64,000 nt of DNA, from assembly GCA_965213625.1 (NCBI GenBank), contig CBDBZU010000004.1:1152001-1216000 (forward strand), written 5' to 3'. Within the stretch, counting starts at the first letter, position 1. Every line of letters starts with the position of its first letter. Source of the stretch: a bacterium. Lineage in GTDB: Bacteria > UBA8248. The notes under the pieces are model-generated. The model worked only from the letters and a program-made list of their open reading frames with translations. It was not told the DNA's origin and did not search any database. The position numbers and the translations under genes are program-made. Below, one piece after another: positions 1 to 64,000 of this stretch.

Positions 1-2
1 CG

Positions 3-1358
3 GCGACCGTAGCCGAAGAAGATGTCATTTCTCTCATTCAGCGTGAACGCGCCGAGGATGACGACAGTTCGCAAAGCGCCGCCTTGCGCGAAGACCCCGA
101 GGCAATAGAAGACGCCGAGGAGCTTGATTTTCCTGTGGACGATGATGCGGGACAACTAGCTCCCGGGGCAGCGTTGCCGCCTGCCGCCTCGCATGAGGCT
201 CCGGCGAACTCGCCCTCGGAATTGATACGTGAACTGGTGGCGGATATTTGTCCGGAAGATCTGCTTCTGGCGGAAAACATACAGCAGAAACTTCCCGCCT
301 GGACGCCGGGTGTGGTGAAAGCCGCCGGTATCGATCTTGGCCAGCGCGAGAGGGCCCGGCAAACGCCCGCGGCCGAGGAATATCTGCGCCTGGCCATTCT
401 CGAAATATTTCTGGGGCATATCGAAGAAGCAACGGGCCATCTCAAGGAATCGCTGCGGCGCACGAGTCGACTCGCGCCCGTTCTCAACGCGCTGGCCGTA
501 GCTTCCTACCTGCGGGAAAAAGTAGAGCCCGCGATTTCCTACTCCCGCGAAGCTTTCCGCGAAGCGGGTCGGGACGTTCCGATACAGGCGGTGGTTTCCA
601 TGAACCTGGGGTATTTCTATCAGCATAAGGGCGATGTCGGGAAGGCGGCCGAATCCTACGAGAATGCGCTCTCCTATATCGGGCCGCAGGGGGAACTCCA
701 TCAACTCTCCACATTGCGCCTGCGGGTCGGTCGGTTGTTCCGTCGACTAGGGGATAAGGAAAAAGCCAGGGATCATCTTTCAGAAGCAGCGCATCTGTTT
801 CACAGGTCGGGAGATAGACGCGACGAGGCGCGGGCGCACACCGCGCTGGCCTCCGTCTTGACGGAGACGGGTGAGTACGAAGCGGCGGAGGTGAGTCTGG
901 ATGAGGCCCTCAACCTCTGCCAGAAAATCGGGGACAAGGCGGGTGAAGCCCTGGTGTACGGCCAGATGGGGGTGAGCTTTGCCGCGCAGGAACAGTTCAC
1001 GCGAGCGCTTCGGTATTACGAGAACGCTTTGCGCCTGAATCGCGGACTCGAAAACAGAAAAGGCGAGGCGGCGAACCTGAGCGGCATGGGGAACATTCAC
1101 TACGCGCGGGGCGATTTGCCCGAAGCGCGCGAAGCGTATGAAGCCGCTCTGGAGATCAACCGCGAACATGGGAGCGTCCTTGCTCAGGGAGTGGCGCTCG
1201 GGAGCCTGGGCCGGGTGCAATTTGAGGGAAGGGAATGGGAGGCCTCGCGTGAATGCTTAACGGAAGCGCACCGCATCTTTCAGGATATCGGCGCGTCGGA
1301 AGCGCTGGAGAGCGTCATGGAGATGCTCCGAGGGCTGGACAAGCTCACCGATGCGTGA
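3..1358 (+). CDS. Tetratricopeptide repeat (TPR) protein, 5'-truncated by the window edge
   Basis: Frame is open from position 3, upstream of the ORF-track start at 84. Acidic N-terminal linker, then repeated ~40-aa TPR units (e.g. EALVYGQMGVSFAAQEQFTRALRYYENAL, EAANLSGMGNIHYARGDLPEAREAYEAAL). Confidence 0.85.
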   Translation, partial: ATVAEEDVISLIQRERAEDDDSSQSAALREDPEAIEDAEELDFPVDDDAGQLAPGAALPPAASHEAPANSPSELIRELVADICPEDLLLAENIQQKLPAWTPGVVKAAGIDLGQRERARQTPAAEEYLRLAILEIFLGHIEEATGHLKESLRRTSRLAPVLNALAVASYLREKVEPAISYSREAFREAGRDVPIQAVVSMNLGYFYQHKGDVGKAAESYENALSYIGPQGELHQLSTLRLRVGRLFRRLGDKEKARDHLSEAAHLFHRSGDRRDEARAHTALASVLTETGEYEAAEVSLDEALNLCQKIGDKAGEALVYGQMGVSFAAQEQFTRALRYYENALRLNRGLENRKGEAANLSGMGNIHYARGDLPEAREAYEAALEINREHGSVLAQGVALGSLGRVQFEGREWEASRECLTEAHRIFQDIGASEALESVMEMLRGLDKLTDA

Positions 1359-1367
1359 TGACGGTAA

Positions 1368-2591
1368 TTAAGTCGATTCCTCGCCCAGCGCGTATTTCTC
1401 CAGCAGCCTGCCGTAGACGCGGGCTGCTTTCATTAGCGAATCGATATCGATGAATTCATCGGGCGTATGGGCTTGTTCGATGTTTCCGGGCCCCAAAAGA
1501 AAACAGTTTCGGCTTCCGGTCTGGGCCGCGGCCATCCCCGCGTCCGAATAATAGCTTACCCCCGAAGGCTCGGGTCTGGCTCCCAGGATTTCTTCTAAAG
1601 CCTTCATGATGAGTCTCGCCTCTGCGCTGTCGGTGTCCGCCGTCACGGGCGGGCGGTCCGCGATGGTGGCGCGCAGGGAGAATTCGACCCCGCTCACCCG
1701 GTTGCAAGCCTGGGCGGCTTTCTCGTGGATGATTTGCTGGATGTCGGCCGTCTGCAGGGGAGGGACGAAGCGCGCGTCTATCTGCAGCGCGCATTTTTCC
1801 GACACCACGTTGGTCTTGTGGCCTCCTTCGATGATGCTGGTAACCATGGTGCATCTTCCCAGCAGGGGGTCTTCGTAAGGGAGTTTCGCAACCGATTCCT
1901 GTAGCGCCACCACGGCGTGGGATGCGGCATGAATGGCGTCTGCGCCCATGTGAGGCGCCGCGGCGTGGGCGCTCTTTCCGCTGAAGATGAGTTCGAACCA
2001 CATGGCGCCTTTTTGCGCCGTAACCAGGGTGAGTTCGGTCGGCTCGCAGGAGATTACGATGTCATCCGCATTGATGTGTCCGTTTGCGATGGCCGCCTCT
2101 GTGCCGGTCATGCAGCCGCTTTCCTCATCCACCACCATGCAGCAGCGAACCGTGCCTTTGACTTTTGCACCGCCGTCGATTCGGCGCTTGAGATTCTCCA
2201 TAGCCGCGAGACTGGCGGCGATGCCGCCCTTCATGTCGCAGCTTCCGCGCCCCCAGATTTTCCCTTCTTCTTCGGCGGCGCGAAACGGCTCACGCGACCA
2301 TCCTTCACCCGCCGGCACGGTATCCATATGATTGAGAAAAACGAGTGCCGGGCCGCCGCTCGTGCCAGTGATTTCGGCGGTCACGTTATCGCGTCTCTCG
2401 GCGACGCGCTCGCGCGCCACCTCGAGACCGATGCCCCGGAAAAACGCCTCCATCCGGTCCGCCATCGCGAACTCGTCGCCCGTGGGGTTTTCGCTGCAGA
2501 TTGCGATCAATTCCTTGGTGAGTGAGACGGCTTGCGCCTCGATGGTCGCATCCACGTATTGCCTCCTGATGTTTGAAAGTCGCGAAAGCAT
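1368..2591 (-). CDS. M20 family metallopeptidase/deacylase (ArgE/DapE-like)
   Basis: Motifs NHMDTVP, GRGSCDMKGG, VDEE, CEPT, GKSAHAA and QAHTPDE. Start placed at ATG 2591 (MLSRLSNI) because the longer ORF overlaps anmK. Confidence 0.85.
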   Translation of the reverse strand: MLSRLSNIRRQYVDATIEAQAVSLTKELIAICSENPTGDEFAMADRMEAFFRGIGLEVARERVAERRDNVTAEITGTSGGPALVFLNHMDTVPAGEGWSREPFRAAEEEGKIWGRGSCDMKGGIAASLAAMENLKRRIDGGAKVKGTVRCCMVVDEESGCMTGTEAAIANGHINADDIVISCEPTELTLVTAQKGAMWFELIFSGKSAHAAAPHMGADAIHAASHAVVALQESVAKLPYEDPLLGRCTMVTSIIEGGHKTNVVSEKCALQIDARFVPPLQTADIQQIIHEKAAQACNRVSGVEFSLRATIADRPPVTADTDSAEARLIMKALEEILGARPEPSGVSYYSDAGMAAAQTGSRNCFLLGPGNIEQAHTPDEFIDIDSLMKAARVYGRLLEKYALGEEST

Positions 2592-2626
2592 GATGCCGCA
2601 TTCCGGGGGAATTGGGTATGGCCGCC

Positions 2627-3829
2627 TCAGTCGGTATCGTGGAAAAGCCTCATCAGGGAAGCGAAATTCCGCCCCGGCGTGATGTTCCCGAGGCATACGG
2701 CATCTTTTGCGCCTGTGACGCTCGGCAGGTTGTTCGCCCCTCCGGTGAGCGTGCCCCACGCCAGCAAGGCGAAACAGACGGCCTCGACGGCATCGGGAGA
2801 AACGCCTCGCGCATCGCTTACGACAAGGGGAAGGTCACCTAGGCTGCGCATGAGAGTCTTGTTGTGGACGCCGCCGCCGCCGACCACCACCTCGGCGAGC
2901 GGAGGGTCCTTTGGGAAGAAATCCCGAATCGCATCCTCGACGCACGAGGCGGAAAAGGCGGTGAGCGTGGCGATGGCATCTTTCAGATCACCTCCTCGCG
3001 AGGTCATGCGCTCGATGGTCTCATCCACGAACGCTTCGCCGAACAATTCCCTTCCCGTGCTTTTGGGTGGTTTTCTCTTGGGGTAGGGGTGTCGGCGTAA
3101 CTCGGCCAGGGTATCGGGGCATACGCGGCCCGCCGCCGCCAGGTCGCCGCCCGTGTCGTGGGTTTTCTCCCCTTTCGTGATCCGCTGGGCGAGAGCGTCT
3201 AGCGTCATGTTCGCCGGTCCGCAATCGAAGCCGAAGACACCCTCCTCTCCCAAAGGAGGGAGATAGGTGATGTTTGATATGCCGCCCAGGTTCAGGAAGG
3301 CGGAGGCGGCGTTTTCACGACTAAAGAGAATCCGGTGTGCCCAGGGAGTCAGGGGCGCGCCGGAACCACCCGCGGCGATATCTCCGGAACGAAAATCGCT
3401 GATGCATGTGATTCCCGTGCGCGCGACGATAAAAGCAGGGTCGCCTATCTGAAAAGTGGAGGGGAGCAGCGGCCCGCGCTCCCCCTCCATGCCCTCCGGC
3501 AGATGGCGCACCGTCTGGCCATGGCTTCCGATAAAATCTATTTTTTCAAGTTCGGTATTGGACTGTGACGCTACTTCGAGCGCGGCTGCGGCGAATGCCT
3601 CGCCCACCTCCCGGCGCAGGGAGCATAACTCGTCTGTGCGCGCGCCCTTCTCGCCTGCGGCGAGAAGCAGCCTCTCTCTTAGATTCCTCGGGTAGGGAGC
3701 AGCGTGAAATCCCAGGGTTTCGGCTTGGGTGTGCGCGCCCGGGAGAATCCGCACCAAGGCGGCGTCCACGCCATCGGCGGAGGTTCCCGACATGAGGCCG
3801 ATGGCCAGAAGGGGACGCGCGTTGTTCAT
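2627..3829 (-). CDS. anmK: Anhydro-N-acetylmuramic acid kinase
   Basis: IGLMSGTSADGVDAALV, IGSHGQTVRH, DFRSGDIAAGGSGAPL, LNLGGISNIT, FDCGPAN, PPKSTGRELF and EAVCFALLA are all AnmK signature blocks. Confidence 0.95.
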   Translation of the reverse strand: MNNARPLLAIGLMSGTSADGVDAALVRILPGAHTQAETLGFHAAPYPRNLRERLLLAAGEKGARTDELCSLRREVGEAFAAAALEVASQSNTELEKIDFIGSHGQTVRHLPEGMEGERGPLLPSTFQIGDPAFIVARTGITCISDFRSGDIAAGGSGAPLTPWAHRILFSRENAASAFLNLGGISNITYLPPLGEEGVFGFDCGPANMTLDALAQRITKGEKTHDTGGDLAAAGRVCPDTLAELRRHPYPKRKPPKSTGRELFGEAFVDETIERMTSRGGDLKDAIATLTAFSASCVEDAIRDFFPKDPPLAEVVVGGGGVHNKTLMRSLGDLPLVVSDARGVSPDAVEAVCFALLAWGTLTGGANNLPSVTGAKDAVCLGNITPGRNFASLMRLFHDTD

Positions 3830-6048
3830 GAGGGAGGTGTTCTCCCCCGTTTCGAGCGATTCGCCTCGCCGTAGATCCTTTTATATTCGTGGTAATAGCC
3901 CAACACTCTTTTGACGTAGTTTTTCGTTTCCTGGTAGGGGATCTCCTCGATGAAAATTTCTATCGGCTTGTAGCGTCCGGCCTTCCACCATCGCTTGACG
4001 GGTAAGCGGCCCGCGTTGTAGCTCGCTATCGCAGGAACGAGCGCGCCGCCAAACTCGCGGATGAGCGCGCCCAGATGCCTCGCGCCCAGACGAGTGTTGA
4101 TCTTCGGGTCGAAGAGGTCTCTCACGGACTTGATGCGGATTTTGTGTTTTCTCGCGAGCCTGCGCCCGGTCGCGGGCATAAGCTGCATCAGCCCCCGGGC
4201 GCCGGCGGGAGAGAGGGCGCGAGGGTCGAACGCGCTTTCCGCCCGGATGACGGCATTCACCAGGTATGGATTCGCCCCTCCGGGTTCTTTCCGCTTGACG
4301 ACGAGCGGATAGACGGTTTCCCAGAATTCCCTCGGCAGGTCGCTTCCGCCCGCGCGCACCGCATCCCAGAAGGATTTGTTGATCAGGTAAATCGCGCGAT
4401 GGCTCTGGCCTGCCGCAGTGAAGGCGCGCGCCGCATGGTAGCGCGAATAAGGAGAAGCGCCGAGGCGGCGGTACTCAATGGCGGCGAGTTCATGAAAACC
4501 CATGGAAGAGAGCAGCCTTGCCATCTCACGAACCGAAGCGCTTTTCGGCGGGGGCCGCAGCCACTTACGGAAGCCCGCTTCTCCCGAAGGTGGCGGCTTG
4601 TGCGCGTCCGGAACTCCCTCACGCGCGAGGCGAGCTATTGCGCGCAAGGCCAGTTGCCCATAATAGCGGTGGCGATGTTGCCGTGCGCAGGCGCGGTAAT
4701 GGGTGAGGGCGCTCTTTTTGTCACCCGTTTTTTCCGCCGAGACACCGGCCCAGTAAGTGGCGGAGGAGATCAGCCAGTGTTCTGGATGGGCGGTCCTCAT
4801 CCTCGAGAATCCCTTCTGCGCCCGGCTGTAGTCTTTCAACTGGAAGCGGAGCCAGGCGAGTTGGAACAGGGCCTTGGGCGCCAGAGGGGAGCGCGGGTGA
4901 TTGGAAATTACCTCTTTGTAATAGCGTGAGGACCTTTTGAAATCGCCGTCGTCCTCGTATACGCGTGCCAGGAGGTAGCGTGACTTAGCCGCCCATTTGC
5001 CTTTTCGCGTTTCTTTGAGCAGTCGTCGCGCCTGCTTCTCGAAGGCAGGCTGAATTCTTTTACGCAGGTGGTTTCTGGCAAGGAAATAACGCGCCTCCGC
5101 GCGTTGGGTGCTGCCGGCGGCGTAATGTCTGATAGCGTGTCTGAGGGCCGGGTCCGCCTGTTTCGTTTGGCGCAGGGAGAAGAGCGCGAGCGCTTCGTTG
5201 AGGACGATGCCCCTGTGATAGGGAGCCTTGGGAAACAGGCGCTTCAACTCCCGCAATCCTCTCAATGCCTTTTCGAAGCGATAGCGTTTTCTGAGGAGCC
5301 GGGCGCGTTCATAGTGGGCCTTGGGTCCCGGCTTCTTGAGCGGTGGGGAGAGGGCGGCCCCGATTCTAAGCGATTGCCTCAACGCACTTCGCGCGCTTGG
5401 GTGCTCTGGATGCCGTCGCCATAACTTCCGATATGCGAGCGCGGCTTGCCGGTTTCGCCGCGCGGAGCGGAGCGCCTTGGCGCGCCTGAGCAGAAAGTTG
5501 GGCGCCTCGTAGCTCTTCGGGAACAGGAGCAGGTAGCGCATGGCGAACTTCGCTGCGCTCAGGGGTCGCTTCTCTTCACCGTGGATGCGTATCAACTCCT
5601 CATAGACGAAAGGAGGCTCGGGTACTTTCTTTCCTTTCTTGACCAGTTTCTCGAGCGCGCGCCGGGCGATGGCGTTATCTTTCGCACCGATGGCGGCTTT
5701 GGCCAGAAACAAAAGCGAGTAATTCTCGAGCGCGGGAACCTGTTTGAGCGATTTCTGGAACGCCTTGATCGCCGGGCGAAACTGCTCGAGTTTCAAGTGG
5801 GCGTGTCCCAGCAGAAAAGCACGCCTGCCTCCCAAATCCGTTTTTTCCCAGCGAAGATTGCGTATGAGTTCCTTGTATCGTTCCTGCGCCAGGAGATTAT
5901 TTATCCGGGCGGACAGAGGTGGGTGTGCAGCTTTGTTTTTGAGCGGTGGTTTTGTATCGCGCACGGAGCGCTCTTTCGTCGCAGAGGAAGCGTTCGTCGG
6001 GAGCAGAAACATCCCGAGGAAGGCGATTATGCAGAGGCGATACTTCAC
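3826..6048 (-). CDS. slt: Soluble lytic murein transglycosylase (Slt70-like) with TPR superhelix
   Basis: N-terminal signal peptide, TPR-like repeats, and a C-terminal SLT domain with IRAESAF, ARGLMQLMP, SYNAG and IPYQETKNYVKRV. Confidence 0.9.
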   Translation of the reverse strand: MKYRLCIIAFLGMFLLPTNASSATKERSVRDTKPPLKNKAAHPPLSARINNLLAQERYKELIRNLRWEKTDLGGRRAFLLGHAHLKLEQFRPAIKAFQKSLKQVPALENYSLLFLAKAAIGAKDNAIARRALEKLVKKGKKVPEPPFVYEELIRIHGEEKRPLSAAKFAMRYLLLFPKSYEAPNFLLRRAKALRSARRNRQAALAYRKLWRRHPEHPSARSALRQSLRIGAALSPPLKKPGPKAHYERARLLRKRYRFEKALRGLRELKRLFPKAPYHRGIVLNEALALFSLRQTKQADPALRHAIRHYAAGSTQRAEARYFLARNHLRKRIQPAFEKQARRLLKETRKGKWAAKSRYLLARVYEDDGDFKRSSRYYKEVISNHPRSPLAPKALFQLAWLRFQLKDYSRAQKGFSRMRTAHPEHWLISSATYWAGVSAEKTGDKKSALTHYRACARQHRHRYYGQLALRAIARLAREGVPDAHKPPPSGEAGFRKWLRPPPKSASVREMARLLSSMGFHELAAIEYRRLGASPYSRYHAARAFTAAGQSHRAIYLINKSFWDAVRAGGSDLPREFWETVYPLVVKRKEPGGANPYLVNAVIRAESAFDPRALSPAGARGLMQLMPATGRRLARKHKIRIKSVRDLFDPKINTRLGARHLGALIREFGGALVPAIASYNAGRLPVKRWWKAGRYKPIEIFIEEIPYQETKNYVKRVLGYYHEYKRIYGEANRSKRGRTPPS

Positions 6049-6049
6049 G

Positions 6050-7255
6050 TTAGTTTTCCCCTCCGTGTTCTTCTTTTCCCCGACGCGCGAATTCGTCCAG
6101 AACGGCTAGGCGCGCTCCTTCATCGAGGAGAAAATCCGCGCCCGTCATCGCCAGCGCCTTGGCGCCTGTGAGCAGAACGCGCCTGCCCTCCGCTCCCCCC
6201 GACACTTCGGCGAACTCAGGCGTATGCGCGGAAACGCCTTGGGAAACCATCTGGATTTGCGGATGTATGGTGGGCGTCTGCTGGCTCACGTTTCCCACGT
6301 CCGAAGAACCCATCCGAAGGGGCGGCGGCGAGTCGGGCTCAAAAACGCCGAGTCGGTTCAGGTTTTTCAGGAACAATGACGCCAGTGGAGGGTTGACCCG
6401 CATGGGGGCGTAGGTGATGGGGTTTTTCTCCGTTTCCAGTTCCGCCCCCGTGGCCAGGGCCGCGCCCTCCGCGCAGGCGATGACCCGCGGCACCAGCGCA
6501 TCGAGCCCCTCCAACGTTTCGCTCCTCACGAAAAACCATGCGGAGGCTTTATCGGGGATGATGTTGGGCGCCTCCCCGCCATCGGTGATGACGCCGTGTA
6601 CGCGAACACCCGGGGGGAGCTGCTGCCGAAGCAGGGATATGGCGCCAAACGTGGCGATGAGAGCGTCGAGCGCATTGACGCCTTGCTCAGGCGCCGCGGA
6701 TGCGTGAGAGGCGCGTCCCTTGAAATGAAAGCGGAGTTCGCTTAGCGCGAGAAGATTAATATCTGCCCTGGTCTCGTCCGATGGGTGGATCATCATGGCG
6801 GCGTCCACTTCCCGAAACATGCCGGCTTGCGCCATCAGGACCTTGCCGCCTCCGCCTTCTTCTCCGGGCGTGCCGAAAACGGTGACGCTTCCGTATTCGG
6901 GGCTGAGCGCAGCTATGAGCGCAACGCCGGCGGCCACGCCGGCGACCCCGATGATGTTATGCCCGCAAGCGTGCCCGAGGCCGGGCAGCGCATCATATTC
7001 CGAGAGAAACGATACGGATGGCTTTTCTCCGTCCAGGGCGGGCCTGTCGGCGCGGAAGGCAGTGGGCAGGTTCGCTACGCCCCTGGTAAGTGCGAATCCG
7101 TTGTTCTCCAAATAGGCGCACAGGCGATCGGCCGAGCGGTGTTCTTCGAGGCTCAGTTCCGGGTCTGCGTGAATCGCGAGAGAAAGTGCCCACAGCGCAT
7201 CCGCCTCATCGTCGATCAGCTTCGATATGGCGGTCTTTGCCTCGTTAATATCCAC
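6050..7255 (-). CDS. M20 family amidohydrolase (Acy1-like/AbgB-like)
   Basis: IHADPELSLEE, SEYDALPGLGHACGHN, GTPGEEGGGGK, MMIHP, GSSDVGNVS and AHTPEF. Confidence 0.9.
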   Translation of the reverse strand: MDINEAKTAISKLIDDEADALWALSLAIHADPELSLEEHRSADRLCAYLENNGFALTRGVANLPTAFRADRPALDGEKPSVSFLSEYDALPGLGHACGHNIIGVAGVAAGVALIAALSPEYGSVTVFGTPGEEGGGGKVLMAQAGMFREVDAAMMIHPSDETRADINLLALSELRFHFKGRASHASAAPEQGVNALDALIATFGAISLLRQQLPPGVRVHGVITDGGEAPNIIPDKASAWFFVRSETLEGLDALVPRVIACAEGAALATGAELETEKNPITYAPMRVNPPLASLFLKNLNRLGVFEPDSPPPLRMGSSDVGNVSQQTPTIHPQIQMVSQGVSAHTPEFAEVSGGAEGRRVLLTGAKALAMTGADFLLDEGARLAVLDEFARRGKEEHGGEN

Positions 7256-7289
7256 TCAGGCTACCCCTCCAGGGGCGGGCGGGAGGTTC

Positions 7290-7319
7290 ATTATCACCAG
7301 CCTTTCGAGGAGATGTCAA
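7290..7319 (-). promoter_or_regulatory. Putative sigma70 promoter for the amidohydrolase-slt-anmK-M20 operon
   Basis: Minus strand reads TTGACA (7319-7314), N18, GATAAT (7295-7290), about 35 nt before the GTG start at 7255. Confidence 0.55.
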
Positions 7320-7355
7320 CGAATCGCATCGGCACGTTTCGATTGACGAGGACCG

Positions 7356-8162
7356 ATGAAAGGGGCGATACTGCAAACTCCGCCCAGAAGGAGAACAGAC
7401 TTGCTCCCGTTTTTGGCCGCGGCCGCGTTGCCGACGGGCGATTCCGCACCGATTGCATCGCTTCAAGAAGAAATGGATGTGATAAGCCTCGCCACCCAAT
7501 CGGGTGGCATGGTGTTTTTCGTTCTGCTGGTGCTCGTGTTTTTCTCGCTCTCTTCCTGGGCCATCATCATCTGGAAGTTCTGGGAGCTTCGGGGAGCGAG
7601 GCGGCGCTCGGCGATATTCGTCGATGCGTTTTGGCGCTCCAAGCGTCTCGACAGGCTGTTCGCGGAACTCGATCAGTACGAAAGTAGTCCGGTGGGCGAG
7701 GTGTTCGCCGCGGGCTATCAGGAAGCCGAGCAGGTGCTGAAAACGCGCGCTCGGGAGGGGGATGAGGATTCGGCTGTCCTCACCTCGGAAATGACGGGTG
7801 TGGAGAGCGTCGAGCGCGCGCTGAGGCGCGCAGCGAACGAGCAGGTGAGCAGGCTCGAGCGCATGCTGACCTTTCTGGCCACTACGGCGAGCGCCACGCC
7901 GTTCATCGGACTCTTCGGCACAGTCTGGGGCATCATGAATTCGTTTCGCGAGATTGGCGCTCGGGGCTCCGCCGGGCTCGCCGTCGTCGCGCCGGGCATC
8001 AGCGAGGCGCTTATCGCCACGGCGCTCGGGCTTTTGGCGGCCATTCCCGCCGTGATTGCCTACAATCACTATCAGGGCCGCGTGAAGGTGATCGCGGATG
8101 AAATCGAGAACTTTACGGCGGATTTCCTCAACCTGGTCGGCCGCCATTTCATGCGTTTATGA
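7356..8162 (+). CDS. tolQ: Tol-Pal system proton channel TolQ (MotA/TolQ/ExbB)
   Basis: LATTASATPFIGLFGTVWGIMNSF and VVAPGISEALIATALGLLAAIPAVIAYN. First gene of the tol cluster; the true start may be the downstream MDVISL. Confidence 0.93.
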   Translation: MKGAILQTPPRRRTDLLPFLAAAALPTGDSAPIASLQEEMDVISLATQSGGMVFFVLLVLVFFSLSSWAIIIWKFWELRGARRRSAIFVDAFWRSKRLDRLFAELDQYESSPVGEVFAAGYQEAEQVLKTRAREGDEDSAVLTSEMTGVESVERALRRAANEQVSRLERMLTFLATTASATPFIGLFGTVWGIMNSFREIGARGSAGLAVVAPGISEALIATALGLLAAIPAVIAYNHYQGRVKVIADEIENFTADFLNLVGRHFMRL

Positions 8163-8177
8163 CGCGGGGAGCTCACC

Positions 8178-8618
8178 TTGGCCGTTAAGCTGAACCGTGG
8201 TTCGAGCATCTCGGACATCAACGTCACCCCGCTCGTGGACGTGATGCTGGTGTTGCTGGTGATTTTCATGGTTACGGCGCCCCTGCTGGAGACGCAGAAC
8301 CAGGCCGTGAACGTGGATTTGCCGCAGGTGCAGGCGGCGAAGTCGAACGTGGCCGAGGATGCCGTCGTCATCACGTTGGACAAAAAACGCGACATGTATA
8401 TAAATGATAATCCGCTGGTCGCCTCCGAATTAAAGGAGAAACTCACGGTGCTCTTCAAGGACAGGAGGCGCAAGGAAATCTTTCTCAGGGCGGACCGCGT
8501 GGTTCCTTACGGCGAAGTGGTGAAGGTCATGGCCATCATTCGCGCGGCGGGCATCAACCGCCTCAATATGGTGACCGACCCCCTGGAATCCTCTCAGGGC
8601 GGGCGGCGCAGACGTTAA
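8178..8618 (+). CDS. tolR: Tol-Pal system protein TolR (ExbD/TolR)
   Basis: SDINVTPLVDVMLVLLVIFMVTAP and LRADRVVPYGEVVKVM. Confidence 0.93.
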   Translation: MAVKLNRGSSISDINVTPLVDVMLVLLVIFMVTAPLLETQNQAVNVDLPQVQAAKSNVAEDAVVITLDKKRDMYINDNPLVASELKEKLTVLFKDRRRKEIFLRADRVVPYGEVVKVMAIIRAAGINRLNMVTDPLESSQGGRRRR

Positions 8619-8632
8619 AAGTCAGTGGCCCC

Positions 8633-9694
8633 ATGAATGAACTACCCGAGTTCTCGCAAGATACCAATTCTTCCGGCGCACGTTCACGCCGCTCGGGCGC
8701 AGGCCTTCGGGGGGTGAACGGCAAGAGGGACGGGTTGCTCTGCGATCGACGGTTTCTCTGGGCGCTGGGGATTTCCGTTTTTCTGCATACTACATTATTC
8801 GCTTGGGTGAGCATGGCGCCCTCTCAGCCGCAATACCGGTTTTTCGGCAGCGGTACGGCCGTCAGCCTGGTGGGAGCGGATGAAATTCCGGGTGGTTCGG
8901 CTCTGGGAAAATCCGGCGATCGGCCAGAAGACATGGAAGCGCCCGCTCCAAAAAAAGGGCCGGACGAGGGGGCGAGGAAGATAGCGGCGCCCAAGAAAAA
9001 ACCCGCGCCCGCCAAGGTGAAGAAGAAAAAGGTCGTCAAGAAGAAAACTCCTTCCAAGGAAGTCCGGCGCATCAAGGCAAAGAAAGATAAAAGAAACAAA
9101 AAGATCGTTCGGAAAAAGAAAAAGCGCGACCCTGTGCGCGAAGCGCGACTCAAGCGGATACGAGAGCGCCGTGCGCGGGCCAGGCGTTGGCGCAATCGAT
9201 TCAAGAAAAACGAAAAAATCAATCCGGCTAAAGCGAAAAAACGCCCCCGCGATGATTGGAAGGGCGATGAGCGCCTGGCGAAAGCGGACGTAGCTCCCAA
9301 GCGCCGGGCGCCTTCAAAGGGATATGCCGGCGAGGGGGGAGGCGACGGCCAGGGCGGCGGCAGCCGAGGTGGCGGCGCAGGCGGCGTCGCGCGAACGGAC
9401 AAGGCAAGATATTATGGGCTTCTGGCGGAGCGAATTCGGGGTTTGTGGACGGTGCCGCCCGGCATCACCGATCTGAGCCGGCTCAAGACCATCGTCACGA
9501 TAGACATAAGCCGGGAAGGAAATTATCGCAATTTGCGAATCATGGAATACAGCGGGAGTCACGTTTACGATCAGGCGGCGCTGCGCGCCGTGGAGCGGGC
9601 CGTCAAGCCTTCCCCGCCCAGACCGCCCGATTCGATAAAGGAAAAATGGCTTTTGCTCGGTTTCCGGTTCTGTGGAAGTGGTTTTTGCCGTTGA
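8633..9694 (+). CDS. tolA: TolA/TonB-family energy transducer
   Basis: Transmembrane anchor with S-x3-H (ISVFLH), long low-complexity Lys/Arg linker, TonB_2-type C-terminal domain (SGSHVYDQAALRAV), located between tolR and tolB. Confidence 0.75.
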   Translation: MNELPEFSQDTNSSGARSRRSGAGLRGVNGKRDGLLCDRRFLWALGISVFLHTTLFAWVSMAPSQPQYRFFGSGTAVSLVGADEIPGGSALGKSGDRPEDMEAPAPKKGPDEGARKIAAPKKKPAPAKVKKKKVVKKKTPSKEVRRIKAKKDKRNKKIVRKKKKRDPVREARLKRIRERRARARRWRNRFKKNEKINPAKAKKRPRDDWKGDERLAKADVAPKRRAPSKGYAGEGGGDGQGGGSRGGGAGGVARTDKARYYGLLAERIRGLWTVPPGITDLSRLKTIVTIDISREGNYRNLRIMEYSGSHVYDQAALRAVERAVKPSPPRPPDSIKEKWLLLGFRFCGSGFCR

Positions 9695-9738
9695 TGCGAG
9701 AACAAATTCAAGTTGGATCAGACAAACGGGAGGTTCGT

Positions 9739-11043
9739 ATGCTTCGTTGGGCGATTTTACTCATCACCTTGTTGCTCGCTTGGCCGCAAGCCGCGGACGC
9801 CCAGCGCGAGATAATCGACTTTTACTCCCCGACCGCCAGAAAGACACGATTGGCTATCCCTGAGTTCCGCCCCCTTGGTTCTGAGCGCGACCCGTTGGGT
9901 CTGAAGATCGCGCAAGTCATCGAATCCGACCTCAAGCGCAGTGGCTTGTTCTTTATTCCTAACCGCAAGGGTTACCTGGAGAATCCCCTGAGCGCTGGTA
10001 TTCGAAAGGACGAGCAGCGTTTCTCCGACTGGAGCAAGGTGGTCAAGGTGGAATACCTCATCAAGGGCGGCTACACTGTTTCCGGAAAAACCATTACGGC
10101 AGAAGTCTACCTGTACGATACGCTTCGTTCGGCCCAGGAACTCGGCAAGCGCTACCGCTACTCAAAGAGCGGCTGGCGTTTACTGGCCCACCGGTTCGCC
10201 AACGCGGTGATCGAGCGCTTCACGGGCGAAAAGGGAGTGTTCGACACGCAAATCGCATTCGTCTCGAGGCGCTCGCTCAAGGATCGCGGAAAGATCTACA
10301 TCATGGACTGGGACGGGGCCGAACTGAGGCGCGTGACGCGCAACGGCATGGGGAACAACACGCCCGCCTGGTCTCCGGACGGAAGATGGATGGCCTATTC
10401 TTCGTTCAAATCCAGGCCGCCCGGCGTTTTCTTGCTGCCCACGAACGGCGCGCGCGAGTTCAAGGTGAGTTCTTCTCGCGCGCAGGCTATCGGAGGCGCC
10501 TTTTCTCCGAATTCGCGCTACTTCGCGTTCGCCGAGTTCGTGGGGCGAAACTATGAGATTTTCCGCTACGATTTGCGCACCCGCGTGAAGAGGAGGCTCA
10601 CGCGAAGCTTCGGGATCGACGTGTCTCCCACGTTTTCGCCGGACGGTAAAAAAATCGCCTTCACGTCGAGCCGATCGGGGAATCCCCATATTTACGTCAT
10701 GAACGTGGACGGCTCCAGCCCGAAGCGCATCACTTTCAAGGGAAAATACAATACCGAACCTGAATGGAGCCCCCGGGGGGATAGAATCGCCCTCACGAGC
10801 CGCATCAAACGGGGGAAGGAGATCGACATCGCCACCATGAACGTCGACGGCACCGGTCTTCGCCGCCTCACGGGCAGCCAGGGTCGAAACGAATCTCCCA
10901 CCTGGTCTCCCGATGGTCGGCACATCGCCTTTTCCTCCGACCGGACCGGCAGGAAACATGTATACGTGATGACCTCCGCAGGCACGCAACTCAAGCAACT
11001 TCAGCCAGGACAGGAACCCGCCTGGTCACCCACCTCGAGATGA
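9739..11043 (+). CDS. tolB: Tol-Pal beta-propeller protein TolB
   Basis: GGGAGG RBS before ATG 9739, signal peptide MLRWAILLITLLLAWPQAADA, and PD40 repeats (PAWSPDG, PTFSPDG, PEWSPRG, PTWSPDG). Confidence 0.95.
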   Translation: MLRWAILLITLLLAWPQAADAQREIIDFYSPTARKTRLAIPEFRPLGSERDPLGLKIAQVIESDLKRSGLFFIPNRKGYLENPLSAGIRKDEQRFSDWSKVVKVEYLIKGGYTVSGKTITAEVYLYDTLRSAQELGKRYRYSKSGWRLLAHRFANAVIERFTGEKGVFDTQIAFVSRRSLKDRGKIYIMDWDGAELRRVTRNGMGNNTPAWSPDGRWMAYSSFKSRPPGVFLLPTNGAREFKVSSSRAQAIGGAFSPNSRYFAFAEFVGRNYEIFRYDLRTRVKRRLTRSFGIDVSPTFSPDGKKIAFTSSRSGNPHIYVMNVDGSSPKRITFKGKYNTEPEWSPRGDRIALTSRIKRGKEIDIATMNVDGTGLRRLTGSQGRNESPTWSPDGRHIAFSSDRTGRKHVYVMTSAGTQLKQLQPGQEPAWSPTSR

Positions 11044-11089
11044 AATCTCGTAAATCGGGCAATATCTATCGAAAAAACAAGAAATAGAC

Positions 11090-11118
11090 TTGCCCATCAC
11101 GCATTCGGCCATTATACT
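11090..11118 (+). promoter_or_regulatory. Putative internal sigma70 promoter for pal
   Basis: TTGCCC (11090-11095), N17, TATACT (11113-11118) in the 188-bp tolB-pal gap. Confidence 0.6.
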
Positions 11119-11231
11119 TTGCTTGCAAATGTCTGTGGATGAATGAAGAGGGGAAGAGTTTCCGCTCCGTGTAGTATCACGCTTCTCACTCTGAACATAT
11201 ACGAACGAGAGACTCCGAGGGGGATGTCTGC

Positions 11232-11822
11232 ATGTTGTTATCGGGCCGCATTAAATCTTTTCAATCATTGTTGATGACTGCGATGCTCGTATTCGCAGTG
11301 GGTTGTGTGAAACAAACGGTGGAAACCGAAGAACTACCGCCGCCCAAACCGCCGGCTCCCATGGTGAGAAAAAAGCAGCCTCCTAAACCCGTGATGAAAA
11401 AAGAAATGGACGTAACGGAGATGGAGCGTCGTCGCAAGCGCGCCGCTTTCAAGCGCTCGTTGGCCGAGTTTGAAAACGATCTGGTGTATTTCGATTTCGA
11501 TAAATCGGAAGTCCGCCCCGACATGCGCGCGGTCCTGGACGCCAAGGCCCGCTTCCTGCAGGAGTTTCCCAGCATTCGCGTGCAGATCGAGGGACATTGC
11601 GATGAGCGCGGAACGGTGGAATACAACATCGCGCTCGGGCACAGGCGTTCACAAAGTTCCAGAGATTATCTCGTCTCGCTCGGTGTGAAGCCTTCCCGGG
11701 TTGATACGGTGAGCTATGGCGAGGAGCGTCCGGCCGACTCGCGTTCCAACGAAGCGGGATGGGCCAAGAACCGGCGGGCGAAGTTCAACGTCATCGGCGG
11801 CATTCCGGCGGGCATGAATTAG
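11232..11822 (+). CDS. pal: Peptidoglycan-associated lipoprotein Pal
   Basis: Lipobox FAVGC and OmpA-like domain VYFDFDKS, IEGHCDERGTVEYNIALG, SYGEERP, NRRA. Confidence 0.95.
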   Translation: MLLSGRIKSFQSLLMTAMLVFAVGCVKQTVETEELPPPKPPAPMVRKKQPPKPVMKKEMDVTEMERRRKRAAFKRSLAEFENDLVYFDFDKSEVRPDMRAVLDAKARFLQEFPSIRVQIEGHCDERGTVEYNIALGHRRSQSSRDYLVSLGVKPSRVDTVSYGEERPADSRSNEAGWAKNRRAKFNVIGGIPAGMN

Positions 11823-11853
11823 TCGCTCGGCTGTCCTGCGCATAAGAAAAGGG

Positions 11854-11890
11854 CTCCCCGTCGGCACATGCCGCCGGGGAGTTTTTCTTT
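11854..11890 (+). terminator. Intrinsic terminator-like hairpin after pal
   Basis: CTCCCCG-T-CGGCA / TGCCG-C-CGGGGAG stem followed by TTTTTCTTT. An upstream A-rich tract suggests it is bidirectional. Confidence 0.75.
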
Positions 11891-12892
11891 ATGAAAACCT
11901 TCAGGATTTCCAGACTTAAAGCGTTTTCGTTGGTTGTGCTGTCTTTTGTTTTGCTTGGTTGCCCCGAGGCGGATTCCCCTGTGGGCGGCCCGAGTAAAGT
12001 CATCCCGGCAACTCCTCCCGCGCCGCCCGCTCAGGTCGCTGCGCAGAATCAATCGGTGGATGTTGCGGCTATCGAGAAAAATCTGCGAGGCCTCAGGCAC
12101 GGGATGCGAAATCAGGAGCAGCGCATCGAGGAAGCGCGCGAAGTGATCCAGGGGATTACGGATGAGGTAGAGCGCGCACGGAAAGATTCTGAGGAATCTC
12201 TCGAAAAAGCCGGGAAGACCATCGCGAAACTTCAGGAACGGATCGAAAAGCTCGAAAACGAGATGAAACAGTTGCGCTCGAAGGCTCCTTTGGTGGCTGC
12301 GCAGAAAAAGGAGGAAGTTGTCGTCACGCCGGTGGGTTCGCCGTCCCGGATGTTGCCTGTAGGCGCTCCTCCCGCCAACATGCTGATTGCATCTGCAGGC
12401 TTACCGCAAAACCGGGAGACTGGAGACGTGGGCGTGCCTGCCCCGGACAAGCGCGTCTCCGTAATACCCCCGGAGCCGGTGGTTCAAACACCCGAGCCTC
12501 CACCCGCGCCGAAGCTTCCCGACCCGGAAGAGGACTATACCCAGGCCATTCGCGTCTTGCGCGATGAGAAAAATTTCGTGAAGTCGCGCGATCTGCTGAA
12601 TAAGTTCATCTCAAAATACCCCACGCATGAATTGGCGGATGATGCGCAGTACTGGATAGGGCAGTCCTATTTTCAGGAGAAGAGTTTTGAGCGGGCTATC
12701 CTGGCGTTCAACAAAGTGCAGGTCGATTACGCCAACGGAGACAAGGCGCCGGAGGCCCTGCTTCTGGAAGCGCTGTCGTTTTTGAACATAGACGATCGCG
12801 CGAGCGCCCGGGAGTTGCTTGGCCAGGTGATTGCCAAATATCCCGATTCGAGCGCGGCGTCCACCGCGAAAAAGCGCCTCGAATCGCTCTGA
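11891..12892 (+). CDS. cpoB: Tol-Pal associated protein CpoB/YbgF
   Basis: Coiled coil plus C-terminal TPRs typical of YbgF (FISKYPTHELADDAQYWIGQSYF, KAPEALL, VIAKYPDSSAA), directly after pal. Confidence 0.85.
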   Translation: MKTFRISRLKAFSLVVLSFVLLGCPEADSPVGGPSKVIPATPPAPPAQVAAQNQSVDVAAIEKNLRGLRHGMRNQEQRIEEAREVIQGITDEVERARKDSEESLEKAGKTIAKLQERIEKLENEMKQLRSKAPLVAAQKKEEVVVTPVGSPSRMLPVGAPPANMLIASAGLPQNRETGDVGVPAPDKRVSVIPPEPVVQTPEPPPAPKLPDPEEDYTQAIRVLRDEKNFVKSRDLLNKFISKYPTHELADDAQYWIGQSYFQEKSFERAILAFNKVQVDYANGDKAPEALLLEALSFLNIDDRASARELLGQVIAKYPDSSAASTAKKRLESL

Positions 12893-14992
<2,100 letters not shown>

Positions 14993-15080
14993 CCTGCGTT
15001 TGCTCCTTTTTCTATGATCTAAGGCATATGTCACGTAACCACATGAACCGACACATCTTTATTCTCATGGTAACCTTCTC

Positions 15081-15962
15081 ATGAGCCGGGTTCGCAAGGC
15101 TGTTTTTCCCGTGGCGGGGCTCGGTACGCGGTTTTTACCCGCCACAAAGGTGATCCCGAAAGAGATGCTTCCCATCGTGGACATTCCGCAAATCCAGTTC
15201 GGCGTGCAGGAGGCCCTGGATGCCGGCATCGAGGAGATCGTTTTCATCACCGGACGCGGAAAGGTCTCTATGGTGGACTACTTCGACGTCGCCTTCGAGG
15301 TGGAATCCTATTTGCGCGACAGGGGTGAGGAGCGATTATTGGCCGTGGTAGAGGAAATCTCGCAAAAGGCACGCATAACGTCCATCCGCCAAAAGCGTCC
15401 TTTGGGGCTGGGCCATGCGATATGGTGTGCGAAGCCGGCCGTGGGAGATGAGCCCTTCGCCGTTATATTGTCCGATGACGTTATCCGGAGCAAAGAGCCC
15501 GCCATCGGCCAGTTGGTCCGTGTATTCGAGGCGCATGGCGGTGGTGTGGTCGCGGGTCTTCGGGTAGAAAAACACGCGCTTTCCAAATACGGTGTCATCG
15601 AACCTTCCGGTGAGCCGTCGCCTGCCCCTGGCGTCACGCCGCTCAAGGGTATGGTGGAAAAGCCGGAACCGGAAGATGCGCCCTCAGATGTCGCCATTAT
15701 CGGTCGCTACGTTTTGCCGCCCGAGGTTTTCGCAATCCTCGAACGTGTAAGGCCGGATGCGAAAGGAGAAATTCAGCTTACCGACGGGTTGCGGGGGCTA
15801 TTGAAGCGTACCAGTCTTTTCGCCTATGAGTTTGAGGGAAAGCGCTTTGATGCAGGTGACAAACTTGGTTTTTTGGAGGCGACGGTCGAGTTCGCCCTGG
15901 AGCGTGAGGATATCGGCCCCGCATTTCGGAATTATTTAAGGAGATTGACAGCCTCATGGTAG
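15081..15962 (+). CDS. galU: UTP--glucose-1-phosphate uridylyltransferase
   Basis: KAVFPVAGLGTRFLPATKVIPKEMLP, LGLGHAI, VEKP and GEIQLTD. Confidence 0.95.
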   Translation: MSRVRKAVFPVAGLGTRFLPATKVIPKEMLPIVDIPQIQFGVQEALDAGIEEIVFITGRGKVSMVDYFDVAFEVESYLRDRGEERLLAVVEEISQKARITSIRQKRPLGLGHAIWCAKPAVGDEPFAVILSDDVIRSKEPAIGQLVRVFEAHGGGVVAGLRVEKHALSKYGVIEPSGEPSPAPGVTPLKGMVEKPEPEDAPSDVAIIGRYVLPPEVFAILERVRPDAKGEIQLTDGLRGLLKRTSLFAYEFEGKRFDAGDKLGFLEATVEFALEREDIGPAFRNYLRRLTASW

Positions 15963-16035
15963 CGGAAGAATCTGCGCCAGACCCCGAACCTCCGGGGCGG
16001 ATACATCTTCAACATTTTCAGCCGGGAGGCATTGA

Positions 16036-17310
16036 ATGATGGATGCCGACCTGCTCTTCCGGTTTATCGCCTTCGTTTTCCTCATGATTTGCTCCGCCGG
16101 ATTCTCGGCCAGTGAGACGGCGCTTTTCTCCCTTCCGCGTCCCCGGGTGCGCGCCATGCGCCGGGAAGGCGGTATGGGCGAACGGATATCCGATCTTCTG
16201 GACAGGCCCAGGCGATTGATCACCTCTATATTGATGGGCAACGAGATTGTGAACATCGCTTCTTCCGCGTTGTTCACGGGCGTCGTGGTGGCTTATCTGG
16301 AGCCCGGGAAGAGGTGGCTCGCGCCCGTGTTCATGACGCCGCTGCTCATGGTATTCGGCGAAATCACGCCCAAATCCCTCGCGGCGCGGTATCCGGAGCG
16401 GTTTTCGCGTTTGCTGGCGTATCCCATATCCGTTTTCGCGCGGGTCATATCGCCTTTGCGGTGGGTCTTTCTGCAGGTGGCGAACGGCGTGCTCTCCATC
16501 CTGCGCGCGCCTTCGCACGATCCGCAGAGCATCTTGATGGAAGACGAGTTTCTGCATCTCGTGGACGCGGGCCATGCCGAAGGCGAACTCGAAGAGGGCG
16601 AGCGCGAACTCATTCACAATGTTTTCGGTTTTCACGACAGGACCGTATCCGATGTGGCCGTGCCCCGCACGGATCTGGAATGTTGGGAGATGAGCCTGCC
16701 TATCGCCGAAGTAATCGATCGCGTTCGCACTGCCACGCATTCGCGCATTCCGATATTCCGGCAAGACAGAGATCAAATAGTGGGCATCTTGTACGTCAAG
16801 GATTTTCTTCGCCAGGCGGGGCGAAAGAATTTTGGCCCAGAGGAGCGTCTGACGAAACAGATGCTGCGCGACCCCCTCATCGTTCCGGGCGGGATGAAGC
16901 TCGACCACCTGTTCCGGCGGTTTCGGCATGAGCGTACCCACGTCGCTATCGTTCAGGACGAGTTCGGCGGCACCCATGGCTTGGTGTCAATGACGGATCT
17001 GCTCGAGGAAATTTTTGGCGAAATCAAGGATGAGCACGAAGAGGTCGAAGAAGCCTGGATTACGGAAGAAGGTGAAGATTCATATCTGTGCCAGGGTCGT
17101 GTTCCCTTGGCCGAATTCTCGGCGGTGAGCGGCTGGGAACTGCCCGACTATGAGGCGGCGAATACGGTAGGCGGCGCTGTCTTCACGCTACTGGGTCATG
17201 TGCCTTCGGTGAGCGAGCGGGTTCGGTTGGGGAACGTGGAATTCACGGTGCTAGAGACGAGTGGTTCTCGTGTTCTCCAGGTGCGCGCGCGAAGACGGGA
17301 GGATGGCTGA
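16036..17310 (+). CDS. CNNM/CorB-type membrane protein (DUF21 + CBS pair + CorC/HlyC)
   Basis: SAGFSASETALFSL, ILMGNEIVNI, FGEITPK, HSRIPIF and DEFGGTHGLVSMTDLLEEIFGEI. Confidence 0.9.
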   Translation: MMDADLLFRFIAFVFLMICSAGFSASETALFSLPRPRVRAMRREGGMGERISDLLDRPRRLITSILMGNEIVNIASSALFTGVVVAYLEPGKRWLAPVFMTPLLMVFGEITPKSLAARYPERFSRLLAYPISVFARVISPLRWVFLQVANGVLSILRAPSHDPQSILMEDEFLHLVDAGHAEGELEEGERELIHNVFGFHDRTVSDVAVPRTDLECWEMSLPIAEVIDRVRTATHSRIPIFRQDRDQIVGILYVKDFLRQAGRKNFGPEERLTKQMLRDPLIVPGGMKLDHLFRRFRHERTHVAIVQDEFGGTHGLVSMTDLLEEIFGEIKDEHEEVEEAWITEEGEDSYLCQGRVPLAEFSAVSGWELPDYEAANTVGGAVFTLLGHVPSVSERVRLGNVEFTVLETSGSRVLQVRARRREDG

Positions 17311-18562
17311 AGTGGATATTTTTTCCGTCATCGTCGTCGGCTTCTTCCTCCTCTTGGCGGAGGCGTTGTTCTCGGGCGCGGAGATCGCCATCGTTTCGGC
17401 GGATCGCGCTCGCCTGCGGGCCAAGGCGGAGGGAGGGAACAAAGGCGCGGAGATCGCCTTGCAACTACTTGAAAAACCCGAATGGCTCATGGGCACGATT
17501 CTCACCTGTCATAACGCGAGTTTCGTGACGAACGTTTCCCTGGCCACCATAGCGTCTATCAATTTCGTCGGGCCCGCATACGGCGAAGTGCTTTCGGTCG
17601 CCCTCGTGATTCCGCTCCTCGTGGTGTTCGGAGAGGTAGTCCCCAAGGGCTATTGTCAGGCCCGCGCCGACGTGCTCGCCCCTTTGCTGGCGCGCGTCGT
17701 CTGGGGCGCCAGGCTAATCGTATATCCCTTGGTCTGGCTCATCAGTTCGCTCATCGGCGTCTTTCTGGGGCTGAGAAAACGAAATGGGGAGAGCACCCCT
17801 TTCGTCACGCGGCAGGAACTCGAATCGCTGGTGGAGGAGCAAAGCGACGGAGACGTACAGGTCCTCGAGCGCCAGATGATCGGCCGCATCTTCACTTTCG
17901 GCGAGCTGGACATGGAAAATGTGCTCGTGCCGATCGTGGATCTATCGGCGGTGGATGAAGACGGTACGGTGGAGGAGGTGATACAGCGGATCGAGGACGA
18001 CGGCCACTCCAGGATTCTTGTCTACAGAGAGAACCTGCACCACATCGTCGGCGTTGTTCATGCGAGAGACATACTTGGGCTGGGTCCAGACGCTGCGGGA
18101 TGCCTCAAGGAAAAGGAGGATCTCATCCGAAGCGTCTACTTTGTTCCAGAAACCAAACCAGCCGATAGTCTTCTCGATGAGTTGATGAGCCGAAAGGACA
18201 AAATGGCCGTGGTGGTGGATGAATACGGGGCCTGCACCGGTATCGTAACCATGGAGGATTTGGTGGAGGAGATCGTGGGTGACATAGCCGATGAATACGA
18301 TGTCGACGAGGTCCGTCTGTTCCACAAGTTGGGTGGGGATCAGTATATGGTCGATGCACGCATGGAGGTCGAGGACGTGCGTGAGACGCTTGAGTTGCCC
18401 GTGCCCGATGGAGACTACGAGACGTTGTCGGGTTATCTCCTGGAGCGGTTCGAACGAATTCCAAAAGAGGGGGAGAGCATATCCCTGGAGGGCTGGACTC
18501 TCACTGTGCAATCGGCGAACGAGCGGCAGATAGAGACCGTTCGGCTGGAGCGAAACGGCTAA
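17303..18562 (+). CDS. CNNM/CorB-type membrane protein, second paralog
   Basis: GGGAGG RBS and ATG 17303 overlapping the upstream gene's 3' end; FSGAEIAIVS, FGEVVPK, GHSRILVY and VVDEYGACTGIVTMEDLVEEIVGDI. Confidence 0.9.
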   Translation: MAEVDIFSVIVVGFFLLLAEALFSGAEIAIVSADRARLRAKAEGGNKGAEIALQLLEKPEWLMGTILTCHNASFVTNVSLATIASINFVGPAYGEVLSVALVIPLLVVFGEVVPKGYCQARADVLAPLLARVVWGARLIVYPLVWLISSLIGVFLGLRKRNGESTPFVTRQELESLVEEQSDGDVQVLERQMIGRIFTFGELDMENVLVPIVDLSAVDEDGTVEEVIQRIEDDGHSRILVYRENLHHIVGVVHARDILGLGPDAAGCLKEKEDLIRSVYFVPETKPADSLLDELMSRKDKMAVVVDEYGACTGIVTMEDLVEEIVGDIADEYDVDEVRLFHKLGGDQYMVDARMEVEDVRETLELPVPDGDYETLSGYLLERFERIPKEGESISLEGWTLTVQSANERQIETVRLERNG

Positions 18563-18622
18563 ATAGTGATTTTTGGTTGCGGCTCCGTGATGCGCTCTTT
18601 CGGTCAGAGTCCCTGTCGGTAA

Positions 18623-19708
18623 CTAGACTGACGGATCGATTTTCCGCATGACTTCGGGCGGCTCGACGCCCAGCCAGCCGCCGATCATCTCGAGCGTATC
18701 CCACTGGCTGGTTTCATAGGGGATGCCGTTTTTCTCCGCGTCCGCCTTTTTGCGCGCCTCGCGCTCTCCCGGAAGCAGCATCTCCGGCCCCCCGCAGCTT
18801 TGTATGTCCCGCACCGCCTCGGCCAGGCGCTTATTCGCGTCCTCTAGCGGATAGAGCGCATCCAGCCGCCAGGCCTCTATCGTCTGAGTGATGCGGGCGT
18901 CGGGTTGGACGCGCAGCGTCGGAATGTGTTGTGTCGAGCCGCCGCCGATTACGCCGTCCAGGTCCACCAACACGGCGAGGCCGGAACCCTTGTAGCCGAA
19001 CTGCGTCCCCCCAAGGGGCAGAACGGAGCCTTTGATCAATTCGCCATACGCCACATACCCGGAAATGACCTCTCCGTTTTCGTCAAGGAAGTAATCCTCC
19101 GGAATTGCCTCTCCCGCGCGGCTGGCGCGAATAGCGGGGCTCACGGCGCGTTGCGTGGTGGCCACGTCGATGACAATGGCCTGATCCCCGGCAGGCACTC
19201 CCCAGGCGATGGGGTTTGTTCCCAGGCGGATTTTGTTTCCCCCGAAAGGCATCATCCATGCGCCGGAGGTGCATGTAACGCGGCCGGCCAGACCTCGTTC
19301 TATGAGCGCCTCGACATACACGCACGCCGCTCCGAAGTGATTCGCGTTGTGCACATAGACTTTTCCGATTCCGTATTCTTCCGCCAAATCACCTGCGAGG
19401 CGCGTTGCATCCATCGCCGCCGCCGGGCCGATGCCGGCTTGCGCATCCATCGTGGCGGCGGCCCAGTTTTTATTTCTCTTGACGCTTGGCGTGGCTTTCG
19501 GGTCGATAGCGTCTTTTCGAATGCGCTCGACGAGTTCGCGCAAGCCGGTCCCGCCCGCCACGCCATGGCTCGATATTCCGCGCATATCAGCAGCTGCGAG
19601 GATTTCCGCCGTCACCCCGGCGCGCTCCTCGCAAGCTCCGAGGGCAGTGATGATTTTCGTGGCGAAACGAATGAGCGCTTCTTCGGAAATACGCATCTTT
19701 TCAGTCAT
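18623..19708 (-). CDS. Ldh_2 family oxidoreductase (malate/L-sulfolactate/ureidoglycolate dehydrogenase family)
   Basis: ADMRGISSHG, NANHFGA, LGTNPIAW, DVATT, GYKGSGL and LPGERE. Confidence 0.88.
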   Translation of the reverse strand: MTEKMRISEEALIRFATKIITALGACEERAGVTAEILAAADMRGISSHGVAGGTGLRELVERIRKDAIDPKATPSVKRNKNWAAATMDAQAGIGPAAAMDATRLAGDLAEEYGIGKVYVHNANHFGAACVYVEALIERGLAGRVTCTSGAWMMPFGGNKIRLGTNPIAWGVPAGDQAIVIDVATTQRAVSPAIRASRAGEAIPEDYFLDENGEVISGYVAYGELIKGSVLPLGGTQFGYKGSGLAVLVDLDGVIGGGSTQHIPTLRVQPDARITQTIEAWRLDALYPLEDANKRLAEAVRDIQSCGGPEMLLPGEREARKKADAEKNGIPYETSQWDTLEMIGGWLGVEPPEVMRKIDPSV

Positions 19709-19720
19709 GAAATTGGATTC

Positions 19721-20443
19721 CTATGGAAGAACGGTATCTTGTGATTGATGAACGGGGAAATCAACGACGAAGGATGCGCCGCCCTTGGGAGGCGTCGTGA
19801 TTTTAAGATGTCCGCCCAGGATGAGGGCGGTGAGGTGGCTTCGGTAGAGACCGATTCCAATACCCCGAAACGAGCCCAGTTTCTCCAGGTCCTTCGCCAT
19901 CCAATCGGTAAATGACTCGAAGCGAGAGGAAGGGATTTCGGCGTTGTTGTTGGTGGTCGATAAAACGATCCGGTCGTCTTGCCTCGCGAGAAGCGCGTGG
20001 ATGATGCCGCCTTCGGGCGCGATGTGTATGGCCGCATCAAGCAGATCGTCGATGAGATAAGTGAGCCTCGTCCTGTCGCCGGATATATCGAGCCGGGACG
20101 GCATTTCGGGCAAAAACCGGAAAGACGGGAAATTCCACAGCCGCTTGCCGATGCGTTCGCTGAGCAAATGCGCGAGATTTATCTCGGTGATTTCCAGGGT
20201 TACTTGCTGCGTTTCGATGTCGGCGGCGTCAGAAAGCGTTTCGATGAGGCGGTTCAAGCGGTGGATATTCTCGGATAAATCCTGAATCTCCTCACGCGCT
20301 TTCCAGGGGTCAGACTCTTCGGCGAGGGCGAGAAACTTTCTGTTGAGATGAGAGGCGGGCGTTTGTAGTTCATGTGCGGCGAGACGCAAGAACAAAGCCG
20401 CGAGTTGCTCATCTGAAGGTTGCTTCTCTTTTTCGTCTTTCAT
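19721..20443 (-). CDS. Sensor-less histidine kinase-like protein (DHp + degenerate HATPase)
   Basis: H-box AAHELQTP, GDRTRLTYLIDDLLDAAI in place of the N-box, GIGIGL (G2) and GGASFVVDFP. No transmembrane or sensor domain. Start ATG 20443. Confidence 0.75.
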   Translation of the reverse strand: MKDEKEKQPSDEQLAALFLRLAAHELQTPASHLNRKFLALAEESDPWKAREEIQDLSENIHRLNRLIETLSDAADIETQQVTLEITEINLAHLLSERIGKRLWNFPSFRFLPEMPSRLDISGDRTRLTYLIDDLLDAAIHIAPEGGIIHALLARQDDRIVLSTTNNNAEIPSSRFESFTDWMAKDLEKLGSFRGIGIGLYRSHLTALILGGHLKITTPPKGGASFVVDFPVHQSQDTVLP

Positions 20444-20460
20444 GTGGTTTTCCGGCTTTT

Positions 20461-20904
20461 TCAGTGTGATGATTGGTTGAGCGTGGCGACGGATTCCAGT
20501 ATGAATTCCGCTGTCCCGCTCGTCATCGGGTGCAAGGTGGATACCTCTGTTAACGGAACCCACTTGGCTTCTGATATGTCGCTTGCCGCCTGTAGCGTAC
20601 CCCCGGTGGGTTTGCATACAAAATCTATGAGTACGTAATGAAATTGCACGCGTCCCCAATCGTCCCGGGTGACGCGGTTCAATACCCGGCCCTCGGAGAG
20701 GATTTCCACATCCAGCCCGGTCTCTTCCTTGACCTCTCGCATACAAGCTTCCTCGAGGTCTTCTCCCAGGTGGACGCCGCCGCCCGGTATGCTCCAGGCG
20801 CCCATTTTTGGGGGTTGTCCCCGTCGGACGATGAGGACGTTTTCGTTATCGAGGATGATGGCTCCTACGCCGACAATCGGGCGAAGCGGATATTCACGAC
20901 CCAA
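20461..20904 (-). CDS. NUDIX hydrolase
   Basis: Nudix box GGGVHLGEDLEEACMREVKEETGL. Confidence 0.92.
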   Translation of the reverse strand: MGREYPLRPIVGVGAIILDNENVLIVRRGQPPKMGAWSIPGGGVHLGEDLEEACMREVKEETGLDVEILSEGRVLNRVTRDDWGRVQFHYVLIDFVCKPTGGTLQAASDISEAKWVPLTEVSTLHPMTSGTAEFILESVATLNQSSH

Positions 20905-21069
20905 CCCCTCGGCTCCTTAGTTGAAAGATGATAGAAAAACACTCGGTTTTTTGGATTGTAACGGTTTTATCTGGCCTATCGACTCCAAGATAGCATGTTT
21001 TACGCCCCAAAGGTTACGCCAAGCCGGTCGGATTTCGGAAAATGAAGGTATTCGCCGTCATTCATTCCG

Positions 21070-21098
21070 TTGACACGCCGGGATGCGGGCCGTATCAT
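21070..21098 (+). promoter_or_regulatory. Putative sigma70 promoter upstream of EamA gene
   Basis: TTGACA (21070-21075), N17, TATCAT (21093-21098). Confidence 0.65.
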
Positions 21099-21215
21099 TT
21101 TTTCGGTTTTTGAAGCCTGCCCTTTTGAGCTTCCCTGAATCGAGGGCGCTTTTATCCCCCCATCAGCCAAGAGGTATGCGTGGCGACCAGGGACGTCCGC
21201 GCCGGGGAGTCGCGT

Positions 21216-22058
21216 ATGCCGCCCGAAGTCATATTCGCGCTTATGTCGTTGTGCTTTCTCGGCGTCAATGACTTTCTCTATAAGTGGGGCCAGCAATGGG
21301 ATATGCGAAGCGGGCCCTTCATGTTTCTGCAAAATATGGCGTATCTGCCAAACGCATTCGGTCTGGCCTACTATCGGGATGAGTTGCTCTGGAATCCGGG
21401 CCTCGCCTTTGGATTCATCAACGGGATATTGGCGTTCACCGCGTTTTTGTTCGTTTTGCTCGCATTGAGGCGGGGCGAGGCGGTGGCGCTGGTACCGATC
21501 GTCCGCCTGAATTTCGCGGTGACTGCCGCCCTTACGATTTTTTTCTTGGGTGAGAGTGTCAATCTCATCAAGGGCCTCGCTCTGGTTCTGGCGGCTCTCG
21601 CCGTGACGGCGGGCGGCAGCGGTGTGACGGCGTCCGTCGGAGATAAGCGCTCCGTCGGCTTGGCGATTGGCGCCATGTGCATGTTCGGCGTAATCGGCCT
21701 TTTCTATAAGGTGGGACTCGGTATGGGGGCCAAACCCGCCATGATGACGGCCATGCAAAGCGTTGGCGTCTTCTGCATGGCAGTGCCCTTCGTACTCATT
21801 CAAAAAGACCCGTTGCCCAGGCGCGGTGTGCCGCTTTGGCTCCCCTTCGTGTGCGGCGTGCTCACCTCTTCGAGTTATGTGGCCATCGCCGTGGGGTTCA
21901 CCTATGGCGAGGCGGTCGTCGTGGCGCCCATTGCTCAGTTGAGTTTCGTGTTGACCGGAGTGCTCGCCATCATTTTTTTGAAAGAAAGGTTAACGCTGAG
22001 GAAAGGGGTGGGAGTCGTATTCGCCGCGGTGTCCGTGATTCTATTTTCCAGGGGGTAA
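21216..22058 (+). CDS. EamA/DMT family transporter
   Basis: About ten hydrophobic segments in two repeats ending FFLGE and FLKERL; GGGGAG RBS before ATG 21216. Confidence 0.85.
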   Translation: MPPEVIFALMSLCFLGVNDFLYKWGQQWDMRSGPFMFLQNMAYLPNAFGLAYYRDELLWNPGLAFGFINGILAFTAFLFVLLALRRGEAVALVPIVRLNFAVTAALTIFFLGESVNLIKGLALVLAALAVTAGGSGVTASVGDKRSVGLAIGAMCMFGVIGLFYKVGLGMGAKPAMMTAMQSVGVFCMAVPFVLIQKDPLPRRGVPLWLPFVCGVLTSSSYVAIAVGFTYGEAVVVAPIAQLSFVLTGVLAIIFLKERLTLRKGVGVVFAAVSVILFSRG

Positions 22059-22062
22059 TTTC

Positions 22063-23241
22063 TTACACCACGCCCTCGTTTCGGAGGCGCTCGATTTCCG
22101 GGGGCGCCATATTCAACCATTCGTCGAGTATTTTTTCGGTGTGTTCTCCCAGGGCTGGGCCCGTCCAGGCGATGTCGAGAGGCGTCTCCGACATTCTCGG
22201 AAAAGCGCCCTGCATGGGTACGGAGCCGAAATCCGCGTCCGGTACGTGGCGAACCAGGTTTCTCGCCTGAAAATGAGGGTCTGAGAGGATGTCTTCGATG
22301 TCGTAGACGGGGCTCGCCGTTACGCCGCCCGCGTTGAATCTCTCCATGTTCTCGTCACAGCTATGCATTGCGATGGCGTCGGCCACGATTTTATCGAGCG
22401 CATCCTGATTCTCGACGCGCGTCTCGTTGTTCATGAACCGCTCGTCGGTGATGAGATCTTCACGCCCCAGGGATCGGGCCAGGCGCTCATACATCGGCTG
22501 GGTGGAGGCGGAAATCGCCACCCACTTATCGTCACTCGTGGGGTAAATGTTTCTGGGCGCCGAGTTTTCTGAACGGTTTCCAAGGCGGGGGCGTTTTTCC
22601 CCCTCGATTAGATAGCGGGCCGCTTGTGGACCCAGCATTGTGAAAAGCGGCTCGTAAAGCGCCAGATCGATGACCTGTCCCTTACCGCCCCCCAAAGCGT
22701 CGCGGTGGTAGAGCGCGAACATGGTGGAGGCGACGCCTTGGAGCGCGGCCGTCATGTCGGCCAACGGCTGGGGAGGAGCCAGGGGCGGGGAATCGGGAAA
22801 TCCGTTCATGTCGGCGAAGCCGGACATCGCCTCCACAAGAGTGCCGAATCCCGGCCTGTCACGATAAGGGCCGTCCTGCCCCCATCCGGATATCCGGACG
22901 ACGATGAGTTTTGGGTTCACCTTCCACAGATCCTCCGGCCCAAGCCCCCAGCTTTCAAGTTTGCCGACGAAAAAATTCTCTGCGAGAACGTCCGCCTTGA
23001 CCGCCAGCTTCCGAATGAGTTCTTGTCCTCGTGGTTTGGTGAGGTTCACTGTGATGGATCGTTTTCCCCGGCCATAGACTTTCCACCAATAGGGATTCCA
23101 TGCGCGCAGCGTATCGCCGTTGCCCGGGGCTTCGACTTTAACGACATTGGCGCCGGCGTCGGCCAGCTGCATGCCGTACATCCCGCCCGAGACGAGGCGG
23201 GTCATGTCCAGTACTTTGACGCCCTCAAGGGGTCTGCTCAC
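22063..23241 (-). CDS. Class III CoA-transferase (CaiB/BaiF family)
   Basis: PLEGVKVLDMTR, LADAGANVVKVE, GKRSITVNL, ISGWGQDGPY, ADMTAAL and GPALGEHT. GTG 23241 has a GGAGG RBS and avoids overlap with the upstream gene. Confidence 0.92.
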   Translation of the reverse strand: MSRPLEGVKVLDMTRLVSGGMYGMQLADAGANVVKVEAPGNGDTLRAWNPYWWKVYGRGKRSITVNLTKPRGQELIRKLAVKADVLAENFFVGKLESWGLGPEDLWKVNPKLIVVRISGWGQDGPYRDRPGFGTLVEAMSGFADMNGFPDSPPLAPPQPLADMTAALQGVASTMFALYHRDALGGGKGQVIDLALYEPLFTMLGPQAARYLIEGEKRPRLGNRSENSAPRNIYPTSDDKWVAISASTQPMYERLARSLGREDLITDERFMNNETRVENQDALDKIVADAIAMHSCDENMERFNAGGVTASPVYDIEDILSDPHFQARNLVRHVPDADFGSVPMQGAFPRMSETPLDIAWTGPALGEHTEKILDEWLNMAPPEIERLRNEGVV

Positions 23242-23294
23242 GGATTTTCCTCCGTCTGTTCTAAAGGAATCGCCTTTTTCTACTACTTTCAGGA

Positions 23295-24023
23295 TCAATC
23301 TTTCAACGTGATCCATAAAGCGGCGTGATCACTCGGCGGCCTCGGGTTGCCTTTCACCCAGTCGACCTGCGCGTCAAGTATCCTGCCATGCGCACGTCGA
23401 TTGATGAACGCATGATCCAGCCGGAAACCTCCACCACCACCGGGCGCGCGCCAGGTGTAGGCGCGTTTTTGGCCATGTACGCTGCGGTAGGCATCCGCCC
23501 AGCCCGTCTTTGACATGGTGGTCATAAAATCGTCTTCGTGCCTGTTGAAGCATTTCACACTTTCATCCTCCCCAATTCGCCCGGTGTTGAAATCACCCGC
23601 CAATACGGCGTCACCCCCGTACCAGCGGTGCGCCAAATCGCAAAGCGCGTCCAGGAAGGGATATTTGATGCCGCTAACGCGGTTGGGCACGTGAACGGCG
23701 GCTATGACGATGGGCTTGGGTGCACGAACATGGGCGAGCAGGCGGCGTTCTTCGGGTTCGGGAGGTCTTCTCCAGTGAATGCGCTTGAGCGGCCAGCGCG
23801 ATGCGAGAAGCAGGGCGTTTTTAACTAGTCGGCTTTCGGACGCCGTGCTCAGTTGGTGGGATAACCCAAGTTCCTCGATACGGGAGGCGACCTCCCGGCT
23901 GGGAGGTGTGCCCCGAAATTCCGTCAGAATAATGAGGTCAGGCATTCCGCTACGAATATACTCTACGATAGCAGGTACCCGGCGTCCGCCGCCGTGCAGG
24001 ATGTTCCAGATGAGAATTTTCAT
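23295..24023 (-). CDS. Endonuclease/exonuclease/phosphatase (EEP, ExoIII-like) family protein
   Basis: MKILIWNI, ILTE, LAGDFN, RLDHAF and SDHA. Confidence 0.85.
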   Translation of the reverse strand: MKILIWNILHGGGRRVPAIVEYIRSGMPDLIILTEFRGTPPSREVASRIEELGLSHQLSTASESRLVKNALLLASRWPLKRIHWRRPPEPEERRLLAHVRAPKPIVIAAVHVPNRVSGIKYPFLDALCDLAHRWYGGDAVLAGDFNTGRIGEDESVKCFNRHEDDFMTTMSKTGWADAYRSVHGQKRAYTWRAPGGGGGFRLDHAFINRRAHGRILDAQVDWVKGNPRPPSDHAALWITLKD

Positions 24024-24149
24024 GGCGAAGTTGAGTGTAGCGGTAGTAAGATGGATAGTGCCAACCATCCTGTGGTTGGGAATGAAAAGTAAGGTTCACA
24101 AAATGTCGATGCGCCGCCCGTCTAGCGGCCCGGCGGGGAGGGAATTTGT

Positions 24150-24692
24150 TTGAAACGGATATGTGTATTCGCCGGTTCGTCTAAAGGGGTTCGGCCTGAG
24201 TATCGGGAGGCGGCGCGAGTCTTGGGACATGCTTTGTGCGAGCGCGGAATCGGCGTGGTGTATGGCGCGGGGGGTATCGGACTCATGGGCGTTCTGGCCG
24301 ACGCCGTGCTCGAAAGCGGAGGAGAGATTATCGGCGTGATACCCGATAAGTTGATGGACATGGAAGTCGCCCATGAGGGGATCACCGAGCTTCGCGTCGT
24401 GCGCACGATGCACGAGAGAAAAGCGTTGATGGCGGAATTGTCCGATGGCTTCATCACGTTGCCGGGTGGGCTCGGCACGCTGGAGGAAACCATGGAGATG
24501 ATCACCTGGCTTCAGCTCGGGTATCACGAAAAGCCCGTCGGTCTGCTCAACGTGCGCGGCTATTATGATCCTTTGCTGGGGTTTTTACGCCATACGCGCG
24601 AGGAGGGTTTCATCACGCAGAAAAGTTTAAATCTATTCTCGGTCGACGATACGCCCGAGGGGCTGGTGCAACGAATGCTCACTCCCAGGTGA
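24150..24692 (+). CDS. LOG family nucleotide 5'-monophosphate phosphoribohydrolase (TIGR00730)
   Basis: ICVFAGS, GLMG, MHERK and LPGGLGTLEE (PGGxGTxxE). Confidence 0.93.
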   Translation: MKRICVFAGSSKGVRPEYREAARVLGHALCERGIGVVYGAGGIGLMGVLADAVLESGGEIIGVIPDKLMDMEVAHEGITELRVVRTMHERKALMAELSDGFITLPGGLGTLEETMEMITWLQLGYHEKPVGLLNVRGYYDPLLGFLRHTREEGFITQKSLNLFSVDDTPEGLVQRMLTPR

Positions 24693-25362
24693 GCGCGGCG
24701 AGGTAGCCTACGCCCTCATCCAGCATTATCTTTGCTTCGAATCCCTGCGCTTGCTTGTGCGCCTGGATGGTTTTGAGATGGGCATACCCTTCCCAGAGGA
24801 CATGGCGAAATGTCCACTCCAGGTTGTAGTGAAAAACGTTGTCTTTCTTCTCGTCTCGCCAGAAGCCGTCGGGGTGGATTTTGAGGACCACGTTTTCAAG
24901 CCAGTCGATATACTTATCACCCGAAGGCCATTCGTAGCTTCGAGGGACTTCTCTAATTTTGGTTTTTCCCCGTAGGGATTCGAGAGTTTCGTTTTTCAGA
25001 ATATCCAATGCCAATTGGCACCCGTCTTCATAAGCTGCGAGCAAATCGCCCATCTCATGAAATCGTTCGGAATCGAGGAGACGATCCGCACCCCCCGTGT
25101 CGTATAGGGATTTCGGCCTCGGCAATTCCTCTCCAAACAGGGATTTCCCCCAGACCTGCAAAAACCACCTGTAGTTCACATAACCCATGTGGCTGACCTG
25201 CTCTCGAATCGACCATAGTCCCCAGCTTTTGCCGGGCTGTTTTTTATCGAGTTGTTCTTGGTTAAGGCCCTCCACCTCCTGGGCGTACATTTCGGGCAGA
25301 AGGGCGTATTCGGGAAAAATATCCGTAGCGGACCTTGAATCTTTCTGCGGCATTTTGGGCAT
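24679..25362 (-). CDS. DinB/YfiT-like four-helix-bundle protein
   Basis: EGLNQEQLD...WSIREQVSHM near the N-terminus and RHVLWEGYAHL near the C-terminus match the DinB metal-binding layout. Confidence 0.65.
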   Translation of the reverse strand: MPKMPQKDSRSATDIFPEYALLPEMYAQEVEGLNQEQLDKKQPGKSWGLWSIREQVSHMGYVNYRWFLQVWGKSLFGEELPRPKSLYDTGGADRLLDSERFHEMGDLLAAYEDGCQLALDILKNETLESLRGKTKIREVPRSYEWPSGDKYIDWLENVVLKIHPDGFWRDEKKDNVFHYNLEWTFRHVLWEGYAHLKTIQAHKQAQGFEAKIMLDEGVGYLAALTWE

Positions 25363-25499
25363 CCTTCAATGGAATTAGGAGTTCAAAATATATCACGCGG
25401 CATTCAGTATTGCGCAGTGTGCCGATTTCGGGCGGAGGTTTCTCGTGTCATAATAAGAATCTATCGCTACATTTTATATCTCGCTCCTTTGAGTCGCCC

Positions 25500-26384
25500 T
25501 TGATCGAGTCACTCCCTCCGATTTTTTTGTCCTTTTTATCCGGTATCTTTTTGGCCGCCACGCAAACGATCTATCGGGGCGCCCTTCAGTGGATGGGGCC
25601 GAAGGCGATCACCTTCGTGAGCAATTTGACGCTGGTGACCTACGCCTCGACCATTTACGTGCTGGGCGCAGGTCTTGAAAAATGGCCCCTGGAGGGGATT
25701 TTGTGGTTTGTGCTGGCGGGACTTTGTTCTCATTTCTTATCGAGAAACCTGAATTTTATCTCGGCGACACTCATCGGTATGGCGCGTTCCCAGATCCTAT
25801 CGCAGGTCCATCCCATCTGGAGCGCCGTTCTGGCCATGCTCATTTTCGGCGAGACGATGAACTTCCCGATTGCCCTGGGTACTTTCGCCATCGTGCTGGG
25901 CGCGATACTCCTTGTTCAGGAAAGAGGGGCTGGGGGCAAGCGCGCTCCTTTTTTATATTATTTCCTGCCGATTCTGGCGGCCTTTTTCTTCTCCTTCGCC
26001 CCGCCTTTGCGAAAGCTCGCGTTTCAGACGATTCCCTCGCCCGCTTTCGGTATTGCCACCACGGCGTTCGCGGGCGCGTTTCTTCAACTCGGCTCCATAC
26101 CGTTTGTCAAAAATCATGAGCTCAACCCAATAACATGGAATAAAAAGAGCCTATGGCTGGTTCTCATCGGAGGGCTATTCAACATTATTTCGGCGTACTG
26201 CTTTTGGCTCGCCATCAAAAACGGAAAGCTCATAGAGGTGATCCCGATAAACCGCCTCTCCATTTTATTCTTAATCTTGTTTTCCTGGATTTTTTTTCAG
26301 AAGCTCGAGCGCATCAATTTGCGCGTGATCGCCGGGGGATTACTTGCCGTGGAGGGCGCCGTGCTGATCATATTGGGCAGCTAG
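25500..26384 (+). CDS. EamA/DMT family transporter
   Basis: Ten predicted hydrophobic segments with IFGE and KLERIN repeat ends. Start uncertain (TTG 25500). Confidence 0.8.
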   Translation: MIESLPPIFLSFLSGIFLAATQTIYRGALQWMGPKAITFVSNLTLVTYASTIYVLGAGLEKWPLEGILWFVLAGLCSHFLSRNLNFISATLIGMARSQILSQVHPIWSAVLAMLIFGETMNFPIALGTFAIVLGAILLVQERGAGGKRAPFLYYFLPILAAFFFSFAPPLRKLAFQTIPSPAFGIATTAFAGAFLQLGSIPFVKNHELNPITWNKKSLWLVLIGGLFNIISAYCFWLAIKNGKLIEVIPINRLSILFLILFSWIFFQKLERINLRVIAGGLLAVEGAVLIILGS

Positions 26385-26516
26385 AAGTTCTTGTGAGTTG
26401 AGCTGGTAGTGAGGGAAGCTATTGTACGGAGCGAGTCCTCGCATGTTGGGGCGGAGCTTGAATCTTCTGTTCTCTTCGTCCACGGACGCGCTTTTGTGGT
26501 GGATTGAGGTGCTGAT

Positions 26517-27398
26517 ATGGGAAACTTGATTGTGGAGGCGCCGCCCGAGTTTCGCGCATTGTTGGGCGCCTTATTGTTCGCTTGCAACCAAATACTCGTT
26601 CGCAGATTACTCGAACGCGCCTCGGCGCTCACGATCATCTTTTGGGTGAATGGCTGGATGGCGCTTCTCGCCGTCGTTTTTTCTCCTCTTTCCGATAACT
26701 ATGATGGAGACTGGGCGACCGCTCTCGTTTTTTACGTCATAACCGGGGTAACGGGGAATCTCGTGGCGCGCTACAGCGCTCTTCGCTCGAGTGAGGACAT
26801 CGGCGTGAGCAGGACGAGCGCGCTTGTGGCGGCGACTCCCATCGGATCGGCATTGATGGGTGTCGTGATTTTGGGCGAACGCCCCGATGTCGGCGTCTGG
26901 CTGGGTATCTTGCTTATCGTCCTCGGGATGATCTGGCTCACCGGCGAACGGATATCGGGAGAGTATTCGCTCAAGCGTTATACGTTCGCCTTCATCGCAA
27001 TGGCGGCTTTTAGCGTTACGCCTTATTTCCGAAAAGCGGGGCTGGCCGCCATGAACGCGCCATGGATGGGCATAATAGTGGCCACGCTCATCGCCAACGT
27101 GGGCTTGCTGATGTCCTCGCGCTTCGCCTCGCAGGATCAGAAGTTTCAGTGGAGCATGCGGACTGCGGGGGCATGCGTCCCTGCAGGCTTGTTCGGGCTA
27201 TTCTCTGCTGTGATGTTCTGGACCTCATTGCGCGATGGGCAGCTTGCGGTGATTTCCCCGCTCGTTCGCATGACGCCGATATTCGTTCTTTTGCTCTCGG
27301 TTGTGCTGCTTCGCGACCTGGAAGTCATCACAAAACGTCTGGTGGTCGGCACACTCATCGTCGTGGCGGGAGCTGTTTTGGTGACGTCGGGCGGTTGA
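26517..27398 (+). CDS. EamA/DMT family transporter
   Basis: Two EamA halves (ILGERP; LLRDLEVIT), in tandem with the preceding paralog. Confidence 0.82.
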   Translation: MGNLIVEAPPEFRALLGALLFACNQILVRRLLERASALTIIFWVNGWMALLAVVFSPLSDNYDGDWATALVFYVITGVTGNLVARYSALRSSEDIGVSRTSALVAATPIGSALMGVVILGERPDVGVWLGILLIVLGMIWLTGERISGEYSLKRYTFAFIAMAAFSVTPYFRKAGLAAMNAPWMGIIVATLIANVGLLMSSRFASQDQKFQWSMRTAGACVPAGLFGLFSAVMFWTSLRDGQLAVISPLVRMTPIFVLLLSVVLLRDLEVITKRLVVGTLIVVAGAVLVTSGG

Positions 27399-27552
27399 CG
27401 TACCTCGTGAGAGAAAATCTGATATTCGTTTGACCGGGGTCATACGTCTCTGCGAGAATGAACGCGTCTTCATCATTTCAAAGATGTGTTTTCCGCATCA
27501 AATTTCTTGAGATGCGATGCGGGGAGCCCTACCAAAAAATCGTGGGGGTGCG

Positions 27553-28032
27553 ATGAAAATACTCAAGATCATTCCCGAGAAGTGTACGGGCTGCATGCGA
27601 TGCGAACTCGCGTGCTCATACGAGCAGACGGGGACGTTTCAGCCCTCGAAGGCTGTAATCCGCGTTTCTTCCTTCGAGGGGCACACGAGCTATGCGCCCT
27701 ATACCTGTCCGCAGTGCGACGAGGCATGGTGCCTGACGGCGTGTCCGGTCGAGGCAATTGGTATCTCACCGGCCGGGGCGAAGGATGTGGCGGATGACAT
27801 TTGCGTGGGTTGTAAACTTTGCACCATCGCGTGCCCTTATGGAACGATGTTTTACGACATCGACACCCACAAGGCGTTCAAGTGCGACCTGTGCGGGGGG
27901 AATCCCGCGTGCGCGTCCGTGTGTCCAACCGACGCCATCGTCTACGAAGAGGCCGATAAAACCGACTGGGTCGGGCCCTTTGCCGCGGAGCGGGCGAAAT
28001 CGCCTGCCGGACCGCTTGCGGGGGTGCTCTGA
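27553..28032 (+). CDS. 4Fe-4S ferredoxin-like electron-transfer subunit (AorA-like)
   Basis: CTGCMRCELAC, CPQCDEAWCLTACP, CVGCKLCTIACP and CDLCGGNPACASVCP. Confidence 0.9.
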   Translation: MKILKIIPEKCTGCMRCELACSYEQTGTFQPSKAVIRVSSFEGHTSYAPYTCPQCDEAWCLTACPVEAIGISPAGAKDVADDICVGCKLCTIACPYGTMFYDIDTHKAFKCDLCGGNPACASVCPTDAIVYEEADKTDWVGPFAAERAKSPAGPLAGVL

Positions 28033-28034
28033 TT

Positions 28035-29357
28035 ATGGCCAGACATGTCATCGTTGGCGGCGGAACCGCCGGCTGGAACGCTATCACCACACTCAGGGAA
28101 CTGGACAAAGGCGATTCCGAGATTGTTCTCGTCGCGGACGAGACGCCGTATTCACGGATGGTACTGCCCTATTTTCTGGCGAGAGACATCGCGGAATCTC
28201 ACGTCTACATCGCCTCTCCTCCCAAGCTGGCCGCGTTGAATGTGGATGCGAGGCTTGGCGCGCGCGCCGAAAGAATCGACGCGTCCGCCAACAAGCTAAT
28301 CCTCGAGGGAGGCGATGAGATTGATTACGACAATCTCTTGATCGCCACGGGGTCTTCTCCCGTGAAAGCGCCCGTACCCGGCGCGGACGGGAAAAACGTG
28401 CACAGCTTCTGGACGTTTCCCCAGGCGCGCTCCGTGGCGTCCGGCGTGGGCGAGGGAGCCCGCGTCGCGATGATCGGGGCGGGATTTATCGCATTTACGA
28501 TTCTGAACGCCCTGGTGAATCAGGGTGTGAAGCTCACCGTCGTGGAACTCGAATCGCGCATCCTGCCGCGCATGATAGACGATACGGGCGCCAGGATCGT
28601 TCAAAGTTGGCTGAACGAGCGAGGTGTGGAAGTGAGAACATCGACGCAAGTGATCTCCATAGAGGACGAAGGAGACTCTAAACTCCTCAAATTCAAGGAA
28701 GGTCCCGATCTGGAGGTCGATTTGGTTATCATGGCCACGGGCATCAAGCCCAACATCGATTGGGTGTCTGGCAGCGGCCTCGATACCAACCAGGGAATTC
28801 TTGTGGACGAGCATTGCCGCACGAATGTGGCGAACATCTACGCGGCGGGAGATATCGCGGAAGGCCCCGACGTGGTGACGGGCGATAAGGTTGTACACGC
28901 TATCGAACCGACCGCCATGCAGCATGGCCGAGTGGCGGCGGCCAACATGGCGGGCCAGGAGGTTGCGTACAAGGGCAGCCTGCTCATGAACATCGTGGAC
29001 GTTCTCGATATGGAGATCGCCAGCTTCGGCGCATGGGATGATCCGGACGCCGAAGTATTTGAAGCTGTACGGGCTGAGCGCCCCGCCTACAGAAAGCTAC
29101 TGTTTCACGGCGGGAAACTGACCGGTGCCATTATCCTGGGGAAAACCCGGGAAATCTGGACGACGAACGATGTGGGAATGCTCAAGGGCCTCGTGTACAC
29201 GGGAGTGGACATCTCCGAGTGGAAAGACCATTTACGCAAGAACCCGTTTGACGTCAAACGCGCGTTTTTGGCCTCGGGTGCCGCGGGCGGATTGCTGCCG
29301 GAAACCGTTTTGGGACGCCCTTCGGCGTCGTCGAATGAAATCACCATCGCTTCATGA
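28035..29357 (+). CDS. FAD-dependent pyridine nucleotide oxidoreductase (AorC/NirB-N-like)
   Basis: IVGGGTAG, LLIATGS, IGAGFIA, and TNVANIYAAGD. Confidence 0.9.
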   Translation: MARHVIVGGGTAGWNAITTLRELDKGDSEIVLVADETPYSRMVLPYFLARDIAESHVYIASPPKLAALNVDARLGARAERIDASANKLILEGGDEIDYDNLLIATGSSPVKAPVPGADGKNVHSFWTFPQARSVASGVGEGARVAMIGAGFIAFTILNALVNQGVKLTVVELESRILPRMIDDTGARIVQSWLNERGVEVRTSTQVISIEDEGDSKLLKFKEGPDLEVDLVIMATGIKPNIDWVSGSGLDTNQGILVDEHCRTNVANIYAAGDIAEGPDVVTGDKVVHAIEPTAMQHGRVAAANMAGQEVAYKGSLLMNIVDVLDMEIASFGAWDDPDAEVFEAVRAERPAYRKLLFHGGKLTGAIILGKTREIWTTNDVGMLKGLVYTGVDISEWKDHLRKNPFDVKRAFLASGAAGGLLPETVLGRPSASSNEITIAS

Positions 29358-31246
29358 ACAAGGGGGTCGATGCCTTGACTGATTACGCATATGCAGGAGA
29401 AATCCTCCGGGTCGATCTCTCGAGCGGGAAGACCTGGGCGGAGAAATTCGAAGTCGCCGACCGCAGAAAATGGGTGGGCGGCGCGGGTTTGGGCGCCAAG
29501 ATTTTGTGGGAGGAAGTACCGCCCGAGGTGGGTTGGGATCATCCCGAGAACCGCCTCGTGCTGGCCACGGGCCCTCTGGCGGGTCTGCCGGTTTGGGGGA
29601 CGGGAGGACTTACCGTGGTGACGCGGGGCGCGATGACCAACGGTGCGACCAACACCCAGGCGAACGGTTTTTTCGGCGCGAACATCAAGTATTGCGGCTA
29701 TGACGCCATCGTGTTTCAGGGAGAATCGCCCGATTGGGTATATCTCCATATACGGGATGACGGGGTGGAGCTTCGCGACGCCTCCGAGTTGTTGGGCAAG
29801 GACACCTGGGAGACGCAGCAATCGCTTGAAAAGACGCTGAATCTGAGCGGTCATAACCTGAGCGTGTACAGCATTGGGCCCGCGGGTGAGAATCTCGTGC
29901 GATTTGCCGCCATCCAGGGCGATTATGGCCACGTGGCGAGCAAGAACGGTTGCGGGACCGTCATGGGCAAGAAAAAGGTGAAGGCGGTGGCTATCGAGCG
30001 CGGAACTAAGGGAGTCGCCGCCGCCCATCCCAAAGCGCTCTTCGCGGCAGCAGACGATATTGCTCACAGCCTTCAGACCGATCCCTCCACTAAGGGGTTG
30101 TATCTGTACGGCACCTTGGGCGGCGTCCGAAACTTGCAAGGCATGGGGGCGCTCCCGATTCGCAACTACACGACGAACGTGTGGCCTGAGGAAATCGAAA
30201 CGAAGCAATGGGAGGCCAACGGCCTGCGCGAGGGTTTCGACCACCGGGGTCATCAGTGCAGCGCGTGCGGCATGCACCATTGCCATATGCAGGTCATCTC
30301 CTCCGGTCCTTACAAGGGACAGGTAGTGGATGAACCCGAGTATGAGGGCTGGTCGGGCGCGGGCTGGACGATTGGCGCCACGGACCCGCAGCAGGTCACC
30401 TGGATGAACACCCAGCTCGATCGCGCCTGCGTGGACGTGAACGAGTTCGGCTGGCTCTGCGGCTGGGTGATGGAGTGCCAGCAAAAGGGCTATATCACGG
30501 ATCAGGACTTGGGCTTCCGCCTCGAGTGGGGCGATATTGACGGGGCCAACAGATTGCTCGAAATGATATGCAAGCGTGAGGGCATAGGCGATCTTTTGGC
30601 AGAGGGAACGAAGCTTGCGGCGGAGAAACTCGGTGGAGAGGCTCAGGATTGCGCCATATACACGGAAGTCGGCAATTCTCCCAGAGGGCACGATCACCGC
30701 TCCCGGTGGGAGGAGATGATCGATACCTGCACGGGTTCGGGTGGAACGATGGATACGGCTCCCCCGGTGTTTCCGACGGATTACGGCCAGCCAGCTCGTG
30801 TGCACCCCCAGGACGCGGAGGCGGTGCCCAAGCACGTGGGCGGTCTCAGGGGACGTCGCGCGTATGAGGATTCCCTTGGGGCATGCGTGTTCACTACGCG
30901 CGCGCCGATGGACGTATTGTGCCGTTCCATTCAGGCGGCTACCGGATGGGACGTGGACAAGGATGAAGCGATGCAGACTGGCCGTCGCATCAACGCCTTG
31001 ATGCGTGCGTTTAATTTGCGTTGCGGCATCGGGCCAGAGGTCGAGAAACCATCCAAGCGATACGGTTCCACACCGGTAGATGGTCCGATCGCGGGCGTTT
31101 CGATCATGGATCAATGGGATAAAATGCTCGATATATGGTACGAGACGGCCGGCTACGACAGGGAGACGGGCCGTCCCAAGCCCGAGTTGTTACGTGAACT
31201 CGATCTGGAAGATGTCGCCGAGGCGCTATGGGGTGCGAACGTATAG
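29354..31246 (+). CDS. Tungsten-type aldehyde:ferredoxin oxidoreductase family catalytic subunit (AorB-like)
   Basis: ILRVDLS, IGPAGENLVRFAAI, GTVMGKKKVKAV, CSACGMHHC, PEYE, LAEG, RGHDH, DSLGAC and GYDRETGRP. ATGA overlap with the upstream gene; an alternative TTG start lies at 29375. Confidence 0.92.
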   Translation: MNKGVDALTDYAYAGEILRVDLSSGKTWAEKFEVADRRKWVGGAGLGAKILWEEVPPEVGWDHPENRLVLATGPLAGLPVWGTGGLTVVTRGAMTNGATNTQANGFFGANIKYCGYDAIVFQGESPDWVYLHIRDDGVELRDASELLGKDTWETQQSLEKTLNLSGHNLSVYSIGPAGENLVRFAAIQGDYGHVASKNGCGTVMGKKKVKAVAIERGTKGVAAAHPKALFAAADDIAHSLQTDPSTKGLYLYGTLGGVRNLQGMGALPIRNYTTNVWPEEIETKQWEANGLREGFDHRGHQCSACGMHHCHMQVISSGPYKGQVVDEPEYEGWSGAGWTIGATDPQQVTWMNTQLDRACVDVNEFGWLCGWVMECQQKGYITDQDLGFRLEWGDIDGANRLLEMICKREGIGDLLAEGTKLAAEKLGGEAQDCAIYTEVGNSPRGHDHRSRWEEMIDTCTGSGGTMDTAPPVFPTDYGQPARVHPQDAEAVPKHVGGLRGRRAYEDSLGACVFTTRAPMDVLCRSIQAATGWDVDKDEAMQTGRRINALMRAFNLRCGIGPEVEKPSKRYGSTPVDGPIAGVSIMDQWDKMLDIWYETAGYDRETGRPKPELLRELDLEDVAEALWGANV

Positions 31247-31273
31247 CTCACCTTGGAGACAGGAGATGACGCC

Positions 31274-31600
31274 TTGAGCGAAACGAAAAGCGTCAAAGGT
31301 ATATGCGTCCGACTTGAGTTCATCTCCTGGGCGTCGACTTTCGTGGGTGGAGACGGTAACGAGCGCAAGTTTTTCGATGTGAAAGTTCCGGAAGGTGCCA
31401 CGCTTCGAGACGTCCTCAAAAAGATGAGCCGACGCTACAGACCCCTGGATGAGGCGCTTTGGCATAACGGCACTGGCGAGTTGGCCGAGCATCTCGAGAT
31501 TGCCGTAAACGATGCGCTCATGGGGATTCACCACACGCTCGATTCCGAGATGAAAGAGGGCGACCTCGTCCTCTTGATGGGGCAATACATGGGGGGATGA
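31274..31600 (+). CDS. MoaD/ThiS family sulfur-carrier (ubiquitin-like) protein
   Basis: Beta-grasp pattern (GATLRDVL, IAVND, EGDLVLL) with C-terminal Gly-Gly; AGGAG RBS before TTG 31274. Confidence 0.85.
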   Translation: MSETKSVKGICVRLEFISWASTFVGGDGNERKFFDVKVPEGATLRDVLKKMSRRYRPLDEALWHNGTGELAEHLEIAVNDALMGIHHTLDSEMKEGDLVLLMGQYMGG

Positions 31601-31649
31601 GAGGGCAGCGGAATCTGATAACGGCTCTGTTTTCCTGAAAATCTTCTCA

Positions 31650-32114
31650 TCAAAACGGATGATTCGGGTCGAGCATTCCTAAAAATTCAGCGCAGCGTTT
31701 CGCCTCGGCAGATTCTCCAATGGCGGCGGCGCATTGCGCCAAGCCGTGAATGGCGCGTAAAAACGGCTGATTGGCGGGGATTCCCCAGGGGATACGCCCG
31801 TCACCGCGCCAGCCCGAGGCGCGGGCCTTGTCCAGCCCCCTGTGGTAGGCGACCCGAAAATAGGCGTATGCGGTAATCGTCTCTTCGTTTGCAATCGCGA
31901 TTCGCCCCATGGCCACCCAGCCGGATAGGGCGTCCGGGTGGCTCGCCACGAGGCTTTGCAGATTCTCCATGGATGGCCCGCGGTTTTCTTCGCTCGATAT
32001 AATTTCATCGTACAGTGAGTCCAACGCGCCGAATTCTTCCGGTTCGGGTGGAAGTGATGTCATAGGAACACCACCAGAAGAGATGTCGAGCAAATCATCG
32101 GGTTCATTCGCCAT
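31650..32114 (-). CDS. DUF3151-like protein
   Basis: AYAYFRVAYHRGLDKARASGWRGDGRIPWGIPANQPFLRAI...AAAIGESAEAKRC resembles the DUF3151 consensus as I recall it (AYAYARTGYHRGLD..R..GW.G.G..PW....N..FLR). Confidence 0.75.
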   Translation of the reverse strand: MANEPDDLLDISSGGVPMTSLPPEPEEFGALDSLYDEIISSEENRGPSMENLQSLVASHPDALSGWVAMGRIAIANEETITAYAYFRVAYHRGLDKARASGWRGDGRIPWGIPANQPFLRAIHGLAQCAAAIGESAEAKRCAEFLGMLDPNHPF

Positions 32115-32190
32115 GATAAATTCCTTTTCATGAGATTATTGAATGCCATTATAGCTTCTGCAGCATGATGGCACATATGCCTTTTTGATA

Positions 32191-32219
32191 TTGACGTCCC
32201 GAAGTCGGTTTGTTAGCTT
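32191..32219 (+). promoter_or_regulatory. Putative sigma70 promoter for glyA
   Basis: TTGACG (32191-32196), N17, TAGCTT (32214-32219), with a TGn extension. Confidence 0.45.
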
Positions 32220-32279
32220 CGACCCGGTCGAGAAATTCTGTACTATACCCCACGCCTGAAAAACTTGGAGGTTTCATCG

Positions 32280-33536
32280 ATGTCGTCGGCACTTGCGCTG
32301 AGAGATCCCGATATTTTCGCCGCCATGGAAGATGAAAAAGAACGTCAGGCCGATGAACTCGAACTCATCGCTTCGGAGAACTACGTGAGCGAAGCGGTGA
32401 TGGAAGCGGTAGGCGGCGTGATGACGAACAAGTATGCGGAGGGATTTCCGGGAAGGCGCTACTATGGTGGTTGTCAGTTTGTGGATGTAGCCGAGTCACT
32501 CGCCATCGAACGGGCGAAGTCTCTTTTCGGCATGGGTCACGCCTCCGTGCAGCCGCATAGCGGCGCCCAGGCGAACGCCGCGGTGTATTACGGATTGCTG
32601 GAGCCGGGCAATACGATCCTGGGGATGAACCTCTCGCATGGGGGACACCTCACCCACGGCCATCCCGTCACATTCTCGGGTCGTTGGTTCAAGGTCGTGG
32701 CCTATGGGGTCGACCCCGAAAACCATGTCATCGATTTCGACGAAGTGGAAAGCCAGGCGAAAGAACATCGACCCAAAATCATCGTCGTGGGTGCGAGCGC
32801 GTACCCACGAACCATCGACTATGCGCGCTTCAGGGAGATTGCAGATGAGGTAGGTGCCGTGGTGATGGCGGATATCGCCCATGTCGCGGGGCTCATCGCC
32901 GGCGGCGCGCATCCAAATCCGGCGGGGCACGCGCAGATTGTCACGACCACGACGCACAAGACGCTCAGGGGCCCTCGCGGCGGCATGATTCTCTGCGACG
33001 AAGACTACGCGGCCGAGATGAACAAAGCTGTCTTTCCCGGTCTTCAAGGCGGTCCTTTAATGCATGTCGTCGCCGCCAAGGCGGTCGCGTTCAAGGAGGC
33101 GAGCACACCCGAATTCAAGGAATATTCGGCGCAGATTGTGAAAAACGCCAAGGCGCTCGCGGACGCGCTTCTTAAGCGCGGCATCCATCTCGTCTCGGGC
33201 GGTACGGATAACCACCTGATTCTCCTGGATCTGCGTGAATCCGGTTTCAGCGGCAAAAAGGCGGAAGCCGCACTGGGGCAAGCGGGAATTACGGTGAACA
33301 AGAACGCAATTCCTTTCGATACCAGAAAGCCGGCGTTCACGAGCGGAATACGCGTAGGGACGCCCGCATTGACCTCGCGCCACATGAAAGAAGCCGAGAT
33401 GAAAGTCGTGGGAGGCTGGATAGCCGACGTGCTGGCCGACATTAAGGATGAAGCCCGCATCGCCTCGGTGAGGGAAGACGTCAGGTCTCTATGCGAGAAA
33501 TTTCCGATGGGTCCGGATGGAGCCAGGCCGGAGTAA
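32280..33536 (+). CDS. glyA: Serine hydroxymethyltransferase
   Basis: [47 protein letters not shown] (PLP lysine) and SGIRVGTPA. Confidence 0.97.
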
Positions 33537-33550
33537 TCAGGCATTCCACG

Positions 33551-34963
33551 CTAGAGAGGCGGCTTTTCGACTTTCACCACACCATTTTTTTCCAACTGAT
33601 GCACAAACGCCAGCGTATGGTGATCCGCAAAAGGCGCGCCCATGATTTGCGCACCAAGCGGCAGGCCCTCCTTGCTCATGCCTGAGGGAAACGCCGTGGA
33701 CGGCCCGCCAAGGAAATTCCAAAGTCTCGTCAAAGAGATCATGAGTGTTCGAATTTCGACTTCTTTGCCCCGAACCGTTCCGGTGGATTGAGAACGCAAA
33801 GCGGCGGGAATCGGCGTGGCTGCGGAAAGAACGAGGTCTACCTCACCGTACACTTCCTTGCATATGCGTTTCGTCCACTGTTCTCTGAATCGAAGCGCCT
33901 GGATATATGATGTGGCGGGAATGAAAAAGCCGGGTCTGATTCTCTCAAGGACCGCAGGGTCAAAATCTTGCGCATGGTTTCGTATGTTGTTCTCGTGTAC
34001 GGCCGCAGCTTCGGATACCATCAGCACGGCAGCCGCATGAAACGCGGTTTCGACGTCGGGTATTTCGACATCGACAACCTCGGCCCCTAGTTCCCGAATC
34101 GCCTTGGCAAGATTGTTCACCGCATCCGCCACTGGCGGTTCAGAGCGTTGTTCATAGTAATCACGCGCAAGACCGATGCGAAATTCTTTAAGTGGTTTAT
34201 TCAGAGCGTCCATGAAATCGGGCGTATCGCCGGCGATGGATGAAGCGTCGTCCGGGTCGTGTCCTGCAATGGCGGACATCATGATCGCGCAATCCTGAGC
34301 AGATCTGGCCAATGGCCCGAAAGAATCAAGCGACCACGATAGCGGCGCGCAGTTTGATTTCGTGACGAGGCCATGCGTGGGCTTGTGCCCGATGACCCCG
34401 CATAAGGATGCAGGAATCCGAATCGACCCACCCGTATCGGAACCAATGGCGATGGAAACCTGTCCCGTTGCCACGCTGTTTCCTGAACCGCCGCTTGAGC
34501 CTCCTGTGACCCGCTCGGTATCCCAGGGATTTTTCTGATCGCCGTAATGGGGGTTGTGTCCGGTGGGGCCAAAAGCGTATTCATGCAAGTTGAGTTTCCC
34601 GAGAATCACGCCCCCTGCCTGTCGTATCTTCCGAGTTAGCAGGGCATCCTCGTCCGCAATTTTATCTTTGTCGATAATGCTGCCCGCCGTGGTGGGCAGG
34701 CCTTTCATGTCAATCAAGTCTTTCAGGCCTATCGGCGCACCGGCCATGGGCCCCGGGTCGTCGCCCCGGGCGATGGCAGCGTCCACTTCTTGCGCCGACT
34801 TTAGGGCGCCCTCTGGATCAAGCTTGATCCAGGAGTTTAAACCTGCGCCGATTTTCCTCGAATGTTCCAGATACACCTCGGTGACTGCGGCAGCGCTGAT
34901 TGTTCTTTCTTTGATTTGTGCGACGATTTCCGCAGCTGTGAGGTTCGTGAGGTTGTTCGTCAA
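33551..34963 (-). CDS. Amidase signature family enzyme (GatA/AtzE-like)
   Basis: Ser-cisSer-Lys triad motifs GLKDLID, GGSSGGS and IGSDTGGSIRIPAS. TTG 34963 has a GGGAG RBS. Confidence 0.9.
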   Translation of the reverse strand: MTNNLTNLTAAEIVAQIKERTISAAAVTEVYLEHSRKIGAGLNSWIKLDPEGALKSAQEVDAAIARGDDPGPMAGAPIGLKDLIDMKGLPTTAGSIIDKDKIADEDALLTRKIRQAGGVILGKLNLHEYAFGPTGHNPHYGDQKNPWDTERVTGGSSGGSGNSVATGQVSIAIGSDTGGSIRIPASLCGVIGHKPTHGLVTKSNCAPLSWSLDSFGPLARSAQDCAIMMSAIAGHDPDDASSIAGDTPDFMDALNKPLKEFRIGLARDYYEQRSEPPVADAVNNLAKAIRELGAEVVDVEIPDVETAFHAAAVLMVSEAAAVHENNIRNHAQDFDPAVLERIRPGFFIPATSYIQALRFREQWTKRICKEVYGEVDLVLSAATPIPAALRSQSTGTVRGKEVEIRTLMISLTRLWNFLGGPSTAFPSGMSKEGLPLGAQIMGAPFADHHTLAFVHQLEKNGVVKVEKPPL

Positions 34964-34964
34964 T

Positions 34965-35165
34965 TTATTTCTCCCTCGCGAGGGAGCGCAGGATTCCGGC
35001 GTGCCCTCCAGGCTCTGTTTTTGGCGCAAGGTGTTCCCGTAATTGAGAATGTCCTTTCTCCATATTTTCCATTGTGGCGATAATGACGGCGCGTCGTTCG
35101 GTATCGAGGGAGTCTGTAAATACATCCTCACATCGAGATTTTAACGAATCGTCTGAAATCGGCAT
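34965..35165 (-). CDS. Small (66 aa) hypothetical protein, possible amidase partner subunit
   Basis: AGGAG RBS upstream of ATG 35165; its stop is 1 nt from the amidase start; helical-looking sequence ending in a ..TEP.. motif reminiscent of GatC/AtzG-type partners. Confidence 0.55.
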   Translation of the reverse strand: MPISDDSLKSRCEDVFTDSLDTERRAVIIATMENMEKGHSQLREHLAPKTEPGGHAGILRSLAREK

Positions 35166-35397
35166 TTTTTCTCCTGAAAATCGTGGCTTATGGCAACATT
35201 TGATGATGTGGTGATTTGTTCGTGAATGGACACATGATGCGATTTCTCAAATGGCATTGCAATCGAAAGAGCTGAATATCATCGATATTAGTTTGAGAGT
35301 ATTAGGAAGGTTTTCATTTTATTCATGGTTGCCTACATGCAAGTCAAAAGGCAAAATAGAGAGTGTATTAGTTTTACTTCGCCCTCCAGGGGAATTC

Positions 35398-36045
35398 GTG
35401 AGTAAATTCATCAGGCTCATCTTAATCATCTCGTTTTTGCCTGTATGGGTAAATGGATGTGTGCCTGCGGCGGTTATAGTCGCCCAGAAGGGTATAAAGA
35501 GCGCCTTTGAGGATCGCTCTCTCAACCAGCAGCTTGAAGATGCGAAAATACATGCGAATTTGCTGCAAGAGTATTTGCGCGTGGATAGTGGTTTGCCTGT
35601 CGATGTGAATACGGACGTGTGGGAAGGTAGGGTTTTGCTGACCGGCGTGGTGGATGTGGAGAGAAAAATAGAGGCTGTTTTAAGTATTGCGCGGGGCGAC
35701 CCTAGAATCAAAGCAATTTATAATCACATTGTTCTCGGCTCCTCGGCCGAGGTCGAACGCAACCGCGAGGCGGCGAAGACGAAACCAGCCGTGGAGCGCG
35801 ACATCGTCAAGGTTAGCCGAATTGCCAGCGATGCTTGGATAGAAGCGAAGCTCAAGGGCCAATTTTTAGCGACCCAGGGTGTTAATTCCGTGAATTACCG
35901 CTGGCAGTCCGTGCGTAACAAGCTCTATATCATCGGTCAGGCCAGAACGGAGTCCGAAAAAAAACTGGTTCTTCAGATTATTCGCGGGACAAAGGGTGTG
36001 ATTCATATCGAAGAATATATTCAAGTAAAACCGATTCAAAAGTAA
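35398..36045 (+). CDS. Dual BON domain lipoprotein (DolP/YraP/OsmY-like)
   Basis: Lipobox-like VNGC, EDRS...EDAKI, EGRVLLTG, and SDAWIEAKLK (second BON domain). Confidence 0.85.
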   Translation: MSKFIRLILIISFLPVWVNGCVPAAVIVAQKGIKSAFEDRSLNQQLEDAKIHANLLQEYLRVDSGLPVDVNTDVWEGRVLLTGVVDVERKIEAVLSIARGDPRIKAIYNHIVLGSSAEVERNREAAKTKPAVERDIVKVSRIASDAWIEAKLKGQFLATQGVNSVNYRWQSVRNKLYIIGQARTESEKKLVLQIIRGTKGVIHIEEYIQVKPIQK

Positions 36046-36085
36046 AGTTTCTGAAGAATTCTCCTTTCAAGTGGTTCTCGAATAG

Positions 36086-37099
36086 ATGATACGTTTGAGT
36101 GTTTTGGATCAATCTCCCATTCGCTCGGGAGGAACGGCGGCTGACGCCATCAACGAGACCGTCCAGTTGGCGCTAGCCGCTGAGCGCCTGGGCTATCATC
36201 GTTACTGGTTGGCGGAACATCACAGCCACGGGGCGTTCGCGGGCACATCGCCCGAAGTTTTAATCGGCCGGATCGCCGCAACAACAGAGACAATTCGCGT
36301 GGGATCTGGTGGGGTCATGCTCAGTCACTACAGCGCGCTCAAGGTAGCCGAATCATTCCGGGTGCTGGAGACTCTCTATCCGGGTCGCATCGATTTGGGT
36401 TTGGGCCGCGCCCCGGGGGCCGACAGGCTCACATCTGCGGCTTTGGCGCCAGAGCAGAGTGGTTTTCGCTACGATGATTTCCCGCAAAAAGTTTCCGACC
36501 TTAGGGGTTGGGTTGAAGGGTCGTTGCCTGAAGAACATCCCTTCGCCCGAATAAGCGCCATGCCTACAGGCATGACGGCGCCCGAAATGTGGCTCCTCGG
36601 AACTTCGGATCAAAGCGCGATTCTCGCTGCTCATTTTGGTTGTGCTTTTTCTTTCGCGCATTTCATAAACACCTATGGCAGCGTCCAGGTGATGGATATG
36701 TACCGTAGGGAATTTCGTCCATCGGTCAAATGCAAGGAGCCCGCGGGAAGTCTTGCGGTTTTTGTGATCTGCGCAACCACTGAAGAAGAAGCGCTCTACC
36801 ATGCGTCCAGCAGGCCTCTGGTAATGCTCAGAAGCCGCCGTGGCGAGGGGGGCGGTGTGCCTACACCCGAGGAGGCGCTCGCCTACCCGTGGACGAACAT
36901 GGAGCGCGCTTTTGCTGAAGATATCGACAGCAGAACCATCGCGGGGGATCCGGAACAAGTTAAGAAAAGGCTCGAAACCTTGGCATCCGAGCACAAAGTC
37001 TCGGAGCTCGTTATCGTGAACGTGATGCACAGTTTCGAGGCCAGGGTGAAATCCTATGAGCTTTTGGCTGAGATTTTCGAACTGAAAGGAAACCCGTAA
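36086..37099 (+). CDS. Luciferase-like (LLM class) flavin-dependent oxidoreductase, YhbW-like
   Basis: LSVLDQSP, GYHRYWLAEHH, IRVGSGGVML, PGRIDLGLGRAPG and FAHFIN. Confidence 0.92.
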   Translation: MIRLSVLDQSPIRSGGTAADAINETVQLALAAERLGYHRYWLAEHHSHGAFAGTSPEVLIGRIAATTETIRVGSGGVMLSHYSALKVAESFRVLETLYPGRIDLGLGRAPGADRLTSAALAPEQSGFRYDDFPQKVSDLRGWVEGSLPEEHPFARISAMPTGMTAPEMWLLGTSDQSAILAAHFGCAFSFAHFINTYGSVQVMDMYRREFRPSVKCKEPAGSLAVFVICATTEEEALYHASSRPLVMLRSRRGEGGGVPTPEEALAYPWTNMERAFAEDIDSRTIAGDPEQVKKRLETLASEHKVSELVIVNVMHSFEARVKSYELLAEIFELKGNP

Positions 37100-37218
37100 T
37101 GGTTTAGACCCGAATGGATGGTTCTGATACTCTTCGCCGTCGACCTTGAGGTTCACATCTGGTGCATTTATGAGTGACGATGTGTTTTGCGTCCACCAAT
37201 ATTTCAAAGGAGTAATTC

Positions 37219-37716
37219 ATGGCGCTTTCCGCTGTATTAACGACCAGCCGGGGTGAGATACGGCTTGATTTACATGAGGATAAAACCCCGGTGACGGTGG
37301 CCAGCTTTGTGAATCTCGCCAAACGGGGTTTCTACGATGGCCTTATTTTTCACCGTGTGATCTCTGATTTCATGATTCAGGGCGGCTGCCCTTTGGGCGC
37401 TGGAACGGGTGGACCCGGCTATCAGTTCGAGGATGAATGCTCCCCCGATCTTCCCCATGACGGTCCCGGTGTTCTTTCGATGGCGAATGCAGGCCCAGGT
37501 ACGAATGGATCTCAGTTTTTCATCACCCATGTGCCGACCGCCTGGCTTGATGGAAATCATACTGTTTTTGGACGTGTCACTTCGGGTCAAGACGTGGTGG
37601 ATGCGATTGAGCAGGGTGATGGAATTGAGAAAATCGAGATCGAGGGTGACACCTCCGAGTTGCTTGCAGCGCAAAAAGACAGAATTGCAGAATGGAACAA
37701 GGTGCTGGACAGTTAG
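37219..37716 (+). CDS. Cyclophilin-type peptidyl-prolyl cis-trans isomerase
   Basis: [40 protein letters not shown] and [10 protein letters not shown]. Confidence 0.95.
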
Positions 37717-37719
37717 AGA

Positions 37720-39525
37720 TTAAGCGTGTTTTCTGGCCTTTAGTTCCGTTTTACGCAACCGAAAGATTTCGGGTGTTACTTCCAGGCATTCGCCCTCGCG
37801 CAGAAATTCGAGCGCTTCTTCCAGGCTGAACCGCTTGGGCGGTATGAGTTGAGCCGATATGTCGGCATGAGCGGCCCGAATGTTGGTGAGTTTCTTCTCT
37901 TTCGAAATGTTCACGAACATGTCCTGTTCTCGGCTGTTTTCTCCTATGATCATTCCTTCATAGACTTCTTCCGTCGGCGCGACGAAGAGGGTTCCGCGCT
38001 CTTGAATGTTTTCCACTGCATATGATGTGGTTTTGCCCGCGCGGTCAGAAATCAAGGCGCCCGTCGATCTGCCCGGAAGATCGCCCGCCCATTCACTCCA
38101 TCCGGCGAAAATGTGAGTGAGAATTCCCGTTCCCCGTGTCTGGGTGAGGAAATCGTTACGATATCCGATGAGACCCCGGCTGGGAATGTTAAACTCGAGC
38201 CGCGCGCGTCCTTTGCCATGGTTGATCATTTTGGTCATTTTCCCTTTGCGTGCGCCCAAGCCCTGTGTGATGGCCCCGATGAATTCTTCCGGAATATCCA
38301 CCACCACGTTTTCCATGGGCTCCATGATTTTGCCGTCTTGTTTGCGCGTAATGACTTCAGGTCGGCCGACGGTGAGTTCGTATTTCTCGCGCCTGAGTTG
38401 CTCGATCAGTACGGCGAGTTGCAAAGAACCACGTCCGGACACGCGCAAGGCATCCGCAGAACTGGTTTCCTCGACTTTGATGGCCACATTGTTTCTGGCT
38501 TCTCTCAGGAGCCTTTCTCGAATCTGGCGCGAGGTGAGGTATTTACCGCTACGACCCGCCAGAGGAGTATCGTTAATTCTGAAATTCATGGCGATGGTGG
38601 GTTCATCTACGGTAATGGCGGGCAACGCAACTGGGTTGTCTACATCCGCAATGGTGTCTCCAATTTCAACGTGCTCCAAACCGGCCACGGCCACGATATC
38701 GCCTCCATGCGCTTCTTCTATCTGGTAGCGGCTCAATCCTTCATAGCCGAACAATGAGGCGATCTCCCCTTTATTCTGGTTCCCATTTGGCCCCAAAACC
38801 AAGGCCTGGGTCTTTGTATTTAGTTGCCCATTCCAAATTCGGCCAATGGAAAGACGGCCCACGTAATTGTCGTATTCGAGGCGGGAGACGAGCATCTGAA
38901 GTGGTTTGTCTGCGTCATATGAGGGTGGTGGTATCGTGTTCTGAAGTGTATTGAACAAGGATTCCAATGTGGGAGAAAGGGTATCGGGCTCGAGACCGGC
39001 CTTACCCTCTCGGGCGATGGCGTAGAGTACGGGAAAATCAAGCTGGGTTTCCCCGGCATCCAGATCGATGAACAGATCATAGATTTCGTCAAGAACTTGT
39101 TCTGGTCTTGCATCTGGGCGGTCGATTTTATTGATAACCACTACGAAGGGGAGCTTCCGCTCCAGGGCCTTGTTGACCACGAACCGCGTTTGCGGCAGAG
39201 GGCCTTCCGAAGCGTCGACCAAAAGCATCACACCATCCACCATGGAGAGAACGCGCTCCACCTCGCCACCGAAATCTGCATGCCCCGGTGTATCCACGAT
39301 GTTGTAGCGAATTCCCTTGAAATCGATGGCGCAGTTTTTCGCCATGATGGTGATTCCCTTCTCCCGCTCGAGATCCATCGAATCAAGAACGCGCTCGGCC
39401 ACGTCTTGCCCTTCGCGGAAGATCCCGCTTTGCCAGAGCATGGAATCCACAAGAGTGGTTTTGCCGTGATCAACGTGAGCAATGATGGCGAGATTTCTCA
39501 GGTCGGTTCGTTCCATGATAGCCAT
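37720..39525 (-). CDS. typA: Translational GTPase TypA/BipA
   Basis: [48 protein letters not shown] and EVTP..RLRK. Confidence 0.97.
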
Positions 39526-39718
39526 TTGATTCTCTCTTCAAGTTTCGCAATATCCAGTAAGCGCCCAAAGCGCGGGGATAATGGAGTAATTGGAAGATAA
39601 TAACAAGAGAAGAAAGGTTCTAATTTTAATTGTAGGATGCTGGAAATTCATAAATAGGATATTATGACCTGATGGATTCCTGATTTTCCTGTTTACACTT
39701 CAATGGGGGAAACTCGCC

Positions 39719-40924
39719 GTGAAATTTTCTTTTTTCATGATGCCGATTCACCACCCCTCTGAAAATCCATCGCTTGCCTACCAGCGTGACATATCGCTCA
39801 TCGAATATGCCGACGAACTCGACTTTGATGAATTCTATATCGGGGAACACCATTCCGGTGGTTGGGAGACGATACCGGCACCGGAGATGGCTCTTGCCAT
39901 GGCTGCGGCCAAGGCGAAGCGAATTCGTTTGGGCACTTCCGTGATCAGTGTTCCTTTCCATCATCCGTTTCATTTGGCGGAGCGAATGGCGTTTCTGGAC
40001 CAACTAACCAGAGGACGCGTCATTTTCGGTGTGGGACCGAGCAATTTGGTGAGTGACATCAAGTTGTTTGACATCCCACCGGGCGATCTGCGTCCGATGC
40101 TGAACGAATCGGTGGATATCATGGTCAAACTCCTGGAATCTCCTGAACCTTTTGATTACGAGGGCCGGTTCTGGAAGTTGAGAAATGTGTGTCTCCAGGT
40201 GCGCTCCTACCAAAAGCCCAGAATGCCGTTCGCCATCGCATCGGCGGGAAGCCGTGGGGCAATCGATATGGCTGCTCGATATGAAATGATTTTGCTTTCC
40301 TTCGGTGGCAAGAAAATCATGGAAAACCTTCCGCTCTCTGAGCAATGGCCCTACATGGAGGAATGTGCGCGAAAATACGGCACGCAAGTATCGCGCGAGA
40401 ACTGGAGAATCACCACGTACGTACATCTTGCCGAGAGCCGAGAGAAAGCCTGGGCCGATATCGAAAAGTATGCCCTCCGAGATATGAATTACTTTATGGA
40501 TATTGGCTTGAAGCCTGCTTATGAGGCATACCCCGACCAGCCGCGCTCTGAAATCACACCAAAAACAGCCGCAGAGCAAAGATACTGGATAGTTGGCACA
40601 CCTGAAGACGCGATTGAGACAATCGAGAAAATACAGGAGGAATCAGGAGGATTCGGTGGACTCATGCTTACGACTCATGAGTGGGTGAACGATCAGAAAA
40701 TAAGAAACTCACTCGAATTGTTTGCGCGATATGTGATGCCACATTTCCGGGGGCATGCAAAGGATTTCCAAAACGAGTGGCGAAGACTACAAAAGGATGT
40801 TGCGCAAGGCGAGATGCCTTCTCCCGGGGGAACTCCTTCATGGGAGACACCTGGGTTCGAAGCACACAGGAGCAATTTGTTCACCTATACACCGGAGAGC
40901 GGGAATTTTCCGAAAGAGAACTGA
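39719..40924 (+). CDS. Luciferase-like (LLM class) flavin monooxygenase, limonene monooxygenase-like group
   Basis: FFMMPIHH, FDEFYIGEHHSGGWE, IRLGTSVISVPFHHPF and ELFARYVMPHF. Confidence 0.88.
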   Translation: MKFSFFMMPIHHPSENPSLAYQRDISLIEYADELDFDEFYIGEHHSGGWETIPAPEMALAMAAAKAKRIRLGTSVISVPFHHPFHLAERMAFLDQLTRGRVIFGVGPSNLVSDIKLFDIPPGDLRPMLNESVDIMVKLLESPEPFDYEGRFWKLRNVCLQVRSYQKPRMPFAIASAGSRGAIDMAARYEMILLSFGGKKIMENLPLSEQWPYMEECARKYGTQVSRENWRITTYVHLAESREKAWADIEKYALRDMNYFMDIGLKPAYEAYPDQPRSEITPKTAAEQRYWIVGTPEDAIETIEKIQEESGGFGGLMLTTHEWVNDQKIRNSLELFARYVMPHFRGHAKDFQNEWRRLQKDVAQGEMPSPGGTPSWETPGFEAHRSNLFTYTPESGNFPKEN

Positions 40925-41043
40925 TGAGAGAAACGAAAATGGGGTAGGAACTTTGCTCTCAATATAGTCGTACAGACGGCATGTTCTCTTAGATTGCATA
41001 TGGAAGAATTTATAAATGCAATGTCAAAATGGAGGTGTTGAGT

Positions 41044-41961
41044 ATGGGCGTTACGTATTTCCACGAGGTGGAGGACGCCAACGAACCTTTACTTATACTG
41101 GCGTTTTCTGGATGGAATGATGCGGCCGAGTCTGCAACGGCAGCCGCACGCTATCTGGTTCAACATTTTCAGGGAAAACGAGTAGCGCAAATCCAGCCAG
41201 ATGAATTTTTCCAATTTGCGGATCAGAGGCCTACAGTTAAGCTCAGCGAATCCGGTGAGCGACGAATTACTTGGCCCCAGAACGAATTTTTCTATTGTCG
41301 AGCACCTGGTTTAGCACGGGATCTCATTGTTGGGATCGGTACCGAGCCCCATTTGAAATGGAAACACTTTAGCCGCGATGTTCTTGCGATAGGCAACCAC
41401 TACAATGCGCAAATGATTGTGACGATGGGGGCGTTGCTTGCGGGAGATCTTCATACCCAGCCCAGTCATTTGATGGCCATTGCGACCGATCCGCTATTGG
41501 TAAAACCCTCAGGGGTGGATATTACGCGCTATGAAGGTCCTACTGGAATCGTGGGAGTCATTCATACGCTCATGCAGGATGAGGGTTTTCCGGCAGTGAG
41601 TTTGTGGGTGAATGTGCCACACTACATTGCATCCCTATCCAACCCAAAAGCAACACGGGCTCTGTTGGACAAATTGAGCAATTTGGGTGGATTTAAAATA
41701 TCCTTGGATGATTTCGAGATCGCCATCGATACATTTGATGGACAGGTTGAGCAAATTATCGCCAAAGATCCTCGCATTGCCAAATATGTGGAGGATATTC
41801 AAAAAGGCCAGATTCCTGATGAGATCCCAGGGGTAGATTTTGAAGATACGTTCGAAGGAGAACCCGAGGAAGAGGAAGGAAAGTTGCCTCCCGGCGCCGA
41901 GGTAGCAGATGAGATTGAGCGCTTGCTCCGAAGAAAATCCAATGGACCGGAATCAAATTGA
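41044..41961 (+). CDS. PAC2 (proteasome assembly chaperone-like) family protein
   Basis: AFSGWNDAAESAT, F...RPTV, GTEPHLKW, YEGPTGIVGV and LWVNVPHYI...PKAT.ALL. Confidence 0.85.
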   Translation: MGVTYFHEVEDANEPLLILAFSGWNDAAESATAAARYLVQHFQGKRVAQIQPDEFFQFADQRPTVKLSESGERRITWPQNEFFYCRAPGLARDLIVGIGTEPHLKWKHFSRDVLAIGNHYNAQMIVTMGALLAGDLHTQPSHLMAIATDPLLVKPSGVDITRYEGPTGIVGVIHTLMQDEGFPAVSLWVNVPHYIASLSNPKATRALLDKLSNLGGFKISLDDFEIAIDTFDGQVEQIIAKDPRIAKYVEDIQKGQIPDEIPGVDFEDTFEGEPEEEEGKLPPGAEVADEIERLLRRKSNGPESN

Positions 41962-42045
41962 GTAATTGACGTCTGTATCTTTGCTATCATGTAAATCAAT
42001 TTCATCATTTCGAAAACTTAAGTCTTTCAGGAGCGGAGGTTTGTG

Positions 42046-44376
42046 ATGTCGGAACGTTTTTACCAAGAGATGTTCGGTGGACCTGATGATGATGGTGATC
42101 TCATAGGCGTCGACATGCCTAGAGTAGATGGTCCACCCAAAGCGGATGGTTCTCCCGTATTCTCTGCAGACCATAAATTAATCAATCCGCTCTATGTTGT
42201 TCCTGTGACGGCTCCCATTGCCTGTGGAACGCTGGAGCGAGTGGATACTGCCGAGGCGGAAAATGCGCCGGGTGTCGCCTGTGTCCTTACGGCAAATGAC
42301 ATTCCTGGCCAGAAACTCTACGGGATGTTGATTCCCGATCAGCCGGTTTTGGTGGAAGAGCACATCTTTTCACTTCAAGATGTCGTAGCCATTGTGGCGG
42401 CGGACACGCTGGAGCAGGCGGAGTTCGCAGCCGGTTTGGTGCACATGAAAACAAAAGCGCTTCCGGCCGTTTTTGAAACCCAAGACGCCTTGAAAGATGA
42501 TGCCCCCATCGTTCAGCCTGATCATCCGGTGGCAAAAGGAAATGTGCTGACCCACTTGAAGATCCGCAAGGGAGACGTAGAAAAAGGTTTCGCCGAGGCG
42601 GATGTAATTCTGGAAAATACATACGAAACCCAGTTCATCGATCATGCTTACCTCGAACCCGATGCGGGCTATGTGGTTCCCAATCCCGATGGTTCCATCA
42701 CCTGCACAGGGCCAACCCAGTGCCCGCATATGGTGAGGCGTGTCATCGCTCCGGTGTTGGGATTAGGACAAAACGAGATTCAGTTCATATCTACCCCGCC
42801 GGGTGGGGGATTTGGAGGAAAAGAAGAAACCTCCATCGAGATCGCCATGCGGGCGGGCTTGGTAGCGCTCAAGACAAGTCGTCCGACCATCTACAACTAC
42901 ACGAGGGAAGAATCTCTGGGCGGCAAGGCGAAACGAGTGCCTGCGGTGATCCAACATAAAATCGGCGCCAAGAAAGACGGCAAGATTACCGCTATGCGCA
43001 TCCATATATATCTCAACAAAGGTCCGTACGCCGCGGTAGGTCCAGGCATCATCAAAAAGCTCATCATCCATTCCTCCGGCGCTTATGAATGCGACAACGT
43101 TTGGGCCGATGGCTACCTCGTGCTCACGAACAACATCAATACCTGCGCCATGCGCGGTTTGGGCGTTCCTCAGGTTCACTTCGCGATTGAGAGTCAGATG
43201 GACGAACTGGCCCTCTCGCTAGAAATGGATCCCTTCGAACTGAGGCGATTGAACGGTTATAAGCTCGGTTCATCCACCGCAACACGCCAGGTGCTGGACC
43301 AAAGTGTGGGTTACATGGATTGTCTCGATGAAGCGGAAAATGCGCTCGGTCCGCACCCGCGAGTAAACGCGAACGGCGATGGCCTGTTGTATGGCCGTGG
43401 TATGGCGGGATTTTGGTATTCCACGGGCGCCGCATCGCCCTCGGATTCCTGTGGCGCTCAGGTACATGTCACTGACGATGGAAAAGTTCAGGTAGGGGTT
43501 GGAATCATTGAACTCGGGCAGGGTTCGCACACGGTGCTCGCCCAGATTGCGGCGGAAGCGATGGGCGTGCGCTTTGAGGATGTGCGCATCATGCAGGTGG
43601 ATACAGATGCCGTTCCAGAAAGTGGTTTTACGGCGGGCTCACGCTCCACAACGATTCCCGGCAATGCAATATGCGAGGCTATCGCGGAGGTTCGGGGAAT
43701 CCTGGCCCCTGTAGCGGCGGAAATGCTCGAAGGGCCGGCCGAAGATATAGCTTTCAAGAATGGGAGAGTTTTCATCAAAAGCGCGCCTGAGCGTTCAATC
43801 TCTTTTGGTGAAGTGGTCTCACAGGCGCTTCTGGTCGGCAAGCAGATTACCGGCCAGGGCTGGTTCAGTACAGGGCCATTGACGTTTAACCCCGAAACCG
43901 GGGAAGGCGAGCCGTTCATGGTGTATAGCTATGGCGTACAAGTAGCGGACGTAGCGGTTGACCCGAGTACGGGAGAGGTTTGGGTGCGGCGAATGGTTGC
44001 GGCCCATGATGTGGGACGGGCCATCAACCCCCAAGGGGTGACTGGGCAGATAGAAGGGGGTATCGAAATGGGGCTTGGGCAAGCCTTAATCGAGGAAATT
44101 GACGTGCATGACGGTCGCGTACTTACGCCGGATCTGGCGCGGTATGAGATTCCTGTTTCAATGGATACACCCGAGTTCACCACCATTATCGTGGAAGCGG
44201 CTAATGCAACAGGACCCTATGGCGCCAAGGGTGTGGGAGAAAGTTCTTTGGTGCCCACTTTGGCCGCGATTTCCAATGCTGTGCGGGATGCAGTCGGTCA
44301 TCGATTCACCAAGTTGCCTATCACTCCCGAGAGTGTCGCCATGGCCATTCATAGAGAAGGTGTCAGAGTAGGGTAA
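42046..44376 (+). CDS. Xanthine dehydrogenase/aldehyde oxidase family molybdopterin-binding (large) subunit
   Basis: DHAYLEP, GGGFGGKE, AMRGLGVPQ, ELGQG, AGSRST, DVGRAINP...GQIEGG and GAKGVGE. Confidence 0.92.
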   Translation: MSERFYQEMFGGPDDDGDLIGVDMPRVDGPPKADGSPVFSADHKLINPLYVVPVTAPIACGTLERVDTAEAENAPGVACVLTANDIPGQKLYGMLIPDQPVLVEEHIFSLQDVVAIVAADTLEQAEFAAGLVHMKTKALPAVFETQDALKDDAPIVQPDHPVAKGNVLTHLKIRKGDVEKGFAEADVILENTYETQFIDHAYLEPDAGYVVPNPDGSITCTGPTQCPHMVRRVIAPVLGLGQNEIQFISTPPGGGFGGKEETSIEIAMRAGLVALKTSRPTIYNYTREESLGGKAKRVPAVIQHKIGAKKDGKITAMRIHIYLNKGPYAAVGPGIIKKLIIHSSGAYECDNVWADGYLVLTNNINTCAMRGLGVPQVHFAIESQMDELALSLEMDPFELRRLNGYKLGSSTATRQVLDQSVGYMDCLDEAENALGPHPRVNANGDGLLYGRGMAGFWYSTGAASPSDSCGAQVHVTDDGKVQVGVGIIELGQGSHTVLAQIAAEAMGVRFEDVRIMQVDTDAVPESGFTAGSRSTTIPGNAICEAIAEVRGILAPVAAEMLEGPAEDIAFKNGRVFIKSAPERSISFGEVVSQALLVGKQITGQGWFSTGPLTFNPETGEGEPFMVYSYGVQVADVAVDPSTGEVWVRRMVAAHDVGRAINPQGVTGQIEGGIEMGLGQALIEEIDVHDGRVLTPDLARYEIPVSMDTPEFTTIIVEAANATGPYGAKGVGESSLVPTLAAISNAVRDAVGHRFTKLPITPESVAMAIHREGVRVG

Positions 44377-44390
44377 TCATACAGAAATCA

Positions 44391-44426
44391 AAAAGCCGGG
44401 CGGACTGCAATGCCCGGTTTTGTTTT
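44391..44426 (+). terminator. Intrinsic terminator-like hairpin after the molybdoenzyme gene
   Basis: AAAAGCCGGGC / GCCCGGTTTT stem followed by GTTTT. Confidence 0.65.
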
Positions 44427-44478
44427 GCTTTCAAAGCAAAAGAGAACATTATTTCCGGCCACAAGTGAGGTGAGCATA

Positions 44479-45546
44479 ATGCGGGCGTTCGTGATGGCGG
44501 CTGGTTATGGCAAAAGGCTGGGAGCATTGGGAGAGGAGATCCCCAAACCACTATTGCCTTTGGGCGGTGTGCCGCTAATTTGCTTTGCGCTCGAAAAATT
44601 GGCTTCTACCGGTGTCAAGGAGGCAGCGGTCAATTTACACCATGGCGCTGAGAAAATTCGCTCCACATTGTACGATTATGCGCACAGGGTCCATATCCGT
44701 TATTTTCATGAACCTGAGATTTTAGGCACTGCCGGAGGGCTCAAGAACGCGGAGGCGTTTTTGACCGAAAAGGACGAGCCTTTTTTCGTCATAAACGCGG
44801 ATGCCCCGTGTGGTGCTGATTTAAAAGCTGCGCTGGCCCATCATCAAAAAGGAGATTTCCTCGCCACGCTCATCCTTAGGCGGTCACCCGAGGCTAAAAA
44901 ATATGGGGTGCTCGAGTATGATGAGGCGGGGCGTTTGCGAAAATTTTTGAACGTTAGCGCGCCAGGGATGCCACAAGGCGCGCTGGACCAAGCGATGTTC
45001 ACCGGCTTGAGCATCATGTCTCCTGAAATGTTGAGTCATATCCCTGCGGGAGTGGCGTCGGATATTTCAACGCAGATTTATCCCCGGTTGATGGAAAAAG
45101 GAGCTCGAATCGGAGCGGTTTTGAGTGATTCCTATTGGATGGATGTCGGCACTCCGTCACGATATTTGCAGGCGAACATGGACGTCATGTCCGGCTCATT
45201 GGCGCCGGATTTCTGTTGGCCGCCAAAGGGGTTTTTGCTGATTGAAGGCCCATCCATGAAGTGGGGGCAGGGCAGCATTGAGCCTCCCGTTTATTTAGGA
45301 CCCGATGTTGTGATCAAAAAAGATGCGAAGGCGGGCCCCTTCACTACAATCATGGCGGGTGCTACTCTTGGAAATAACGCCGTAGCGCGACAATCCATAA
45401 TCTTTCCGGGTGGTATTATTGATGAAAATTCTATTTTGGATAGATGCATCATAGGGCCGGATGCGTTGGCCTCGTCTGGAGGCGGGGTAGTTAGTGAGAT
45501 GGTTTTTCTCCGGGATAGAGAGCAGGCGAAACTATGTGACTCATAA
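44479..45546 (+). CDS. NDP-sugar synthase / nucleotidyltransferase with C-terminal hexapeptide repeats (mannose-1-P guanylyltransferase/MurU-like)
   Basis: MAAGYGKRL...PKPLLP, EPEILGTAGG, VINAD, YWMDVGTP, and a C-terminal beta-helix; GAGGTG RBS before ATG 44479. Confidence 0.85.
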   Translation: MRAFVMAAGYGKRLGALGEEIPKPLLPLGGVPLICFALEKLASTGVKEAAVNLHHGAEKIRSTLYDYAHRVHIRYFHEPEILGTAGGLKNAEAFLTEKDEPFFVINADAPCGADLKAALAHHQKGDFLATLILRRSPEAKKYGVLEYDEAGRLRKFLNVSAPGMPQGALDQAMFTGLSIMSPEMLSHIPAGVASDISTQIYPRLMEKGARIGAVLSDSYWMDVGTPSRYLQANMDVMSGSLAPDFCWPPKGFLLIEGPSMKWGQGSIEPPVYLGPDVVIKKDAKAGPFTTIMAGATLGNNAVARQSIIFPGGIIDENSILDRCIIGPDALASSGGGVVSEMVFLRDREQAKLCDS

Positions 45547-45579
45547 AACGGTACAATTTTGCATCTCGTGAAGGAGTAG

Positions 45580-47190
45580 ATGTTGAAAGAGCCGACCACA
45601 AGAACATCTTTAGCCGCAGGACGCTCCCCTGTATTCGCTACGGGAGGCTTGGTGGCGACCAGCCAGCCATTGGCTGCCGAGGCGGGTATCCAAATCCTAA
45701 GAGAGGGCGGAAACGCAATGGACGCGGCAATCGCAACAGCCGCTGCGTTGAATGTCGTAGAACCGCAATCTACGGGTGTAGGCGGGGATATGTTCATGCT
45801 GTATTGGGATGCAGATGCGAAGAAGCTCCTGGGCCTGGACGGCAGCGGAAAGAGTCCGGCCAAGGCTACGTTCTCGCGCTACCAGGAATTTTCTTCCATG
45901 CCGGAGACGGGTATTTATTCATGTACCCTCCCGGGTGCTGTGGATGGCTGGTTCTCCGCCCACGAACGGTGCGGCAGCGGCAAGAAAACAATGCCGGAGC
46001 TCCTACAACCGGCGATTCAATATGCAGAAAATGGGTTTCCGCTGTCCCCCATCATTGGCCGTGCATGGGCCAATCAGACGGAAAAGCTGAAAAAATGTGA
46101 ATACTCGAGTCGGTTCTATCTACCTGCGGGGCGTCCACCGAAAGTTGGAGAAAGATTCCGAAACCCGAAGCTGGGAGATTCCTTGCGGATGATTGCCGAT
46201 GGTGGACGTGAGGTATTTTATGAAGGCCCGATAGCCGAGGAGATCGTTCGCTACACCAAGGAAATCGGGGGTTTGTTCGAATTGGAGGACTTTGCCGTCA
46301 CGAAATGTGAATGGGTGGAGCCGATTCGCGCAAACTATCGCGGATATGAACTTTGTGAGATTCCGCCCTCAGGGCAGGGTGTAACGGCGCTGATATGTCT
46401 GAATCTCATCGACGCATACCCTTTGGCGGAGATGAGTTACGGCTCGGTCGACCATCTCCACATCGTGATTGAAGCGATGAAACTGGCCTTTGAGGACAGA
46501 GATCGCTATGTAGCGGATATGGCAAAGGCGGATGTGCCACTAGATGGGCTTCTATCCCTGGGATATGCCGATGAGAGGCGAAAGCTCATTGATGAAGCGA
46601 AAGCCGGCAGTCCCGGGCCAGGAACCCCAAAAAACTGGAACGACACGATTTACCTCACTGTGGCGGACTCTCAGGGCAATATGTGCTCATTCATCAACAG
46701 CTTGTTTCATCATTTCGGCTCAGGTATCACCGGGGGAGAGACGGGCATCATGCTTCAGAACAGGGGTAGCGGCTTTGTGCGGGAAGAAGGCCACCCGAAC
46801 TGCATCGCGCCCGGGAAGCGGCCCTTGCACACTATCATTCCCGGTTTTGTGATGAAAGATGAAGAACCTTGGGTGAGTTTCGGCGTCATGGGAGGCGACA
46901 TGCAGCCGCAAGGCCATGTGCAGGTGCTCTCGAATATGGTGGATTTCGGCATGGACATCCAGGAGGCTATCGAGGCGCCACGTTTCCGCGTTTTGGGCGG
47001 TCGTGCGGTGGCGATTGAGAGCGGGGTGCCGGAAGCCGTGCTCCAGGAGTTGGAATTGCGTGGCCACGACGTCCGTCGCGCCGGCGGCTATGAGGGTTTT
47101 GGCGGCGGACAGGGAATTGTGCGGCTCGATGATGATGTATTCATGGGTGGTTCGGATCATCGAAGAGATGGATGTGCGGCTGGTTTCTAG
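45580..47190 (+). CDS. ggt: Gamma-glutamyltransferase family protein
   Basis: GGNAMDAAIA, VVEPQSTGVGGDMF, nucleophile Thr in DTIYLTVAD, LQNRGSGF, RPLHTIIP, FGVMGGDMQPQGH and GGSDHRRDG. Confidence 0.93.
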   Translation: MLKEPTTRTSLAAGRSPVFATGGLVATSQPLAAEAGIQILREGGNAMDAAIATAAALNVVEPQSTGVGGDMFMLYWDADAKKLLGLDGSGKSPAKATFSRYQEFSSMPETGIYSCTLPGAVDGWFSAHERCGSGKKTMPELLQPAIQYAENGFPLSPIIGRAWANQTEKLKKCEYSSRFYLPAGRPPKVGERFRNPKLGDSLRMIADGGREVFYEGPIAEEIVRYTKEIGGLFELEDFAVTKCEWVEPIRANYRGYELCEIPPSGQGVTALICLNLIDAYPLAEMSYGSVDHLHIVIEAMKLAFEDRDRYVADMAKADVPLDGLLSLGYADERRKLIDEAKAGSPGPGTPKNWNDTIYLTVADSQGNMCSFINSLFHHFGSGITGGETGIMLQNRGSGFVREEGHPNCIAPGKRPLHTIIPGFVMKDEEPWVSFGVMGGDMQPQGHVQVLSNMVDFGMDIQEAIEAPRFRVLGGRAVAIESGVPEAVLQELELRGHDVRRAGGYEGFGGGQGIVRLDDDVFMGGSDHRRDGCAAGF

Positions 47191-47246
47191 CCAATCTATG
47201 CAATCGTATTGAAGTGGTGGTTGGCAACGTCGAGAGGCTTTTCACC

Positions 47247-48089
47247 ATGAAACGTATTCTGGTGTTGATTTTAATTACGGGCACTTTTCTGACTGCTCGG
47301 CCTGCGGGGGCTGCATCCGATTGTCCGCTCAAGGGTCATCCCGTGGGCGATGGCCGCTGGACCCGGCGGCAATCCCTTCCATTGGATACGCGGGACGTTC
47401 GCATCCGGTTCGAAAACGGCGCGACCGCACGCCTGCAGGCGGTTCGTCTGCGGCATGAAGAGTTTGAATTCCGGCTACACTGGCGCGATAAATCTGAGTG
47501 GTTCTTGCCCGTCGACTCTGGCGCTCTCGGTGAAAAGCTGGGCGCCGCCGTTATTCTCAACGCCGGTTATTATGATGAAAACGGGCGTCCCATGGGATAT
47601 TTCCGTTCTGGCGGAAAAGTGTTCAACAGCCGCGTGTTGTATCGGGGCCGCAAGACCTTCCTGCATTACGGAGCGCTGTTCACGGTGGGGAGGAAAGACG
47701 GGGTGCCGAAAATCGTTTCACGCGAGAAATTCAAGGTTTCGCGCGTCAGCGAAGCGTTTCAGGCCGGGCCTCTGCTCGTGGAGGATTACAAGCCCGTTCA
47801 GGGGCTTTCCCGGTACCGGGAGTATTTGCGCGCCACGAGGAGGACGGTGGTCGGCTTGGACGCCAAGGGCCGGCTCGTCGTTCTGGTGAGCGAGGCCGAG
47901 ACGCGCGGCATCTCCTGGTGCGAGCTTCAGGAGTTTCTCGTGCTGCCCGAATCGAAGGGAGGCCTCGGCATTCGCGACGCCATGAACTTGGACGGCGGCT
48001 CGAGTTCGCAGTTGTGGGTAAAGGGCGGGATTGAGATTCCGGGGCGGCCCGCGCCGACCTATCTCGTCGCTGCGCCTCGGAGTCGATGA
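47247..48089 (+). CDS. Phosphodiester glycosidase (NAGPA) family secreted protein
   Basis: Signal peptide, LNAGYY, QAGPLLV, RRTVVG and AMNLDGGSSSQL. Confidence 0.82.
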   Translation: MKRILVLILITGTFLTARPAGAASDCPLKGHPVGDGRWTRRQSLPLDTRDVRIRFENGATARLQAVRLRHEEFEFRLHWRDKSEWFLPVDSGALGEKLGAAVILNAGYYDENGRPMGYFRSGGKVFNSRVLYRGRKTFLHYGALFTVGRKDGVPKIVSREKFKVSRVSEAFQAGPLLVEDYKPVQGLSRYREYLRATRRTVVGLDAKGRLVVLVSEAETRGISWCELQEFLVLPESKGGLGIRDAMNLDGGSSSQLWVKGGIEIPGRPAPTYLVAAPRSR

Positions 48090-48102
48090 GACGGCCACTG
48101 CG

Positions 48103-48572
48103 CGCAAATGCGGGCAAATGCGCGGGAGCCGGAAAACTTTTTTTGGTCTGGATCTTATTGCGCGGCGCTCAGGTAAATTAGGTAAAAAATTGTATTTCAA
48201 TAAGTTGCAGTTGATGTCCTTTTCATCAATTTATCGAAAAACCTCGTGAATTTATCGATATTTCTCGTATTATTCGGATGAGGCGCGAAAAATGCGAGAG
48301 CGTTTAACCAGACTGATGAAGGAGGGTTCGACGCGAGCGGGGAGCGATTTCTGCGCGCCGGTTGCGGAAAGAGGAATCGCCGACCGATTGCCGGGACTGG
48401 GGAAGAAGCGATTGCTCTTTGCGCGCCCCCGAAGAAGGACATATCGCATAGCCTGAAGCCGAATCGCCTGTTGTGTTTTGCCGCATCGTCCGAGCGCATG
48501 GGAACGCCCTCCTCGCGGCGCATCTTCCCGCATCCATGCAATAACGCAGTGACCGCAAATGCGGGCAATTGC
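48103..48572 (+). repeat. 19-bp direct repeat pair (18/19 identical) in the intergenic region
   Basis: CGCAAATGCGGGCAAATGC at 48103-48121 and CGCAAATGCGGGCAATTGC at 48554-48572. Confidence 0.8.
48228..48269 (+). repeat. Tandem 21-bp imperfect repeat AATTTATCGA-N5-CTCGT
   Basis: AATTTATCGAAAAACCTCGTG (48228-48248) followed by AATTTATCGATATTTCTCGTA (48249-48269). Confidence 0.75.
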
Positions 48573-48694
48573 AGGTGGAACCGACCAGGATGCGGGGTGG
48601 ATTGCGCCGGCCTGAAAATGTTCGATATCCTCAGGCGGCAGGATGATCGATTTTTAACCCGCCCGGATCGCGGGTATGACCGTGGAGACACCAC

Positions 48695-49480
48695 ATGCGT
48701 GACATGGAAGGAAAAATCGCCCTGGTGGCGGCGGGGAGCAAGGGCCTGGGCCGCGCCTCGGCGCTCAAGATGGCGTTGCGCGGCGCCAGCGTGGCCATTT
48801 GCGCAAGGGATGAGGCCGCCTGCGCTGAAGCCGGATCGGACATCGCGCGCGAGGCCGGCGTGGAAACCTGGTCTTGCGCGGCGGACGTGAGCACGACGGA
48901 GGGCGTGCGTAAGTTTGTTCACGGCGCGGCGGAGCATTTCGGCGGCGTGGATGTTCTGGTCTCGAACGCGGGCGGCCCGCCCCGCGGCGTCTTTGAGGAT
49001 TTCGAGGATGACGCCTGGTTCGAGGCCTTCGAGCTGAACGTCATGAGCGCGGTGCGCCTCGTCCGCGAGACGCTTCCGCACATGAGGGGGCGCGGCGGCG
49101 GGAGAATCCTCTTCATCCTTTCCAGTTCGGTGCGCGAACCCATCGACGACCTTCTGCTCTCGAACGTCATGCGGCCCGCTGTGGCCGGTCTGGCGAAATC
49201 CCTCTCCCGCGCACTGGGTACGGAGGACATTCTCGTGAACGTGGTCATCCCCGGCGTCATCAACACCGAGCGCGCGATGCAGGGTCGCGAATCCCTGGCG
49301 AAGCGCCTGGGCGTTACTCTTGAGGAATCGGTCGCCCGCGTGGAGCGCGAGGTGCCGCTGGGTCGTTTGGGGGAACCGGAGGAGTTCGGCGCGATGGTGG
49401 CGTTTCTCGCCTCGCCCGAGGCGAGTTACATCTCCGGCGGCGTGTTCGCCGTCGACGGCGGAAGGTTGCGGGCGATTTGA
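48695..49480 (+). CDS. Short-chain dehydrogenase/reductase (SDR)
   Basis: ALVAAGSKGLG, LVSNAGGPP, LSNVMRPAV (atypical SxxxR catalytic motif), VPLGRLGEPEE and SYISG...VDGG. Confidence 0.92.
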   Translation: MRDMEGKIALVAAGSKGLGRASALKMALRGASVAICARDEAACAEAGSDIAREAGVETWSCAADVSTTEGVRKFVHGAAEHFGGVDVLVSNAGGPPRGVFEDFEDDAWFEAFELNVMSAVRLVRETLPHMRGRGGGRILFILSSSVREPIDDLLLSNVMRPAVAGLAKSLSRALGTEDILVNVVIPGVINTERAMQGRESLAKRLGVTLEESVARVEREVPLGRLGEPEEFGAMVAFLASPEASYISGGVFAVDGGRLRAI

Positions 49481-49681
49481 GATCAATCTCGACCGATGAG
49501 GGAGAGATTGTGGACCAATGGGAGTGTTCCCTGCGGTTAAGAAATCGTGGCGTGATCGCCCCGAATTTAATCGTGCATTTCACTAAAATAGATATTTTCA
49601 GCAAATGATGAAATATACTGAAACACTGAAAAGGCAGAGTTCATGGCTGCCAAAGAGGGCTAGGTTTCGAGCAATTTGCCT

Positions 49682-49696
49682 TGGCGCGAATATGGC
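49682..49696 (+). promoter_or_regulatory. Possible sigma54 (-24/-12) promoter upstream of the OCD-hydantoinase unit
   Basis: TGGCGCG-AATA-TGGC with exact GG-N10-GC spacing (GG 49683-84, GC 49695-96), downstream of an AT-rich tract; the -12 element is imperfect. Confidence 0.35.
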
Positions 49697-49887
49697 CTTA
49701 CACTCGAATCTTCTCATTTGAAACGGATATACACGCGCGAGTCATTCCCCGAGTTGTCGGGGATGGCGTTTGAGCGCCGGGAAGGGGATGCTTGACGTTC
49801 CCAGTCGGCCCGCTCTTTCCGTGCGGGTGCAAGCAGCCGCGTTGTCCAATTTGATAACCGCGGTTCGCCAAGGGGAAAGGCGATTTC

Positions 49888-50883
49888 ATGCTTTTTCTCA
49901 CCGAAGAAGACGTATACGCCGCCTTGGAGGGCCTCGATGTGTACAAAGAGGCCATCGAGGTCATCGAAGAGATTTTCCGCCATCAGGCGACGGGTGAAGC
50001 GACCCGATTCAAGAGGATCACCCTGGAGCATCCCGACCGTCCCGGTCATCTATGGCACAACATCCGGATATTGCCCGGTATGGTCCCGGGCGTCGGCGCG
50101 GCAGGCGTTCGCGTGTACTCCGGCCACCAGGGCTCGAACCGCTCGGAGATCATCTGTCTGTTCGACTGGAACGACATGGGCATGTCCGCCGTCATCTCGG
50201 ACTATTACCTCCATACCATCCGCACATCGGCACCTTACGGCGCCGCTGTGAAGCACCTCGCGAGGCCCGACGCCAGGAAAATCGGCATCATCGGCACCGG
50301 CCGCTTGGCGCGCGGCCAGATACGGGCCGCCTGTGCGGTTCGGGACATCGCCCAGATCAAGGCTTACAGCCGAAGCGCCGAGAACCGCAGAAAGTTCTGT
50401 GAGGAAATGGAGTCGGCACTCGGGGTCGAGGCGGTGCCCGTTGAAACGGGCAGAGAAGCCGTCGAGGGAGCCGACATCATGATCACGTCAACTTCGGGGA
50501 ATACCATCGTCTTCAAGGGAGAATGGCTCGAACCCGGCGTGCTGTTCATGTCTGTAGCGCCGGGAGAGATAGACGAAGAGACGGTGCTGCGCTCGACGCG
50601 CGTGATTCTTGCGGCGACGGACCAGGTTCTATACGACAAGCCGCCCCGAAAGCCGTTTCCGGCGCTTCTGGAGAGCGGGAAGTTCAGGGAGGAGGACGTG
50701 GCGGCGGAGTTCTGCGACGTGGTCGCGGGCAAGAAGCCCGGCCGCGTTTGGGACGACGACATCATCCTCTACGAGTCGCCCGGTATGGGGATTTTCGACG
50801 TGGGCGTGGCGAACTGGGTCTACGGCCTGGCGAAAAGCAAGCGTATCGGCACGGAGCTGGCATTCGGGGAAGAGCGCGAGTGA
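49888..50883 (+). CDS. Ornithine cyclodeaminase/mu-crystallin family protein
   Basis: IRTSA, IGIIGTGRLA, AYSRS, ADIMITST, GKKPGR and YESPGMGIFDV. Confidence 0.88.
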   Translation: MLFLTEEDVYAALEGLDVYKEAIEVIEEIFRHQATGEATRFKRITLEHPDRPGHLWHNIRILPGMVPGVGAAGVRVYSGHQGSNRSEIICLFDWNDMGMSAVISDYYLHTIRTSAPYGAAVKHLARPDARKIGIIGTGRLARGQIRAACAVRDIAQIKAYSRSAENRRKFCEEMESALGVEAVPVETGREAVEGADIMITSTSGNTIVFKGEWLEPGVLFMSVAPGEIDEETVLRSTRVILAATDQVLYDKPPRKPFPALLESGKFREEDVAAEFCDVVAGKKPGRVWDDDIILYESPGMGIFDVGVANWVYGLAKSKRIGTELAFGEERE

Positions 50884-51014
50884 GCCGGGGACGCAAGACG
50901 GTTTTTTTGCGGTTCGATGATTTAAGCACACCTCGTTGAATTACCTGTATCCCGGTGACATCCGGGAGGGGCCGGATGGACCGGACGACAAGACAATCGG
51001 AGGGGGGATCGGTC

Positions 51015-52013
51015 ATGAAACAAAAGAAATGCGCAGCGGTACTTGTTATCGCGGCGGCTATGTTTCTGCTGCCGTCCGTAAGCCTGGGCGCGGGGAAATT
51101 CCGCATCGGACACACCAAGCTCATCATGGGGTCGCCGGCGGTGGTGGCCGACAGGCTGGGCTACTTCGACCGGACGCTGGGCAAGGGTAAATACGTGGTC
51201 AAGACTTTCAAGATGGGCAAGCTGATGATGCAGGCGTTGCTCTCTAACTCGCTGGACGTAGGTGGTGCGGCCTCACGGCCCTTCGTCACCTCTACGTCGA
51301 AGTCGAAGAAGATCACGGGGCTGAGAATCTCGAACTACTACTGCCGCTCCGCGCACTTGATGGTTCGGCCGGACTCCAAAATTCGCTCCGTAGCGGATCT
51401 GAAAGGCAAGCGCCTGGGGATCGGAAAAGCTTCGGGAACGAACTTCATTTTCCGGAATTTCATCGCTCCGGCCCACGGGCTGAAGAAGGGCGATTGGACG
51501 GTGATCAACACCCTGGCCACGGATCGGGTCGCGGCGCTGCGATCCGGCAACGTGGCGATGATTATGGTGGCGAATCCCGCCGCCACGATCGCGCACGAGA
51601 AAGGATACGCGCGCACCCTGGAGAATTACTGCAAATACGCCAAGGTCTACTGGCTCGTCTTGACGCGGAAAAAGGCGGTTGAGGAGCAGTCCGACCGGGT
51701 CGTCAAGTTCTTGCGGGGGTGGCTCAGGGCGGTTCGGCTTCAAAAGGAGAATCCGGCGCTCTACGCGCGCACATATTGGCAGCATCTCCAATCGAAGGGA
51801 TCGAAGCTCTCCCTCGAACTGGTGCGCAAGAACGTGGACGACCTGGAGTTCCCGCCGCCGTTGGTGGATGAGAACGAGCGGAAGTGGCTGGTCGGCGTGG
51901 CGAAGGTCCTGAAGAAAGAGAAGAAGCTGTCGCGCACGCGTACCTACCGGGATGGGGACGGATTCGATTTGGCTCCACTGAGAAATGCCTTAAAGGCCGA
52001 GGGCATGATGTAG
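51015..52013 (+). CDS. ABC transporter substrate-binding protein (SsuA/NMT1/THI5-like)
   Basis: Signal peptide, VADRLGYF, SKIRSVADLKGKRLG, AALRSGNV and VVKFLRGWLRA. Confidence 0.88.
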   Translation: MKQKKCAAVLVIAAAMFLLPSVSLGAGKFRIGHTKLIMGSPAVVADRLGYFDRTLGKGKYVVKTFKMGKLMMQALLSNSLDVGGAASRPFVTSTSKSKKITGLRISNYYCRSAHLMVRPDSKIRSVADLKGKRLGIGKASGTNFIFRNFIAPAHGLKKGDWTVINTLATDRVAALRSGNVAMIMVANPAATIAHEKGYARTLENYCKYAKVYWLVLTRKKAVEEQSDRVVKFLRGWLRAVRLQKENPALYARTYWQHLQSKGSKLSLELVRKNVDDLEFPPPLVDENERKWLVGVAKVLKKEKKLSRTRTYRDGDGFDLAPLRNALKAEGMM

Positions 52014-52164
52014 CCGCTACACTAGGTGAAGCGGTACCGTACACACCGGATCGGAAGAACGCCTTTCGCCTTGATTAGCCGGTCGAGTTGCCTGCGGTTT
52101 ACGGTCGCCGGACGAACAGCCCGAATACGTGGCTTCTCGGCCTTAACGCAAGAGGGAAGAGCCA

Positions 52165-54186
52165 TTGAGCGGCTGGCGGATCGGCGTGGACGTCGGAGGC
52201 ACCTTTACGGACATCGCTCTCGTGGAGGAGACGACGGGCCGTGTCGGCGTCTACAAGGTTCCCACGTCCGCCGGCGAGCCGGTTTCAGGCGTCTTGGAAG
52301 GCGTGCGGGAAGGGCTCCGGGGCGAAGGCCTGGACCCTGCGGACGTCGTCTACTTCGGCGCAGGCTCCACGCTTGCGGTCAACACCATCATCCAGCGCAC
52401 GGGAGTTCCTACCGGGCTATTGATAACGGAAGGTTTCCGGGACGTCCTGGAGATCCGCCGGACCCGGCTTCCCGACGCGCCCAGCTTTGAAGCGGCCAGA
52501 CCCGTGCCGCTGGCCCGCCGGGCGCATGTCCATGAGGTGAGAGAGCGCCTCGGTGCGGACGGTAGCGTCCTGCGTCCGCTCGATACGGATTCCGTTGTGC
52601 GGGGAGTCGAGGAACTCTTAGGCGCGGGCGTCTCGGCCGTGGCCGTCAGTTTTCTGCATTCCTACGTCAATCCGGTCCATGAACAAGAAGTCCGGGCGGT
52701 CATCGCCGAGCGCTGGCCGGATTTGTTCGTCTGCGCGTCGTGGGAGACGTGGCCCCAGCAGCGCGAATACGAGCGGACGCTGGTGTGCGTGATGAACGCC
52801 TACGTCGGTTCCACCATGCGCTCCTATTACGGAAAGCTCGAGGAAGGCCTGCGGGCGATGGGAATCGGCTGTCCGATCCTGATCACCCAGTCCAACGGCG
52901 GGACGGTCTCCATCAATGAGGCGGCGCGGATACCCGTGCGCACGATGCTCTCGGGGCCGGCTTCTGGGGTGATGGCAGCTGCGAAGTCCGCACGTGAATA
53001 CGGCGAGGCGAAGCTCTTCACCCTGGATATGGGAGGCACCAGCGCGGACATGTCCCTCATCGACGGCCAGCCCCGCGTCAGCGTGGAGAGCACGATAGGG
53101 GATTTCCCGCTTTTTCTTCCCGCCGTCGCCATCGAGACCATCGGCGCCGGAGGCGGATCGATTGCGTGGGTCGACCCTCACGGTGTCTTGAAGGTGGGGC
53201 CACGTTCGGCGGGGGCCGAACCGGGGCCTGCGTGCTACGGCCGCGGCGGCCGGGAGCCTACCGTTACGGACGCCTATCTCGTAACGGGTATCCTGGGCGA
53301 GAACGACCTGCTGGGCGGCCGGATGACGCTTTCCCGGGAACGAGCCGAAGACGCCATCGGCGGGCTGGGCGAAGCCCTGGGCGTGGGGACGGTCCGGGCG
53401 GCCGAAGCCGTCCTGCGGGTCGCAACGGCGAATATGGTCGCCTCGTTTCTGCCGATGATCGCGCGCTACGGCGTCGACCACCGCGAGTTCAGCCTCCAGG
53501 CCTTCGGGGGCGCCGGGCCCACGCATGCTTTCCTGCTGGCGGCCGAGGCGGGCATCCGGAAGCTCGTCATCCCTCCTGCGCCGGGGGCGATGTGCGCTGT
53601 GGGAGCGGCCGTGTCGGACGTCCAGATGGATTTTGTCCGCAGCGTCCGCACTGAATTGTCGGATGAGGAGGGAATGGAAGAGATGTTCGCGGAGATGGAG
53701 AAAACCGCACGGCGTTGGCTCTATGAGCAGGGTTTGGAGACCGACTCAGCGGAGTTCGAGCGGAGCGCGGATATGCGCTACAGGGGACAATCGTTCGAGA
53801 TCATGGTTGGACTTAACCGTAACGGGGATTCTCAAGAAGCCTTCCACCGCAGATATGAAGAGACCTTCGGCTACCGCGACACCGAGAGCGCGATCGAGGT
53901 GCTGCAGATCCGCATGCTCGCCAGGGCGCCGAATCGGATGGTAGGCGCTGCCTCCGCCTCCCGGACTGGCGAATCGGACGGGTTGGCGCCCGTGGAGACC
54001 CGCGAGGTGACGTATCAGGGGAGCAGGCTCGCCGTTCCCGTCTACCAAAGAGCCCGAATCCCCAGCGGTCTTAGGCTCTCGGGGCCTGCCGTACTTCTTC
54101 AGTACGACACGACCGTTTTCGTCACGCCCGGGTTCGATTTCCGGGTCGATGAGTCGGGCAACCTTCACGCGGAGGCGACAGGATGA
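52165..54186 (+). CDS. Hydantoinase/oxoprolinase subunit A (ATP-dependent lactamase)
   Basis: IGVDVGGTFTD, LSGPASGV, DMGGTSAD, IGAGGGSIA, GPRSAGAEPGPACYGRGG and DMRYRGQ. Confidence 0.93.
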   Translation: MSGWRIGVDVGGTFTDIALVEETTGRVGVYKVPTSAGEPVSGVLEGVREGLRGEGLDPADVVYFGAGSTLAVNTIIQRTGVPTGLLITEGFRDVLEIRRTRLPDAPSFEAARPVPLARRAHVHEVRERLGADGSVLRPLDTDSVVRGVEELLGAGVSAVAVSFLHSYVNPVHEQEVRAVIAERWPDLFVCASWETWPQQREYERTLVCVMNAYVGSTMRSYYGKLEEGLRAMGIGCPILITQSNGGTVSINEAARIPVRTMLSGPASGVMAAAKSAREYGEAKLFTLDMGGTSADMSLIDGQPRVSVESTIGDFPLFLPAVAIETIGAGGGSIAWVDPHGVLKVGPRSAGAEPGPACYGRGGREPTVTDAYLVTGILGENDLLGGRMTLSRERAEDAIGGLGEALGVGTVRAAEAVLRVATANMVASFLPMIARYGVDHREFSLQAFGGAGPTHAFLLAAEAGIRKLVIPPAPGAMCAVGAAVSDVQMDFVRSVRTELSDEEGMEEMFAEMEKTARRWLYEQGLETDSAEFERSADMRYRGQSFEIMVGLNRNGDSQEAFHRRYEETFGYRDTESAIEVLQIRMLARAPNRMVGAASASRTGESDGLAPVETREVTYQGSRLAVPVYQRARIPSGLRLSGPAVLLQYDTTVFVTPGFDFRVDESGNLHAEATG

Positions 54187-56213
54187 ACGAAAACCCGGCG
54201 CCCCGAACGAACTCCGACCCCGTCCTCCTGGAAATACTTCGGTGCCAGTTTCAGGGGGTCGTGGAGGAGATGGGTGAATTGCTGACCCGCTGCGGCCATA
54301 CCGTATTCGTCAAGGAAACCCAGGATTTCATCGTCGCCCTGGTGACGCCCAAAGGAGAGGTGGCGGCCTGCTCCGTGGATATCGGGCTCTGGATAGGGGT
54401 CGGCCAGAATTTCAAGGCCGTGATCGACGCCGGGGGACCTTATCGTCCCGGCGACGTCTGGTTCACCAACGACCCGGAACAAAGCAGGGGCCTGGTCACC
54501 CATCTGCTCGACGTATTCTGCTGGCGTCCCATCTACCACGACGGCGAACTCGTCTGCTTCGCGGTCGCCTTCATCCATTGCACGGACGTTGGCGGGCTCG
54601 CGCCCGGGTCCATCGCGCCTTCCGCCGTCGACCAGCATCAGGAAGGCGTGGTCATTCCTGTGACCCGGCTCGTCGCCGAAGACGGAATGAGGGAAGACAT
54701 TTTGCGGATCTTCCTTCGGAACTGCCGGGTTCCGGACAAGAACCGGGGCGACGTACTGGCGATGCTCGGCGCGCTCAAGCGCGCGGAATTGCGCGTAACA
54801 GGTCTGGCCGGGAAGTACGGCGCGGTAGTGTTGAGGACGGCGCTCGACGACGTTCTGGATTACGCCGAGGCCCAGGCCCGCTCCCTGATACGAGAGGTTC
54901 CAGACGGAGACTACGAGTTCTGGGACTATCTCGAGGGGGATCTGATGCCCGAGGGCCGCCACGTCCGGATCCGCCTGACGCTGAGGATTCGGGGTGAGGA
55001 GATGATCCTCGACTTCGAGGGCACGGACCCGCAGGTGGCGGCGGCGTTCAACATTCCCTCCTACAGCACGGATGGTCACTACCTCCTGGTCATGGGCGTG
55101 GTCAACTTCATGCGGAGCGTCAAGCCGGACCTTGTGTACAACTCCGGGCTGGTCCGGCCCGTCGGAGTGAACGCGCCGCGGGGGTCGCTCCTCAATCCCG
55201 AGCCCGGTGCGCCCTGCGGAGCCCGGCAGGCCACGTTTTTCAAAGTGGCCGATATCGTTCTCGGCGCCTTGGCGCGCGCCTGGAGGGAGCGGATGCCCGC
55301 CGCGGGCTGTGGTCAGGGTTCCATCATGCTGGTGTCGGCGCCGGATTTTTCCACCGGGACGAACCTGGTGAGCACAGTCCAGCCCCTCGTGGGCGGGTCG
55401 GGGGCGCGGCCCTTCGACGACGGTACGGAAGGAGTCGATTTCACCACGGGCTTCTACCGGAACATCCCCACCGAGGTGCTGGAGTCGGAGATACCCGTCC
55501 TGGTCGAGCGCTACGGGCTCAAACCCGATTCCGGAGGAGCGGGGCGCTTGCGCGGCGGGAGTGGCCTGGACTATTCCCTTCGAATTCTTGTGCCCGGCGG
55601 GGTTGTGACGGCCCGGGGGCTGGAGCGGTTTCATTTTCAACCCTGGGGAAGGGAAGACGGCCTGCCGGGCGATACCGGGCGGGCGTTCCTGCAAGCCCCG
55701 GGCGAGGACCCGCGGCCGATTGAAAAGATAAACGTGCTCGATGTCCCGGCGGGCGGAATCGTCCACGTCCACTCGGCGGGTGGCGGCGGTTTCGGCCCGC
55801 CCTGGGAACGCGACCCCGCGCTGGTGCTGCGGGACGTCGAGGACGGGCTGGTCTCCGAAGAGTGCGCCGGGGAGGTCTATGGCGTGGTTATACGGGAGGG
55901 ACGCATCCTGGAAAAAGAAACCGCCGATCGTCGGCGAGCGCTCAGCGCCGAGGGCGGAGGCTCGCCCGCTCCGTTTTCTTTCGGTGCCGCCCGGGAGGCG
56001 TTCGAGCGACTTTGGCCGGATGAGTCGCAAGTGGCGATCAACCGGGCTACGGAGGGCATCCCCGCCGCCATACGGCAGCATGTCCGCTTCGAGGCGATGA
56101 GAGTCGTGGAGGCGAATCGCGCGGGAGCGGAGCCGGTCGATGAGCAATGGCTAAAGGCCAGGGTGAGCAAGATCATCGAAGGGATGAGCCCGCAGTCGAC
56201 GCATTCCGCCTGA
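54183..56213 (+). CDS. Hydantoinase B/oxoprolinase subunit
   Basis: ATGA overlap with subunit A; TNDP...THLLD, HCTDVGGLAPGS, QEG, DFEGTDPQ, DSGGAGRLRGG and AGGGGFGPP.ERDP. Confidence 0.93.
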   Translation: MNENPAPRTNSDPVLLEILRCQFQGVVEEMGELLTRCGHTVFVKETQDFIVALVTPKGEVAACSVDIGLWIGVGQNFKAVIDAGGPYRPGDVWFTNDPEQSRGLVTHLLDVFCWRPIYHDGELVCFAVAFIHCTDVGGLAPGSIAPSAVDQHQEGVVIPVTRLVAEDGMREDILRIFLRNCRVPDKNRGDVLAMLGALKRAELRVTGLAGKYGAVVLRTALDDVLDYAEAQARSLIREVPDGDYEFWDYLEGDLMPEGRHVRIRLTLRIRGEEMILDFEGTDPQVAAAFNIPSYSTDGHYLLVMGVVNFMRSVKPDLVYNSGLVRPVGVNAPRGSLLNPEPGAPCGARQATFFKVADIVLGALARAWRERMPAAGCGQGSIMLVSAPDFSTGTNLVSTVQPLVGGSGARPFDDGTEGVDFTTGFYRNIPTEVLESEIPVLVERYGLKPDSGGAGRLRGGSGLDYSLRILVPGGVVTARGLERFHFQPWGREDGLPGDTGRAFLQAPGEDPRPIEKINVLDVPAGGIVHVHSAGGGGFGPPWERDPALVLRDVEDGLVSEECAGEVYGVVIREGRILEKETADRRRALSAEGGGSPAPFSFGAAREAFERLWPDESQVAINRATEGIPAAIRQHVRFEAMRVVEANRAGAEPVDEQWLKARVSKIIEGMSPQSTHSA

Positions 56214-56240
56214 AGAGGAAATCTCACACTCCCCGCCCCA

Positions 56241-56270
56241 TTGACACCTGCCTCCCCCCCGCATCATATT
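56241..56270 (+). promoter_or_regulatory. Putative sigma70 promoter for uvrA
   Basis: TTGACA (56241-56246), N18, CATATT (56265-56270). Confidence 0.5.
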
Positions 56271-56325
56271 GAGGGGTTATCGCTTCGTCAGTCGCCCGCA
56301 TTACCCATAGAGTTGTCACGAGGAA

Positions 56326-59220
56326 ATGAGTACCCAAATCGAAACGCCCCCCGCCGTATCCCTGATGGAAGATATCCGCATCGAGGGCGCGCGGGAACAC
56401 AACCTGAAAGACATCTCCCTCAAGCTCCCGAGGGAGCGCTTCATCGTCGTCACGGGCCCCAGCGGTTCGGGCAAGTCCTCTCTCGCGTTCGACACCATCT
56501 ACGCGGAAGGCCACCGCCGCTACGTGGAGAGCCTCTCCACCTACGCGCGGCAGTTCCTGGAGCGCGTGGACAAGCCCGACGTGGACTACATCGAGGGCAT
56601 CAGCCCCGCCATCGCCATCGAGCAGTACAACCCGGTGAACCATTCGCGCTCCACGGTGGGTACGGCGTCTGAGATTTACGACTATCTGAGGCTGCTCTTC
56701 GCGAAGGCCGGAAAAATCCATTGCCCCGACTGCGGGAGTGAGGTCGCGCCCGCCACGGTCGACGGCACGGTGGCGCTCTTGCTGAACACCCATGAGGGTT
56801 CGAGGGGGTTCGTTCTCTTCCCGATGGGGGAGGTTGATTCGGATGATTTGCAGGGGGAACTCGAATCCCTGATGGGGCAGGGCTACGTCCGGGTAATGGT
56901 GGACGATGAGATCGTGAACATCGGCCCTCCGCTTTTCGAGAGGCTGAAAGAAGAGGCTGAGCCGCCTCCCAAACCGAAGAAGCGGGGCCGTCCTCGCAAA
57001 AAAGAGCCTCGTGAAGAGAGGCCCGCCGTGCGGAATCATCATGCAATTCGCGTAGTGGTGGATCGCCTCAAGTTCTCCTCCAGAAACCGCGCGCGCCTGG
57101 GCGAATCGCTGGAGACCGCGTTTCGGGAAGGTGGCGGCGTCGCCGAGGTGCAGTTCGTGGACGGGCCGAGGCTTCGCTTCAGCCAGCGGCTCGAGTGCTG
57201 CGGCCACACCTTCGAAGAACCCGTTCCGCACACGTTCAGCTTCAACAATCCAAACGGCGCCTGTCAGGAGTGCGGCGGGTTCGGGAACACGCTCAGCTTC
57301 GATGAGTCCCTCATCATCCCCGAACCCAGGAAAACGCTCGCCCAGGGTGCGGTGGAGCCCTGGGCGCGGCCGCGCTACCGCCGTTATTTCGGCGAGCAGT
57401 TACAGGACGCCGTCAAGTCCGAGGGCCTCGACATCCACACCCCCTGGGCGGAGATGCCCGAAGACCAGAAGAAGATGGTGTTCGAGGGGGCTGGGTCGTT
57501 TCTGGGCGTGTACCGTTTCTTCGAGAGGCTCAAGCGCAGGAAATACAAGGTCTGGGTGCGCGTGATGATCAGGCGCTACCAGAGCCTGCAGAAATGCGCC
57601 TCCTGCGGGGGAACGCGCCTGCGCCCCGAGGCGCTCTGGATCAAGCTGGGCGATCGCACCATCGCCGATATTTGCGCCATGCCGGTGAGCGAGTTGCGCG
57701 AATACTTCGAGGCCCCGCCGCTCACGCCCGATCAGCATGCGCGCGCGAGCGACGTCTTGAAACAGGTGCGCGAGCGTCTCGATTTTCTGCACAAGGTGGG
57801 TCTCGAATATCTTACCCTGGACAGGGAGACCAGAACCCTGAGCGGGGGCGAGCACCAGCGGATCAATCTGGCGAACCAGTTGGGCGCGCACCTCACGGGC
57901 ACGCTCTACATTCTGGACGAGCCGACCATCGGCCTGCACCCCAGGGACAACGCCCGCTTGGTGAGCATCCTGAAAGACCTGGTCGATCGGGGGAACACGC
58001 TGCTCGTGGTCGAGCACGACCGCGACGTCATCGACGAGGCGGACCACGTGGTGGACCTGGGTCCCGGCGCGGGCGAGCGCGGGGGCGAGGTGGTTTTCTC
58101 AGGACCCAGAGAAGAGCTCGACCTGTGTGAACGGTCGGCGACGGCGAAGTTCCTGAGCGGCGAGCGAGAGATCAGTCCGCGCAAGATCAAGCGCGGGGAG
58201 AACGGGAGCTGCTCCTACCTCTCCCTGCTGGGCGCACAGGCGAACAATCTGAAAAAGGTGGACCTCCACGTTCCCCTGGGCCGTCTGGTGGCGGTCACCG
58301 GCGTCTCCGGCTCGGGGAAGAGCACACTGGTGCACGACACGCTCTATCCGGCGCTGGCGCGTATTCTCCACGACGGCAAAGGCGCCATCGGCCGCTTCGA
58401 GCGGATAGAGGGCTTCGAGGAGCTCGATTCGGTCGTCCTGCTCGACCAGAGCCCTATCGGCAAGAGCCCCCGCAGCAACCCCATCACCTACCTCAAGGCC
58501 TACGACGCGATCCGCCGCCTGTTCGCGGACACGCCGCTGGCGCGGAACATGGGCTATAGCCCCGGACATTTTTCGTTCAACACCACCGGGGGGCGGTGCG
58601 AGTCCTGCACCGGGAGCGGCATCCAGAAGATTGAGATGCACTTCATGGCCGACATCTTCATCCGCTGTCCCGATTGCGAGGGCAAACGCTTCAAGCCCCA
58701 GGCCATGGAAATCCAGTACAAGGGCAAGAACATCCACGACGTGCTGAACCTCACGGTGGACGAGGCGAGCCTCTTTTTCGATCACGTGCCCTCGGTGCTG
58801 AACAAGCTGCTCATCTTGAGGGACGTAGGACTCAACTACCTCCGGATCGGCCAGCCCGTGAACACGCTCTCAGGCGGCGAGGCGCAGCGCCTGAAGATAG
58901 CGGGCCAGCTGGCCGCCAAGCCGCCGAGAGACGTCATGTACCTATTGGATGAGCCGACCACGGGTCTGCACTTTCAGGACGTGGAGCGTCTGCTGAACGT
59001 GCTGACGCGCCTCGTGGGGCTGGGGAACACGGTGGTCGTCGTCGAGCATAATCTGGACGTCATCCGAAACGCCGAGTGGGTGATCGACTTAGGGCCCGAG
59101 GGAGGCGACAGGGGCGGTCGCATCGTCGCCGAGGGCACGCCCGAGGAGGTGGCGCAGAATCCCCGCTCGCACACGGGCGGGTTCTTGAGGAAGTATTTCG
59201 AAGAGGCGGTGGTGGGCTGA
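56326..59220 (+). CDS. uvrA: Excinuclease ABC subunit UvrA
   Basis: [27 protein letters not shown], zinc-binding Cys motifs, LSGGEHQRI...[14 protein letters not shown] and [10 protein letters not shown]...LDEPTTGLH. Confidence 0.96.
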
Positions 59221-60405
59221 TCAACTTCCTGCGGCGCGTCACGCTTCGGCGCCTTGCGCTGGCCGCTTCGTTTCTCTTGCTCCTTTTGTTCGTGGCATCG
59301 CGTTTTTCTCCGAGCCTTCGCCACCCGGTGGATTCCCTCCTGATGGCGCAGGGGCTTATCGACGTGCGGAGTGGCGGCTGGCTCTCGCATCTCACGAAAA
59401 AGCCGGCAAGAACAGAGATTTCATTCGGTGGCATTTTCGCGGATTCCTATTCGCCGGGTGATTTCCTGGGCTGGGGCGATACGCCCGCGCGCGGATGCGT
59501 CGTCCTCGTCCACGGAATGACCACGATGGGCAAGGCGGATCATCGGCTGGTGGCGTTCGCGGAGTCGCTTGCGAGGTTAGGTTTCACGGCGCTCGTCCCC
59601 GATTTGCCCGGCATGAAACAGTTTCGCCCCGAGGAGGCGGACATTGCGCGCATCGCGAAGTCATTCTCGTGGATGACGCGGCGCGGCGCGGGTTCGTTCG
59701 ACAGGTGCAGTATCCTTGCGTTTTCCTTCGCCGCCGGCCCTGCCCTTCGCGCGGCGGCAAGTCCTGCGGTGGGCCAGAAGATGGGCGCGTTCATCGGCGT
59801 GGGTGCCTATTACGATCTTAAAAACGTGCTGAGACACCTCACCACGAGCGGCGGACAGAACCGGCCCGCCTTCCCCGGCGGGCTGCCCATCCGCCACGGA
59901 AAATGGCTCTTCCTGCGCTACAACTTGGAACTCCTGGGTCTGGAGGGCCACCGGGATCGGGTCGAGGCGGTCGTTTCGAGAAAGCGGAAAGACGAAGCGG
60001 CGGATATCGGTGATTTGCTCGCCGGCTTGCCCGAGGGTGCGCGCGCCATCATCGCCTTGATGGAGAACAACTCGCCCGAGCGCTTCGAGGCGCTTTATGC
60101 GCGGGGAGGAGCCGCACAGCGCGCACGTTTGCAGGGTTGGGGGATGCGCGACGTCGTTCCCGGGGTGAGGGGGGAAGGAATTTTTTCTGCACGGGCGTGA
60201 GGATCCCTTCATTCCGGCGTCCGAGAGCATCCTGCTGGCGAATCGTGCGCGGGAGACCTCAGGCGATGCGGCGTCGTCCTTCGTCTTCGGTGGTTTTCGT
60301 CACGTGGGCATCAAGGCGGACGTTTTTTCTCCAGCCCGGATTCTGGATGGCGCGCGTTTTTTGGGTTTTATATCCGCCGTCCTGAGCGCGATGGAAGAGA
60401 GGTGA
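59217..60405 (+). pseudogene. Membrane-anchored alpha/beta hydrolase with an apparent +1 frameshift in a G6 run (60169-60174)
   Basis: The first frame has a hydrophobic anchor, VLVHG, VPDLPG and a nucleophile elbow AFSFAAG, then stops at TGA 60198-60200. The +1 frame continues FFLHGREDPFIPASES...FRHV to TGA 60403-60405. Start uncertain (CTG overlapping the uvrA stop). Confidence 0.65.
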
Positions 60406-60499
60406 GGAGTGGTGCGCGCCCGCCCTGTCCGCATGGCGCGGCGGTGGAGCGATGTAGTAGGCTACGGGCGATCTCACCTTATCTGAAGAGGGCGTCGGC

Positions 60500-60958
60500 A
60501 TGACCGATCAGAATACCATCACCCGGGTGGCGAACGCGCAGTGGATGGGGGATTTGCGCGCCCGTATACAGGCCCGCGATTGCCCCGAGTTCTCGAGCGA
60601 CGAACCCGTGGAGCGCGGCGGCCTGTTCGAGCATCCCACCCCCGCCGAGTATATGCTCGGCGCGCTGACGGGCTGCGGCGCGGCGCACGTGGAGTTGTTC
60701 GCAAACGAAGTCGGAATGCCGATCGATGATTGCGCGATCGAGGGTCGCCTCACCATGGAGCGCTTCTCTCCCGGCGACCCGCACGCGGAGAACGGGGGCG
60801 TCACCGGCGTGGAGCTCGATATCGAGGTCACCTCGGCGGGCTCTGCGGAGGAACTCGAGGAAGTGAAGGAGAAGTTTCGCGCGGGCTGCATCCTGTATCT
60901 GTTCATGAGTACGGCGACGCGCGTGGATGACAACTGGACGCTGAAGCGGCCCGGATAG
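60500..60958 (+). CDS. OsmC/Ohr family protein
   Basis: SDEPVERGG...PTPAEYMLGALTGC, and a second Cys in AGCIL. Confidence 0.85.
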   Translation: MTDQNTITRVANAQWMGDLRARIQARDCPEFSSDEPVERGGLFEHPTPAEYMLGALTGCGAAHVELFANEVGMPIDDCAIEGRLTMERFSPGDPHAENGGVTGVELDIEVTSAGSAEELEEVKEKFRAGCILYLFMSTATRVDDNWTLKRPG

Positions 60959-60998
60959 CGGCCGTTCGGAAAATCTTTACGAACACCAGAAAGCGGTT

Positions 60999-61913
60999 AT
61001 GAACCTATCTACCCATGTCGTGGGCCTGCTGTTCGCCACCTCGGCGCTTCTGAGCTGGACGAGCCTGTCCTTTTGCGTACGACTGGCGATGAAGAACGCG
61101 CCGCTCCTGAGGACGACGGCATGCATGTCGACCTTGAACGGCGTCTTCGTCGCCGTTCTGATCTACTTCACCCTGCCGGTTTCGGCCTTTCAGCCCGGGA
61201 CGACGAGAACTTGGATCCTGCTGCCGGTCACCGCCTTTTTCATGATCACCATATCGCGGCTCACCTACTACTACGCCATCAGGCGCATCGGGCCGAGCCG
61301 CACCATTCCCATTGCGGCGAGCACGCCCGCCGTAACCGCGCTTCTGGCCACGATATTCCTGGGCGAGCCGTTCACGTTTCTCATCTTCCTGGGGCTTTTG
61401 TGCCTCATCCTGGGACTCAACATGGTGGTGCGCTCCGCACCTGCGCAGCCGAACCTCGAGATGGGCCACACGCGAAAGGACGTCGTCAAGGGATATATCT
61501 CGGCGGGCCTGACCACCCTGAACTGGAGCGTCTCGGGCGTCATGGTGCGGACCATCACGCTCGACATGAACGCGCTGGCCGCATCGGCGCTGCTCATCTG
61601 GATAGGACTTGCCTTCGCCTGGGTGCTGGCGGTCGGTTTCGCTCACAGGGAGACGGCGGAGAAAATCCCCCGGGCGAGCTGGAAGTGGATGCTCATCGCC
61701 GCCATCTGCCAGACGATAGCGGTGCCCTCGTTCAGCAACGCCATGGCGCGTACCTACGCGGTGGGCGTCACCTCCATCACGTCGGTTCAGCCGCTTCTGG
61801 TGATCATGGTTTCGCACCTGTTCCTGCGGGAGAGCGAGAACATCACGGGCAAGCTCGTCCTCGGCGCGGTGATGACGGTGGTGGGAACGGTCCTGATACT
61901 GATCCGCCTCTAG
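60999..61913 (+). CDS. EamA/DMT family transporter
   Basis: Two EamA halves (AIRRIGPSR...FLGEP; FLRESENIT) with ten hydrophobic segments. Confidence 0.85.
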   Translation: MNLSTHVVGLLFATSALLSWTSLSFCVRLAMKNAPLLRTTACMSTLNGVFVAVLIYFTLPVSAFQPGTTRTWILLPVTAFFMITISRLTYYYAIRRIGPSRTIPIAASTPAVTALLATIFLGEPFTFLIFLGLLCLILGLNMVVRSAPAQPNLEMGHTRKDVVKGYISAGLTTLNWSVSGVMVRTITLDMNALAASALLIWIGLAFAWVLAVGFAHRETAEKIPRASWKWMLIAAICQTIAVPSFSNAMARTYAVGVTSITSVQPLLVIMVSHLFLRESENITGKLVLGAVMTVVGTVLILIRL

Positions 61914-63133
61914 GGTTTCTTGATCCGCTCCACGCTCTTTCGCGAGAAGACGGCCTCATGCCCGAAGCGCTCTCGTATCTCATCGAGGCTCTCCACCAGG
62001 CGCTCCTCCTTCTCCCTGTCCCGATCCTCGAACAGCAGCGGCTGCGCGCGGTCTTCATCCAGTCCTGAGAGATAGACCCCCAGCAGGCGGAATTTCCGGT
62101 TCCGGCCCTCTTTCGCGCAGGTGCGCCGCAGGAGATCGAGCGCGGGTTCGATGATTTCCTTATCGAGATGGGTGGGTTTATCGAGCGTGAACGAGCGCGT
62201 GAGCGTCGTGAAATCGGAAAACCGGATTTTGAGGGTGATGTGCCTGGCGCTGAGACCCTTGCGGCGCACGCGCGCGCTGGCCTCCTCGGCCAGGCCCGTG
62301 AGTATGGCTTCGAGCTTCGCGCGGTCGGCGGTATCTTCCGAGAAGGTGGTCTCCTTGCCGATGCTCTTGGGCCGACTGTCGAGTTCGAGTTCGGAATCAT
62401 CCAGCCCCCGCGCCTTGCGGTAGAGTTCGGGTCCGAGGTTCTTGAACTGTGCTTCTAAAAATGGCAACGATTGGTTGCCGAGATCGCCGATGGTCGTGAT
62501 GCCCAGGCGGTTCAGTTTCTGGACCATCACCTTGCCCACGCCGGGGATTTTGCTCACCTTGAGGGGACGCAGAAAGGCCGCCTCACCGCCCGGGTAGATG
62601 CGCAGTATGCCTGCGGGTTTCGAGAGGCCGGACGCGATTTTAGACACCAGGCGGCTCGACGCCAGCCCGATGGATGCCGAACAGTTCGTCTCGCGCAAAA
62701 CAGCTTCCCGAATCCTGGCCGCCGTTAGAAGTGGGGGGCCGTGCAGGCGTTCGGTGCCGCTCAATTCGAGATACGCCTCATCCACGGAAACGGCCTGCAC
62801 CGCGGGCGTGAAGTCCCCGAGTATACGCATCACACGCCTGGAGGCTTCGCCGTATTTTTTGTGATTCGCCTGGATGTAGACGGCTTGGGGGCACAACTCG
62901 CGGGCGCGTGTCATGGGCATGGCCGAGTGGACGCCGAAGGCTCTCGCCTCATAGGAAGCGGCTGAGACAACGCCGCGCCGCCCCACGCTGCCGCCCACGA
63001 TTACCGGCTGGTTATCGAGGTCGGGCCGGTCCATGCGCTCCACGGACACGAAAAAGGCGTCCATGTCCACGTGCGCGATGAGCCTGCTCTCGCGCTGCGA
63101 CTCCTGCGCCGGCTCTTCTGGGCGTTGCGTCAT
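61910..63133 (-). CDS. dinB: DNA polymerase IV (Y family)
   Basis: HVDMDAFFVSVE, RGVVSAASYEARAFGVHSAM, SVDEAYL, SKIASGLSKPAG, KSIGKETTF, TLKIRFSDF and RLLGV. Confidence 0.95.
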   Translation of the reverse strand: MTQRPEEPAQESQRESRLIAHVDMDAFFVSVERMDRPDLDNQPVIVGGSVGRRGVVSAASYEARAFGVHSAMPMTRARELCPQAVYIQANHKKYGEASRRVMRILGDFTPAVQAVSVDEAYLELSGTERLHGPPLLTAARIREAVLRETNCSASIGLASSRLVSKIASGLSKPAGILRIYPGGEAAFLRPLKVSKIPGVGKVMVQKLNRLGITTIGDLGNQSLPFLEAQFKNLGPELYRKARGLDDSELELDSRPKSIGKETTFSEDTADRAKLEAILTGLAEEASARVRRKGLSARHITLKIRFSDFTTLTRSFTLDKPTHLDKEIIEPALDLLRRTCAKEGRNRKFRLLGVYLSGLDEDRAQPLLFEDRDREKEERLVESLDEIRERFGHEAVFSRKSVERIKKP

Positions 63134-63164
63134 GCCCGTTTCTCTCACGTGAAACGCGGCGGCG

Positions 63165-63782
63165 TCAATACTTTCGGAGCACCCCCACGACGACGCCCTG
63201 GATATGGAGGTCCGCTTCATTCACCATGATGGGCGCCATCGTCTCATTCGCAGGCTGGAGCCTGATTTGCGCGCCCTCTCTGTAGAACCGCTTGAGCGTA
63301 GCGGAATCTCCGTTCACGAGCGCCACAACGGTCTCTCCGTTCAGCGCATTGTTCCGGCTCTCCACGATCACGTAGTCCCCGTCCTGTATGTGATCCTCGA
63401 TCATCGAGTCGCCCTTCACTTTCAGGACGTAGAGGCTGCCGTCCCCCGACGACCAGGGGAGGGGGATGGTTTCGGTGTCCTCTATCGCCTCGAGCGGCAT
63501 GCCCGCCGCGATCATGCCGCGCAGGGGAAGCTCCACCCGCGTCGGTTCGGCGCTTGCGGCGATGGTGTCCGAACCCGGGACGAGTTCGATGGCCCGGCTT
63601 CTGTTCCAGCTTCTCTTGATGAGGCCTTTTTCCGCGATGTTCTGTAAGTGCTTGTGCACCGTAGCGGGCGAGGTGAGGTGGAAATGCTTTCCGATCTCCA
63701 CGATCGAAGGCGCGTAGCCGTTCGCCCCGATGAACTCCTTGATGAATTCGTAAATTTCTCGTTGCCTGCGCGTGAGGAACAT
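63165..63782 (-). CDS. lexA: SOS-response transcriptional repressor LexA
   Basis: LTRRQREI...PSIVEI...SPATVHKHL HTH, Ala-Gly cleavage site IAAG, catalytic Ser (GDSM) and Lys (TLKR); GGGAGG RBS before ATG 63782. Confidence 0.95.
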   Translation of the reverse strand: MFLTRRQREIYEFIKEFIGANGYAPSIVEIGKHFHLTSPATVHKHLQNIAEKGLIKRSWNRSRAIELVPGSDTIAASAEPTRVELPLRGMIAAGMPLEAIEDTETIPLPWSSGDGSLYVLKVKGDSMIEDHIQDGDYVIVESRNNALNGETVVALVNGDSATLKRFYREGAQIRLQPANETMAPIMVNEADLHIQGVVVGVLRKY

Positions 63783-63796
63783 GAAAGACCTCCCTT

Positions 63797-64000
63797 TCAG
63801 AATCGTTGGGTCGGACCCGAAGCTTTCTTTCGGATCCACGATGTAAGAATCTCCAGATGAGCGGTATGGGGGAACATATCGAATACGTAAGCGGACTTCG
63901 CGTGATAGCCGCTTGAAGCGAGTTCACGGGCGTCGCGCGCGAAGGTGGCCGGGTTGCAGGAGACGTAGACGACTTGGCTGGGCGCGAGCGCCTCAATCAG
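63797..64000 (-). CDS. rlmD: 23S rRNA m5U methyltransferase (RlmD/RumA/TrmA family), C-terminal fragment running off the window
   Basis: Not in the ORF track. The minus strand reads [55 protein letters not shown]...RF-stop, containing the YVSCNP and DMFPHT.H.E signatures. Confidence 0.88.

Follow-up and report, generated by a model that had tools for sequence, protein, structure and literature searches.

The window that we analysed, a stretch of 64,000 nucleotides, contains an open reading frame (56326..59220; this and all features below lie on the + strand) that encodes a full-length UvrA of 964 aa. Family profiles recognise the protein, TIGR00630 with 1119 bits against a cut-off of 729.8 and PRK00349 narrowly (1153.5 against 1147), and its top match in the PDB is 3pih (E 6e-285). 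It shares its domain order, namely two ABC modules, UvrB-binding domain, insertion domain and zinc modules, with the canonical class I UvrAs of E. coli, G. stearothermophilus (2R6F, 3UWX), T. maritima (3PIH) and C. thermocellum (9GXK). ABC_tran matches it in four stretches, in keeping with two ABC ATPase modules. The Walker A lysines K50 and K665 (E. coli K37 and K646) are kept, as are G520, R730 and R740 (E. coli G502, R712 and R722). The neighbouring genes encode a hydantoinase/oxoprolinase, OsmC, EamA and a Y-family polymerase, and no biosynthetic cluster was found among them.

An earlier reading of this DNA, made from the sequence only, had raised the possibility of a second, canonical uvrA in the genome, and there is one: it scores 1366 bits and lies at G000:C4:2538290-2541040, 1.33 Mb from the gene in the window, in a genome with one uvrB and one mfd. 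The protein in the window is 47% identical to this canonical UvrA and 49% identical to E. coli UvrA. Within the phylum, a match of the paralog type is present in 49 of 51 species genomes (56–100% identity) and a match of the canonical type in 48–49 of the 51. Both types are monophyletic in a rebuilt tree, the paralogs with 19/19 members (support 1.0) and the canonical proteins with 11/11 (support 0.998). These supports come only from the rebuilt tree, from which the ‘canonical’ rows of G023 and G012 were excluded as wrong ORFs, and the branching order was read from a first tree (ASCII) that includes them; there, family f4 branches off first in both clades, followed by f2/f3 and finally by f1. 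As a second UvrA of full length, the paralog has come down by vertical inheritance alongside the canonical protein throughout the phylum. It falls in a deep separate clade, group B, with 47 tips and a support of 1.0. A library-wide profile search was uninformative about its relatives, since the best 150 matches were chiefly long, multi-stretch UvrAs of 1265–2343 aa, most of them double-length, whose summed scores rank highest.

Group B is a lineage without the RGRKG loop of canonical UvrAs, and one or two signature-II arginines are missing from it as well. Where canonical proteins have R-K-G-E-H/Y (E. coli 158–162), loop 2 of the paralog (56836..56850) has the acidic D171-S-D-D-L175, so the RKGEH segment is indeed missing, as had been noticed from the sequence. 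Group A has R158 in 40/41 and K159 in 41/41 proteins, whereas group B has arginine at the R158-aligned column in at most 2/47 and lysine at the K159-aligned column in 11/47. In signature II (58549..58569), M742 and H748 align with the DNA-binding R724 and R730 of E. coli, and the paralog retains two of the four DNA-binding arginines of this signature (E. coli R712, R722, R724 and R730); R730 is found in 1/47 and R724 in 19/47 members of group B, compared with 41/41 and 40/41 in group A. Zinc module 1 has its first pair, C133-x2-C136. At 57196..57201, the alignments show an adjacent pair, C291-C292, in place of a CxxC in the putative zinc module that would hinge the UvrB-binding domain; CC occurs in all aligned paralogs of family f1, and CxxC is kept in f2, f3 and f4. 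Compared with class I UvrA, the paralog is thus distinguished by the absent RGRKG(E)(Y/H) loop, the changes R724 to M and R730 to H, CC for CxxC, and a basic insert of 28 residues in the UvrB-binding domain.

This domain (residues ~117–290; 56674..57195), bracketed by C133-x2-C136 and C291-C292, is recognised by Pfam UvrA_inter (PF17760), and as the matches lie on either side of the insert, the insert sits within the domain, where the sequence-only reading had placed it. Bases 56935–57036 encode residues 204–237. The ORF translation and the alignment confirm 39 residues between VDDEIVNI and the next conserved block, compared with 11 in E. coli K-12 UvrA, which gives the net insert of 28 residues. 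The PDB alignments break at this site, where T. maritima 3pih has ~8 residues and C. thermocellum 9gxk ~6. The whole inserted or expanded loop, loop 1, comprises residues 200–240 (56923..57045) and carries a net charge of +6; by alignment it has 41 residues here and 13–22 in families f2–f4 and in genus g8. It starts with a short conserved helix (residues 201–211, PxLFxRL...; 56926..56958), predicted by AlphaFold; in the genus alignment, G200, P201, L203, R206 and L207 are invariant in 21/21 members. The helix is followed by a basic segment predicted to be disordered coil (residues 212–240; 56959..57045), with a pLDDT below 50 for residues 220–237; outside the insert, the fold of the UvrB-binding domain is predicted with confidence. 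Within this segment lies the AT-hook-like core KKRGRPRKK (residues 218–226; 56977..57003 in the ORF translation, with RGRP at 56983–56994), with acidic runs on both sides, EEAE before and EPREE after.

The motif has an R-G-R-P core, K/R on either side, flanking prolines and a disordered context, all of which it has in common with HMGA-type AT-hooks, WhiB7 and CarD. It differs from them in its position, being an internal loop of the docking domain of an ATPase and no part of a tail or linker in a transcription or architectural factor, and in that it is present as a single copy, is confined to one genus and has no Pfam match. For the Pfam AT_hook family, which we take to be PF02178, there were no hits on the 39-aa piece (E up to 10) or on the full protein, with the proviso that the HMMER filters may drop so short a model. 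The genome is not enriched in bare RGRP: a crude set of 3,689 ORFs has 41 occurrences, against an expectation of 40.5. KKRGRPRKK is the only one of these 41 sites that has K/R at six of the eight flanking positions; the next three have four. The consensus of Reeves for the HMGA-type AT-hook is TPKRPRGRPKK, as quoted in a section of a 2024 review (PMC11354804). The suggestion that the motif is rare in bacteria was overstated, as that section lists WhiB7 as a bacterial protein with an AT-hook (PMC11354804) and CarD is another. The belief that such a UvrA had not been described held up, insofar as a whole-word literature search for ‘UvrA’ together with ‘AT-hook’ found no description.

RGRP is kept in 16 of the 21 species of the genus and GRP in 18, and all four RGRP codons vary synonymously among the species. 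Column conservation within the genus stands at 0.89 for RGRP and 0.92 over the whole protein, against 0.74 in the remainder of the insert, and RGRP appears to be under purifying selection within the genus. No part of the paralog is less conserved than the insert. Sister genera carry degenerate RGR/GRP or lysine-rich, H1-like segments of 28–69 residues, and the basal families have a short acidic loop. GRP or RGR occurs in 5 of the 15 f1 orthologs aligned from other genera except g8 and is absent elsewhere. The KKKTRAKKKTAPKSPKKK-type segments of the sister genera resemble the basic, H1-like tails, rich in Lys, Ala and Pro, that are found on DNA enzymes and nucleoid proteins of bacteria. Such tails, for example in actinobacterial TopA and HupB, add non-specific affinity for DNA; they are C-terminal, whereas the sister-genus segment is an internal loop. 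A word-indexed search with residues 186–250 returned 20 matches from 31 candidates, all of them from the same close clade, which indicates that the exact insert is restricted to that clade; the search is silent on AT-hooks in other UvrAs. Conservation of RGRP among relatives, on which the idea of an added AT-hook had been made to depend, therefore holds within the genus and fails outside it, where relatives are lysine-rich, degenerate or without a basic loop. As RGRP is confined to the genus and its relatives are basic but degenerate, we consider the basic disordered loop to be the general feature and the AT-hook its genus-level form. The net charge of the loop is at least +4 in 33 of 36 family-f1 orthologs outside genus g8 and ranges from -7 to +2 in 13 orthologs of g8, f2, f3 and f4. 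As RGRP is not conserved outside the genus, selection seems to act on positive charge and disorder, and not on the specific minor-groove reader that the sequence-only reading had envisaged.

Basic inserts are also found elsewhere in group B. Loop 2 carries them in the f4 genera g12, g13 and g15 (5 of the 7 f4 rows shown) and in P0057, and loop 1 has one in the unrelated P0046. A regex-based survey of the loop gave a match in 179 of 270 proteins. The long ‘loops’ included several spurious matches to other parts of the protein, and the only true elongated loops outside the clade were those of P0046 and P0124. The group B lineage gained basic inserts at least four times. Some arginine-less paralog lineages (f2, f3, g14 and g8) have no basic insert at all, which weakens a strict argument of compensation for the lost residues.

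Could the insert serve as an auxiliary tether that holds on to DNA, electrostatically or through the minor groove? We favor this reading and give it about an even chance. Less probable is that a permissive surface loop has tolerated a low-complexity expansion, which was produced by replication slippage, drifts in length and sequence and plays no part in DNA binding; if the loop does nothing, it would be an ordinary lineage-specific low-complexity insert. Much of the variation would fit such drift: the loop ranges from 13 to 69 residues across 49 orthologs with little sequence conservation outside the genus, an imperfect 26-nt repeat (1.9 copies, 80% match, score 67) covers the codons of the motif, and L026 carries a tandem RGRPRRGRP. 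The insert is mostly deleted in 2 of the 21 species of the genus (L022 and L025), non-basic in genus g4 and absent in genus g8, which nests inside family f1, so the segment is dispensable in some lineages. The missing Pfam AT_hook match and the chance frequency of RGRP in the genome point the same way. On the other hand, the positive charge persists through the sequence turnover in family f1 outside g8, RGRP is about as conserved as the whole protein with synonymous changes in every codon, and basic inserts have arisen independently, both in two loops of this one domain and in two further proteins of group B. Lysine and arginine are moreover not favored by drift alone, with lysine at only 3.8% of residues in the crude ORF set.

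Where the insert stands relative to UvrB bears on a further alternative. The residues that contact UvrB in E. coli, R216 and E222 according to the part of Manelyte 2010 (PMC3025350) that deals with them, correspond to R257 and E263 of the paralog and are kept in all 10 other aligned paralogs. Since the ATPase sites and the UvrB-binding domain with its contact residues are retained, the paralog most likely continues to pass DNA on to the one UvrB of the genome. In line with this, a docking model of the UvrB-binding domain (residues 115–295) with residues 148–258 of the UvrB from the same genome gave an ipSAE of 0.68 against 0.02 for the best control, passing a mark that 116 of 157 solved complexes attain, as do 2 of 215 mismatched pairs; because a like complex has been solved (3FPN, 3UWX), the pass demonstrates resemblance and could reflect memorisation by the model. 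The runs agree in at least 97% of contacts, and the pLDDT of the partners is at least 79. None of residues 200–240 is among the confident UvrB contacts in this model, residues left unnamed being uncertain by the tool's own warning, and the altered docking of UvrB or Mfd that had been proposed is thus not indicated.

It is nevertheless conceivable, although we think it unlikely, that the loop is a regulatory or docking element, which would fold onto the acidic loop 2 (DSDD) or another acidic surface and gate the UvrB-binding domain or the ATPase, or would recruit a partner such as Mfd or the conserved alpha/beta-hydrolase-like protein encoded downstream. Judged by strand directions, loop 1 would emerge next to the acidified loop 2, and the acidic runs EEAE and EPREE on either side of the basic core would suit such an arrangement. 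The downstream ORF adjoins the paralog in 27 of 29 related loci, and according to the abstract of PMC10403523, the DNA-dependent ATPase of SWI/SNF is under the control of an AT-hook. Apart from the lack of confident UvrB contacts, it is the turnover of the loop across genera that speaks against this alternative, as it suits non-specific electrostatics better than a specific protein interface.

The class IIa proteins (D. radiodurans UvrA2, 2VF7; Ecm16, 7SH1; DrrC) are likewise second members of the UvrA family beside a canonical copy. An excerpt of PMC9328131 describes class IIa UvrAs as being without the first zinc finger and the UvrB-binding domain; the paralog has both and is therefore not of class II, and its insert lies within the very domain that class IIa proteins lack. 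A drug-protection paralog after the manner of Ecm16 or DrrC, with an AT-hook that competes with or senses minor-groove-binding natural products, is highly improbable, for although class IIa UvrAs give resistance to DNA-binding drugs (the same excerpt of PMC9328131) and AT-hooks sit in the same groove as distamycin and netropsin (as stated in a section of PMC11354804), the paralog has the R216/E222 equivalents that contact UvrB, is inherited vertically across the whole phylum and lies among ordinary metabolic genes, so that the link once drawn to drug-protecting UvrAs falls away. On the whole, the earlier interpretation is partly supported.

To return to the tether that we favor: the lineage has lost conserved basic residues, namely the RGRKG loop of its UvrB-binding domain and two of the four DNA-binding arginines of signature II. 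In family f1, a loop of this mobile domain has grown into a short helix followed by a disordered, positively charged segment of ~29 residues, which in the genus takes the form of an HMGA-type AT-hook. The UvrB-binding domain is described, in a passage of PMC12796330, as mobile and tethered by a flexible zinc-finger region beside the site where UvrB clamps DNA. The segment could thus act as a flexible auxiliary tether in electrostatic contact with DNA flanking the UvrA footprint, and the AT-hook form of the genus might add a minor-groove contact that prefers narrow, AT-rich grooves. We infer that DNA binding by the insert would affect repair either by raising DNA affinity or dwell time, or by keeping the UvrB-binding domain close to DNA during UvrB loading. 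With a genomic G+C content of 59%, AT-rich targets would be a minority.

A more far-reaching version can be imagined, which we regard as doubtful. It supposes that group B shed basic residues and repeatedly regained charge as disordered inserts in the UvrB-binding domain, and that one genus reached a true AT-hook, which would bias its second sensor to narrow-groove, AT-rich or pre-bent DNA, such as the photoproduct hot spots in T-tracts, with two UvrAs of differing context preference feeding one UvrB. UvrA is viewed as a damage sensor that takes no account of sequence context, and its UvrB-binding domain as a module that serves purely to dock proteins. With a DNA-binding type of motif on that mobile domain, a conserved paralog would offer a natural experiment on how contacts with flanking DNA contribute to the damage search and to UvrB loading, and on the reasons for which some phyla retain two full-length UvrAs beside one UvrB. 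That basic loops were gained repeatedly in a lineage which lost canonical basic residues provides a concrete and testable structure-function hypothesis. The closest named relatives of the paralog in the databases are metagenome-assembled genomes (MAGs) labelled Nitrospinae or Nitrospinota.

The ORF at 56326..59220 on the forward strand encodes a 964-aa UvrA paralog, as identified by family profiles and a PDB match. It scores 1119 bits against TIGR00630 (cut-off 729.8) and 1153.5 against PRK00349 (cut-off 1147), and among solved structures its best match is 3pih, the UvrA of T. maritima (E 6e-285). All of its PDB alignments are interrupted at residues 200-240 (the insert, in loop 1), where the flanking strands are joined by ~8 residues in 3pih and ~6 in 9gxk; as Pfam UvrA_inter matches flank the insert on either side, it lies within the UvrB-binding domain (UBD). 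Alignment with E. coli K-12 UvrA, taken from its genome record, gives 39 residues in the paralog versus 11 in E. coli, the length that the sequence-only reading had given, and thus a net insert of 28 residues. The ORF translation places the core KKRGRPRKK at 56977-57003 (+). The canonical RKGEH segment, already reported as missing, is indeed replaced by DSDDL at what we call loop 2.

One uvrB and one mfd are encoded in the genome (4.15 Mb, 59% G+C), and the second uvrA that the sequence-only reading proposed looking for is present: a canonical copy at C4:2538290-2541040 scores higher (1366 bits), keeps RGRKG and has a short loop 1. Among 51 species genomes of the phylum, a paralog-type match (56-100% identity) was found in 49, with none in G017 (93% complete) or G020 (79% complete), and a canonical-type match, assigned by identity band (43-56%), in 48-49, with none in G009 or G020, the latter having no UvrA match of either type. 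In a FastTree phylogeny (LG, 88 sequences, 921 columns) the paralogs are monophyletic (19/19, support 1.0), as are the phylum's canonical copies (11/11, support 0.998), and the two clades are not sisters. Inside each clade the branching order is the family order, as seen in an earlier ASCII tree, the 88-sequence rebuild giving supports only. The tree splits with support 1.0 into group A (41 tips), which holds E. coli and the canonical copies, versus group B (47 tips), which holds the paralog and other full-length UvrAs without RGRKG. The nearest named database relatives of the paralog are MAGs labelled Nitrospinae, Nitrospinota or Tectomicrobia.

A bare RGRP is no more than chance in this genome, with 41 observed versus 40.5 expected from composition across 3,689 crudely called ORFs, and the Pfam AT_hook model matched neither the full paralog nor the insert piece. 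Hence it is context and conservation, rather than any family match, that argue for an AT-hook. The paralog's site is alone among the 41 in having K/R at six of eight flanking positions (three others have 4/8), in an ORF set where lysine makes up 3.8% of residues. We compared the insert in 49 orthologs, one per species genome. Within the paralog's own genus RGRP is present in 16 of 21 species, and GRP and RGR in 18/21 each; the exceptions have RGRA, RGRL or RSRSP, or have mostly deleted the insert (two species), and one species carries a tandem RGRPRRGRP. In the genus, RGRP has a column conservation of 0.89, compared with 0.74 in the remaining insert and 0.92 over the full protein length. All four RGRP codons vary synonymously (R1 CGG/CGC/CGA; G GGC/GGT; R2 CGT/CGC/CGG; P CCT/CCC/CCG), and that the motif is kept despite these changes indicates purifying selection at genus depth. 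The loop segment of the sister genera, 28-69 residues long, contains RGRGRPPK, KSRGRR, KGRGRK or KGRPPK, or is rich in lysine, proline and serine with H1-like runs (e.g. KKKTRAKKKTAPKSPKKK). Loop 1 is non-basic in genus g4, and in genus g8 and families f2, f3 and f4 it has 13-22 residues and a net charge of -7 to +2; the charge is at least +4 in 33 of the 36 orthologs of the paralog's family, f1, outside g8. The sequence-only reading had set its AT-hook against a hypervariable insert with no RGRP conservation, and what we find lies half-way: RGRP is kept within the genus, but at family depth charge and disorder alone appear to persist.

In an AlphaFold2 model of the paralog (91-row alignment; mean pLDDT 86.2, pTM 0.76) the UBD fold is confident; a short helix at 201-211 is followed by coil at 212-240, in which pLDDT falls below 50 over 220-237. 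G200, P201, L203, R206 and L207 are invariant within the genus. PMC3025350 places E. coli R216 and E222 at the UvrB interface; their equivalents, R257 and E263, are both kept in 11/11 paralogs aligned. A model of the UvrA-UvrB complex, the check suggested earlier, combined UBD residues 115-295 with residues 148-258 of the genome's own UvrB and scored 0.68 versus 0.02 for the best control, a pass that demonstrates resemblance and may reflect memorisation by the model, because a like complex has been solved (3FPN, 3UWX). This mark is reached by 116/157 solved complexes and 2/215 mismatched pairs, and the runs gave at least 97% contact agreement and a partner pLDDT of at least 79. The confident UvrB contacts are residues 160, 163, 180, 183-184, 186-188, 245-249, 253-254, 257, 260-261 and 264; none of residues 200-240 is among them, those that the model leaves unnamed being uncertain. 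As strand 160-166 runs out from the UvrB interface and strand 241-249 runs back, we infer that loop 2, like the insert, emerges at the UBD end far from UvrB.

By alignment, two of the four signature-II DNA-binding arginines are replaced in the paralog (58549-58569), E. coli R724 by M742 and R730 by H748. The quadruple mutant R712A R722A R724A R730A appears in PMC3025350 as a UvrA derivative with disrupted DNA-binding activity. Group A retains R158 (40/41), K159 (41/41), R724 (40/41) and R730 (41/41), and group B retains R730 in 1/47, R724 in 19/47 and both R216 and R712 in 47/47. Histidine takes the R730 position in 33 of the 47 group B proteins and is a hallmark of that group. Basic loop 1 inserts are found in group B in the paralog's family and, independently, in P0046 (PKARKGRKKKE), and basic loop 2 inserts in the f4 genera g12, g13 and g15 (e.g. 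PPKRGRGGKGKSGPGKDGRKER) and in P0057. Of 270 UvrA-family proteins surveyed by regex, 179 matched, with a median loop-plus-strand length of 24, and true long loops outside the paralog clade were seen among the matched proteins only in P0046 and P0124, the latter not basic.

Cryo-EM of C. thermocellum UvrA (PMC12796330) describes a UBD that is mobile, invisible without UvrB and hinged on a flexible zinc-finger region, and that positions UvrB domain 2 next to UvrB-clamped DNA. A 29-residue cationic disordered chain on such a domain would be well positioned for contact with flanking DNA, and for this reason we favor a putative role of the insert as an auxiliary DNA tether, at about even chances. 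The tether would be electrostatic generally, taking in the paralog's own genus the form of an AT-hook with a likely minor-groove and AT preference, and may in part offset the lost basic residues. Against this, some lineages do without the loop, and several paralog lineages without the arginines are also without the insert. Alternatively, though we think this unlikely, the insert could be a neutral low-complexity loop, as favored by an imperfect 26-nt direct repeat at 56950-57000 (1.9 copies, 80% match, score 67) that covers the EEAEPPPKP and KKRGRPRKK codons. Its period is not divisible by three, and it could be a slippage relic of the insert's origin or chance in purine-/GC-rich sequence. A regulatory or partner element is less probable still, and a drug-related function is very improbable, because class IIa UvrAs, as described in PMC9328131, have neither the first zinc finger nor the UBD, and because the paralog's neighbours are hydantoinase A/B, OsmC (60500-60958), an EamA transporter (60999-61913) and a DNA polymerase of the Y family (ImpB/MucB/DinB-type; 61913-63220, -), which is encoded on the other strand 2.7 kb downstream and separated from the paralog gene by OsmC and EamA.

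In the open PMC and bioRxiv literature we found no description of a UvrA with an AT-hook. AT-hooks are already known in bacteria, for example in CarD, and what appears to be new here is that a divergent, class-I-like UvrA paralog carries in its UBD a disordered loop that is basic and resembles an AT-hook. WhiB7 is also named as a bacterial AT-hook protein in PMC11354804.

Directly 3' of the paralog gene lies a weak alpha/beta-hydrolase-like gene (59343-60200, +; start uncertain, the ORF as listed starting at 59076), whose Abhydrolase_1 Pfam score of 25.5 bits is slightly below the 25.8 cut-off. Such a gene adjoins the 3' side in 27 of 29 related family loci, so that the two form a conserved gene pair; on the upstream side, hydantoinase B is conserved at only 5/29 loci. 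In the zinc module that hinges the UBD, alignment shows adjacent cysteines, C291-C292 (57196-57201), and every aligned family-f1 paralog has CC where f2, f3 and f4 retain CxxC. The equivalent cysteines are missing altogether from the group B proteins P0114, P0046, P0117 and P0086. Loop 1 is short and acidic in the f4 paralogs L047, L048, L049, L052 and L054, and the same proteins have a basic G/K/R-rich insert at the RKGEH position, aligned to residues 166-175. P0041 and P0043, whose sequences match L047/L052, contain RRGKPARPGE within a basic proline-rich stretch (residues ~610-640) of the linker between the ATPase halves.
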